Below are positions 1-64,000 of a stretch of 64,000 nt of DNA, piece after piece. How positions within the stretch are numbered: the stretch's first letter is position 1; every line of letters begins with the position of its first letter. The notes below the pieces were generated by a model. The model searched no databases, was not told the DNA's origin, and saw only the letters and a program-made list of their open reading frames with translations. The translations under genes and the position numbers were made by a program. The stretch comes from Hypanus sabinus (lineage: Eukaryota). The DNA lies in the NCBI RefSeq assembly GCF_030144855.1, contig NC_082715.1, forward strand, positions 86,800,001 through 86,864,000, in the 5' to 3' direction.

Positions 1-1580
1 GGGTGGATCTTTCGGCCCTCATTGGGTGAGTTTAGAAACTAAATCGGTATCAGCTTATGCTCTGGGTTCTATTTTAGGGACTTCTCTCCCTTTTGCTCTT
101 TCTAAATTGCCGAAACGAATTGACAACCCGATAGGTAAACATACTTTGCGTATATGGTTTCAATTTCGGAGATTTTTTGGGTTGACTCAATTCATTTTAA
201 ATATTCCTATTGTATCTAATTGTTTTTTCCACCCTTCCATTATAGATCAAGCTTATTCGGCTTGGAAAACTAAGGGATTACTAAGATTTTCTGATTTAGT
301 TTTAGACAATTGTTTCATGTCTTTTGAGCAATTATCCAACAAATATAACTTGCCTAGATTTCATTTTTTTTAGATATTTACAGATGAGACATTTTTTTTA
401 GTTCTGTACTCCCTACATTTCCAAATTTTGTGCCTTCAGATATTTTGGAGAGTTTATTTGAATTAGACTCTTTTCAAAAAGGGCTTATTTCAAAACTTTA
501 TAATATAATTATGAAGATACATTCAGAGCCTCTTTATAAGACTAAAAAGGATTGGGAAAGAGAGCTTAGTCTTATTATTTCTAGTGAGAATTGGGATAGA
601 ATTCTTCAATTAGTTAATGCATCATTGTTATGTGCCAAACATTCATTAATACAATTTAAGGTCGTACATACTCCCATATGTCCAAGGATAAATTAGCTCA
701 TTTTTACTCTCATATTAGTCCTATTTGTGATAGATGTCAATCTGAAATTGCGTCTTTAACTCATATGTTTTGGTCTTGTTCATTTTTGGAGAAATATTGG
801 AAAGATATTTTTGATATTATTTCTGCAGTTTTGAATATTGATTTACAACCTCATCCTATTACCGCAATTTTTGGTTTACCAATGTTAGACTCACTGCATT
901 TATCTTCTTCTGCCCGTCGAATGATTGTTTTTCTAACTCTGATGGCTAGAAGATCTATATTGTTGAATTGGAAGGAAATTAATCCTCCCACTGTATTTAA
1001 TTGGTTCTCTCAAACTATGTTATGTTTAAATTTAGAAAAAATTAGAAGTGGTACTTTTGAGACTTCTATTAAATTTGAAAAGTTATGGAGACCATTTATT
1101 CAACATTTTCATATGATGTAATATGACCCTGTGCCAAGTTCATTTGATTTCCCAGCTTTTAGCTTATGTATGTTGAGAGGACCGGAAGTGACGGCATTGA
1201 TGAATATTTATTTTTGTGAGATATTATAAACAGCCCCCCTTTTTTTCTCTCTCTTTTTTTTGCTTCTTTTTTCTTCTATATTAGTTATTAGTTATTAGAT
1301 TAGTAGATTAGCTAGTTTTTCATTATATATATATTTTTTAATTTTTTTTCTTTCTTTTTTCTGTTTTTTTATATCATATATTATGAAATATTTAGACTTA
1401 CCATGTTCATACATATATTTTATGGCTTATGTCTTGGTAAACTCATCTATATTGTAACTATTATGTATGTTTTTTTCATATGTAATGGAATTTGTATGTT
1501 GGTAATTTCCTTATCAATATATCATTTGTATTCTGTCCATATTACTAATAAAAATAAAAAGGTTTAGAAAGAACGAAGAA
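1..1580 (+). mobile_element. L1/Tx1-clade LINE, 3' part of ORF2 (frameshifted) and AT-rich 3'UTR
   Basis: ORFs 26-373, 430-696 and 678-1121 with LIQFKVVH and CDRCQSEIASLTHMFWSC (C-terminal CCHC); AATAAA and A-rich tail near 1546-1580. Confidence 0.88.
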
Positions 1581-2095
1581 CAATGCCAGAGTTTTCCCAT
1601 TCTTGAAAGTTCATTGTCAATACCTCCGCAATCTCTCCAGCTAGCACCTTCAGAACCCGATGGTTCATTCCATCAGGTGCAGGGGATTTAACCATCCTCA
1701 GACAATTAAGCTTCCTGACCATCTTCTCAGTCATATTTTTCACTGCACATACTTCACTTTCCTGACACTCTTGAATATCCAGTATACTGCAGATGCCTTC
1801 CACTGTGAAGACTAATGCAAAGTACGCATTCAGTCTTCTGCCATCTCTGCATCTCCCATTACAAAATCTTCAAAGTCAGCATCCTATATCTACCCTCAAC
1901 TCCCTTTTACCCTTTATATACTTAAAAAGGCTTTTAATATCTTCTTTGATATTAGGCACCAGCTTCCTTTCATAATTCATCTTTTCCTTCCTAAAAACCT
2001 TCTTAGTTTCCTTCTGCAAGTATTTAATAGCTCCCCAATCCTCTATCTTCTAACTAGCTTTTGCTTCCTTGAATGCCCTTTCTGTTGCTTTTATA
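1581..2095 (-). mobile_element. CR1 LINE ORF2 fragment
   Basis: KSPAPDGMNHRVLKVLAGEIAEVL (pre-RT CR1 motif). Confidence 0.85.
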
Positions 2096-2479
2096 TAAAA
2101 ATGTTAATCACTGTAATGATAAGTTTGAAATTACTTGATTGTCATAAAGACCTATTTTATTCAAATATGCACTTCAGAAAAGTAAGTCTTCTGTCCTCGC
2201 CCAATCATGTTTAAATCTGATTCCTACAAATGCAATTGACTTTTAAGTAGAGTTCATTGTCACATGCACAAACACAGTGAGGTAGAGTTACAATGAAAAC
2301 TTCCTTCTAGCAGCATCACAGGCACAAGGTTTCTGAAGTCACATAGACTTCTAACTGCCTCCCACACTCAGGGGCAATCAGGAATGAAAAATAAAAGCTT
2401 TTACTTTGCCAGTAACAATCTCATCTCCAGAAGATTGTTACAAGACCACAGATCAAAATTTTGCCTTTTTGGGGGGAGG

Positions 2480-3227
2480 TGTTATGAGACTGCAGGTTTC
2501 ATTCACTGTGAACTGTCACTTTAAGAGACACTTGGATGAGGAAGGACGATGATGTCAGTATAACAAGCTGCGGCCAACAGCTGCTGCTCAGTAAGGAAAG
2601 AGAGAGAGAGAGAGACAGGCTGTTGGAACTTGTTGCTGCTATGGTTCAGCACTCTGCCATGCCCAAAAGAGTGGGTTGATCATCGGCACGCAGTGCACAA
2701 TGGATGTGTGACTGTCACTTCATCTAATCCATATGTGTGGATTTGTTGGATTATCCTGTAGTACCACTGTTGTTGGCCCTTACCTGGAATTGGGGTGTTA
2801 TGTGGTAACCACTTGAAGAAGTGATATTCCTGTGACTGTCACCTGGTGATATTTCGACGTGGATTTCGGAACGACTCGACAGATAAAGTCTTCGGCGACT
2901 GTTACTCTGTTTATCCAGTGGGAAACTTGTGGAATTTGATGTAATCACCTTCATTCTACATTTTACCCTGGATTACAAATCTCTCTCCCATCATTTACTT
3001 TGTGGATTACTGGACTTTTCTACTTTACCATCTTAAGACTTTAAGAGTTATTCATGAGCTTGACAATTTGGAACACAGACACACACACACACAAACATTG
3101 TTAACTTCTGTTTATCTTGCTTAAGTTATTATATTATTAGTAGATACTAATAAAGATAGTGGTTTTAACATTAAAACCCAACTCAGTGTATAATTTATTG
3201 CAGCTGGTATGTTACAAAATCATAACA
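2480..3227 (+). mobile_element. LTR (probably Gypsy 3' LTR) preceded by polypurine tract
   Basis: TGTTATGA...TCATAACA perfect 8-bp terminal inverted repeat; AATAAA 3149-3154; GGGGGGAGG directly 5' of TG. Confidence 0.78.
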
Positions 3228-3739
3228 AGATATAGTTAAAAAGCTGGATTATTGCTTGTAAGAATTAGCACAGATGTGAGGCTGAATGAATATCATTCTA
3301 TTATTCCATATTTTGCAATTTGAGAAGGCAAAAGGTGAGTTTATCCTAGATTGACCCAAATATTTTTTGATCTGTGGTCCCTTTGATAATCTCCAGTCCA
3401 ATTACTAATTCAAACAGTCAACGTAAAATGTTAGAGAATTCCGGAATGTTGACTCTTGTACATGCCTACTGCGTTGTTTTCTGTCTGCCCAGATTCCTAT
3501 TGGTTTGATTCATTCCCTCAGTGAACCCAAACATATTAAGCTATCTTCAGCGACAAATCTATACTTATTAAACAACTAAGTAGATGCTTGATACACTAAC
3601 CAATGCTGTGATTGAGATGAACAAAAACAGATAGGCATGTGGTTGATGTGCAGCTAGCTAGTGGCCTGCAAGGTTCCCATCACCATTAATTTCAAATACT
3701 TCACCAATGTAAATGGCCAAAATTTCTAAATCAGCAATA

Positions 3740-4470
3740 CAACATGGTTCAAAACAGAACACAGCAAGCAACAAAACAACAGCAAAATGAGCCCAGTTCC
3801 TCCCTCCCACCAGCAGTTCTCTGGCCCTAAGACAGGCCACCTTCTTCAGCCTCCAGCCACTAGTGGACTCAGATTCGGACTCGTAGATACTGGGCCTTTG
3901 ACAACCCCAGTGGAATCGCAGTTGAGGCTCTGGCAAATAGGCCTAGACTTTCAGAATTACAATAAAATCCTTGGATGAAAATGCTTGGCTCCAGGACCTG
4001 GCAGTTCACTGAACACTCGGCCTCAAACCTCTGGATTCTCTGATAATGGGATCCCAAACACTCTGCCTCAAACCCAGGTTTTACCAATTCACTAATCAGG
4101 AGGTCATTGAACCTCATTCCTCCTGCCCACTTGAAACTCCGACTCCAGAACGCAGCAACAACTTGCTGACATGGGGTGGGGTTGCAACCAGCCTTCATCT
4201 TCAAATACACTGCTTTGCTGGTCCAACATCCAACTGGACTTCCCAACCTAGCCTGAGGATGTCCCATATCCATGTCACTGGCCTTTGAATGTGGAGCAGA
4301 GACTTAGGATTCCAGCCTGCCTTCTAATTCCCCCACGTCCCTGTCCCTAAACTCTAACTTTATCCTTAACTCCCCTCTCTGTCCCCAAAACCATTACACA
4401 AATGCAAAAAAAAACTAAGAAATAACTAAAACTGAACCACAAACTCAATATAAACCCATGCCAACAACAT
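3740..4470 (-). repeat. Unclassified dispersed repeat (related segments at ~45600-45830 and ~59300-59370)
   Basis: Shared motifs 'tgtggagcagag.cttag.at.cag', 'ctgtccctaaac', 'caaaaccat' and 'aacagaacaca' between copies. Confidence 0.45.
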
Positions 4471-5182
4471 CTCCTTAAGCATATCTTCAACATTCCCATC
4501 CTTGAAAAAAGATTCTTAATTTCATTGTATATACCTCCATCAGGTCACACAAGCCTCCTCTACTACAGGAAAAACAAACGGCCCAACAAACTGATGAATC
4601 TCTTCCACATAAAGTTGATATATCCTTAATTACCTTTTTGAAGTGCTCAGTAATGACCATTTTCAGCCAATCATCTATCCATCAATGGGAGAGAATGTAA
4701 GATTAAGTTGTAGGCAACACAATATTGTACAGTTTAATAACTAGCAATCACAGGCAACTTAAGAGGCAATCAGTTGCCCATTCATCTCCTAGGCAGCCAA
4801 AACTTCAATACCTTTATTATGATGATATTTTGTACAAAATACAGAGCAAACTATTTGTTTCTATCCTGAACTCTTCCAGAATTCTTAAGAAACTAAAATG
4901 TCAGGAAAAATTACCCCTGAACTCTTTCATTTGCCTTTTCGCTTAGGGAAATATTCCCTTTCTTTTAACAATGTTTTAACAACTGTTTGCTAGAATTCTA
5001 GCAATTGTGAGAAATGTTATTTAACCTATTTGACTTCCATATTGTCATGTATATGCATGGTATATGGATTCTTGTTATCATCATGCTGTTTATTGACTAC
5101 AGCTCAGCATGTAACACAATCATTGCCACAGTTCTGATCAAAAAGCTCCCAAACCTGATCACTATCTCCCTCTGTAGCTGGA

Positions 5183-5315
5183 TTTTTTTTTTTTTTTTTT
5201 TTTTTTAATAATTTTTTATTGCATTTTTAAATGATTACAAGTATGAAAAAAACAATGTATATAACCCATACCCCCTCCCCTTAACCCCTCCCCCCTAACT
5301 GCCCCTTAGAAAAAA

Positions 5316-5347
<32 letters not shown>

Positions 5348-5967
5348 ATGCCTGGTGGTTGGAAGATCTCCACATGCTCCATGGAGTTCGTAATAATTTT
5401 AATATGTATATTTATTTCTTCCCCCTAATAACCAATTGTTTCATCTTAAAAGCATCTATATATTTAATCCTATCTTTTGTAAATAAGGGCTCCAAATTTT
5501 CAAAAATGTTTCATATTTATCTCTTAAATTATAAGTAATTTTTTCTAATGGAATACAACCATAGATTTCTTTCTTCCAAGAATCTATACTTAAATGTGAA
5601 TCCGATTTCCAAGTAACTGCAATAGCTTTTTTGGCTACTGCCAGTGCAATTTTTATAAATTCTTTCTGATACTTATTTAGTTTGAGTTTCGGTTTTATCC
5701 CTTCAATATCACCTAGTAAAAATAATATTGGATTATGAGGAAATTGTGTTCCTGTAATTTGTTCCAGTAAAAGTCTTAAATTTGTCCAAAAAGGTTGAAT
5801 TTTAGAGCAAGACCATGTCGAATGTAAAAAAGTACCAGTTTCCTGGTTACATCGGAAACACTGATCCGATAAATTTGGATTAAATTTTTTTATTTTTTGT
5901 GGTGTAATATATAATTGATGTAGAAAATTATACTGCACTAATCTTAACCGAACATTTATTGTATTTG
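5183..5967 (-). mobile_element. Young 5'-truncated L1-clade insertion
   Basis: Open ORF2 C-terminus (LVQYNFLHQLYITP, CFRCNQETGTFLHSTWSC); (TTTC)n 3'UTR; AATAAA at 5215-5220 (minus); pure 24-nt poly(A) at 5183-5206. Confidence 0.92.
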
Positions 5968-6122
5968 ACTTCCAAATGGGAAGACCACAATCTGTGTGGA
6001 TCCGAAGTAACACCTCCACCTTACTGACAATAAACATTGTTACACCTCAGGGGTGCTTAACCCACTGTTCTACTCTCTCTACACCTATGACCATGTGGCT
6101 AGACACAGCTCAAATACCATCT

Positions 6123-6707
6123 GTAATAGAATATAAAAGCAACGTTGTAATGTTGAGACTTTTTAAAGAACTGGTGATGCCTCACTTGGAATATTGTGAG
6201 CAGTTTTGGGCCCGTTAGCTAAGAAAGGATATGCTGAAACTCAGGACGGTTCAAAGGAGATTCATGAAAGTTATTCGAGGATTGAATGGCTTGTCATATA
6301 AAGAGTGATTGGGCCTGTAATCAGAAGAATGAGGGATGACCTGATTGAAAGCGATCAAACTGTGAAAGGATGTGGAGAGGATGTTTCCTATAATGGGAGA
6401 GTCTAAGACCAAAGGGCACAGCCTCAGTCTAGAGGGGCTTCCTTTTATCATGGAGATGAGGAGGAATTTATTTAGCCAGTGAGTGGTGAATCTGTGGAAT
6501 TCTTTTCCACAGCTGGCAGTGGAAGCTACGTCTTTATGGATATCTAAGGAAGTGGTTAATAGATTTTTGGTTGGTCAGGGCATGAAGGGATATGGGAAGA
6601 AGGCAGGAGATTGGGGCTGAGAGGAAAATTGGATCGGACATGATGAGATGGTGGAGCAGACTCAATGGGAGAAATGGCCTAATTCTGCTCTTCTATCTTA
6701 TGGTCCT
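6123..6707 (+). mobile_element. CR1 3' end
   Basis: LVMPHLEYCEQFW motif; CR1 3'UTR hairpin and 'tcttatggtc' tail. Confidence 0.88.
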
Positions 6708-7540
6708 ATAAATTTGCTGATCACACAACTATTGTCAGAGTTTCAGTTGGTGATGAGAGGGTGTACAAAATCAAGCTGTATCAGCTATTTGAGTGGTGAG
6801 CAGCAACAACCTTGCATTCAATGTCAGTAGGACCAAAGAACTGATTATGGATTCCAGAAAGGGTAAGATGAGGGAACATATATCAGTCCTCATGGAGGGA
6901 TCAGTAGTGAGCAATTTCAAGTTTCTTAGTATCAACATCCCTGAGGATCTATCCTGGGCCCAACATATTGATGCAATTACAATGAAGAAATGATAGCAGC
7001 TATATTTCATTAGGACTTTGAGGAGATTTGGTGTGGCACCAAAGACACTCACATATTTCTACAGACGTCCTGTGGAGAGCATTCTAACGGGCTGCATCAG
7101 CATCTGGTATGGGGGTGGGGGGCTTCTGCACAGGGTCGAAGTAAACTGGAGAGAGTTGTTAGCTTAGGCAGCTCCATCATGGGCACCAGATTCTGTAGTA
7201 TCCAGGACATCTTCAAGGACTGATGCTTCAAAAAGTCAGCGTCCATCATTCAGTAACCACATCTCCCAGGATATCCCCCTGTTCTCATTGTTACTATCAG
7301 GAAGGGGACACAGGAGCCTGAAGGCTCACATCCAACGATTCGGGACAGTTTCCTTCCCTCTGTCCTCTGATTTCTAAATAGGCATTGAACCCATGAATGC
7401 TACCTTACTACTTTTTTATTTCCGTGCTACTCATTTAATTTAACTATTTAATATATAGATTTACTGTAATTCACAGATATTTTCTCTATTATTATGTATT
7501 ACATTATCCTGCTGCTGCAAAGACAAAAATTTCATGATAT

Positions 7541-8062
7541 CAATCTGAGGAAAGACATTCTTGCCATAGAGGGAGTACAGAGAAGGTTCACCAGATTGAT
7601 TCCTGGGATGGCAGGACTTTCATATGAAGAAAGATTGGATTGACTAGGCTTATAGTCGCTGGAGGATTGAGGGGGGATCTTTTTGAAATGTATAAAATTC
7701 TAAAGGGATTGGACAGGCTAGATTCAGAAAGATTGCTTCCGATGTTGGGGGAGTCCAGAACGTGGGGTCACAGGTTAAGGATAAAGGGGAAGCCTTTCAG
7801 GACCGAGATGAGGAAAAACTTCTTCATACAGAGAGTGCTGAATCTGTGGAATTCTCTGCCACAGGAAACAGTTGAGGCCGGATCATTGGCTATACTTAAG
7901 AGGAAGTTGGATATGGCCCTTGAGGCTAAAGGGATCAGGGGGTATGGAGAAAAAGCAGGTACAGGGTTCTGAGTTGGATGATCAGCCATGATCATACTGA
8001 ATGGTGGTGTAGGCTGGAAGGGCTGAATTGCCTATTCCTGCACCTATTTTCTATGTTTCTAT
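7541..8062 (+). mobile_element. CR1 3' end
   Basis: LRGDLFEMYKILKG...FFIQRVLNLWNSLP; (ttctatgt) tail. Confidence 0.9.
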
Positions 8063-8230
8063 AACATTTTGATTAAAGTTGCAATGATGGATGGGGAACC
8101 ATTTTACTATGCTGCTTGCTTTTTAATAATATTCAGTTTCAAAATATTAATGTGCATCTTGGCACCTGCTTTCATCCTTCTTTTTAAAGTTGTGATATTA
8201 AGAGAAGCTATTAATTAGAATTAGAATTAG

Positions 8231-8442
8231 AATTCTCTGCCACAGGAAACAGTTGAGGCCAGTTCATTGGCTATATTTAAGAGGAAGTTAGATCTGGCCC
8301 TTGTGGCTGAAGGGATCGGGGGTATGGAGAGAAGGCAGGTACAGGGTTCTGAGTTGGATGATCAGCCATGATCATACTGAATGGCGGTGTAGGCTCCAAA
8401 GGCTGAATGGCCTACTCCTGCCCCTTTATTCGATGTTTCTAT
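8231..8442 (+). mobile_element. CR1 3' end, same subfamily as 7851-8062
   Basis: Closely similar to 7851-8062 by direct comparison. Confidence 0.9.
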
Positions 8443-9491
8443 ATATACCAGAGATAATAAACCTGATTCTGATTCTAATCATACCAAATACTACACACTT
8501 TTACTACTAAAATGAATATAAGATACCTTTAAGTTTCTTTTGAGGAAAAAAGATAAACTGGTGATTTCTCACTTCATGGCTGTAACTATTAATTACATTT
8601 CATATGAAGGTGGATCTATACTGCAAGTTTTCTATTGCATTCCTGTCTGTTCCAAAATACTGCCCCTACGCCAGTGCACAATGCACCAGCTGTTTCAATA
8701 GTTTGCTCTTAAGCATTCAAAAACAGTACCATCATCAATTTCCCTATCATAAAAGTGTAAAGGATTATAATTTATCAAAATTTAGCTGCACGAGCCAGAT
8801 AAATACTGTGGTAACAAATGCAGGTCTCTGTGTATCATTTGGCAAGTAACTTATCTCCTGGCATCCCAAAGCCCTTTGCTGTCTCCGAGGCACAAGTCAA
8901 AGGGCCTACACTTGCCTGGATGAATGTATCTTGGCAACATTCCAGTAGAGCAACACCCTTGATTACAAAGCAGTTCACTTGACACACCCCAGCCACATTC
9001 TGATAAATTCAAACCCTCCCTTACTGTGATGTTAGTATCAATGATAATTACTACTGCAGTTATTCCCTAATGCTACACCAACAGCACCTCGCAAACCTGC
9101 AATTTCTACTACTGAGGACAAGGGCATAAGGTGCATAGGAATAACAATGTCTGCCATTTTTCTTCCAAATCATAGAACATCCTGATATTGCCACTACTTC
9201 ACAATAACTCTGTCTGCATCCAGAAAGTTCCTATTCAATAATATTAAAGAGGCATCTTCATCAAAACTTGCAAAGTTTTTTGCTGCCTCCAAGGCACAGT
9301 CGAGGGGTATGCACTTGCCTGGATGAATGCAACTTGACAACATCTGGATTGTGCAAAACACTTGAAAACAAAGTGGTTCAAGAAGGTGGTAATCCACCTC
9401 TTCAAACACAGTTTATAATAGTCAAAATTACTTGCCTTTCCATTTGTTCCCACTCTCATTAAACTGATAAATGGCTGGTGTAACATGACAT

Positions 9492-9710
9492 ACACAAAGA
9501 GATAGAGGAACTCAGCAGGTCAGGGAGCATCTATGGAGAGGAATAAATTATCAACATTTTGGGCTGAGGCCCTTCATTACAGACCTGAAGAAGGTTCTCA
9601 GCCTGAAAAATCAACTATTTATTCCTCTCCATAGATGCTGCCTGACCTGCTGAGAGCCTCCAGCACTCTGTGTAAATTGCTCAAGATTTCCAGCAGAACC
9701 TCTTGTGTTT
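9492..9710. repeat. Fold-back (inverted) dimer of Penelope-like terminal repeat
   Basis: 'ctcagcaggtcagggagcatctatggagaggaataaat' mirrored by 'atttattcctctccatagatgctgcctgacctgctgag'. Confidence 0.8.
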
Positions 9711-10629
9711 ATGATCAATGTAAACGTGATTTTGTTTTCTGTGATATTAGTTATAAGAATGAAGATGTGGTTCCCTTGTTGTAGTTCTTGTTAATAAAAG
9801 CAGATATTTAAAGTTAACAGTCTATACTGTCATTTCTGCTAATCCATTTCAATTAAAAATACTATGATCTGAAATGTAGTTCATTCTCTGAAAAAGTTCC
9901 TCATCACATTTGGTGTACAAATGTACTTGCTCTCTGTGCAACATGCTGTGCTCCTGATATCCTCCTGTAATCTTTCAAGTCTTTCACTTCATCTTGTTTA
10001 TATGTCAGTATCATCTTGGTCTGATCTGTGTATATCCAAAGGTACCAGACACCCTATGCTCCTTAATTGTCTCACCTTATTTACCAAATCCTGAAGGCCA
10101 TCTTTGCCACTCCAAACATCCATCTAGTATTTTCATCCTGTTCTGTCAGCCTTCTCTCATGAGTTTTAATCAGGGGTCATGCCCTCCCTCCCTGTAATAG
10201 AACTGGATGCACACATTCTTCACTGGTATGCCCCTACTAAACAATATTTCTGCCACTAGTTTTCAGAATATCATCGTATTGCAATTTGATGATTGATTTC
10301 TTCAAATAAATCTGGTTAACAGCTGACGCCAGTCAACTTTTAACCTCATTGTTGCTTTTCAAACTCTTTTTTCAAATCAGATCACATTCCCACCATTAGG
10401 AACTTAAGAGAAAGCACAAGTTATGTTCTTTTTTGGATCAGCTAAAAGTCATCTCCCTGGCATTTCACTCTAATGGCCCAATCCAGCAGTCACTTCCTCA
10501 GCACTTGGTGCAAATGACAACGTTGATTACAAAGTATCATATTCTGAAGTGAGCTGCAGCATACTTAAAAACTGAATATACAACATAAAAATAGGCATTG
10601 CTTATCATAACATGATAAGTCTATAGGAC

Positions 10630-11915
10630 AGAGTAAGTCCCTTTGCACTTCAGATTTTTGTATTTTCTCTCCACTTAGGAAATAGATGATGTTTTCATTT
10701 CTTCCACTAAAGTATATGACCATACATGTCCCGACACTGCATTCCATCTGCCACTTCTTTGCTCATTCTCCTACCCTAAGTCCTTCTGCAGCCATTATAC
10801 TTCTTCAAAGCTACCTGCCCCATCACCTATCTTTGTATCAAATGCAAAATTTGCAACAAGAACATCAATTCCATTATACAATCATCAACATATGACATAA
10901 AGAATTAGTCCCAACACAAACCTTGTGGAAGACCAAGAATCACTGGCATTCAACGAGAAAAGGCCACCTTTATTCCCACTCTGCCTCCTGCCAGTCAGCC
11001 ACTGCTTTATCCATGCTAAAATCTTCCCTGCAATACTATGGGCTCAAAGCTTATTTTGCAGCCTCCTGTGTGGGACCTTGTCAAAACCCTTCTGAAAATT
11101 CAAGTGCACAGCATCAACCTATTCTCCTTTGTCTATACTGCTTGCTATTTCTTCAAAGAGTTCCAATAGATTTTATCAGGCATGAGTTTTCCATGAGGAA
11201 ACCATGCTAGCTATGGTCTATTTCATCCTGTACCTCCAAGCACGCTAAAACCACTTTCTTAACAATCGACTCCTATATTTTCCCAAACACTGAGGTAAGA
11301 CTAATTGGCCTATAATTTCCTTTCTTCTGTCTCTCTTCCTTCTTGAAGAGTGGAGTGACATTTGCAATATTCCTGTCTTCTGGAACCACTCCATAAGACA
11401 ATAAGACATAGGAGCAGAATTAGACTACACGGCCCGTTGAGTATGCTCTGTCATTCCATCATGGCTGATTCCGGATCCCACTCAACCCCATACACCTACA
11501 TTCCCACCCTATCCTTTGATGTCCTAACCAATCAGGAAACTATCAAATTCCTCCTTAAATATACCCACGGACTTGACTCCACCACAGTTTGGGCACAGCA
11601 TTCTACAGATTCACTACACTCTGGCTAAAAAAAATTTCCTCCTTACCTCTGTTCTACAAGGTCATCCTCAATTCTGAGACTGAGCCCTCCTGGATATCCC
11701 CACCATTGGAAACATCCTCTCCACATTTACCCTATCTAGTCCTTTCAACATTTGGAGATTTCAATGAAATCTCCACACATTCTTCTAAATTCCAGTGAGT
11801 ACAGGCCCAAAGGTGCCAAATTCTTCTCATATGTTAACCCTTTTATTCCCAGAATCAACCTTGTGAACCTCCTCTGGAATCTCTCTGAGATATGGGGCCT
11901 AAAACCGTTGACAAT
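10630..11915 (-). mobile_element. Nested CR1 fragments (RT region plus a CR1 3' end at ~11390-11915)
   Basis: Minus strand encodes NYRPISLT, QHGF, DFQKGFDKV and YFSGRN...VQRDL; CR1 tail at ~11390-11410. Confidence 0.8.
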
Positions 11916-12108
11916 TGTGGTAAACTATGTATACCTGTCTGGACACGCCCCTCTGCTGACTGCTCCTGTGGCTCCTCCCACAGAACCCTGTATAAAGGCG
12001 ATTGGGGCACTGCTCCTCCCTCAGTCTCCTATATGTCGTGGTCCCTTCTGCTGTTAATAAAAGCCTATCGTTCACTTCCCGTCTCTGAGAGTTATTGATG
12101 GTGCATCA
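11916..12108 (+). mobile_element. Short solo LTR (193 bp) with 5-bp TSD
   Basis: TG...CA termini; ACAAT at 11911-11915 and 12109-12113; TATAAA 11991-11996; AATAAA 12056-12061. Confidence 0.9.
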
Positions 12109-12113
12109 ACAAT

Positions 12114-15100
12114 ATTCAAGTGCCTCTTTTTTGCCCATTCTTCCAATTTGTCTTAGTCCTGCTGCAATCACATTGCATCCTCAGCATTACCTACCTCCCC
12201 ACCTATCTTCGTATCATCTCAAATTTTACCACAAAGCCATCGATTCCATTATCCAAATCATTGACAAACAATGTGAAATACTGACCATTGAGGGACACCA
12301 TTAGTCACTGTCAGCCAACCAAAAAAGTTTCACTTTAATCCCACTCGTTGCCTCCTGCCTATCATCCATGCCAGTATCTTCCCTGTAACATCATAGGATC
12401 TTATCCTGTTAAGCAGCCTCATGTGTGGCACCTTATGAAATGTCTTCTGAAATCCAAGGAAGTGACATCCACTGCCTCTTTTTTAGTCCACCCAGCTTGT
12501 TACTTCCTTGAAGGACTCTAACAGAAAAGATTTCCCTTTACAGAAACCACGCTGACTCTGACTTAATTTATCATTATCCTCCAAGTACCCCAAAACCCCA
12601 TCCTTAGTAATAGAGTTCAATACTTTCCCAGCCACTGAGGTTAGGCTAACTGGCCTATAATTTCCTTTCTTTTGCCTTCCTCCCTTCTTAAAGAATGGAG
12701 TGACATTTGCAATCTTCCAGTCCTCTGGGACCATGCCAGACTCAAGTGATTCTTGAAAGATCATGACCAATGCATCTGTTGTCTCTTCAGCAACCTCTCT
12801 CAAGATGATTTACCCACCTTAAGACCTTTAAGTTTGCCTAGTAATTTTTCCTTTGTAAAAGCAAAGGTACTCACTCCTGGTCCTAGATATACACGGACCG
12901 CGGGCACACTACTAGTATCTTCCACAGTGAAGTCAGATGCAAAGTACCCATTAAGTTCATTACCTTCAGACCTTTCAGTTTTTCAAGAGCCTTCTGCCTA
13001 GTAATGGCAACCTCACACCCTTCATGATCCCTGACAACTGGATCTTCCTCCATTCTGTCAGTGTCTTCCACAGTGAAGACTAATGCAAAATACTTATACA
13101 GTTTGTCTGCCATTTCCTTGTCTCCCATTACTACTACTCCAGCAATGTTTTCCAGCACTCCGATATTGACACCCTCACTTCTCTTTTGTGCTTCATGTAT
13201 CTGAGGAAACTTTTGGTATCCTCTTTAATACTATTGGCTAGCTTACTTTTGTTTTCTGCCTTTACCTTCTTAATGGCTTTTTGTTGCCTTCTGTTGGTAT
13301 TTGAAACAGTTGTGCCATCTTGCTTTTAGAATACTTCTTCCTCTTTGGGATGTATTTATATCTTGTACCTTCTAAATCGCTTGAGAAATTCCAGCCATTG
13401 CTGCTCTGCCGTCATCCCTACCAGTGTTCTTTTCAAATCAATTAAGTCTAACTCCTCTCTCATGCCTCTGTAATTCCCTTTTCTCCATAATAATACTGAC
13501 ATATCTGATTTTAGCTTCTCCTTCTCAAAATTCAGGGTGAATTCAATCATATTATGATCTCTTGCTGTGAAGGGTTCTTTCACCTTAAGCTCTATAATCA
13601 ATTCTGGTTCATTACACAATACCCAATCCCGGATTAGCTGAAGTCCGAGTAGGATCAAGCACGAGCTACTCTAAAAAGTTATTCGTAGACATTCTAGAAA
13701 TCACTCCTCTTGGAATCCAACACCAACCAGATTTTCCCAATCTACCTGCATATTGAAATCCCCCATGACTATTGTAACGCATCCCTTTTAGCATGCATTT
13801 TTTAATCTCCCGTTGTAGTTTGTAGACCACTTCATTACCACAGTTTTGGGGTAACTCCCATCAGGGTTTTTTTTTACCCCTCCAGTTCCTTAGCTCTATC
13901 TACAATGATTCAACACCTTCCGACTTTATGTCACCTCCTCCTAATGATCTGATTTCATTTTTTACCATCAAAGCAACACTGCTCCCTTTGCCTTTCTGCC
14001 TGTCCTTTTGATACAGTGTGTATCCTTAGACATTAAGCTACCAGCTGGAATCTTCTTTAGCCATGATTCAGTGATGCCTTCATCATCATACATGCCAGTC
14101 TGTAACTGTGCTACAAGTTCGGCTACCTTATTCCATATATTGCATATGTACAAATATAATACCTATAGTTCAAGTCCTGACAAAGGGTTTCGGCCCGAAA
14201 CATCGACAGTTCTTCTTCCTATAGATGCTGCCTGGCCTGCTGTGTTCCACCAGCATTTTGTGTGTGTGGCTTGAATTTCCAGCATCTGCAGATTTCCTTG
14301 AGCTTGCATTTTTAAATTCACTCTTTTCAATTTTGTCCGCCTTTTAAGTCGCAAACACATCCTGTTGACTCTAATTTTTTCCTATCATCAGCCTTCCTCC
14401 TTACTAAAGTCTCACTACACATTACCTCTGTTTGTAAACCAAATACCTCATTTTCAGCACTATTACACCGGTACCCAACCCCTGCCAGATCAGTTTAAAC
14501 CCACCTGAATAACTCCAGCCAATCCGCCTGCAAGGATATTGTACCACTTCGGGTTCAGGTGTAACCCATCACTTTTGTACAGATCACACCTTCCCCAGAA
14601 GAGATTCCAATGATCCATAAATTTGAATTCCTGCCCCCTGCACCGGTTCCTCAGCCATTTGCAAAGTCATCCTATTCTTACCCTCACTGGCACGTGCACA
14701 GGCAACCATCCAGAGATTACTATCCTGGAGGTCCTGCTTCTCAACTTTCTACCTAGTTCTCTAAAATCTCTCTTCAAGACCTCCTTATGCTGACTACAGT
14801 ACCAATGTCATTGTTGCCAGTATATATCAAGACTTCTGGCTGCTCATCCTCGCCCTTGAGATTGCCATGGACCTGATCTGTGCATTTTCCCTCCTTCTCC
14901 TGACAGTCACCCAGTTACCTGTCTACGGCAACCTAAGGTGTCTACCTCCCTGCAGCTCTTGTCTATCATCTCCTCATTCTCCCATATGAGTCAAAGGTCA
15001 TCAAACTGCAGTTTCACTTCCTTAACATTTTCTCTCAGGAGCTGCAGCTCGATGTATTTGGTGCAGATGTATTTACCTGGAAGACTAGAGGTCTCCCAGA

Positions 15101-15790
15101 CTGTCCACATCCCACACACAGTACAACATACTGCCCTGGAGCCATTCTCACTAATCTACCATGAGGAATGAACAAATGAGGGGGAGAGGCGATGGGGGGG
15201 TAGGTAGATGGGGTGGAGAGGGGTGCAGAGGGAGGAGAAGGAGGGGTGGAGGAGGCAGGAGGAGGGAGAGGGAGATGGAGCAAATTAATGATTTACCTCA
15301 TCCAAACCTGATTTTGCCTGAGCCTGATGAACCAAAGCAGCTCTAAACAAGGCACATTCAATATAATGGCCACTCCAGAAATGACATACATACTTTATTG
15401 ATCCTGAGGGAATGACTGCCCCACTTGCACCTAACGAATCCCTCTTGCTGATTGGTCACTCCTCAACTCAGAGAAACTGCCACAAAACTCTGTCTTTGAA
15501 ATCTCGATCACCCTCCTGTTTAAAACATAGCTCTTTTCACGCAACCCTGATGTAGATTGGCCAACTCAGGTAAAAATGGCACAAAGCCCTGCTGTTAAAT
15601 CTTGAATGTGGATCTCACTGAAAGGTACATATCTCTTTTTATGTACTGCCTCTTGCTGATTGGTTACTCCGCAACTCAGAGAAACAGCTGCGAAACTCTG
15701 CCTCTGAAATCTCAATCACCCTCCTTATTAAAAAGAAGCTCTTTTTACACAGCTCTATTGTGGATTGTTGACTTGACTCTCCCATCTTTT
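12114..15790 (-). mobile_element. Near-full-length decayed CR1 (5'UTR repeats, ORF1 Zn-finger/esterase, APE endonuclease, partial RT)
   Basis: VLCVGC near 15100; GITESW and DHNMIEF (EN); PEDWKIANVTPFFKKG..NYRPVSLTS (RT). Confidence 0.85.
14174..14300 (+). mobile_element. Short Penelope-derived monomer starting with a minimal hammerhead motif, inserted in CR1
   Basis: gtc-ctgacaa-agggtttcggccc-gaaa-catc-gac followed by 'atagatgctgcctggcctgctg'. Confidence 0.75.
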
Positions 15791-17303
15791 TTCATCTTTG
15801 AACCCTTCATTCCCACTCATACCTATGCAAGTCCAACCTCCCTTTAAATATATCTTTACTATTCACTTCTCCACGTCCTGTAGTTCATATTCTCACTATT
15901 CTTGGAGTAAGGCTTATCTCAATTCCCCACAGTTTTTCTCATGACTTTTGTATATTAATGTTCTCTAGCTGTGCTCTTCTCCAGACATGAAATATTCTCT
16001 GCATCCAGTTCATCAAAACCTTTTATTGTTTGAAAGACCACTTAGGCGTTCCTTCTCAAGAGAAAAGTGAGTTTGCCTGTTCATCTTTTCCGAATTTGAT
16101 GATTCTCATGCAGAAAGTGTGTTTTTCCAAGCTTTCTGTCCATTGCAGTTCAACTTTGCAATCTAGAATAGGATAGATGATTAGATTCTTCAGCCAAAGA
16201 GCTTCATTGAGTTTGTGTCTTATACTTTCTACAAGAACAATCAATACTCTTACCAGTACTAGAAGTCCCTTTTCTCCTTTCAAATCTCAAACTTAACCAA
16301 CTGTTACTGTGTACAAAATGCTCCTCAGTCAACTTGTGTCTTGAATTGAGGAAATCTTCCTCTGATCACAGTTTGAATCATCACAAACTTTGTCCTTATG
16401 TTCAGACCCCAACTCTGTCCATATTGGTCTCTGCTGTGGGTACATGATTCACCATGTGATTGGTCCCAATAGGCCACCTGACTATTGTTCTTCCAGAATA
16501 TGATTACTGGATACATTCCCTGTACCATATTTCTTCATTATTATCTTGGTAATGCAGGACTGAGCTGTTAATTTTTCTTGAAAATGTTCTCTTCAATAAG
16601 TCCATGAACCTGCTTTGTCAATGTAAACTGTCTTCTGGCACATCTCTCAGTTAGATTTTCTAATAATCATGAACTGTAAATGTATTCTTTGATTTGTGAA
16701 TGTTTGACTTTTGAATTTTTTTAAAATTATAAATCCTTAGTCTTTTGGGCACATATCCTCCACTTACTAATGTATCCTTCACCAGAACAAATAGACACTC
16801 CTCTCCATCCACAGAAACACCTTATAAAACTACAGACAAAATACATTCACACATATTTTCAATTTTATTTTATGTTCTTCAGACAAATTCCAGAAATGCA
16901 ATCTTTTCGTAAATTAATTATGTTGTAGTACAGTCTAATTTAAGCTTGATGTAGACTTCAAAGCTTATCTTTCTGAAAATAAATATTGATGCCTGGTTAG
17001 CTTGATTTTAGGGCCTGGGTAATCAGTGCAGCAATTTTCACCAAAAGATGAAATTGTACTCTAAAAACTTTTTGTTCTTTTGTACCACCTATACTCACAA
17101 CCTTTAAAAATTAAACAACTTTCTTCTTCGCCCTATTGAAACAGGCTATCTCAAACTAATCTGTGGCGGACTTTATTTGACAATGATTTATCATGTTGTA
17201 TGTCTATTAATATCCTCCTGTAATAGAGTTCTCCTCTAATACTGTTCCTTTCTATTTTTGCTGAGCTTACTAGTAGTTCCACCTTAAATCTAATAATTTC
17301 ATG

Positions 17304-17560
17304 CAGGTGGGGCTCATCAGCTGTAGTTGGCAGCTTACATCAGGGAAGGAAATCTCCAAGCTTGACTCCCCACAGCCTTGCTGTTATACCCACTCACAGG
17401 GAAAGCTTCAGGAGTAAACCCCAAGTTAAAATCTGGAGGTGGAGTCCTCCAAGGCTCTGTTGAGTTTAACACTGACTGGCAACACCTGCAATGCCACTGG
17501 TGCCAAACTGTATCACTAGTTTCTTTGTCTAACATGATCGGTAACTTGAAAAGCGAAGTC
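17304..17560 (+). mobile_element. RTE-associated 5'UTR/SINE-like fragment
   Basis: Reverse-complement similar to 61460-61690 ('caggtggggctc', 'ggagtaaacccc'). Confidence 0.6.
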
Positions 17561-18104
17561 ATTTAGGGGCACAAAAGCACAAGGCAGAATACTTCAAAAA
17601 GTGTTGAACTGTCTTCCAAATGCATAGAAATGATTGTGCTTTATCAAAGCACTGTTCTATATTGAAACCCATTGTTCTGAAAAATAACAAGCAAATAATA
17701 GTGTTCACTCACAGAAACCACATGTAGCTTTTCAACAGCTCATAAAAGAAATCACAAAATGGTTCAGAATCTTAGAACAAATAATTTCCTTAATCGTCCT
17801 TTTAGCTTGTTTTTGAATTAGATGTTACACATGTCCAAATCTAATAAATGCACACAGAAACTATCTCAATGTAGAGATATATTGACAATATTCTCAATAG
17901 TATTCAAAATAGGAGGAATTAGACATCCCTGGAAAATTCATATTGAAAATGCAACTAATGAAGGCTGACTTAAAAGAGAACATAAGCTCCTACTTAACAA
18001 TGATGATTCCACTGCTCAGAGCCACTGTTACATATTCAGGCTGAACTTTGATGAGTTGCGAGCACCAACTGAAGGTAGGGTGTGCTGCGGAATCCATGCC
18101 AGAG

Positions 18105-18720
18105 ACTGCAAATAGGAAAAAAATCTGCAGATGCTGGAAATCTGAGCAACACACACATAATGTGGAGGAACTCAGAAGGTCAGGCAGCATCTGTGGAAAA
18201 AAAACTGGTTCAAAGTTCAAAGTAAATTTATTATTGAAGTATATATATGTCAAAATACTGTATGAATACTAAACTGAGATTCTCTTTTTCCAGGCATTCC
18301 TGCAGAACAAAGAATACAATGGAATCAGTGAAAAACTACATCCAAACTAAGACTGACAAACAGCCAATGTGCAAAAGAAGACAAACTGTGCAAATACAAA
18401 AAAAAACTAATAATAATAGTAATAATAATAATGAAGTAAGTAAATAATATTGAGAACATGAATTGTAGTGTCCTTGAAAATGAGTCCATAGGTTATAGTT
18501 AGTGCGATTAACCACATTGGTCCAGGAGCATGATGGTTAAAGGATAATAACTGTTTCTGAACCTGGTGTTGTGGGACCAACTGCTCCAGTAGGTCCTTCC
18601 CGATGGTAGCAGTGATAAGAGAGTGTAACCAGTATGGTGGGGGACCTTGCTTTCTTGTGACGGTGCTCAATGATGGAGATGTCCTTTCCTGTGTTGGTTT
18701 GAGATACTTTCTGCAGATCT
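18105..18720 (-). mobile_element. Penelope-like terminus followed by Rex/Babar 3' end with (AAT)n
   Basis: 'ctcagaaggtcaggcagcatct'; 'ttcaaagttcaaagtaaatttatt' tail. Confidence 0.7.
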
Positions 18721-19004
18721 TTCTGTTCTTAGATAGTTGGGGAGTTTTCTCAAAACATACAGCATATATAAAGAACTTAAGGGTACAGTAGATGCTGAAA
18801 GAATATATCCATTCATGTAAGATTCTATATCTAAATAGCTTAGCTTTAACATGAGGCATACCTATTTAAAATAGAAAACAAAATTTCTCAGAGGTTTGCA
18901 AATCTGTCAAAATCTCTATCTCAAAGAACTGCAGATGTCAAGATAATATTTGGTCTTTGGAGGAGTCAAGGTTTTTGGGGTTAAGTTGAAGTTGAGGGAG
19001 CATA

Positions 19005-19690
19005 GACCAGTCCTAATTGAGGGATCAGCAGTGCAGAGGGTGAACAGTTTCAAGTTCTTTGGTGTCAGCATCTTTGAAGATCTATCCTGGGTCTAACATA
19101 TTGATACAATTACAAAGAAGGTATGACAGCAACTATGTTCCATTAGGAGTTTGAGGTTACTTGGTATGCCACCAAAACCTCTCACAAATTTCTGCAGTTG
19201 TATTATGGAGTTTTCTAACTGGATGCATCATCATCTTGTATGAAGAGGCCACTACACAGGATCAGAAAAAGCTTTAGGAAGTTGTAAACTTAGCCAGCTC
19301 CATCATGGGCACTAGCCTCCCCAGCACTGAGGACATCTTGAAAATGCCATGCCTCAAGAGGTTGGTATTCACCATTAAGGAACACTATCACCCAGGACAT
19401 GCCCTCTTCTCATTGCTATCATCAAGGAGAAGGTAAGGAGCCTAAACATACACAATCAACACCTCAGACACAGCTTCTTCTCCTCCACCATCAGATTTCT
19501 GAAAGGACAATAAACCATGAACACTACCTCAGTGTTCCTTTGCTCTCATTTTGCACTACTTAATTTAATTTTATATACATTTATTATAAGTTATAGGTTT
19601 TTAAAAAATATGTACTGCTGCTGCCAAACAACCAATTTCACAGCATATGACAGTGCTAATAAACCTGATTCTGATTCTGATTCTGATGTC
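19005..19690 (+). mobile_element. Rex1/Babar LINE 3' end
   Basis: FKFFGVSIFEDLSW and HPGHALFSLLSSRR motifs; AATAAA + (ctgatt)n tail. Confidence 0.85.
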
Positions 19691-20454
19691 TTGAAAAGTG
19701 CAGCCATGATCTTCCTGAGTGTCATTGAGAAGTTTACTAGCTTTCTTGCATCAATGCGAGAAGTCACTCCAAAAGAAAACTAGATAGGTTACGACATGCT
19801 ACATTATGGTAAGACAGAGAATGGGTACCCTAATTTTCACTTGTGCCTCTGGTAACCTTTGACAAGAGGGGAGTGAAGGGGAGAAGTCTACTACACGCAT
19901 CATGAAGCAGAAGTGGCAGCAGGTAAACTTATGGGTTTATTGCCAGAAGCTGTATACCAATGAAATGGATGAGAAGATTTATATCAGATTGTCAAAGAGG
20001 ATATGAGTAAATCTTATTGCCCACTCCATCTTCCATCTTTTAGTCAAGAACTATCTATATTAACCATGAGTCCTTCCTAATGTCTATGTATCTCCACAGA
20101 CTTGCATATACTTAAAAGAAATCTGATATTCACAACTGCATCACACAACCCCTATTCCTTCCTCCATGATAGCTGCCATATCCAAACACAGTGCAACCAA
20201 ACCTGTCATCACATTTACCTCCCTCTTACAGGAGAAAGTGCATAAAAGGATACGTTATACGATAACCAGCAGCTTTGACGGAACAGTGAAAAGAAGATAT
20301 TGAGCCAGGAACTCAGGAATATCTCGTCAAGATTGAATGTCAGTGAGGTTCAACAAGAGTGAGTAATATCTGAATACAAGTTATGAGTTTTGGAAGTTGA
20401 GAATGTAAACTAAAGAATTATATATTTAGATATAAGTGTTGTGAAACTAAAGAA

Positions 20455-20622
20455 CTAAATGGTTTTCTCCAAGAGTTCACAAATTTACCAGTTAGTAGAT
20501 TAACTTGTCATTGTAAACTGCCCTGTGTTTAAGCTAGGTTTAATTCATGGGTTGCTGAGCAATATGACTTAGGGTTGGAAGAGCCTATTTTGCACTGTAT
20601 TTCAATAAAATAAATAAATAAT
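20455..20622 (+). mobile_element. V-SINE/HE1-like 3' fragment
   Basis: 'gttagtagattaacttgtcattgtaaactgccc' and (aaat)n tail. Confidence 0.5.
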
Positions 20623-20794
20623 CAAAGTATATGTATGTCACAATATACTTCCTGTGATCCATTTTCTTGCAGGTATTCACAGTAGAACAAAGAAATATAC
20701 TAGAATCAGTGAAAAATTACACACAAAGACTGATAAACAACCAATGTGCAAAAGAAGACAAACTTCAAATACCAATGATAATAATATAAAAATA

Positions 20795-23050
20795 ACTTAA
20801 TCCCTATAGACATATTAAAACAAATAAAACATGAAGTTGAACAAGAGCTAGAAAGAAACCAATGTAAAGACCACAACAAAATAATGAAGATGCTACTCAT
20901 TGATGCACTGATGAAAATACAATTATTTCAACTGCTTCACAATGGGATGTTAACAGCAATGACAGAGTTCCAGAGACTCCGCAGAATGCTGATGATGAAG
21001 CTGAGCTTACAGACTAAATTTTTTGAATATTTAACATTTCACTAACAGAATATATGGGCATTGACCTAACAAAAAGGCCCTACGTACCAAAGCAAAATCA
21101 TCATCTAAATTTGCAAAACTATCATCAATATTATATTACCACAACACTTAAGAAAACTTGAAACAATTGAAGAACTACACACAATGGAGCTTAGAAAAAT
21201 AGAGCACGATGGGCAACCCTAGGTAATTTCTAAATTAAGTACTTGTTCAGCACAACTTTGTGGGCCGAAGGGCCTGTATTGTGCTGTAGGTTTTCTATGT
21301 TTCTATGTTACAATACTATACAGTACAGTGTTAACAGCAGTGTAATGCAAAAGCTCCAAAATTGAGGCACGTATTAATAGAAACCCAAAACTGAGTATTG
21401 AAATGAGAACACTGAAATGTCAGAAAAGATTTTTAAAAAATCAAAATTGAAACCTTAAGAGCTGAAATAGTATGCTTCATGGAGTACTCAAAGGATGACC
21501 CGGGCAAGAAGGTTAAGAGAAAAGCTAAGGAAATACCAAAGAAATATAAGGTCCATTCAAGATATGATCAGCCTAACAAAAACATGGTAGAGTTTATAAA
21601 TATATTAAAACAAAAGCTTAGTGCATAGAAAGCCAGACAAAATAGATACATGAAATGCGGATAAAGAAAACAGAATTATCAGGTTAGGAACAATTTTAAA
21701 AGTTTATATAGGACATTGAAACTAAATTCACACACCAAAATGTCAGCAACCCCAGCACAGAATTACCTGCAAACACATAGATAATGAACTTTTGGTCTAA
21801 TAGCTGGTCAAACATGGTGACCCACAATCAAGAAGTAAACTGGATTATGGAGGAAAAAGACTGAAGAAATGCAAATACCTGAAGTTACAACAGATATGCT
21901 GAAAAGGGTTATAAAATAATACCCTCAACTGGAAAAGTATGGGAAGTGATAATATTCATAATTACTGGTATAAAAATTAATTTGCATTCATCTGGACCTA
22001 TTATTACATATCAACATATTGCCTGAATGTTTGACAGAAAGTAAAACATATCTTTTACCTAAAGAGGAAATCACAAAAGATCCATAAAAGTATTGTCCTA
22101 TTACTTGCTTACAAACTATATATAACATTGTAACATGATGCATCTTTCAACCAATCACTACTCACTTTGATAACTACAATATACTTACAGAAGAGGAGAA
22201 AGGATGCTAGAAAGTATGGAAGGGTGTAAAGAACAACTGATAATAGATTCCGTTATTCTAAATCTAGCCCTGAGGAAAAGCATAAATTGTTCATGTTGCA
22301 ATATTGACTATCAAAAGGCATTTGACTCCATCCCATACTCATGGTTAATAGAAGTTCTTCATATATATAAACTATACCCAATACTCGTGGATTTCCTGCA
22401 ACATCTGATGAGGCATTGGCATACTGTAATCACCCTATCTATTAACAACAAAAAGAAACAACCACCATTATCAAAATAAACTGAGGCATTTTCCAAGGCA
22501 ACTCTCTTAGTACACTGTGGTTCTGTCCAGCGTTAAACCCACTCTCCAATTTACTGAATTGGACAAAAACTAGGTACCAAATCAGAAACAATGATTTATG
22601 GGTACCAAGAAATCTGGGTACCAAATCAAGGGATGATTTGAAATTACATGCTCCTTCGTTAGCTAAGCTAGAGCAATTAATTCTAAGAGTAGAACTATTT
22701 TCAAATAATATAAACATGAACTTTGGACTGGATAAATGTAGAACATTAAACATAAAGAAAGGTGCAATAGAGCAAAACGAATACAAAACAGAGCAGCAGG
22801 TTACAATACAACCGATGGATGAATATGAAACACTTTGATATCTGGGATATCAACAAGGACAGAAAATAGATCATAGCATGATAAGGGAAAAACTTTTGAC
22901 TGAATTTACTTCTGCCAACAGAGCTTAACAGTAATAACTATAACAAAGGCAATAAACACTTTCACTGTATCTACATTAATGTATTCTGTTGGCATAAAAT
23001 CTTGGCCTGAAACTGGTCTTGAAATTTACAAAGAAAAATTAGAACTTAAA
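20795..23050 (+). mobile_element. R4/Dong-clade non-LTR retrotransposon, decayed; CR1 3' end inserted at ~21185-21308
   Basis: NWKSMGSDNIHNYWYK, YCPITCLQTIY, GCKEQLIIDS, IDYQKAFDSIPYSWL, GIFQGNSLSTLWFC, DDLKL, MNFGLDKC, YLGY. Confidence 0.82.
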
Positions 23051-23264
23051 TGTGGGAGAGGGGGTGGGGTTGTCACCTTGCTGCTGTTTTTGTGTGGGAG
23101 GGAAAGTTGGGGGGGGGGGAGACTTTGAGGTTCTAACCTTTAAATGTCATTCATTTTTTGGGGCACTCCTCTGATTTTATGAATTTTTACAAAGAAAAAG
23201 AATTTTAGAATGTACATTGTAGATATTTCTCTGACTTTAAATGTACCAGTTGAAACCTATTGAA

Positions 23265-24780
23265 AATGTCCATTTAAGATCTCTCCCATCTCTTTTAGTT
23301 CCACATATGGATTGCCATTCTGATCTTCCAGAAGCTTAATTTGGTCCTTTGCAATCCTTTGCAATAAACTCATCTGTAGCTCTTTGGATTCTCCTTCACC
23401 TTGTCTGCTAGAGCAACCTCATGCATTCATTTCGCCCTCCTGATTTCTTTCTTGTGTTCTCTTGCATTTTTTTATACTCAAGTACTTCATTTGTTTCTAC
23501 CTACCTAAACCTGCTATGCACCTCCTTTTTTTCTTATGTAGAGCCTCAATCTATCTCAAAACCAAAGCTCCCTAAACCTGTCATCCTTATCTTCTATTCT
23601 AACAGTCACATACAAGATTTCTGCTCTCAAAATTTCACCTTTGAAGGCCTCCTACTTACCAAGTACACCTTTGCCAGAAAACAGCCTGAATCAGTCCACA
23701 CTTGTCAGATTCTTTCTGATACCATTAATATTGGCCTGCAGACCTGACCTATCCTTTTGCATAATTACCTCAAAATTCATGGGTTATGATCATTAGATGC
23801 AAAGTGTCTCCCTGCACAAACTTCTGTCACCTGCCTTGTCACATTCCCTAATAGCAGATCAAGCAATACACACTCTCTCATTGGAACTTCTCAGTACCGA
23901 TTAGAGAAACTTCCATATCTATTACTTTTACAGCATGGGAGTATCAATCAATATGTGGAAAGTTGAAATCTCCTACTATAACAACCATATGTTTATGCAA
24001 CAATCTGTGATCGCTCTAAAAAGGTGTTCTTCTAAATCTCACAGACTGTTGAGTGATATGTATCATACCCCACTAATGTGATCATACTTTTGTTATTCCT
24101 CAATTCCACCCATAAAGCCTCACTCGTCAAGTTCACCAGTCTGTCCTGACTGAACACTGCTGTGACCTTTTCCCCTGACTGGTAAAGCCAATCGTCCCCC
24201 TTTAATCTCTCCTGCTCTATCACATCTTAAACCACAGAACCCTGGAATATTAAGCTGCCAGTCCAGCCCTGCCTGAAACCAAGTCTCACTGATGGATACA
24301 ATATCATAATTCCATGTGTTGATCCATGCCCTGAGCTCATCTGCCTTTCTGACAATAGCTCTTGCATTGAAGCAGATAAAACGCAGAACAATAGTCCAGC
24401 CATCTCAACCTCTTGATTCCTAATTCTGTCTGAGGTCTTAACAACATCTATCTTCATAGCAATCCATGGATTGCTTTGGCACTCTGGTTCCTTACCCCTC
24501 GCAACTCTAATTTAATCTCCACATGCAAACTAGCAAACCTTCCCACTAAGATATTCATCTCCCTCCTGTTTAGGTATAAACTATGTCTTCTGTACAGATC
24601 CCAACTTCCCTTGAGGAGAGCTAAAACATTCCAAAAATCTGAAGCCATTCCTCCTATGAAGCTCATTAGCCATGTGCTCAACTAAATGATCTTCCTATTT
24701 CTGGCCTCATGAATATGTGGTATGGGTAGCATTCCTGTAATAACAACCCTGGATGCCCCGTCCTTGAGCTGTCCTGCTAT
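23265..24780 (-). mobile_element. CR1 ORF1-esterase/endonuclease region, decayed
   Basis: WDLYRRHSLYLN (SGNH DxxH region); SEALWVELRNNK; GDFNF. Confidence 0.8.
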
Positions 24781-24789
24781 GAGACCGCA

Positions 24790-25960
24790 ACTTTGCCTCC
24801 AACTTCCACACTGCCCATAAGTTCACTTCAGCGATTTCTGATATATCTTTTCCCTTTCTTGATAAATTCTTAGTTTTCTGCTGCATCATATGATTTGGCT
24901 TTCCTTTCCAGGACATCAGAAATGTCCTCCTCCTTCAAAGAATGTGGTTTTCCTTCTTCCACCATTGATGCAGTCCTCACATGCATCTCCTCCATTTCCT
25001 GGACATCTGGGCCCTCTCCATCTTCCTGCCACCTTAACATGGAGAGTTTCTCTTGCCCTCACCTACTATCCCATCAGTCTTCATATCAAACACATCATTC
25101 TCCACAACTTATGCCATCTTCAACAGGCCACTACCACCAAACACATCTTTACCTCCCCCCTCTTCATTTTCCACAAGAGATTGCTCCCTCCATGACTCCT
25201 TTATTCCTTCCTGCTAATCCCCCTCCTGACCCTTATCCCTGCCAGCAGGCTAAGTGCTACTCCTTCTCATTCACTTCCTCCCTCACCTCCATTCTGCACA
25301 ATTCACCTGCAAATCTACTAGATCCAATGGTTCTGAGGCAGCCTTTTCTATAATGGTGAGATCCGACGTGGATTAAGGGACTACTTTATTGAGCACCTCC
25401 ACTCCATCTGCATAAAGCAGGATTTCTCAGTGGTCAACCACTTTAATTTCCATCCCCATCCCCCTTCTGACATATTGGTCCATGGTATCCTCTTTGCCAT
25501 GACACAACAACTCCCAGTTTAGAGGAGTAACACTTCATTTTCCATTTAGGTAGTCTCCAACCAAATGGCATGAGCATTGATTTCTCTAACTTCCAGTATT
25601 ATTTTTTCCTTGTCCCTTCCCTCTTCTTTAATTCTCCATTCTGGTCTCTTACCTCTTCACTACCCATCACCTTTCCCTGGTGTACCTCCTCCATCCCTTT
25701 CTCTCATGGTCCACTCTCCTTTCCTATCAGATTCCTTCTTCTCCACCTTACCTTTTCCACCTATTAACTCTGAGCTACTTATGTACTCCCCCCGTCACCT
25801 GGCTTTACTGGTCTCCTTCAATATTGTACTCCTTTCCCTCCCCCCACATTTTTTTTCTATCCAAGGTCTCAGTCTGAACTGTCAAATGTATATTAATTTC
25901 CACAGATGCTGCCTGACTTGTTGTGTTCCTCCAGCATTTTGTTGATGTTGCTCAAGATTC
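24790..25960 (+). mobile_element. Penelope-like element 3' portion (RT end, GIY-YIG remnant, pyrimidine-rich terminal repeat)
   Basis: AFLSRTSEMSSSFKECGFPSSTID, LALTYYP, YPCQQAKCY; terminal 'agatgctgcctgac'. Confidence 0.8.
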
Positions 25961-26347
25961 ATTTCCTTCTTTAACTATTCTCTGCTGATTGCACATATGT
26001 TAACAAATGTCACGAAGCATGCCCCTGATAGTAAACCTGTTTCTGATTCTGATCTACATCCTTCACTTGCCAATTTGGACTGTACCCTTTCTACATCTTG
26101 TTCTCTTCCCTGGAAAACCAATTATGAGAATTCTATTTCATTTAATCATTGCAATTGAAATTAAAAACTTGTCAGATAGGTAACACAATGCTCTAGACTT
26201 TCCAGGTGGATGAAAGAACTCCCTAGCATTTAATTCATCATCTTCTCTTTTAATTTTGTACTTCAGTAAGAACACCTCAGAATTGGAATCAGAATCATTT
26301 TTATTATCATTGATATATGCCATTAAAATATGTTACAATTTAATATA

Positions 26348-26750
26348 CAGTGTCTTAAAAAGTATTTAGCCCCCACGACTACTTTCACATTTTACTATCT
26401 CATTTTCTAAAATTAAAATATACTGAAGTTCAATTTTTGAGCTAATCTACAAAACATTGTGTATCATATCAAATTAAAAGAAAATGTCTAAAACCTGTGA
26501 ACAATGTACTAATAATTAAAACCCAAAATTGTGAGGCTGAAAAAGTATTTATCCCCTTTACAATTATTGTGCTAACTTTGCTCAGGTGCAATATTGTATA
26601 TTACCTTAACAATTCACTCAATTTGCTGATGTAGAAAATTAGAGGATCACCTAAATAAACACTCCTCTGTCTGTAAAGTCCAACAATATGTTAGATTTTC
26701 AACAGACCAAACCAAAACTGAAGACAAAAGAGCATTCAAGACCACTGGCT
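26348..26750 (+). mobile_element. Tc1-family transposon left end (IR/DR type), truncated
   Basis: TA|CAGTGTCTTAAAAAGTATTTAGCCCC terminus; internal direct repeat AAAAGTATTTATCCCC at ~26541; KTKEHS transposase start at ~26720. Confidence 0.72.
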
Positions 26751-27199
26751 GAAGTTCTCTTTATGTACATTTTTGCATTTCTTATTAGTTTGCTCACTCT
26801 TACTTTCACACTTTTTGTCAATGTTTTGATACAACATTTACAGATTTCTATTACTCCTAATTTTTCAAACATACCTATCTATCTCACAAAATTCATTTAT
26901 TTTTTCTTTTAATCCTTACTTTAGCTCTGGTTTGCTACAAATAGGCAATTTGAACTATGGTCTTCATTCGTCAACGTCATATATTTTCATTGAAAATTAT
27001 GGATCATTTCTCTATGTAGTTAATTTCACATCCAACATCACTTGTCTTAATCTAATATTCCATTATGTCTTCACCCAATGAAATGGGCTTTCTTTAAATT
27101 GAAGACTCAAGATTCCAACTAACTACCAACAAACTTGGAATAAAATTCAAACTTGCTATCATCATATGCCACCATACAGGGCTAATACATGGTGCTATT

Positions 27200-28219
27200 T
27201 ATAAAACAACGAAATGATGGGGTGACCCATTGGGGCACCCTTTGAGACAAAGATAGTGCAGTCCGATGTGACCAGAATGAACATTAAATATTCCTGAATG
27301 CTATTGGTATTGCTTTGCTTTTGAAATTGAAGAAGAAAACCTCAGTTTATTAAAGAAAAACAATGCATCCTCGTTTAACGAAAGACACTTTTGATGGCAT
27401 CATTTCAGTCTGCTGCCCTTGTGCCTCTCGTTGTCATTTTGGAGTCGCGCAGCTCTTTCATCTCCTGTCTCTTCATCTCTTCTGCTGTTTGTTGTTTGTC
27501 TCTGATCCTGGAGATGAGCATTTCTCAGCTCCTTTGTCTCTTCCTCTCTCCTTCTGTGTCAGTTGTTGTCATTTTGGAGACGTGCATGCCTCTCCTCCTC
27601 TGTCTCTTCTCTCACCTTTTTTGTCTTGACTCTTTAATTTTGGAGTCATGCCCTGGCCTCATCCAATTCTTGTTCTCTTCCTCTCCTTGCCACTTCCCGA
27701 TGACACTTGGAGTCATCTCTTGACCATAATGTCCCCCTTCCCTTTCCATGCAGCATAATTAGGCTGACCATATTATTTTTACCCTAATGCTGGATGGAAG
27801 ATATGAAGCAGTAACACCAAAGCCTCCAGGATGCTGATTATTGTTGATGATGTAGTTGGCGCTCTCCTAAATGGATGTGATATAGTCCTTTGATTGCAGC
27901 AAAGGTTTTGATGGGTGTCTCGAAGTATGTCATTACAATAAGATTTAATTGTCTCTTATTGATGGGTGGCAGTTAGATCTGTCCCAATCCTGCACATGCT
28001 GATGGCGATTAGCAGAATGTGACCGCTCGAAATAGAGCTGCCCTACCCTTTTGCTCCAGTTGGTGTCGCTGCTGTGAGCATTGTGAGTCATTTCTGAGGT
28101 TGGCCGTGCGCATGTGTCGTGGTGTCGTGTTGCGGTTTCCATCATGGCTGACATCAGGTCTTGGGTGAAAGTGGGCTGTTGATTTTGGCGAGTGACAGAC
28201 AGGTGAGAAAAATTACAGA
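27200..28219 (-). mobile_element. Probable non-autonomous Helitron with STPR-like repeats
   Basis: A|TC 5' end at 28219; minus-strand repeats EETEEERHARLQND and EETGDERAARLQND; GC-rich subterminal hairpin 27220-27240; CTRR end not found. Confidence 0.55.
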
Positions 28220-28229
28220 TTCTTTCTTG

Positions 28230-28530
28230 TAACTTTGTTCTCTTTTTTTCTCTCTTCCGCCATCCCAGTTCCCCTCCCCCTCTTTCTCAAATGGTCCACT
28301 TACCTCTCATCAGATTCCTTCTTCAATGGCCTTTATTTCATCTCCCTTTCCCCCTCTCCTGATTTCTCTTATCACTTTCCAGCTTGTATTCCTTCCCCTC
28401 GCTCCACTTTTTATCCCTTTCTTTCCAGTACCGTTGAAGGGTCTCAGCCTAAAACATTGACTGATAATTCCTCTCTATAGATGCTGCTTAACTGCTGAGT
28501 TACTCCAGCATTTTGGATGCGTTGCTGAGC
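28230..28530 (+). mobile_element. Penelope-like terminal repeat
   Basis: Pyrimidine-rich tract, decayed hammerhead motif, 'atagatgctgc'. Confidence 0.7.
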
Positions 28531-28704
28531 TTTCACAATCATTCAAAAGAACATGCAAGCTGATACAAGCCAAGAAAGAGATATGTGCATCAAGAATGCC
28601 ATTTAAAGAGCAGAAAGGAGTTCACACCTTTGAAGTTGAGGTCCTTACAAAAATAGCTTCTTGATAAAGAGGTCTGCGATCTTTCAGTGAGTTCCCAGTT
28701 ATCA

Positions 28705-29290
28705 GGAAACACAAGACAAAAGAGCAGCATTAGGCCATTTCACCCATCAAGTCTGCTCCACCATTTCATCATGCTGATCCATTTTTCCTCTCAGCACAAA
28801 TCTCCTATCTTCTCCCCATATCCTCTCCTAATCTGACCAATCATTAATCTATCAAACTCTGCTTAAAAATATGTAAAGAATTGGCCTCCACAGCCACCTG
28901 TTGAATGAATTCCACAGATTCTCCACTCTCTGGCTGACGAAACTCCTCCTCATCTTCGTTCTGAAAGGAAGCACTTTTATTCTGAGGGCATGTCTTCTGG
29001 TCCTAGACTCTCCCATCGTAGCAAACATCCTCTCCATATCCATTCTATCAAGACCTTTCAACATTCAATAGGTTTCAATTAGGTCACCTCACCCTTCATT
29101 CTGAATTCCAGTGATCAGACGCTCTTCAGATGACAAGCTGTTCAATCCTGGAATCACTTTCATGACCTCCATTGGACAGTCTCCGGAGTCAGCATATCCT
29201 TTCTGACATAAGGGCCCTAAAACTGCTCACAATACTCCAAGTGAGCCTTACCAGTGCTTATATAGCCTCAATGTTACATCCTAATGACAT
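28705..29290 (-). mobile_element. CR1 3' end
   Basis: MLKGLDRMDMERMF...SQRVENLWNS. Confidence 0.85.
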
Positions 29291-30059
29291 TGCAAGACAT
29301 TTAAGCAAATGGAACAAGGTATCAATCATCCACATTATAATCAGGAAATATGAACCTACAAAGTAGGATGTGAGGTTTTTTATGTGTTAACTAAGTTCTA
29401 CTTTAGGGTGCAACATGCACAAAATGCAATTAACAATACACTTTAGTGGTAATATTCAAAGTGTAGAGAAAGTAACTAAGACTGCACAGGAGATAACATT
29501 TTGCAGCTTTGTTAGAAGTAACTATCCTGCAATGTAGAAATGAAGATTTTTTTTGTGTTTACCTGATTCCGCTATCAGATAAATACAAGAACTCTGCTTT
29601 TGGTAATGAGCTAAGTGTCGAGAAAGTAACTGGACTGAAGACTGATTGGACTGAAGATTACTATTTTACAGTCTCCTTAAAAGTAACTATCTGTGAAGGA
29701 GTCACTAATAACTTTGTATTATTAACATAGCCTTGCTTCAGCTATCTGAGAGGTGAGACTATGGATACTGAGTAGGGAGATCTCCACAGTTACCACCTTC
29801 TGCCCCTAGCCCTCTTGCTCTTGATGCACTTCTGACAGTGTGTCATGGCCTTCAGGCCACAGGTCCCTTGCTCTGGAATCAGCTACTGCCTTTGGTTCGC
29901 TGGGTAGTACAGCATGCATAACAATGTGATGACATCTCCACATCTACTTGCTGTGCATGCCTGAAAGAGCCCATGATAAAAGCATGATAAAAGAAACCAA
30001 ATATTATCTAATAATATTTTCCACCACCAGTCAGTACTTTCAGAGATATCAGTGCATCT

Positions 30060-30465
30060 CTTAAACTCTAGGAATTCCACAGATGCTGGAAATACAAGAC
30101 AACACACATAAAATGCCGGAGGAGCAGGTCAGGTAGCATATTTGGAGAGGAATAAACAATCAACATTTTGGACCAAGGCCCTCCATCATGAATGGTAAGG
30201 AAAGAGGAACAAACTGAAGTAAGAAGCTTCAGTTCTTACTTCAGCTGGGGGGAGTTGACAGATAGAAAAGGTAAAGGGCTAAAGAAGAAGGAATCTGATA
30301 GGAGAGGACAGTGGATGATGGTAGAAAGGGCAGGAGGAGGGTGCCAGAGCAAATGGACAGGTGAGGTGAAAATAAGGGGTAAGAGGGGAGCTAGAATGGG
30401 AAATAGATAAAGAAAGAAGGAGAAGGGAGAAAATTACCAGAGATTTGAGAAATCAATGTTCATGT
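30060..30465 (-). mobile_element. Penelope-like terminal repeat
   Basis: Reverse-complement similar to 25570-25950. Confidence 0.7.
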
Positions 30466-30919
30466 TTATTCGTCTTCATAGAAGCTGCCTCACTTTCTGA
30501 GTTCTCTAAAATTTTGTGTGTGTGTTGCTCCTAGTATCTCTGGTTGTAGTGGATAATGAACAAGCGGCTTTTGATCTTAAGATCCATCCCTCCAAGCAGT
30601 AATAACTGCAGAAAAGATCTGGGCATGTGCTCTCACACATGTTGAAGGAATCACACACAAGGACATTGACCCTGTGGACATTTGATGCACAAAAACAAAG
30701 TAAAGAAGTGGAAATCTTTTCTACTGATGAAATGGTCTGTGTTCTTCGTAGAAGCCTTCTGGGAATGTAAGTGCAGTCAATGCTTCCCTACACATGTAGG
30801 AGCCCAATAAATCAGTGTGCCAAATGTGGAATTTGTATATCATTGAAATTAATATTTGTGAAATAATTACTTGCAAAGACAGTGCCTGTGGACCTCTCGA
30901 TTGCAGCAGTCGGGAGGAG

Positions 30920-31933
30920 ATTGATTGGTGAAGGAAGAGCAGTAGACGTAGTGTATATGAATTTCAGCAAGGCATTTAATAAGGTACACCATGCAAGGCT
31001 TATTGAGAAAGTAATGAGGCATGGGATCCAAGGGGACATTTCTTTTGTGGATCCAGGACTGGCTTGCTCACAGAAGGCAAAGTGTGGTTGTAGATGGGTC
31101 ATATTCTGCATGGAGAATGGTGACCAATAGGCTGTCTCAGGGATCTGTTCAGGAACCCTTACTCTTCATGAGTTTTATAAATTACCTGGATGAGGAAGTG
31201 GTGGGATGGGTTAGTAAGTTTGCTGATGACACAAAGGTTGGGGGTGTTGTGGATAGTGTGGAGCACTGTCAGAGATTACAGCGGGACATTGTTAGGATGT
31301 AAAACTGGGCTGAGTAGTGGCAGACGGAGTTCAGCCCAGATAAGCGTGAAGTGGTTCATTTTGGTAGGTCAAATATGATGGCAGAATATAGTATTAATGG
31401 TAAGCCTCTTGGCAGTGTGGAGGATAAGAGGGATATTGGGGTCTGAATCCATAGGATACTCAAAGCAGCTGCGCAGGTTGACTCTGTGGTTAAGAAAGCA
31501 TACAGTGTATTGGACTTCATCAATTGTGAAATTGAATTTAGGAGCCAAGCGGTAATGTTGCAGCTACATAGGACTCTGGTCAGACCCTACTTGGAGTACT
31601 GTGCTCAGTTCTGGTCACCTCACTACAGGAAGGATATGGAAACCATAGAAAGGGTGCAGAGGCTTTTTCCCAGGACTGAAGTGGCTGCTACAGGAGGGCA
31701 CACGTTTAAGGTGCTTGGGAGTAGGTACAGAGGAGATATCAGGGGTAACTTTTTTATTCAGAGAGTGGTGGAGGCAGATGGGTATTTTTAAGAGACTTTT
31801 GGATAGATACATGGAACTTAGCAAAATAGAAGGCTATGTGTAACCCTAGTAATTTCTAATGTAGGGACATGTTCAGCACAACTTTGTGGGCCAAAGGGCT
31901 TGTATTGTGCTGTAGGTTTTCTATGTTTCTATG
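30920..31933 (+). mobile_element. CR1 RT-3' end with internal deletion
   Basis: VVYMNFSKAFNKV, QGSVQEP, KFADDTK, LVRPYLEYCAQFW; (ttctatgt) tail. Confidence 0.9.
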
Positions 31934-33112
31934 TAGCAGGAATTTGCTGTGAGTACATAGTAAAATCCAGTGGCAGTGAAGTTTAAAATTAATGACCAGA
32001 GATCATCTTCTCTGTTTTCTGTTTTGGTTTCAGAGTTCAAGCATCTGCAGATATTTTTAATTTTTTTTTCAATCTGTTTTCTTCTGCAGCTTATATAAAC
32101 ATGTTTTTTTCACACAAATGAGTACCTTGGTGATATCAATGAAAGCAATATAGAATGGGCTTCTAGAAATGAATAGAATATGGTGACATATATGCATTTT
32201 GATAATAATTTTACTTTGAACTTTGATGTCCATTAATGAGCTGCTGATTCAGAAACCATCAATGGCACCCCTGGTAAATGGATTTGGACAGGATCTGCAC
32301 TTCAGCCAGAGGAAATAGTTACCCCAAGAAACTAAACATGGAAATGTCTCAGCAATTGCTCTAAATATCATAAACTTTGTTTCCCAGATGTTCTAGAACA
32401 CACTTTTTTCCATCGAAAGGAGAGAACTTCAAAAACAAGCTGCAGGCTTGCCAGCACCGTGAATTTTATTAGTTTAAATGGAATGGAGCTTAGCTCACAG
32501 CATGTGAATCAATAGTTTTACTGTGGTTTTGGTATCCAACACATCCGTAACATTCAGGCTCCCCATCTTGTCTTATTGGTGATCAGGTTTTCTTTGGAGC
32601 ACAATTTGCAGTTAAAGATAGATGATTAGAGCTGCTGATAGACATATTTAACGGTGTATACCTGTCAGGGCAAAGGGCCTATGCTTTAAATACATTTCAT
32701 CATTGTACATATGTTGTTGCTTGACTAATGTAAATCAGCTATCTTCCTCTTGTACCTGCTAACTCTAAAAAAAATCAGTGAAGGAGAGGAATTTGGAAAT
32801 AATCAGTGTACAAATACCAGAGCTGCTATCCTTCAATCCCTCAAATACTACTATCTCTACAAACTGAGAAGCAACAGTTAACAGCCCTGTGTCTACATTT
32901 ATTAACAATGAATCTTAAAAGATGTAAGAGATCTTACTGAAAAAAATTAAGGAATGATCCAAAAATATCCACAGATTAGTGAACATTTTATATTCAAAAA
33001 TATATTACTACTCCATCAAGTTAGTTCTCCTGTAGATTGAACACACAATTTAAGTTTGAATAATTCATGCTTTGTAACTTTTTAAATAGCTTTTCTGAAT
33101 GAACTGACTTAG

Positions 33113-33460
33113 AAAACATAGAAAACCTGCAGCACAATAGAGGCCCTTTGGCCCACAAAGTTGTGCTGAACATGTCCTTACCTGAGAAATTACCTAGGCT
33201 GATCCATAGCCCTATATTTTTCTAAGTTCCATGTACCTATCCAAAAGTCTCTTTAAAGACCCTATCATATCTGGCTCTACCACCATTGCCGGCAGCCCAT
33301 TCCACATACTCACCACTCTCTGCATAAAAACTTACCCCTGATATCTCCTCTGTACCTACTTCAAAGCACTTTAAAACTGTGCCCTCTCGTGATAGCCATT
33401 TCAGCCCTGGGAGAATGACTATCCACATGATCAATGCTACTCATCATCTTATACACCTCT
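33113..33460 (-). mobile_element. CR1 3' end
   Basis: Reverse complement of the 31670-31930 and 57710-58007 subfamily tail. Confidence 0.85.
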
Positions 33461-33634
33461 TTTTCAGACTTCAGAAAATTTTTCTTAGATGATAATCCAC
33501 AACCCCCTTCTTAATGATAGATATCTGCGAAGGAACACTAGAAGTGGATAGCCTTTTTGTACGAAATCCACTGTTCTCGCTGAACACAGCATGATCTCCT
33601 CTGCATTAAACTTACTAAACACAGCACATGTATC

Positions 33635-34475
33635 TGTTTGCAACATACAGAAAATACTGGAAGAAGTCAGTAGGTCAGGCAGCATCCTTGGAAATGAATA
33701 AACCATCAACATTATGGACTGAGGCCCTTCTTCAGGACTGGGAAAGAAGGGGTAAGTCACCAGAATAAAAAGGTGGGAGGAGGAAGAGGAGGATAACCAG
33801 GTGATAACTGAAGCCAGGTAGGTGGGAGAGGTAAAAGTCTGGGGAGGAGAGGATCTGACAGGAGAAAAGAGTGGACCACAGGAGAAAGGGAAAGAAGGGT
33901 GTGAGCACCGGGGAAGGTGATAGGCAAGTGAGAAGAGGTAAGAAGCCTGAGTGGTAGGGGGAGGGGGAAGGAAACATTTTTACCAGAAGGGGAAATTGAT
34001 ATTCATGGCATCAGCTTGGAGGCTACCTAGACAGAATATAAGAAGGTACTGCCCCTCCAACCTGAGGATGGCTTCATTGTGGAACAAGAGGCATAACGGG
34101 AATGGGAATGGAAATTAAAACATTTGACCACCAGGAAGTTCCACTTATAGTAGATGGAGAAAATGTGCTTGATGGTGGTCCTCCAGTTGATGATACATTT
34201 TACCAAAGTAGAGCAGGCCACATCGGGAGCAATGGATTCAATAGACAACCTCGGCGGATTTACAAGTGAAATGTTGCTTGACCTGGAAGCACCATTTGGG
34301 GCCCTGAATGGAGGTGAATAGGCAGGTGTAGCACTTAGACAACTTGCCAAGATAAGTGCCAGGAGGAAGAATAGTGGGGAAGGATGAATGGATAAGACAG
34401 TTATGGAGGGAGTGATGCCTTTGTAAAGTGGAGAATGGATGAAGGAAGGATGTATATCCATTACACATAGATGGC
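33635..34475 (-). mobile_element. Penelope-like element, GIY-YIG remnant and terminus
   Basis: KCYTCLFTSIQGPKWCFQVKQHFTCKSAEVVY. Confidence 0.8.
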
Positions 34476-34664
34476 TATCCCTGTTGCCGAATGCCTCCAT
34501 CCTGTTCTCATGCACCCTTGCCCTCCCTCTGCCATTCATCATCACAAACATCCAAAATTTCCAAAGAAATACTTAAAATATAAGTTGCATTTTCCTCCTT
34601 TGAAAATTTATCTTCTAACTTCAGAACTTTTTTACATTTTGATTGCACTTTTGATGGGGTAGAT

Positions 34665-36677
34665 CAGTGGTTCCCAAAGTGAGTGATATTGTCCCCCTGC
34701 AGGCAGGTGTGAGTGTTTGCTGTGTGAAATAGTTCTCTCAGGTGAGGCTATGAAACCAGCATGCTTCTTGAACTTTTGAAGAGAATACACTCTGATAAAG
34801 CAAACACCGACTTGGCTTATTTTCAGTCACTTCATGAAAGCTTTCAAGAAAGGAAAATACTTCAAAATATGTTTGCCTGCACTTCACAACAAAACAGTGA
34901 TGGTTTGATTGCTTCAACAAAACATTTCAAGCCCCATAAAATTAGAGAATAACTGATTCTGCCAGCAGTAAGGGAAGTTCTCAGTATGGATGCATGAATC
35001 TCTTGACCAAATAATTACAGTGATGCCACTCAACAACAACTCTATTCAAAGACAAATAGTTAAGCATCTGAGGATGCGAAACACACATTGTTAAGACAAC
35101 AAAATTTGCTCTGCAGATGGATGAGTCAACTTTGCCAGGCAACGATTCTTTACTTATTGGTTATGCTTGGTTAATAAAAGATGAAAGCATGGTTCAAGAT
35201 TTGTTATTTGCAAAGGGACTGGAAACAGATATGAAAGAGTAATCAATATTTCAGGTTGTTAAGCAATTTCTCAAAGAGAAGGATATTCTGCTCACCAGCA
35301 TTCTTGCAAGTGCAACAGATGGGGCACCATCAATGACACGATTCCACTGTGGGGTCATTTCTTGAAAAAAGCTCAACTTAAAATATTTACCATTCACTGT
35401 GTAATTCACACACAACATCTGGTCACAAAGATATCTAAGTGATCGGCTGCCCAACTCATTAAATACAATTATCCCAGTGGCAAATAAAGTCAATTCCTAT
35501 GCTTTCAATTCTCAACTATTTTGAGAGCTTTGTATTGAGAATGATAATAGCTTGAACACTTGCTGTTGCACACAGAACTCAGATGGATCTCAAAAATTGC
35601 CTGAGACAATTTTATGCACTTTTTTGAAACTGTAACAAAATTCTTTCAAAACACAAATGCTTCATTCAGTAATCCACTCAAGAATATTTGGCATGACACT
35701 GTTTACTTGCCAGAATTGTTCATAAAATTTAATGAAATACATCTTCAAATGCAAGGAAATTATGTGAATCTTACCATTGCCAAATCAGTCATCTCCACAT
35801 TTCTGTTCAAGTTAACTCTACTTAAATGCAACATTGGCTGCTGTGATGCTTTACAATTTCTTAGCCTCTCTGAGTGGGAAGAGAAAGGAGGAATACCAGA
35901 CAATCTTCAGCTATACTGTGCTGACCAGACTGAACTGTACCAGGACATGTCAAAGAGATTTTAGGATCTTCACTCAATCCAAATTTCAGACTGGGTAATA
36001 AATCCACTCGTGAACATTTGTAATGAGGAATTACCAGGTAGGATGAAGGAAGATCTGATCTCGTTACAAAATGACTTTAAGGTGAAGCTGAACTTTAAAA
36101 ATTCATATCAAGACATTTGGTGGCAGAAATAAATCTCTGAATGGTATTCTGCACTATGGAAAAAGGTTGTTGTGTTCTTTATGTCCTGCCGAAAGGTTTC
36201 GGCCCAGAACGTTGACTGTACTTTTTTCCATAGATGCTGCCTGGCCTGCTGATTTCCTCCAGTATTTTGTGTGTGTTGCTTGGATTTCCGCACCTGTGGA
36301 TTTTCTTTTGTTTGAGGTGTTCTTTATTGCCTTTCCAACATCATACTTAGTGGAGCACTGTTTCAGTACATTTGCCCAACTTCTGTCAAAGGAACAAACC
36401 AGACTGCAAATTTCTGATTGTGGGGCCCTGAGACTCCTTCTGAGGGACATTCAGCCTGACATTGAGATCCTTCTCATTGATAAGTGAAACATTTGAAAAT
36501 TTTTTGCAAGCATTTGTCACTGCTTTGAATTTGCAGTTCCTATTTTCTTTCACTACACATCATAAATCAAGATTCTTTACAGTGCTCATGTAATAGCTGG
36601 AACGGGAAGCACTGGGGTGCTAGGGATGTTGTCAGGGAGCCAAGGGGGCAGTAACACAAAACTTTTTGGAGGCACTG
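34665..36677 (+). mobile_element. hAT Buster/Charlie DNA transposon, both ends present, transposase decayed
   Basis: CAGTG...CACTG termini; perfect 8-bp TSD GGGTAGAT (34657-34664 and 36678-36685) with central TA; QMDEST, ATDGAPSM, IHCVIH, LLLHTELRWIS, FPTSYLVE motifs. Confidence 0.93.
36183..36316 (+). mobile_element. 134-bp Penelope-derived hammerhead-headed monomer with 11-bp TSD
   Basis: GTGTTCTTTAT at 36172-36182 and 36317-36327. Confidence 0.85.
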
Positions 36678-36849
36678 GGGTAGATCATGAAAACCTGACA
36701 GAAGTGCTGGCATTCCAATTAGACAAATCTTGCGGTGATGGATGATTTACTTCCATTCCAGTTTTATGAGCAATGCAAAGACTAATGAAGCCAATATGGG
36801 ATCAATGGTCTTCCCCACAGTTCAGGCAGAAAGGACGTAGTTAGTAAGG

Positions 36850-37350
36850 TGATCCACATGATGATCCCTAGTCTCCTCCTATGCCAAGATGAGGCCACTC
36901 TCAAGGTGGAGGAGCAACACATTATATTTTTCTGGGCACCCTCCCACCTGATGGCATGAATAACTATTTTTCCTTCCAGTGAACAAATTTCCTCCGCCCT
37001 TCCTTTATTCCCCATTCATTTCATTTTTCTCACCTGCTTATTATTCCCCACCTCCTTCTCTTTCTTCTATTGATAGGAGCAGAGAGTGGACAGATTATTT
37101 CTTCTCCAGTCCTTAACCTTTTCCAACCACCTTGCTTCTCCTATCACTCCAGCTAGCCTTTTCCCCCACACCCACCTTTTTATTCAGGCATCTTCCACTT
37201 TCATTCTCAGTCCTGAAGAAGGACCTCAGCACAAAACATTGACTGTTGATTAATTTCCATAGATGCTACCTGGCCTGCTGAGTTCCTCCAGCATTTTGTT
37301 TATGTTGCTTTGGATTTCCAGAACCCGCTGACCTTCTGCTGTTTGTGATG
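36850..37350 (+). mobile_element. Penelope-like 3' end
   Basis: LKVEEQHIIF motif; cagtc-ctgaaga...gactg; terminal repeat. Confidence 0.78.
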
Positions 37351-37924
37351 CAGCCCTCCTGAAGTTTTCTTTGGCCTCCCATGTGTTCCGAATGGACTCA
37401 GTGCCATCACAGGTAATATTTCTCCAACCTGAGAAGTCACTGAGAGAAAATTCTCATTTGTAAATGAGATGATGCATTTTTTTATTTCAAGTAAGTGTTT
37501 GTGAACAACCCAAGGGTGGTTGCTCTACTTACCTGGGAATCACTTGACATAGACGAACATAATATGTTTTATGTGGGAGTCTGCTCTCATGCATGTAATT
37601 AATGTGGCCTAAGTTAACCTAAAGTTAATGTGAAACATCAACTCTGTTTATTTCTCAATTTTTGCTGCAACATGCTGTGTTTCCAGCATGTTCTGTTTCT
37701 GACTAAAATCTTGACTTTGGCAGATCTATCAAAGAGCCTGCACTGCATGATCAAAATTTTAAGAAAGGAAGAATGCTGCCATTGGATTCTGAAGTGTAAG
37801 GGTGGGCTGCCATAGCTGCAAATTCATTATATTGAAGTATTGTTCTAACATTAAGTCAGTACCTGGATATAATCAATCCTTTTTTTCCATGTCTGGGTGG
37901 GCTGTTAAATTTTCTGAAGTTTCA

Positions 37925-38370
37925 GTTACACAAGAGATTCTGCAGATGCTGTAAATCCAGGGTAACACATACAAAATCCTTGAGGGACTCAGCAGATCAA
38001 GCAGCATCTATGGAAAGGAATAAACAGTTCACATTTGGGCTGAGATCAGGTCTCGCATCAAAAGGTCGACTGTTTCAAAGTTTAAAGTAAATTCATTATC
38101 AAAGTACATACTTGTTAACATAGAAAATAGGTGCAGGAGTAGGTCATTCATCTCTTCGAGCCTGCACCGCCATTCAGTATGATCATGGCTGATCATCCAA
38201 TCCAATCCATTCAGAACCCTGTACCTGCTTTCTCTCCATATATCATATACAACCCTAAGATTTGTTTTCTTGCAGGTACACTCAATAAGTCCAATAACCA
38301 TAATAGACTGCACTAACAGAGTGTGTAACCAGTGTGCAAAAGGCAGCAAACTGCAAATACAAAGTGTCAC
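37925..38370 (-). mobile_element. Penelope terminus, plus Rex 3' end containing a CR1 tail (38118-38240)
   Basis: Similarity to other copies in the window. Confidence 0.7.
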
Positions 38371-38579
38371 AGCTGTGAATTATGGAGTTGTCCATTCCAG
38401 GCAGAAATCAAAAGAAATAAAATTCAAAGAACAATGAATCTTTGAAATTTTCTGCCTAAGGGAACTGTGGAGATTCATTTAGTGAGCCTCATCAAAACTG
38501 GAATAGATACATTAGTCAATATCGATGAAGTAATAGAAATGTTAGAATACACCTTGCCAAAAAGCAGCTGAAAAAAATC

Positions 38580-40690
38580 TTTGTGGCCCGAGTTAAGAAG
38601 TTACAAAGCAGGTAGGAAGCAGTAAATGAGGTACTTGAGGAGTAGAAGAAATGCCAGAGAATACAAGAAGGAAATCAGGAGGGCTGAAAGAAGGCATAAG
38701 GATGCTCTAGCAGACAAGGTGAAGGAGAATCCCAAGGGCTTGCATTAATTATATACATATATGAAGTGTAAAACGATAGCAAAATTGGCCTTTGTGAAGA
38801 TTGGTGTGGTTATCTCTGCATGGAGCTGAAAAAGATAGGGGAGATCTTAAATGGATTCTGTGCATCGGTATTTGCTTAGGAGACAGACACAAAGTCTATA
38901 GAAGTGAGGCAAAGCAGTAAGAAAGTTATGAACTATATATGGACTACAGAGGGGGAAAGCAAATTGGGGTGGATAAATCTTCAGAAACTGACAATGACCC
39001 TGTGCGAGGCCAGTGCAGAAATTGTAGGATCTCTGGCAGAGATATCTAAAATGTCCTTAGTAATGGGTAAGATACCAGAGGACTGGAGGATAGCCAATGT
39101 TGCTCCAATGTTTAAGAAAGTCTCGAAGAATAAATCAGGAAATAATCAGCCTGTGAGTCTGAATTCAGTAGTGGTTAAGATATTAGAAGGTATTTTTTGC
39201 ATCCATATATAAAAGTATTTGGATAGACGGGGACTAATTAGGGGTTGTCACTATGGCTTTGAGTGTGGTAGGACATGCCTTACAAATCTGACATAACTTT
39301 TTGAGGAGATTTCAAGGAAAACTAGTTATGGAAAGGCAGTGAACGTTGTCTACACGGAGTTTAGCAAGGCCTTTGATAAAGTTTCACATGAATGGCTGGT
39401 CAAAAAAATTCAGTCGCTTGGCATTCAGGATGAAGTAATAAATTTGACTGAACATTGGGAAGAAGCCTTAAAGTGGTAGCAGCCCTATGCCTGTTTAACT
39501 TATCACCCCTCCTTCATTCATCTTGCTTCATCTATCACTTACAGCTTGCCCCCTTCCCTTTCCCCCACCTTCTTATTCTGGCATCTTCCCCTTCCTTTCT
39601 GGTTCTGATGAAGTATCTTAGCCCTAAACATGTCTGACCTGCTGAGTTCCTCCAATGTTCTTACAAACAATAGGCTCATAAGAGAGCTTTTGGCTTCTTG
39701 GCCTTCACAAATCAAAGTATTGAGTACAGGAGTTGGGTTGTTATGTTGAAATTGTAATAAGGCCTAATTTGAAGTATTGTGTGTAGTTCTGGTCACCTGC
39801 CTACAGGAAAGATATCAATAAGATTGAAAGAGTGCAGGGAAAATTTACAAGGATGTTGCCAGGTCTTGAAGACCTGAGCTGTAGGGGAAGGATAAGTCGG
39901 TTGTAGCCTGGGGAAAAATGCACACGCAGGACAACAAGTTTTGGGTCTTAAATTCCTTCATCTGTTTTAGATGTGTTACTGCAGGAAGAGGGTATCAAAA
40001 TAAAAACAAAAAAATAAATTAAAAACAGTTCTCACTATTACAATCTCAGCTTAACTTCAGACCATACCCTTGTAAGAAAGAGTAACCTTTGTTACGTATG
40101 CGGTATGAAAATAACTAAAACTAAACATAAAAAACTGTGCTTAATCTCCAAACATATATAGGCAAGAACTTGAAATGAATTCACCTCATTCACGCTAGTA
40201 AGGAACTTTGTATCACACTATCCAGCACTGATCAATTTACGTGTGATAATCTTTCCTCACCAAACCTGGGGAAAACATTCGAACATCATCCTTTCAAGAA
40301 CATGGCAACACTTTATTCTACTCCACCCATACAAATGACATCACTGTTTTCTCTTAAAGGCACAGGGAGCTATTTTAACATTACCAAGGTGAACACATAA
40401 GTGCACTTTAACAATAAAAAAATGACATTCAGCAGTCACCTAGTTACTAATGGGTTGAGGATGAAAGGTGAAATGTTAAATAATACATGAAAGAAACTTC
40501 TTTGCTCAGAGGGTGGTGAGAGCGTGACTTCAATTTCAGCACAAGAGAAATTTAGATCGGTTCATGGATGGGATGGGAATAGAGGGCTATGGTCCAGGTG
40601 CGAGGTGGTGGGACTAGGCTATTATGCATGGACTAGATGGGCCAAAGGGCTTGCTTATGTCCTGTAGTGTTCCATGACTCCATAACTCTA
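38580..40690 (+). mobile_element. Decayed CR1 ORF2, interrupted by a Penelope terminus (~39480-39660) and an LTR-like insert (~39902-40450)
   Basis: PEDWRIANVAPMFKK, FSKAFDKV, KYCV*FWSP; tail at ~40660-40690. Confidence 0.8.
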
Positions 40691-40934
40691 GCTGAACTCC
40701 TTTCTATTGTTTATACTGTATGTTCCTACACTACTGATTCACATTAATTTAAGGATTAAGTAAGGTATGTCCAAGTAAATTGCACTTGTATTTCTTGCAT
40801 CCAGATATTATTATAAATATTGCGTATGTGAATGCTCATTTATTGCTGAAGCTACAACATTATCACATGGCTACATTTATTTTCAGAACATCTTTGCTCT
40901 ATTAAGTCGAATAAAATTGAATACATGTATATTG

Positions 40935-41310
40935 AAAACATGAGAAATTCTGCAGGTGCTGGAAATGCAAAGCAACACACACACAAAATACTAGAGGAAA
41001 TCAACAAGTCAGGCAGAGTCTATGGAAATGAATAACCGTCGACATTACATGGCAAGACCCTTCTTCAGGACTGCTGGAATGGAATGGAGAAGATGCCAGA
41101 ATAAAAAGGCAGGTGGTGTGGAAGGAGGGTAGCTCAAAAGTGAAGCAAGGTGGGTGGGAACGGTAAAAGGCGGGAGAGGAAGAAATCTGACAGAAGAGGA
41201 GAATGAACCGTAGGAGGAAAGGATGGAGAAGGGGATACAGGGTGGGGGGGGGTAGTGATAGGCAGGTGAGAGGGGTAAGAGACCGGGGGGGGGGGGACAG
41301 AGGTAAAGGG
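40935..41310 (-). mobile_element. Penelope-like terminal repeat
   Basis: Purine-rich tract and decayed hammerhead motif on the minus strand. Confidence 0.75.
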
Positions 41311-41989
41311 ATTACCACAATGACACCTAAATGACACCTAGTCGGGCATATTTTAACTTTTTTAGATAGAAATCATACAGTAGTTTGATCCCCTTTTACA
41401 AGAATGTCTCCTGATAAACAGAGCCTTGCGGTTTAAAATTATTAACTGTGGCCATAAATTTGCTGCAATTATGTTCGTGTTTCAAGAGCACTGCTTGGTC
41501 AATATTTTCTTGCAAACAATTTAAAAAAATTATACTTTATGATCTTTCTAAAGACTGCACTTTGAAGGTAACAGCCTTTGAAAAGTAAATTTCAGTTTGT
41601 GATATCATTACTTACAGAGCACATTTCCATCAAAATGTAAATTGAGTGTCACTTGGTTGAACTGCAATGTAAATAAATCCAAACACAAATAATCTCTGAG
41701 GTACGTTGTGCACTTTTGACGGAGACTACACATGTAGAGTGAGCAGAGAAAATACAAACACAAAATAGTGTGGTATTTGCTGACATTTTCAGTGCATCAG
41801 AAGGTCAGCTGGTATATCAGTAATGGTAAAGCAATTATAAAACCTGGCCACCTTGCAGTTCAATGTCAGATAATATGTGGTACATTGATTTGGATATACT
41901 GTAGATTAGTACTATAATGTGCAGGCACGTGTGTGGGGACCCATCTTGAGGAGAGAGCTATATGGAGAAGGCTGAAGAGAGCTGGACTA

Positions 41990-42570
41990 TGCACATCAAT
42001 ACTCTCATCCTTCTACAGATGCTCAGCAAAGAGCATCCCGACATGCTGCATCACTGCATGGTAGGGAAACTGCACTGTGGTGGATAGGAAGGCTCTACAA
42101 TGGATAGCCAAAACTGCCCAATGCATCACTCACATCAGCATACCCAGCATCAAGGATGTATAATCAGAAAGGTGCCTGAAAAAGGCCAGCAACATCATGA
42201 AGTATCCCTGCTCCTGGACTGTTGTCCTCCTTCCATTAGAAAGTCAGTTGGTTAGCATCCATGCCAGGACCACCAGACTCAAAAGCAGGTATTTTCCCCT
42301 AGCAACAAGGCTGATCAACACTTCTACCCACAAACACACTCTACTACACCCCCACCATTACTACTTAAACATCTCCTACCAGAGTATTCTTGCATTACTT
42401 TATGGACAATCAATCTACATGCGTCTATAAATTAGCTTCTGTATTTATATTTTTTATTATTGTGTTATTTATCTTGTTGGGTTTATTTTTGTGCTGCATT
42501 AGATCCAGAGTAACAATTATTCTGTTCTCCTTTACACGTGGGTACTTGAAATAACATTAAACCACCTTGA
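41990..42570 (+). mobile_element. Rex1/Babar LINE 3' end
   Basis: SILTCCITAW and ARTTRLKSRYFPLATRLIN. Confidence 0.8.
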
Positions 42571-43118
42571 AGCGGTAAGGGAGAGACTTACCTGAAAGAT
42601 TTTCCCAATTGTAATTGTAGAAACAACACAAATTCAAAATGCACATCTTAATGATATCACAGTAAAATTATTTCCTAGATTTTTGATATCAGCTGTGGTT
42701 TGGTAAGCAAACTCTAAACAATGAGTCAGAAGGTCGTGGGAGGAAATTTAATCAAAAGGCATATCATTTATCTATGTCTGATAGACATACCATTTATGTT
42801 GACGTGATTTTTTTATTTATTGCTTTCTTTTATATTGTTCCAGCTATTTTTTTGACATTGAGTATAAATAACTTTGTTTTGAATACTGAAATTACTTGAT
42901 AGAAAGTATGGAAAACTTGAATCAATTTTAAAAAATGATAAACTTACATATTGTTTCCCCATGTCTTCTTGGGCACAAATTACAGATAGATAACACACAG
43001 AGTAAACATTGCAGTAAGCAGTAAGTAGCACAAAGCTACAGTGCATGAGTAATGGGCTCCTGAAATTCTGTCACATTGAACAATGATTATTTTCACTTTG
43101 AATTAACATTTCTATGTA

Positions 43119-43331
43119 CAGGTCCTGCCCATCTTATAAATGCCCAAATTATGTACACTCGTGCATGAGTGAGCATTTGGCTGAACTGTGGAATGGATTT
43201 TCGAACTACTGTAAGGATAAAAACAATTTTTTAAATTTGGGAATTAAGTATGCAGCCGCACTTACGACTTGCAAACTGTTCGAGTTACAAACTGTTTACG
43301 TAAAATCTGTCATAACCTGGGGAAGATCCCT
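43119..43331. mobile_element. Tigger/pogo-like MITE, decayed
   Basis: TA|CAGGTCCTGCCCATCTTAT left end; 'tcataacctggggaagatccc|ta' right end; internal ttacga-type repeats. Confidence 0.5.
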
Positions 43332-44815
43332 ATCGGGGGAGAAAGTAAGAAGTAAAATATGGAACTTTGAGAGATTTCCCCAAAGACTACATTTTTTTCC
43401 TGTTTTTTTGTGCCTGATGCATTCGTGCACGGAGATACTCAGACGTACATGGTGGTGCCCACAGACATGTAACACAAGCCTGGATTTTAGAAAGGTATTT
43501 TAATCCAGCAAAGCTGCATTCTCATGCAGAAGGTGGCCTTCAATAGCATATGAGACCTATTTAAAGGGGACCTGCCTAAACACATAACATGTGGAATCTA
43601 GGACTAGGAACACACCTCAGATAAGCCTTCTTTTAAAGCGGCAGCCAACACTAGCAAAGCTCTTCCTGGTTAACTCAATCACCTTGCTCTGGTTGAAAAT
43701 CCAACCATTTTTGCCAGAGATGGCAATATTCTTCTTGACCCCCTAACCCGTTCAGAAGCTTGCACTCTTCTGATTGAGCCACCACTTCCCCCAGCTACCC
43801 CAACTACCCCAACTACTGATCACGACTCCATCCCTCCAAAGACCTGAGTGCCTCAAGGCCCCTACCATCCCATCATCCCCACAACAGATGCAATGGGCTC
43901 ACTTGCCTACTTGTCTAATGAATTCTACCACTCTTAAAAACTGCACAGAGATTGAGAACGAACTTTCTTCAGACCATTGGCCTTTATGTGTTTCAAAATT
44001 ATGCCCAAATTAATTTAACAAAGTCTCCAAGTTAAGAGGCTTTGCTATAGAGTTTTGGAACTAACCCACTAAAATTACTACAAGTAGATCTGATCTCATT
44101 CCTACAGGCAAGATATAGTTGCAGTCGAGAGGGTTAACTAAAGTGCACAGTCAGGATTCCAAGATGAAATATGCTGCCATATGTGGAGGGGAATGTGTCG
44201 GGTAGTAATATGGATAACTAGAAAATGAGGAAGCAGGTGTGAAATTAACTAACAACATTGATATCTGTTAACTTGTATAATTACTGCAACAAACTTGTGC
44301 AAGTAGCCCTGTTGTGAGGGCTTGTCATTGCAGAATGTCAGTGTCATTTAAAGCAAACACTGAATCCCACAATGGGTGCTGGGAAGCAATCAGAGCACAT
44401 TCTGATAAAGAAGGTATTAAACAGAGCCTTTGCACAACTGCTTAGAAGGTTAAGGAAGATTCAGCTGAAGTTTTCAAAATATTTTATTTTTACTGGTTAC
44501 TGATTGGTAGATAGGAATTGGGGAGTCGACCCTGAAAATTAGAACCAGGTCCAAGAAACAACTTATACTGTATGCAATATTAACTAAGCATCTGCATTAA
44601 CTTAATGTGACAGTTGAGATTATATCTGGCCTCAGTTAGGAAACACTGAAATGTGTCCAATAAGAACACGACAGAAAGACAACATTTACTCAATGTTCAG
44701 TGGAGAACATTGTGGATGACCTTAGAGACCAATCCAATGCAGCATTCCACAAGAAAGACATAACCTCTTTCCCAAGGGGCATCAGGGTAGTGGAAGAGAT
44801 GGTCCAGCACTGTAG

Positions 44816-45125
44816 GGGCAGCACAGTAGTGCAATGGTTAGCAACACACTTTAAAGCACTAGTGTTTGTGGTCCAATTCCTGTAAGGAGTTTGTATATTC
44901 TCCCCATGACCATGTGTGTTTCTGCCGGGTGCTCTGGTTTCCTCCTACATTTCAAAGACATACTGTTATGGTTAATGGGTCGCGGGCATGCTACGTTAGC
45001 ACCAAATGCGTGGCAACCCTGCTGGGCTGTTCAGCACATCCTGACTGATTTGATTTGATGCAAAGCGAAGCATTTCATTTTTTAGTTGGATGAGCATGTG
45101 ACAAATAAAGCTAATCTTAATCTTT
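44816..45125 (+). mobile_element. tRNA-derived V-SINE
   Basis: A-box-like 'tagtgcaatggttagc'; V-domain 'gggtgctctggtttcctcctacatttcaaagac'; AATAAA+(atctta) tail. Confidence 0.8.
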
Positions 45126-46428
45126 AAAACTCCAGAAAGAACTTTTTGGATACCAGCAAAGTCCAAAGACTGTACATATAATGAAACACTCACTGGTTTT
45201 TCCTTGCTTATATGAAGAGAGAGCTGCAACAGTAGCTAACAGGCAGCATACAGGCACCGTTCCATGAGTTCACTAACATGGGGAGATAAAATCTAGCAAT
45301 AACTCTAGAAGATGTAGGAACAGAAACAGACCATTTAGACCATCAAGATTGCTCCACCATTCATTCAGGCTGATTTGTATTTCCCTCCCATCCCCTTTCT
45401 CCTGCCCTGGAGTCTTAGAGTCATAGATCACTACAACACAGAACCTGACCCTTCAGCCTATTTAGTCTGCACCGAAATGTTGTACTGCCAGAACTTGCTG
45501 ATGACAAAAAACAAAGAACCTAGAAGAGGATTTGAACTCCGGGCAAGCTCTGGATTCGCTGATGATGGGATGCTGAACACGACTCCGTAAACTCTGCTCT
45601 CACCAATTTGCTTAATGTACATCAAGGCCCACTCCCCCTGCCGTCAAATGTGGAGCAGAGGCTTAGAATCCAGATTGTCCTCTAATTCCTCCATTTCCCT
45701 GTCCCTAAACCATAACCTGATCACTGTCTCCCCTCCCTATCTACAAAACCATCCCTACAGACCTAAAAAACAACCAAGTATGAGCCACGGCTTTGAGAGA
45801 AACCGCAACTCTGAGCCATCTTTAAAAAAAAATGTGTTAAGCTCTCACCTCATTTATCAGAGTCAGGATCAGTTTCAATATCACTGACTTATATTGTGAC
45901 ATCTGGTGTTTTGCGGCAGTAGTGCATTGCAATTCATAATAATAAAAACTATAAATTACCATAAATATATATAATTATATCAATTGTGCAAAAGGAGAGG
46001 GAGAAATGCTGAGGTATTGTTAATAGGTTCATTGTTCATTCAGAAATCTGATGGCAGAGGGGAAGAAGCTCGTGCTGAAATGTTGAGTGTGTATCTTCAG
46101 GCTCCTGTACAGGGAGCAATGAGAAGAGAACATGTCCTGGATGATGGGAGTTCCCTTTGAGCCATCAGCTTTTAAAAGTGAACTGGATGCTGAGGAGGCT
46201 AGAGCTCATGATGGAGCTTTTTCTATTACTATGCAGTGGCCCCTCCGTACCAATTGATCATGCAAACAGTTAGAATGTTCTCCACAATACATATGTTGAT
46301 ATTTGTGAATGTCTTTGGTAACGTTAATTGTCCTCAAACTCCTAATGAAGTGAAGCTGCAGTCCTGCCTTCTTTGTAATTGCACCAATATGTTGGGCCCA
46401 GGATTGATCCTCAAGGATGTTAACGCAC

Positions 46429-47183
46429 AAGAACCTGAAATTGTTGGCTAAGCGCCTGTTTCCGGGTTCGGTGGAGAGTTGGGGCTGCTCACCGCCTCCT
46501 TACCTCCGAGAAGCGGCGAGCCCATGCCGGCGTCATCCTCGGGCCGAGTCCCGCTGCACGATCCGCAGAGCTCCGGACGCTTTTGCTACCAGGTTATTAA
46601 CTTCTTCGGAAAAAGAAAATGGGAGGGGTTGAAAGGCTAAATATTCCAATATCACAGCCAAGCTCTGGCACTCCCAAGCAAAACCAGCACCTGAACAATA
46701 ACTGGCATAAGGGCAAGGACAACAATCTCAGCCACATGAAGTTGGCATACAAGAAGGCCCATGAACGATGCATCTCTGAGACCTGTCAGACTATGCAAAA
46801 GGATGCAAAAATGGTTATGCACTTTACTGCAAGTAATCAGAGCTGGGAAACTATTCTGAGCACTTCTAATACACTACTACAATCACAGTGTGACCAAAAT
46901 TATGCTGGAGCCAAGTTTAGTGAGCCACCATCTCCAAGTGTATTACCCAAACCTCCGAGCCACTGGGTACATCTTCCCCTGGAGCCTTCTGACCACAGTG
47001 ACATGGCCTTCCAGTTGAAGACCTTACTTAAAGTGCAAGCATAGTCTGTAGCTTAAATAGGGCAGGTTCAAACAGAACTGGAAGCTTTGTTCTGTCATTC
47101 AATGCAGTTTTCAACCATTGCCTTTAATTACCCATTTAAGGTGGATATTTGCTTAGTGTATTAAAAAAAAAGAACCTGAAATT
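46429..47183 (+). other. PNRC2: Processed PNRC2 mRNA insertion (5'UTR+CDS+short 3'UTR+A-tail) with 14-bp TSD
   Basis: AAGAACCTGAAATT at 46429-46442 and 47170-47183; A9 at 47163-47171; a minus-strand Rex LINE is split exactly at the duplication. Confidence 0.92.
46619..47044 (+). CDS. PNRC2: Proline-rich nuclear receptor coactivator 2 (retrocopy, intact 141-aa ORF)
   Basis: Starts MGGVERLNIP and ends NYAGAKFSEPPSPSVLPKPPSHW...FQLKTLLKVQA, matching the PNRC2 N-terminus and the PNRC C-terminal domain (YAG motif, SEPPSPS, LKTLL NR box). Strong Kozak context gaaaATGg, no stops or frameshifts. Confidence 0.96.
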   Translation: MGGVERLNIPISQPSSGTPKQNQHLNNNWHKGKDNNLSHMKLAYKKAHERCISETCQTMQKDAKMVMHFTASNQSWETILSTSNTLLQSQCDQNYAGAKFSEPPSPSVLPKPPSHWVHLPLEPSDHSDMAFQLKTLLKVQA

Positions 47184-47400
47184 TTTCATCCCTTCCAGCT
47201 CCGATCCTCAACAAGGACTCATGGGTGGTCCCTTGACTTCCCTTTCTGAATTCCACAATAAATTCCCTGGTCTTACTGACACTGAGTGTTGTTGCTGTGA
47301 CACTACTCAACCAGCTGATCTATCTTCCTCCTCTATGCCTCCTTGTTACCATCTGAAATTCTGCCAATAATATTTGTGTCATTGGCAAATTTATAGATGG

Positions 47401-48525
47401 ATAGAGATTTCAGTGGATAGAGATGCTACCGAGTTGCAATCAGAAATGAGAGTGAGCTTGAACAAAATTACAGCACCAAAACAGAAACTAGCCTGGCCAA
47501 ATTAATTGTGTTACCAGTGTGGCAGAGGCTCACATACACAAAATAAATGTAGATTTAAAGACAAACCTTGCAGACAATGCAATGAAGTAGGACACATACA
47601 AAGAGCATGTTGGGTAGACAAATAAATGATCTGCACAGGGATGAGAAAAAGATAAAAAGTCAGGTTGCAGTTTCAAATAGAGTTCTGATTTGCCTGCTAT
47701 TGATGAAATACCTAATAATGATGAGAGTGATACAGGATTGTGTAGCTTTGAGATTTACAGTGTGAAAATTAAAAATAGACATGCAGCACAGCTTACACCA
47801 GAATTGAACGGCAAATTAATTAAAATGGAATTGGACACTAGTTCAGCTGCTTCAGTCATTCCACAAAATGAGTTCAAACAGCAGTTCAGAGGTACTAAAT
47901 TGAAGCCTGCAGATATCCAACTAAGAACTGAGAAAAGACTGGGAAAAGATAACTCCTGTGGGAATGGCACTTGTGACAGTGAAAAATAACAGCCAGTCAC
48001 AATGAGCTTGCATGTGGCAAAAACAGGAGGACCAGTATTGTGGGGCATGTTTGACTGAGAGGAGTACAACTTGATTAGAGTTTCATCCACAATTTGCATG
48101 TCATAACCCCTGCAGTGAAGCCATCTGAAAGTGGACACTCCACAACCAACAACTCACCAGCTACACTGTTCCAGATTCATCCCTTGTGTTCACACTTGGA
48201 TCTCCTCAAACCTAGTCTTAAGAGGAGGGTGCAGGACAAACAGTTGAGACAAACTGAAAGCTCCTCAAGTAAGAAATTTTGATGTTTCACTCCTGGACAA
48301 ACAGTCCTGGTGAGGGACTACACAGGTAATCAAAGATGGGTACTCAGAAAGATTAGGGACAGAATGGATCACTCTCCTACACAGTGGAGTTTGAAACTGA
48401 TGTCATCTGGAGATGATTCATCCATCAATTGAGGAGAGCAGAGTCAATTGTGAGAGAAGAATGTTGGCTACTGCCATCAAAACCACTTCTTGCAGTCTCA
48501 GAGTCATATCCTACAACCACCAATT
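47401..48525 (+). mobile_element. Gypsy LTR-retrotransposon internal remnant (gag knuckles, protease, integrase C-terminus), heavily deleted
   Basis: CYQCGRGSHTQNKC..CRQCNEVGHIQRAC; KMELDTSSAASVI; FTPGQTVLVRDY. Confidence 0.82.
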
Positions 48526-51199
48526 CAATTTTTCCTCTATATTTATCACGTATTGCATTGTACTACTGCTGCAAAGTTAACAAAGTACACGACTTATGCA
48601 GGTGGTAATAAACCTGATTCTGAGAACTAAATAATGTCATCAACACAGAACCAGACCATTTGGCTCAGCTAAAAAGTTAGGTACTACCAACCCACTTCAT
48701 CTCACTGTTGCTGTTTTCAGCTGTTTATCATTAGTAGGCTATGTTAACTTGACTGGATGTGCAAGGACAGTAGGACAAAACCTGATACAGATGGTAAAAT
48801 GCCGATAATCTGGCTCAGAGCTAAACTGGGCAAAATCCAAACCAGGGATTACTAACAGCTAACATCGATAGTCTGTGTAAAACATAAATGTTAACAGCAA
48901 ATGACATCAGTTGTGGGAAATATCCAAATTTATATAACAATAAAACAGGCTTCTGAGAAAAGAAAGACATGTTTGAATACTTGCACTAAAAAACAGTCAA
49001 TTAAAATTGATTTACAAAGAAATCTGTGAACTTGTTGCAGTCTGATACTGTGGACACCAGAATCTGTCAAAATATCAAAGGTTCTCTCTCAATGGGTACT
49101 GTTGGCATTCAACTATAAGTTCACAAGAGAAATTTCAAAGCATATAGACATGGCGGTGTTAAATGCTTAGAGGCAACAGAAGAGCAGATCACTACCGTGA
49201 TGCATTTTAGTTCAAGCTAAATCACATTGATTTGTCATAGGTTTATGTTGACCATAATTCCATCCTGGCAAAAATTCACTTCAGCATGAATTGTTTGGCA
49301 CAGACAAGCCCAGAGAAGTCCAGCTTAGTTACACATTGTGCATCATCACAGGAATTCTCCAACTAATGCATCTTTCATGCTTCCTGATTCAAATGACATT
49401 ACATGCCGTCAGAGTGCAGAGAGATTCCGGCAAGCAAGCCTCTCAGGAAAGCATTAATCCAGGCCTTCCTCTGTTCTGTCATCTTTTCAGCCCACCATCT
49501 TGTGTCACAACATCCTCTGTGGATTAGGTTGTTGCACCGTGATAACAGAGGAGGACCTGTGGCCAGAAGACTGGAACCTGATCATCCAGCTAACAGTACT
49601 TTACCATTTATCACAGAGCTCAGCCACATGCATAGGACCTACTGCATTGTCAGAGGACCCTTCTTGGCCATTTCCGGAGTGGGCAAAGCCTCTCAAGTAG
49701 TAAATCAACACTTTTGGAGGTCTCGAGATATTCTAATCATGCAGACTAAATCAAAGCATACATTGCACATACCCATAAATAAGTTCAATACCAGGGTCCA
49801 TGAGCTACACATGGATACCAAAAACGTTATTGTCAGAATCAGAATACAAGCAAATAAAATATAAATACATTATTGGTTATGTCACTTTGAATAAAAATGG
49901 GTTAAAATGAAGGGACAAATATTGAATCCACTTGAAATTAATCATGTATGTAATTATGTGAACTTACCATCTATCTGAGTAAATAATAAATTTTATTTAT
50001 ATTATAAGATGGGGTCTATTTATTTTATAAGATGGGGTCTTAGCTGTTTTAATTTGCATCCGATGTAAAATGATTTATTATTGCAAAGCTGGAGATGGGG
50101 CGTGAGCCCATGATTGACTCCATTGCTTCTCAGTAATTAAAGTGTCAAGCAAGACTGAAGTTGATGAGGACAAGAGTGGAGGACAGGCAGGTAGTTGGCA
50201 CCATCCATGTGCATTTAATAAATAAATCTCTCTCTCTCTCTCTCTCTCTCTCCCTCTCCCCTCCCTCTCCTCCCCCCTCCCCAATTAGAGGAAAGTGCAG
50301 GAATCCTGGGATCCAAGTTGCCAGGATTGATTGGCAAGGCTGTGTCCTTGTTTTGGGGGATTTTGAGGATCATGTTGCATGTGTTTATGGCTCCAGATTA
50401 CTTTTTTTGCTGCTTTTGAGCAGCTTGATCAGGGCGATCGATGTGGATTGGGACATTTTGGTGAAGAATAGCTCTGTGGCCTTCAGTGTGCTAGTGGCAG
50501 GATACTGAACTGAGCTCAACTGAATACTATTGGAACCTGGTTTGATATTTGATACTGTATATATGCTGTTTGCTCGCAAATCTGTTCTTTCTTCCTTCAT
50601 TGGGTATTTGATGTTAACTTGAAGGGGTTCCGTGTTGTTTCTTTTCTTTGTAGCTGCCTGTGGGAGGAGGCAGTCATATTCTGCATACATACTTTTATAA
50701 TAAATATACTTCAAATCTTTAAAACTGCTGATCATACTTAAATTGGCTCCAATTTCATATATATTGATCAAAAAATCCTCATTTATTGAAAACAATGATT
50801 AATTTGCTTGCAAAAAGCAATATTTAGAATAGTTTTTGAATCAGAAATGCTTAGAATGAACATCTATCTGTTCACGCAACTCACCATAGCATTTGCTTCA
50901 ATTTGCTTAAATAAATACTGGACTGAAGAGATATATCGCTGCCAGCATTGGCATTTTACCAGCAGACAGGCTTATCTTCTGACAACTGGCTGCAATTTCA
51001 TTTGAATCAATTATGTTTTGAGCTGAAAACAGTTTGACACCAAAACCGAAAGACCCAGAGACACCCAGGTTTGTCTACTATCAAGTAAGTGTGGCTAATT
51101 TTCAACTTCAAATGAAATACTTAGAGTCTGCAGTCTTGGAGGGGGCAATGGGGCAGTATTAAGCTAGGTTTCCATGGAAATGGAAGATTCCATAATTAT

Positions 51200-51700
51200 G
51201 TATTTTACATAGTCTTTTGGAACTGGAATAACTTCCACTCCAGCTTTGTGGCTGAAAAGGCCCTTCTTAGAACCACAGATGGAACAAGAGATGCTTGTCA
51301 TGGCGTGCATGTGGGCAGTTTGTGAGGTGGCACACCACTTCTGCAGATTATGCAGGGCTTATGTGTGCAGGCAATAATATTCCAAATGTTCCTCCTCCTC
51401 TTGAAGCAGCACAAGCCAGAGACTCCCAGGAAGTTAGTGGGAATGTTGCATTTCTTCAAAAAAGTCTTGAGCATATCTGGGAAATCTTTCCTCCAGCTAT
51501 GAAATAACCTCTTCTCACTTCCAAGCTCTGGAAAAAAGTGTCTGTTTTGGGAGGCTGGTGTCGGAAATACAAATAACATGGCCTTCCAGTTGAACTGATA
51601 GAATATAGCAAGGGCCTTAATACTGGAGATGCAGACACAAAAGAGAACTTTGGTGCCTATTCACTTACACTTCCAATGAATTTGGAGGAGTTTGTATAGA
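51200..51700 (-). mobile_element. Old RTE-clade LINE 3' end
   Basis: KDFPDMLKTFLKKCNIP and terminal CSICGSKKGLFSH zinc-finger remnant. Confidence 0.65.
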
Positions 51701-51809
51701 TAGACTTAGTATCATCTTTTCAGTGTATTAAGGTGTTGAAAGTAGGTAGCACACGTTTCAGAAATCTACAAATAGACAAAGAACACTGCTGACTGGTAAA
51801 CTAGCATTC

Positions 51810-52808
51810 AGCTCAGCATTCAATACTATTATCCCCTCAAAATTAATCCATTGTCTTCAAGACCTTGGCCTCAATACCTCTATTTGCACTTGGATCCTCG
51901 ATTTCTTCACTTGCAGACCCCAATCAGTTCGGATTAGCAACAACATCTCCTCCACAATCTCTATCAGCACAGGTGCACCATAAGGTTGTGTGCACTACTC
52001 ACTTTACACTTATGGCTGTGTGGCTAAGCATAGTTCAAATGCCATTTTCAAGTTTGCTGTTGACACCAATGTTTGTAGGCTGAATCAAAGGTGGTAAAAA
52101 ATCAGCATATAGAAGAGAGATTGAAAATCTGGAGGAGTGATGCCTCTTCCTCAATATCAGCAAAACAAGGACACTGATTATTGACTTCAAGAGGAGGGAA
52201 AAGGGCATCCATGAGCCAGTCCTCATAAGAGGATCAGAGGTGGAGAAGGTCAGCAACTTTAAGTTCCTCAGTGTTATCATTTCAGAAGATGTGTCCTGGG
52301 CCCAGCACACTCGTGCAATCATGAAGACATGGCAGTATCTCTATTTGCTTAGCATGACATCTAAAATTTAGACAAACTTTAATATATGTGTGGTGTTGCA
52401 TGTATTGACTGGCTGCATCACAGCCTGGTATGGAAACACCAATACCCTTGAATGGAAAATCCTACAAAAAGTAATGGATACAGCCTTTTTCATCATGAGT
52501 AAAGCCCTTCCCACCACTGAGCACATCTACATGGTGCATTGTTGCAGAAAAGAAGCATCCATCCTCAGAGATGCCCACCACCCAGGACATGCTCTCTTCA
52601 TGCTTCTGCCATCAGGAAGAAGCTACAGGACTCACACCACCAGATTCAGGAACAGTTATTACCCCTCAACCATCAGGCTCTTGAACCAAAAGAGATAACT
52701 TTACTCAACTTTTCTTGCCTAATCAAGGAAATGTTCCTTAAACATATGGACCCACTTTCAAGGACTTTATATCTCATGTTCTCAATATCTCAATATTTAC
52801 TGATTACC

Positions 52809-52893
<85 letters not shown>

Positions 52894-53078
52894 TTCATAA
52901 ATGTCTAGTTTGTTGTCTTTTGTACACTGGTTGAACACCCAAGTTGGTGCAGTCTTTCATTGATTCTACTACAGTTATTATTCTATTATGGATGTATTGA
53001 CTATGCCCGCAAGAAAACGTAACTCAGGGCTGTATTTTTGACATATATGTAGTTCAGTAATAGCTTTACTTTGAACTT
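51810..53078 (+). mobile_element. Rex1/Babar LINE 3' half
   Basis: SSAFNTI, KFAVDT, LTGCITAWYG, HPGHALFMLLPSGRSYR..TTRFRNSYYPSTIRLLN. Confidence 0.9.
52809..52892. repeat. Perfect (TAT)28 microsatellite
   Basis: Uninterrupted trinucleotide run. Confidence 0.97.
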
Positions 53079-53984
53079 CTTCTTACTCAATCAAATTTTG
53101 TCTAGGCCCAATTAAGTCTTTGCTGATATCCATCACCAATTTGCTTTTGTTAAGGTTCCCATTCAGATATTTGAAGGGATCTGGGTTTTACAAGGTCAAA
53201 ATGTGAATCTTTATTGTTAGAGAGCAATGTGGTGTAGTGGTAACCAGTGCATGGCAGGGGTGGTTGGTGGGGATTGGGAATAGAATCCTTAGCCTGTAAC
53301 TGGCTAAAATGAAAATGGAATGGTTCAGCATCTAAGAATCTTTGCTGGGAGCCCATCAGTCACACATCTCTCGCACCACATTAGCAGAGATTGTTGAACC
53401 CATATTGGTCTCAGTAGTCACCCCAGAAACCTCAGTACTAAAGTAGAAGAACGTCATCCTTTACACTGAAAGACCATGCAAAAGAAAATGGCAATTTTGA
53501 GAGATCCTAAATAAAGAACTTGGAAAGTATATCAATCTGGAAAGTGACACCATTTCTGAACACCCTTTTCAAACTCCAGTACTTCCAAAGCCATTGAATG
53601 CATTCTATTCAAAGCAACATTTTACTGTTGAAATGGGTTCTTCATTTTCACCTTGTTTGCAATGACTTAGAGAACTTTTCATTTTTATGGTACTAAATTC
53701 ACTTATATCTTACCAGCAGAAGCTCATTGAAGCTAATTACAAGAATTCATCATCATATTTTGTTGCTGTCAACCAATGCAAATTAAAATGACAAGATAAA
53801 AAAAAACAAAGCCATTTTACAGGCTTACATGAGTAATCACTATTATTAGATTTATTTCCTTCTGAGAAAGCTGGAAATACAATGAACGAAAAGTCAAAAC
53901 AAAGATAACAATTATTAAGATGATGCATTTCAAAAGTTCATTTGCACAATAAAGGTAAAGTAACCCTTTGTAAATATCAATTCT

Positions 53985-54178
53985 GACAACTCTGGATGTG
54001 GAGGCCAAGTCATTCAATACAATTAAAGTGGAGGTTGATAGATTCTTGATTAGTCAGGGCTTCAAAGGTTATGCAGATAAGCCAGGGAAATGGGATTGAG
54101 AGGGATAATACATTATCATGGCGAAGCAGACTTGATGGGCCGAATGGCTTAATTTTGTTCCTAAGTCTTATGGTCTTA
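53985..54178 (+). mobile_element. CR1 3' end
   Basis: Similar to 6510-6707, with the 'tcttatggtctt' tail. Confidence 0.75.
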
Positions 54179-54204
54179 ATAGGCTAACACAAACTATTTA
54201 CTCC

Positions 54205-57200
54205 TGCAGCTCCATAGCGACCGCGTTAGGGAATTGAAGTTGCAGCTCGACGACCTTCATCTGGACAGGGAAAGTGAGGTGGTGATAGAGAGAAGATATG
54301 GGCAGGTAGTTACACCAGGGCCTCAGGGGACAGGTAAGTGGGTAACAGTCAGGAGAGGGAAGGGCAAGAGACAGATCCTAGAGAGTAACCCTGTGGCTGT
54401 TCCCTTTAAAAATAAGTAATCCTGTTTGAGTATTGCTGGGGGGTGGGGGTGGGTCAGCCTACTTGGGGGAAACAACAGTGGCTGCGCCTCTGGCACAGAG
54501 TCTGGCCCTGTGGGTCAGAAGGGTAGGGAAAGGAAGAGGATGGCAGCAGTAATAAGGGACTCTATAGTTAGGGGGTCAGACAGGCGATTCTGTGGATGCA
54601 GGAATGAAACACGGATGATAGTTTGCGTCCTGGGTGCTGGGGTCCAAGTTGTTTCTGAGCACGTCCATGATATCCTAGAATGGAAAGCCAGAGGTGGTGG
54701 TACGTATTAGTTCCAACAACATGGGTAGGAAAAGGGAGGAGGTCCTGAAAATAGATTACAGGGAGTTAGGAAGGAAGTTGAGAAGTGAAACCTCAAAGGT
54801 AGTAATCTCAGAATTACTGCCTGTGCCAATGTGACAATGAGTATAGGAATAGAATGAGGTGGAGGATAAATGTATGACTGAGGAATTGGAGCAGTGGGTA
54901 GGGATTCAGATTTCTGGATCACTAGAACCTCTTTTGGGGCAGGTGTGACCTGTACAAAAAGGACGGGTTGCATTTGAATCCCAGGAGACCAATATACAGG
55001 CAGGGAAGTTTGCTATGGCTATTGGGGAGAGAATAAACTAGAATTGTTGGTGGGTGGGAACTGAACAGAAGAGACAGCGGAAGAGACAGTTGGCTTACAA
55101 ATAGAGAAAGCTTGGAGACAGTGCGAGATGGAGGATAGGCAGATGATAGGGAAAGGACGCGCTCAGACCGATGATTTGAGATGTGTCTATTTCAATGCAA
55201 GAAGCATCATGAACAAAGTGGAAAATCTGATAGCATGGATCAATACTTGGAGCTATGATGTTGTGGCCATTACAGAGAATGAAATGGCTCAGGGTCAGGA
55301 ATGGCTACTTCAAGTGCCAGGCTTTAGATGGTTCAGAAAGGACAGGGAGGGATGCAAAATAGGTGGGGGCATGGCACTGTTGATCAGAGATGCTGTCATG
55401 GCTGCAGAAAAGGAGAAAGTCAAGGACTGATTGTCTACAGAGACATTGTGGGTGGAAGTTAGAAACAGGAAGGTGGCAATAACTCTACTGTGTGTTTTTT
55501 ATAGACCTTGCAATAGCAACAGGAACATCGAAGGGCAGATAGGTAGACAGATTCTGCAAAAATGTAATAATAACAGGATTGTCCTGGTGGAAGATTTTAA
55601 TTTCCCAAATATTAATTGGCATCTCCCGAGAGTGAGGGGTTTAGATGGGGTGGATTTTCTTTGGTGTGTTCAGGAAGGTTTCTTGACACAATATGTTGAT
55701 AAGCCTACAAGAGGAGCGGCTGTACTTGATCTGGTATTGGGAAATGAACCTAGTAAGGTGTCAGATCTCTCAGTGGGAGAGCATTTTGGAGATGGTGCTA
55801 ACAATTCTGTCTTCTTTACCATAGCATTGGAGAGGGATAGGAACAGACAGGTTAGGAAAGCATTTAATTGGAGTAAGGGGAAATATGAAGCTATCATGCT
55901 TGGAAGCATAAATTGGGAACAGATGTTCTCAGAGAAATATACGGAAGAAATGCGACAAATGTTAGAGGATATTTGCCTGGAGTTCTGCAAAGGTACAGTC
56001 TAATGAGACATGGAAAGGATGGTAGGATACAAGAAATGTGGTGTACAAAGTCTATTGTAAATCTAGTCAAGAAGAAAAGAAAAGCTTATGAAAGGTTCAA
56101 AAAACTAAGTAATGATATGGATCCAGAAGGTTTTAAGGCTAGTAGGAAAGAGCTTAAGAATGAAATTAGGAGAGCCAGAAGGGGCCATGAGAAGGCCCTG
56201 GTGGACAGGATTAAGGAACACCCAAGGCATTCTACAAATATGTGAAGAGCAAGAGGATAAGACGTGAGCGAATAGGACCAATCAAGTGTGACAGTGGAAA
56301 AGTGTGTATGGAACCGGCGAAGATAGCAGAAGTACTTAATGAATACTTTGCTTCAGTATTCACTACAGAAAAGGATGTTGGCGATTGTAGGGATGACTTA
56401 CAATGGGCTGAAAAGCTTGAGCATTTAAACATTAAGAAAAAGGATGTGCTGGAGCTTTTGGAAAGCATCAAAGTTGGTCACTGGGACCAAACAAAATGTA
56501 CCCTAGGCTACTGTGGGAGGTGAGGGAGGAAACTGCTGAGCCTCTGGCGATGATCTTTGCATCATCAAAGGGGATTTGAGAGGTTCCAGAGGATTTGAGA
56601 TTTGCAGATGTAGTTCGCAAATTTAAGAAAGGGAGTAGGGATAGCCCAAGAAATTATAGACCAGTGAGTCTTACTTCAGTGGTTGTTAAGTTGTGGAAAA
56701 GTTCCTTAGAGGCAGGATTTATGAAAATTTGGAAAGGAATAATATGATTAGGAAGAGTCAGCATGGCTTTGTGAAAGACAGGTCATGCCTTACAAGCCTG
56801 TTTGAATTTTTTGAGGATGTGACTAATCACATTAATGAAGGAACAGCAGTAGATGTAGTGTATATGGATTTCAGCAAGGCATTTGACAAGGTACCCCATG
56901 CAAGGCTTATTGAGAAAGTAAGGAGGCATGGGATCCAAGGATACATTGCTTTGTAGATCCAGAGCTGACTTGCCCACAGAAGGCAAAGAGTGGTTATAGA
57001 TGGGTCATATTCTGCATGGAGGTCAGTCACCAGTGGGGGACCTCAGGGATCTGTTCTGGGACCTTTCTGGTTCGTCAGTTTTGTAAATGACCTGGATGAA
57101 GTAGGATTGTTTAGCAAACTTGCTGATGACAGAAAGGTTGGGGGTGCTGTGCATAGTGTGGAGGGCTGTCAGAGGTCACAGCGGGACAGTGATAGGAATA

Positions 57201-58007
57201 GAAGTGGTAGATGGAGGTCAATCCAGATAAGTGTGAAGTGGTTCATTTTGGTAGGTTAAATATGATGGCAGAACATAGTATTAATGATAAGACACTTGGC
57301 AGTGTGGAGGATCAGAGGGATGTTGGGGTCTGTGCCCATAGGACACTCAAAGCTGCTAGGCAAGTTGACTCTGTGGTTATGAAGGCATACGGTGCATTGG
57401 CCTTCATCAACCGTGAGATTGAGTTTAGGAGCCGAGAGGTAATGTTGCAGCTATATAGGACCTTGGTCAGACTCCACTTGGAGTACTGTGCTCAGTTCTG
57501 GTTGTCTCACTGTAGGAAGGATGTGGAAGTAGGAAAGGGTGCAGAGGAGATTTACAAGGATGTTGCCTGGACTGGGGGGCATACCTCATGAGAATAGGTT
57601 GAATGAACTCGGCCTTTTCTCCTTGGAGCGACGGAGGATGAAAGGTGACCTGATAGAGGTGTACAAGATAATGAGGGTCATTCATCGTGTGGAGAGTCAG
57701 AGGCTTTTTCAAGGGCTGAAATGGTTAGCATGAGAGGGTACAACTTTAAGGTGCTTGGACGTAGGCACAGAGGAGATGTCAGGGGTAAGTTTTAACACAG
57801 AGTGGTGAGTATGTGGAATGGGCTGCCGGCAATGTAGGTGGATGCTGAGCCAATAGGGTCTTTTAAGAGACTCCTGGATAGGTACATAGAGTTTAGAAAA
57901 ATAGAGGGCTATGGGTAAGCCTAGTAATTTCTCAGGTAGGGACATGTTCAGCACAACTTTGTGGGCTGGAGAGCCTGTATTGTGCTGTAGGTTTTCTATG
58001 TTTCTAT
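54205..58007 (+). mobile_element. Near-full-length CR1 LINE (ORF1 coiled-coil + SGNH esterase; ORF2 APE + RT), multiple stops and frameshifts
   Basis: VIRDSIVRG; YFNARSI, VVAITE, EDFNFP, LDLVLGNE; VYMDFSKAFDKVPH, PQGSVLGP, KLADD; (ttctatgt) tail. Confidence 0.95.
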
Positions 58008-60569
58008 GATCCAAGGTTATAGCTCACCATTATGAACTCTTAATGATGCTGGCATTCAGGACCTATATCTTGTACAACAGTAATTGAACTAGTCACATTT
58101 CTGATACCAAGTCACAGAACCATGCCAATCTTCTTTTTGTAAAGCAGCGTCAAGAAAAATCTGAAGAGATTTTTGTATTTTCATAACAGTGTAAAAAAGA
58201 AAAAATAGGGCCATGTGACAGACATATTATTCAGCACAAGTAGCTTTAAACTTGTAAGTTTAAACTTGCAGCTTGCATTTGTGCTTGTGCATCCATTATC
58301 AAGGGAAGGAAAAAAAATAGGCAAAAGATGGTGAGAACCAGTGTCAGATAAGTATCCCATATTTAATATCGCTCAAGAAAGGAGCTTCCAACCCAAAAGT
58401 TTGCCTGGCATCATCGGTTTATTAATATAAATGGAAATAAAATCTTCATGTGCTGGTATTCTTAAATAAATGCAGGGAATATTGATTCTCTTTCAGCAAA
58501 ATAGCTAGCATCTGTGGAAATTGAAACAAAGTTAATGATTCAGGCCAAGAATATTGAGAAAGAAAGACAAATAATGTAGATTTAAATTATAGAGACAGTG
58601 AGAAAGTAGTGGAAGGAGGAAGTCTGATGGTAGTAAATTGTTGAATAGGTTAATTAGATAATGCGTGAAATTAGAGAACAACAGGAAGAGAAAAAAAAGG
58701 AACGTTTTGAAATACAGATCAAAGCTATCTGAAAGCTATTGAAAATATCCAGGAAAGCATGCAGTGTCTAGGGCGAGAGAAAACTGAGTAAAATTTACAG
58801 ATGTATAACCCACAGCTGAATTCGAAAGTAAGAAGAACAGCATGAATTTACAGTTTACAAAATTGATTCAAAGTTTAAAGTATATTATATTATCAAGGTA
58901 TATATCTCATCATATACAACCCTGATATTCACTTCCAGGATTGTGTAGTTTGATGTCTATGTACTCTGTTAATAAAACAAGGATTTCAAGTGGAGAGATG
59001 AAAATTTTTGAACCCAACAGCAATGCAAAGATTTAAAAACTTATTGACAAATAGAGTATCCTCAATAATAATGATAGCAATTTCTATCTTAAACTATTCA
59101 TTAGCTTTAGCAGAAAATGGACAGAGCTAATAAACAATAAACACATTTAATATCCTTCTGTATATATATATCAGATTCAGATTTATTTAATCACATGTAT
59201 GTGGAAACATGCAGTGAAATGCACCATTTGCATTAAAAACGAACACACCTAATAATGTGTTGGGGGCAGGCCACACATTCCAGCACCAATATAGCATGCC
59301 CATGCTTGGCACAACAACAGAGAACACAACCAAACAGAACACAAGAAATAGTAAAAAAAAAGCCCCTTTCTCCCTCCAAATTCTTAATTATTTTGGAACT
59401 GCTTCATAATTGGTTTTCAATTTTACATTTAAACAGATATGTGTCAATTTTTATGAGAATGAAGACTACTGTCATGGTTAGTTTATCATCTGGTAACAGA
59501 TTGTATTTGCACTGTGGGGTAGTTATAATTTTTCCACCCATCAGTTTTCCACCTTACCTACTGTTATTTTCCATTTAAGTCAACAAAAAGTGCTGAGCAG
59601 GTTGTAAAATGTATTTGACCCAATTTTGAGTGTTGCCTGTCTAATAATATAGTTAAATTATTCTCTGAGTGTTTATCGTGAACAATATCCCATGCCTCAC
59701 AATCTGTATGATTCTGAAATAATGGGTGCAGAGCAAAGGCTTAATTCAGCTTCCAAAGCAAACAGCATGAAATCTACTTGAAGAAAACCGCCTACAATTT
59801 TTTGATCTATCATTTCCAGTAGGCAAGCTCAAAGCCAGGAGCATAAATTTGTAAATTTGTTAGAAGTATAAATATACCTGCAGTAGCTATGGTAATTAAC
59901 TCAAAGTTTTTATTTAGCTATTTAATAATATATGTTCAATTATAGGCTATGTTCATTAAATATGCCAGCAGTAGATCATTTTACTTAATTACTGAATGCT
60001 ACTAATCAAAATTCTTACTCTTTTTAATGGATGAACACCACCTACCTGCCTTTTTGTCTTTTGCAGAGATGATGCAACACTAGGGAGAGCATGTAAAGCA
60101 GCTGGATTAGCTTTGGATTATTCTTGCAAAGCTGTAGCACAAACACAATGGAATGAATCCCTTGTTTCTGCTTTTTAAACTGCTGCATTGCTGCCTGTTG
60201 TACAAATTTATATTGTTCCTTCAATATTTCTCTTCTTACATATTTATTTTTCATTGGCTAATAGATGTCTCTCTTAATATACCTTCAGCATTGATAACCA
60301 TTAAACCAATTTTTATATGAGGACTTTATTACACTAAAAGCAACCTTTCATTCTGCTGAAATATTTTCTTTGTTCTCTGGATAAGACTCTAAAATAATTC
60401 TGCCAGGTGTGGAATTGAAGAGTTCAGGCTTTTAATGTATGCTTCTATAAAACAACAAACACTGGTACACGATTAGAAAAACAGTCTTTGTTGGTAACTC
60501 CTTCTACTTTTGATCAACTAATTTTAACATGGTAAAGGCATGCTTTATTCCTCTGTATCTCATGATATT

Positions 60570-60908
60570 AAAACATAGAACAGTACAGAAAAACAGGCCC
60601 TTTGGCCAATAATACCAAATAAATTTGTAATCAAATGGCCAACTAAACGAGTGCCTCAACAATGTCCATCTCCCTTTACTTGTCACAAATCCATGAGCCA
60701 ATCTAAACATCTCTTAAAAATCCTTAATAAATCTGTCTCTACCAGCACCCTTGGCACCCAGCACTCTGTAAAAAAAACTTGCCTCTTATACCACCTTTGA
60801 AATTATACCCCCTCACCTTAAATGGAAGCCGTGTGGTATTAGACCTTTCAGCTCTGGGAAAAAGACGTCTTCTATCTACTCCATCTTTGCCTTTCATAAT
60901 CTTATTAA
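60570..60908 (-). mobile_element. CR1 3' end
   Basis: 'aaacatagaacagtacag...caggccctttggcc' tail and CR1 C-terminal coding remnant. Confidence 0.75.
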
Positions 60909-61264
60909 TGTCAGGACTGCAAGGGCAGGTACCTCCCAGTCTCCACCCAGCTAATGGAAGTCAACTGCCAGTCAGTTTCAATTAATTTCTATTTAGACCC
61001 AGCTCTCACCCACAATCCCAGTTTCAGCTATCCTGACAGGAAGTGTAGAAGAGGCTTGATCCAAAAGCAGAGCAGTGGAGATGATTTAGTGGGAAATGAC
61101 ATTTTACCAAGAAACTGCAAAATAACATCACGAGGGGCCACAAGCAACAGTTATTTAACATGACAAGACAACAATGTAACTGAACAACTGGTTGGGGCTC
61201 AATACAAGTAACGTTGAAATGTTATTTTAAATTACTTTAAATTGTTAATTCACCTGTGGACGGT

Positions 61265-62339
61265 AGAATACTGTGCAAAAGTCTTAGGCATATTATATAC
61301 AATAGTAGGCAGCTGTAATCCAAGGGGATCATGGGTTTGCACCTCTGGTGGACTGTGTCTTCTCCAGGGTGCAAGCCTGGACAGGAAGATTTGAGGAACC
61401 AGCTGTTGCCCTTACAACAGGTTCCCCCTCTCCACATCACTGATGTAGTCCAAGGGAAGAGCAGACACCGATACAGCCTGGCACCAGTGTCGTTGCGGAG
61501 GCTGTCAGAGTGAAGTTGTAAATAACATCGAACTGCCTTTGGGACCCCGGCTCAGGATTTCTTTCTCAGGGTTTACTCCCGAAGCCTTTCTCATCGATGG
61601 GTATGGCCGCAAGTCAGTGGAGGTTTAAAATCAGAATTTTCCTTCTCCTAGGTGGGCTGTCGTCCAAGGCTGACGAGCCCCACCTGCCCGAAGCAACTAG
61701 TTCTGAGTCGCCAGTGGTCCACCTTTCCCCCTTCTCTTGTCAGTAGAAACTGTTCTGTCCAGCCTAGCTGTCAGAGATGCATGCTATTTGGAGCAATTTA
61801 TAAGTAGTGGGAACTTACCCCAATACCACCCCGGGTATGTCAAATAGGGTATCATCAAATTTTGCACAATACTGTAGTGATTTTATTATTTGCATTTTTA
61901 CTTCTGCCACAAAAAAAAACAATTTCCACATATGTGTGTGATGATAAACTTTATTCTGATATGGGTTCCTATTGTGGACTGAGGGTGTGAAGGGGCAGGG
62001 AGATGGGAATCATGGTTGGGAAAGGGGGAAGGGAGAGGAGAGGAAGTGGAAATCACCAGAGAGACATTCTTTAATAATCAATAAACCAATTGTTTGCAAT
62101 CAAGTGACCTTGCCTTGTGTCTCAGGGCTGGCTACCCATGCTACCCTCCACCCCAGCACTCCTTCTCTACCACCTGTCCCACACCCCGCCCACAGCATGC
62201 CACACTCGCCTTTCCCAACATCCTTTGCTCCTGCTAGCTTTACAAACTTGATGTCTGCTCCACATTGAAAAATACAGTATTGTGCAAAAGTCTTAAGCAA
62301 CCTAGCTGAATATGTGCATATGACTTTTGCACAGTACTG
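61265..62339. mobile_element. Two Tc1-like palindromic MITEs bracketing captured sequence; the left MITE is interrupted by an RTE-associated element (~61305-61850, minus)
   Basis: Right MITE TA|CAGTATTGTGCAAAAGTC...GACTTTTGCACAGTACTG|TA at 62275-62339; left arms at ~61267-61290 and ~61855-61875. Confidence 0.7.
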
Positions 62340-62464
62340 TATATTGTTCACTAAATACTGGCTGAATGAAAGTTAGCAATGAGTCATCTTACAGACTATG
62401 TATATATGGGTATGATCCATGACCTGAGGATGATGTGAAGCCCCTTATAGCCTATCCAGTATTT

Positions 62465-62750
62465 TATAGTGTTGGAACACCACAGCACAGAAACTGGCCC
62501 TTTGTCATATTAATGAACTATTAATCTGCCTAGTTCCATCAACCTACACATGGAACATAGCCCTCCATACCCTACCCATTCATATACCTATCCATGTTTC
62601 TCTTAAGTGTTGAAATCAAACCCACATCCACCACTTCTTCTGGCTGTTTGTCCACACTCTCACCACCCCCATGTTCTCCTTTAACATTTATTTCACGCTT
62701 AACCCATGATACCTAGCTCTAGTCACATCCAACCACAGTGGAAAAGAGCC
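62465..62750 (-). mobile_element. CR1 3' end
   Basis: 'cacagcacagaaactggccc', 'atagccctccatacc' and 'cactctcaccacc' are typical CR1 3' sequence. Confidence 0.7.
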
Positions 62751-62784
62751 TGAGAAGTAGAATAGAAATGGCTGGCCAGCAGGA

Positions 62785-63570
62785 GATCCATTCATCCCTC
62801 CTCACTGATCTCCCTCCTGGCACTTATCCTTGCAAGCAGAATAAATGCCACACCTGCCACCATATTTCCATTCAAGCTCCTAAACAGTCTTTCCAGATGA
62901 GTCTACACTTCACCTATGTGTCTGTTGGAGTCATTCACTGTAATCAGTAACCCTGAGTAATCTGATATAGACTGGGAGACTGCTTCACCAAACACCTACC
63001 AGAAAAAGCTGGATCTCCCAGTGGCCACCCATTTCAATTCTACTTCCCATTCACATTTGAACATGTCAGTCCATGGCCTCCTGTGCTGCCATATGATGCC
63101 ACACTCAGGTTGGAGGAACAACACCATATAGTCTGCCTGGGTAGCCTCCAACCTGATGGCATGAACATCGATTTCTCAAATTTCCAGTAACTGCATCCTC
63201 TTCACTATTCCCCCATTTCCCTCTGTCACTTTATCTCCTTACCTGCCGATCACCTCCCTCTGTGCTCCTCCCCCTTCCATTTCTTCCATGGCCTCCTGTC
63301 CTCTCCTATGAGATTAACCCTTTGCCAACCCTTTATCTCTTTCACCAATCATCTTCCCAGCTCCTTACTTTACCCCTCCCCTTCTCTTGGTTTCACCTAC
63401 AACCTACCTGCTTGTACTTCTTCCTCCTCTCCCTCCACCTTCTTGTTCTGACTTCTCATCTTGTTTTCCAGTCCTGATGAAGGGTCTCTGCCCAAAGTGT
63501 TGAGTGTTTACTCTTTTCCATAGATGCTGCCTGACCTGCTGAGTTTCTCCAGCATTTTGTCTGTGTTGCC
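62785..63570 (+). mobile_element. Penelope-like element, GIY-YIG remnant and terminus
   Basis: PGTYPCKQNKCHTC..IQAPKQSFQMSLHFTYVSVGVIHC; LRLEEQH; cagtc-ctgatga-agggtctctgccc. Confidence 0.82.
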
Positions 63571-64000
63571 AATTATCTACCTGTGTCTAAAAAGTATTTA
63601 GACTCTATTTCCATTTCCCTTTGAAAAAGTGTTGCAAAGGCATACAAGTCTCGGAGAGAAAAAGTGTTTCTTCTTTGTCTTAAAGGTGCATCTTGTTATT
63701 TTTCACACGGCAATACTATAGTTCTAAATTCCTCTATGAGGGCAAATATTCTCCCCAATTTCACTCCTCATAAGCTTGGGTATCTCAATTAAGTCACCTT
63801 CCACTCTTCTATATTCCAACTGATACATTTAGTTTATCCATCTTGTCCTCAAAAGACAATTCATCTATTCCAGGTATTAGGTTTACTGAACCTTTCCTGA
63901 ATTGTTCTAGCCAATAACATCTCTGCTTAAATATAGATACTATGGAAAGCATTCCAGATGTGGTCCTCCATGCCTTATTTAACTATAAGTGAACTCCCTA
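63570..64000 (-). mobile_element. Old CR1 fragment
   Basis: Minus strand resembles RPHLECFP and RVEGDLIE CR1 C-terminal motifs. Confidence 0.6.

Follow-up and report, generated by a model that had tools for sequence, protein, structure and literature searches.

Evidence for a recent processed PNRC2 retrocopy with an intact open reading frame in a degenerate LINE of the stingray Hypanus sabinus

Here, we describe a 727-bp insertion in a 64,000-nucleotide stretch of the genome of the Atlantic stingray, Hypanus sabinus (NCBI RefSeq assembly GCF_030144855.1, contig NC_082715.1, positions 86,800,001 to 86,864,000 of the forward strand; hereafter the window, whose coordinates are used throughout) that is very likely a processed retrocopy of PNRC2, made by target-primed reverse transcription and probably recent, with its open reading frame (ORF) intact. 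In the course of events that we propose, a spliced PNRC2 mRNA of the stingray lineage would have been reverse-transcribed where a degenerate minus-strand LINE had received a staggered nick; with the T-rich bottom strand at AAGAA as the primer on an A-tract, this would have left a 727-bp insertion with a 14-bp duplication. The part copied in this way would comprise some 150 nt of exon 1 with its junction to exon 2, a conserved upstream ORF (uORF), the full 141-aa coding sequence (CDS) and no more than the first 118 nt of the 3'UTR. The copy is an ordinary case of a known and common type of event, one of thousands, though an unusually clean one: the Vertebrate Genomes Project's cartilaginous-fish genomes hold 14,081 retrocopies, of which 95.7% are species-specific and 15.7% have an ORF (bioRxiv 10.64898/2026.06.26.734816). 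Its protein is already in public databases (NCBI, UniRef, nr). What it offers is a clean cartilaginous-fish retroposition in which all hallmarks can be seen, from splice junction, duplication and A-tract to a LINE that is restored and a synteny that is lost, and it suggests that poly(A)-dependent retroposition has recently been at work in stingrays. If the copy is expressed, or has replaced its parent, a cofactor of decapping and nonsense-mediated decay would have been moved, together with its bicistronic uORF, to a new regulatory setting.

The insert occupies 46443-47169, the 727 bp that lie between two exact copies of the 14-bp direct repeat AAGAACCTGAAATT, at 46429..46442 and 47170..47183 on the plus strand, and the initial annotation, which had described a perfect duplication around an insert of this size, was exact to the base. 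With one mismatch tolerated, only these two matches to AAGAACCTGAAATT were found in the 64-kb window, against a chance expectation of 0.08 matches from shuffled sequence, and two matches occurred in 0 of 100 shuffles. The 5' copy of the target-site duplication begins with the A-rich AAGAA, and the 3' copy stands directly after the A-run. Such an A-rich start is expected if the primer that pairs with poly(A) is the T-rich end of a nicked bottom strand. The A-run in which the insert had been said to end comprises 7 A (47163..47169), or 9 if the first two bases of the duplication are included, and may be what is left either of a poly(A) tail or of an A-rich site inside the mRNA at which priming took place.

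All parts of the insert lie on the plus strand. The leader (46443-46618), which had been called GC-rich, totals 176 nt at a G+C fraction of 0.60; it consists of a segment from non-coding PNRC2 exon 1 (46443..46592, GC 0.66), which terminates in ...CCAG at the former splice donor, and a short 5'UTR segment of the coding exon (46593..46618). A uORF of 38 aa (MPAS..., 46524..46640) spans the splice junction between the two segments and runs into the main ORF. The PNRC2 CDS, 141 aa plus stop and unbroken, is at 46619..47044, recognized by Pfam, homologues, motifs and PDB matches, and is followed by a shortened 3'UTR (47045..47162) that is homologous to the first part of the batoid PNRC2 3'UTR. Both the uninterrupted 141-aa PNRC2 frame and the approximately 118-nt 3'UTR that had been proposed from the letters agree with these coordinates, the latter measuring exactly 118 nt.

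The insert splits a minus-strand LINE whose halves rejoin at the duplication, as the initial annotation held. The 3' part of this host LINE (45647..46442, minus strand) is degenerate and consists of the 3'UTR and the C-terminal portion of ORF2, whose stop is at 46206-46208. The upstream part (47184..47396, minus strand) has frameshifts and stops, and it becomes continuous with the other half when the insert is taken out. After removal of the insert and one copy of the duplication, the minus-strand LINE frame reads ...GSELEGMK|NFRFLCVNILEDQSW... without a break, and an alignment of the rejoined flanks to two paralogous LINE copies within the window (7115-6706 and 19681-18988, 68-72% identity) passes over the junction collinearly. 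The empty site thus appears to be recoverable by joining the flanks with one duplication copy. The host fragment as a whole is 5'-truncated and frameshifted, and it lacks the RT domain; its recognition as a LINE is generic, by an ORF2 C-terminal motif (FKFLGV..DLSW-like), a weak match to PF09004 (E 0.014) and unnamed Atlas clusters. The Rex1/Babar family named in the initial annotation is a putative label for it. Other LINE material is present in the window. A 193-aa ORF on the minus strand (5456-6037) has a Cys/His motif and matches zf-RVT (PF13966) at 26.2 bits, just below the cutoff of 27.5, and is a candidate remnant of an L1-type LINE, the kind able to retropose mRNAs. A 190-aa ORF on the plus strand (55431-56003) matches the LINE endonuclease family PF14529 at 28.1 bits (cutoff 27.4) and represents a further LINE fragment. 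Rfam models run on positions 30000-64000 gave no family at gathering score.

The PNRC2 CDS is a single exon in every species examined, and because it is naturally so, the intronless CDS of the insert proves nothing and the 5'UTR is needed for the test. The insert was compared with genomic PNRC2 loci of Chiloscyllium punctatum (L002), Callorhinchus milii (L003), Leucoraja erinacea (L004), Rhinoraja longicauda (L005) and Narcine bancroftii (L006), and with L001 (Logan SRR6291340), a spliced contig of a different batoid. In Chiloscyllium, Callorhinchus, Leucoraja and Narcine, homology to the insert starts only ~15-35 nt upstream of the ATG, and a polypyrimidine tract and CAG acceptor lie directly before the coding exon, at the place where the window has exon-1 sequence. 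Positions 46476-46592 of the leader match Narcine exon 1 (L006 2201-2338); this exon has CCAG as its last bases, with the donor GTCAGT next to them, and 7,639 bp separate it from the coding exon; Leucoraja has the same arrangement with an intron of ~10 kb. Since the leader corresponds to Narcine exon 1 joined to the coding exon, the window carries the exon1-exon2 junction, at 46592|46593, and the spliced contig L001 has an exon-exon junction identical to that of the window. By this comparison, the parental intron is absent at the exact exon-exon junction.

The surroundings of the copy also differ from those of canonical PNRC2. In all five genomic loci, a gene of 210-248 residues, identified as SRSF10 by the exon peptide FEDVRDAEDALHNLDRKW..., lies tail-to-tail with PNRC2 and 2.5-6.5 kb downstream of it, and conserved coding and non-coding blocks downstream of PNRC2 are common to four of the loci (Rhinoraja left out). 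Neither SRSF10 nor the blocks of the canonical locus were found in the window, which extends 46 kb upstream and 17 kb downstream of the copy and shares only the PNRC2 coding exon with them, and the annotation has no other gene within 10 kb of the ORF in either direction. The copy lies between genes in repeat-rich sequence, apart from the ancestral PNRC2-SRSF10 neighbourhood. Conserved synteny together with the lack of another PNRC2 locus had been named in the initial annotation as grounds against a retrocopy, and the SRSF10 neighbourhood of the canonical loci is missing here. A DNA-level duplicate, or the ancestral PNRC2 locus itself, with the flanking repeat and the A-run coincidental, would fit a CDS that is naturally in one exon, but is extremely improbable given a 5'UTR intron gone exactly at a conserved donor/acceptor junction, the lack of SRSF10 synteny, a 14-bp repeat that is unique in the window, and a LINE restored by removing the insert; on the same observations, an ancestral locus or a chance repeat was ruled out. 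The processed retrocopy, read earlier from the duplication and A-tail as a product of target-primed reverse transcription, is therefore also backed by the exon-exon junction, the lost synteny and the reconstructed empty site, and these give strong support to the earlier proposal of either a retrogene or a recent processed pseudogene with an intact ORF. The parts of that proposal that make it an extra and lineage-specific copy are more tentative.

At the 3' end, homology to the 3'UTRs of Narcine, Leucoraja and Rhinoraja extends to ~47160 and includes the invariant block TGCCTTTAATTACCC. Past this point the window has the A-run, and the Narcine and Leucoraja genomes continue with unrelated sequence that is not A-rich (the Rhinoraja stretch ends here). 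The copy's 3'UTR is shorter than the conserved 3'UTR of other batoids. Neither AATAAA nor ATTAAA occurs 10-35 nt before the A-run, and with no such upstream signal, the template would have ended at a non-canonical proximal site, or RT would have primed on an internal A-rich stretch of the 3'UTR. The last bases before the A-run, ATT, form with it an ATTAAA at 47160-47165, followed by a T-rich stretch, and this could act as a new polyadenylation signal. With AAGAA right after the A-run, the primer could well have been a nicked T-rich strand, as it is in L1-type insertion, and we infer that L1-type machinery made the copy. Like vertebrate LINE-mediated retrocopies in general, it combines intron loss at the exact junction, a 14-bp duplication with an A-rich start and a 3' A-tract with a new, non-syntenic place and insertion into another repeat; unlike them, it has a very short and pure tail (7-9 A) and a truncated 3'UTR that lacks an upstream polyadenylation signal of canonical type.

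The uORF, of 38 codons, starts with the ATG at 46524 and stops 19 nt beyond the main ATG, in another frame. The uORF start GCCCATGCCG (MPAS/MPTS) is conserved in 4 of 4 batoid sequences, namely the window, L001, Narcine and Leucoraja, and the uORF overlaps the main ATG in 3 of the 4 (in frame in Leucoraja). L001 has an arrangement identical to the window's (409-537, 42 codons), the Narcine uORF starts in exon 1 (L006, from ~2255) and has 39 codons after splicing, and that of Leucoraja (L004, ~10001) is in frame with the main ATG and is annotated as a 34-aa N-terminal extension. A conserved PNRC2 uORF with ribosome-profiling support has been described (Mudge et al., PMC3847767). The retrocopy thus took along the entire bicistronic unit, and the conservation of this upstream ATG (MPAS...) in exon 1 across four batoid sequences is useful for annotation. 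The Kozak context of the copy is likewise the same as in PNRC2 of other batoids.

Sequence further upstream did not travel with the mRNA. A block upstream of exon 1 is conserved at 70% identity between two batoid orders (L001 202-340 and L006 1875-2013), carries TGACGTCA, CRE and CCAAT-type motifs, and is probably the PNRC2 core promoter or part of a longer exon 1. The retrocopy begins just downstream of this CRE/CCAAT block, and the block itself was not copied. An ETS-like site in the leader has no conserved counterpart in either L001 or Narcine.

The description of the insertion as young was borne out in part. The two duplication copies show 0/14 differences, which limits their mutual divergence to <= ~0.19 per site (95%). 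The exon-1 leader has a CpG observed/expected ratio of 0.98 (16 CpG in 150 nt), compared with 0.85-0.90 in the exon 1 sequences of L001 and Narcine and 0.19 over the whole window, and a leader this rich in CpG in a CpG-depleted genome points either to very little time since insertion or to protection from methylation. The unmethylated 5' end of a functional retrogene would also keep its CpGs, and CpG retention alone is not proof of youth. For the coding sequence, dS is 0.52 between the window and L001, 0.51 between the window and Narcine and 0.58 between L001 and Narcine. L001 was considered as the parent and rejected, its dS to the window being as large as that between L001 and Narcine or between the window and Narcine; a dS of ~0.5 places it in another batoid order. 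An old retrogene dating from the batoid radiation was likewise rejected, as 14/14 identity at a divergence of ~0.5 per site has a probability of ~0.001. The comparison argues for an insertion that is recent relative to the divergence of the batoid orders. A young age is thus favoured by the perfect duplication and the undecayed CpG leader, both of them indirect, while a very young age is opposed by two deletions in the CDS (9 and 6 nt, described below) should they have arisen after insertion; in that case the copy would not be very young.

The identity of the ORF as PNRC2 was upheld by several comparisons. It matches the Pfam family PNRC (PF15365) at 28.6 bits (cutoff 21), its residues 93-123 match PDB 5kq1_C, its residues 1-122 match 4b6h_C, and a 5kq4 chain was also matched (human PNRC2). 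Its closest database relatives are cartilaginous-fish PNRC2 proteins, and in a protein tree the window sequence falls within the batoid clade (support 100/99) on a branch of length 0.16, compared with 0.16 for the canonical gene of Narcine. The PNRC2 motifs had been reported as retained, and the invariant family segment NYAGAKFSEPPSPSVLPKPPSHW and the C-terminal LKTLL box are indeed both present and unaltered in the ORF; all motifs known to mediate interactions, which are the proline-rich segment that binds Dcp1a/Dcp2 and the LKTLL box, are intact. The stretch KKxE(K/R)GHG, a conserved feature but not one that formally defines the family, is not intact. Two in-frame deletions of 9 nt and 6 nt in the copy's CDS fall in columns that are occupied in 96-99% of 125 vertebrate PNRC2 sequences; they take out K-K/G-E of this stretch (3 columns, 98-99% occupied among the 125 members) and two residues after RC, 5 near-universal residues in all, and the GHG reads AHE in the copy. 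There are also ~12 substitutions in the ORF at sites otherwise constant among cartilaginous fishes. The deletions and substitutions may be either traits of the stingray lineage or decay of the copy. Like canonical vertebrate PNRC2 (human 4B6H, 5KQ1/5KQ4), the copy encodes ~140 aa with an identical NYAGAKFSEPPSPSVLPKPPSHW and the LKTLL box at the C-terminus, and has a 5'UTR uORF overlapping the main start. It differs from canonical PNRC2 in having no 5'UTR intron and no SRSF10 neighbour, in lacking the 5 near-universal residues, and in the ~12 changes at constant sites, although the parent may share both the losses and the changes.

Pairwise dN/dS was 0.18-0.29. A maximum-likelihood branch model (F3x4, seven taxa, two topologies) gave an omega of 0.41-0.42 for the window branch and 0.245 for the background; the window branch was not different from the background (p 0.13-0.15) and was below 1 (p 0.014-0.017). 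Since this branch spans all the time from the batoid radiation onward, with the history of the sequence as the parent gene before insertion included, omega cannot tell whether the copy itself is constrained. We regard as the most likely present status, with about an even chance of being right, that of a young copy which has not had time to decay.

More tentatively, the copy may be an expressed and selectively kept retrogene beside an intron-containing parent, providing PNRC2 activity (stimulation of Dcp1a/Dcp2, UPF1-linked decay) in some tissue or stage, with the CpG-rich leader aiding the start of transcription and the ATTAAA at the A-run as the predicted polyadenylation signal. The ORF and the uORF are both intact and both deletions are multiples of three, as such a gene would show, but an ORF is kept by only some 16% of the retrocopies in cartilaginous fishes, and by a young copy it would be kept by default. 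The branch omega of 0.41 is significantly below 1 (p ~0.015), yet it spans the whole lineage since the split of the batoid orders, including the parent phase, and does not differ from the background. At the 5' end, the leader keeps its CpGs in a CpG-poor window, as would be expected of an unmethylated 5' end; on the other side, the CRE/CCAAT promoter block seen in L001 and Narcine was not imported, and the ETS-like site in the leader is absent from both. The ATTAAA at 47160-47165 with its following T-rich stretch is also in keeping with expression. The ORF is an annotated protein in NCBI, UniRef and nr, although annotation is no proof of expression, and these are the only sources of the exact protein, for which no transcript contig was found.

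A stronger proposal is that the retrocopy is an orphan, or replacement, retrogene, the PNRC2 gene beside SRSF10 having been lost or disabled in the stingray lineage so that the retrocopy is its sole working PNRC2. If this were true, an essential mRNA-decay cofactor and its conserved uORF would be expressed from a LINE-embedded, promoter-poor new locus. We consider replacement unlikely. It draws on the protein collection, in which the sole PNRC2 of GCA_030144855.1 is the window's own protein (all 589 word-sharing candidates scored; the collection is incomplete), and in which that protein forms a 90% cluster of one member from one contig, the next match being 79% identical and from another species; the annotated parent of a young copy should share its 90% cluster. 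Purifying selection along the lineage also fits. Against it, the collection has visible gaps: several annotated sharks and rays have no PNRC2 in it, SRSF10 of Narcine and Leucoraja was not among the matches, and a protein search for SRSF10 of this assembly, from the Narcine exon peptide, surfaced none in the same incomplete collection. The parent may be unannotated or unassembled, the skate locus lying near a chromosome end. Replacement of parents by retrogenes is rare (Ciomborowska et al. 2013; PMC3548309), and here it would be needed soon after a recent insertion. The copy resembles such orphan retrogenes in being an intact retrocopy that is the only family member for its genome in the protein collection; it differs from them in that the absence of a parent rests on an incomplete protein collection and not on genome sequence.

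Two further observations concern the canonical locus in skates. In both species (L004 and L005), the PNRC2-SRSF10 pair lies less than ~0.8 Mb from the end of a 33-Mb chromosome, a position that could make it hard to assemble in other species. In Rhinoraja, an insertion of ~385 bp (L005 10402-10787) interrupts the PNRC2 coding exon just before the AFQLKTLLKVQA codons; the annotation of this locus calls the insertion partly an intron, and the annotated protein is without the LKTLL end. It may be that a repeat has inserted here, that the assembly is faulty, or that the gene is truly disrupted.
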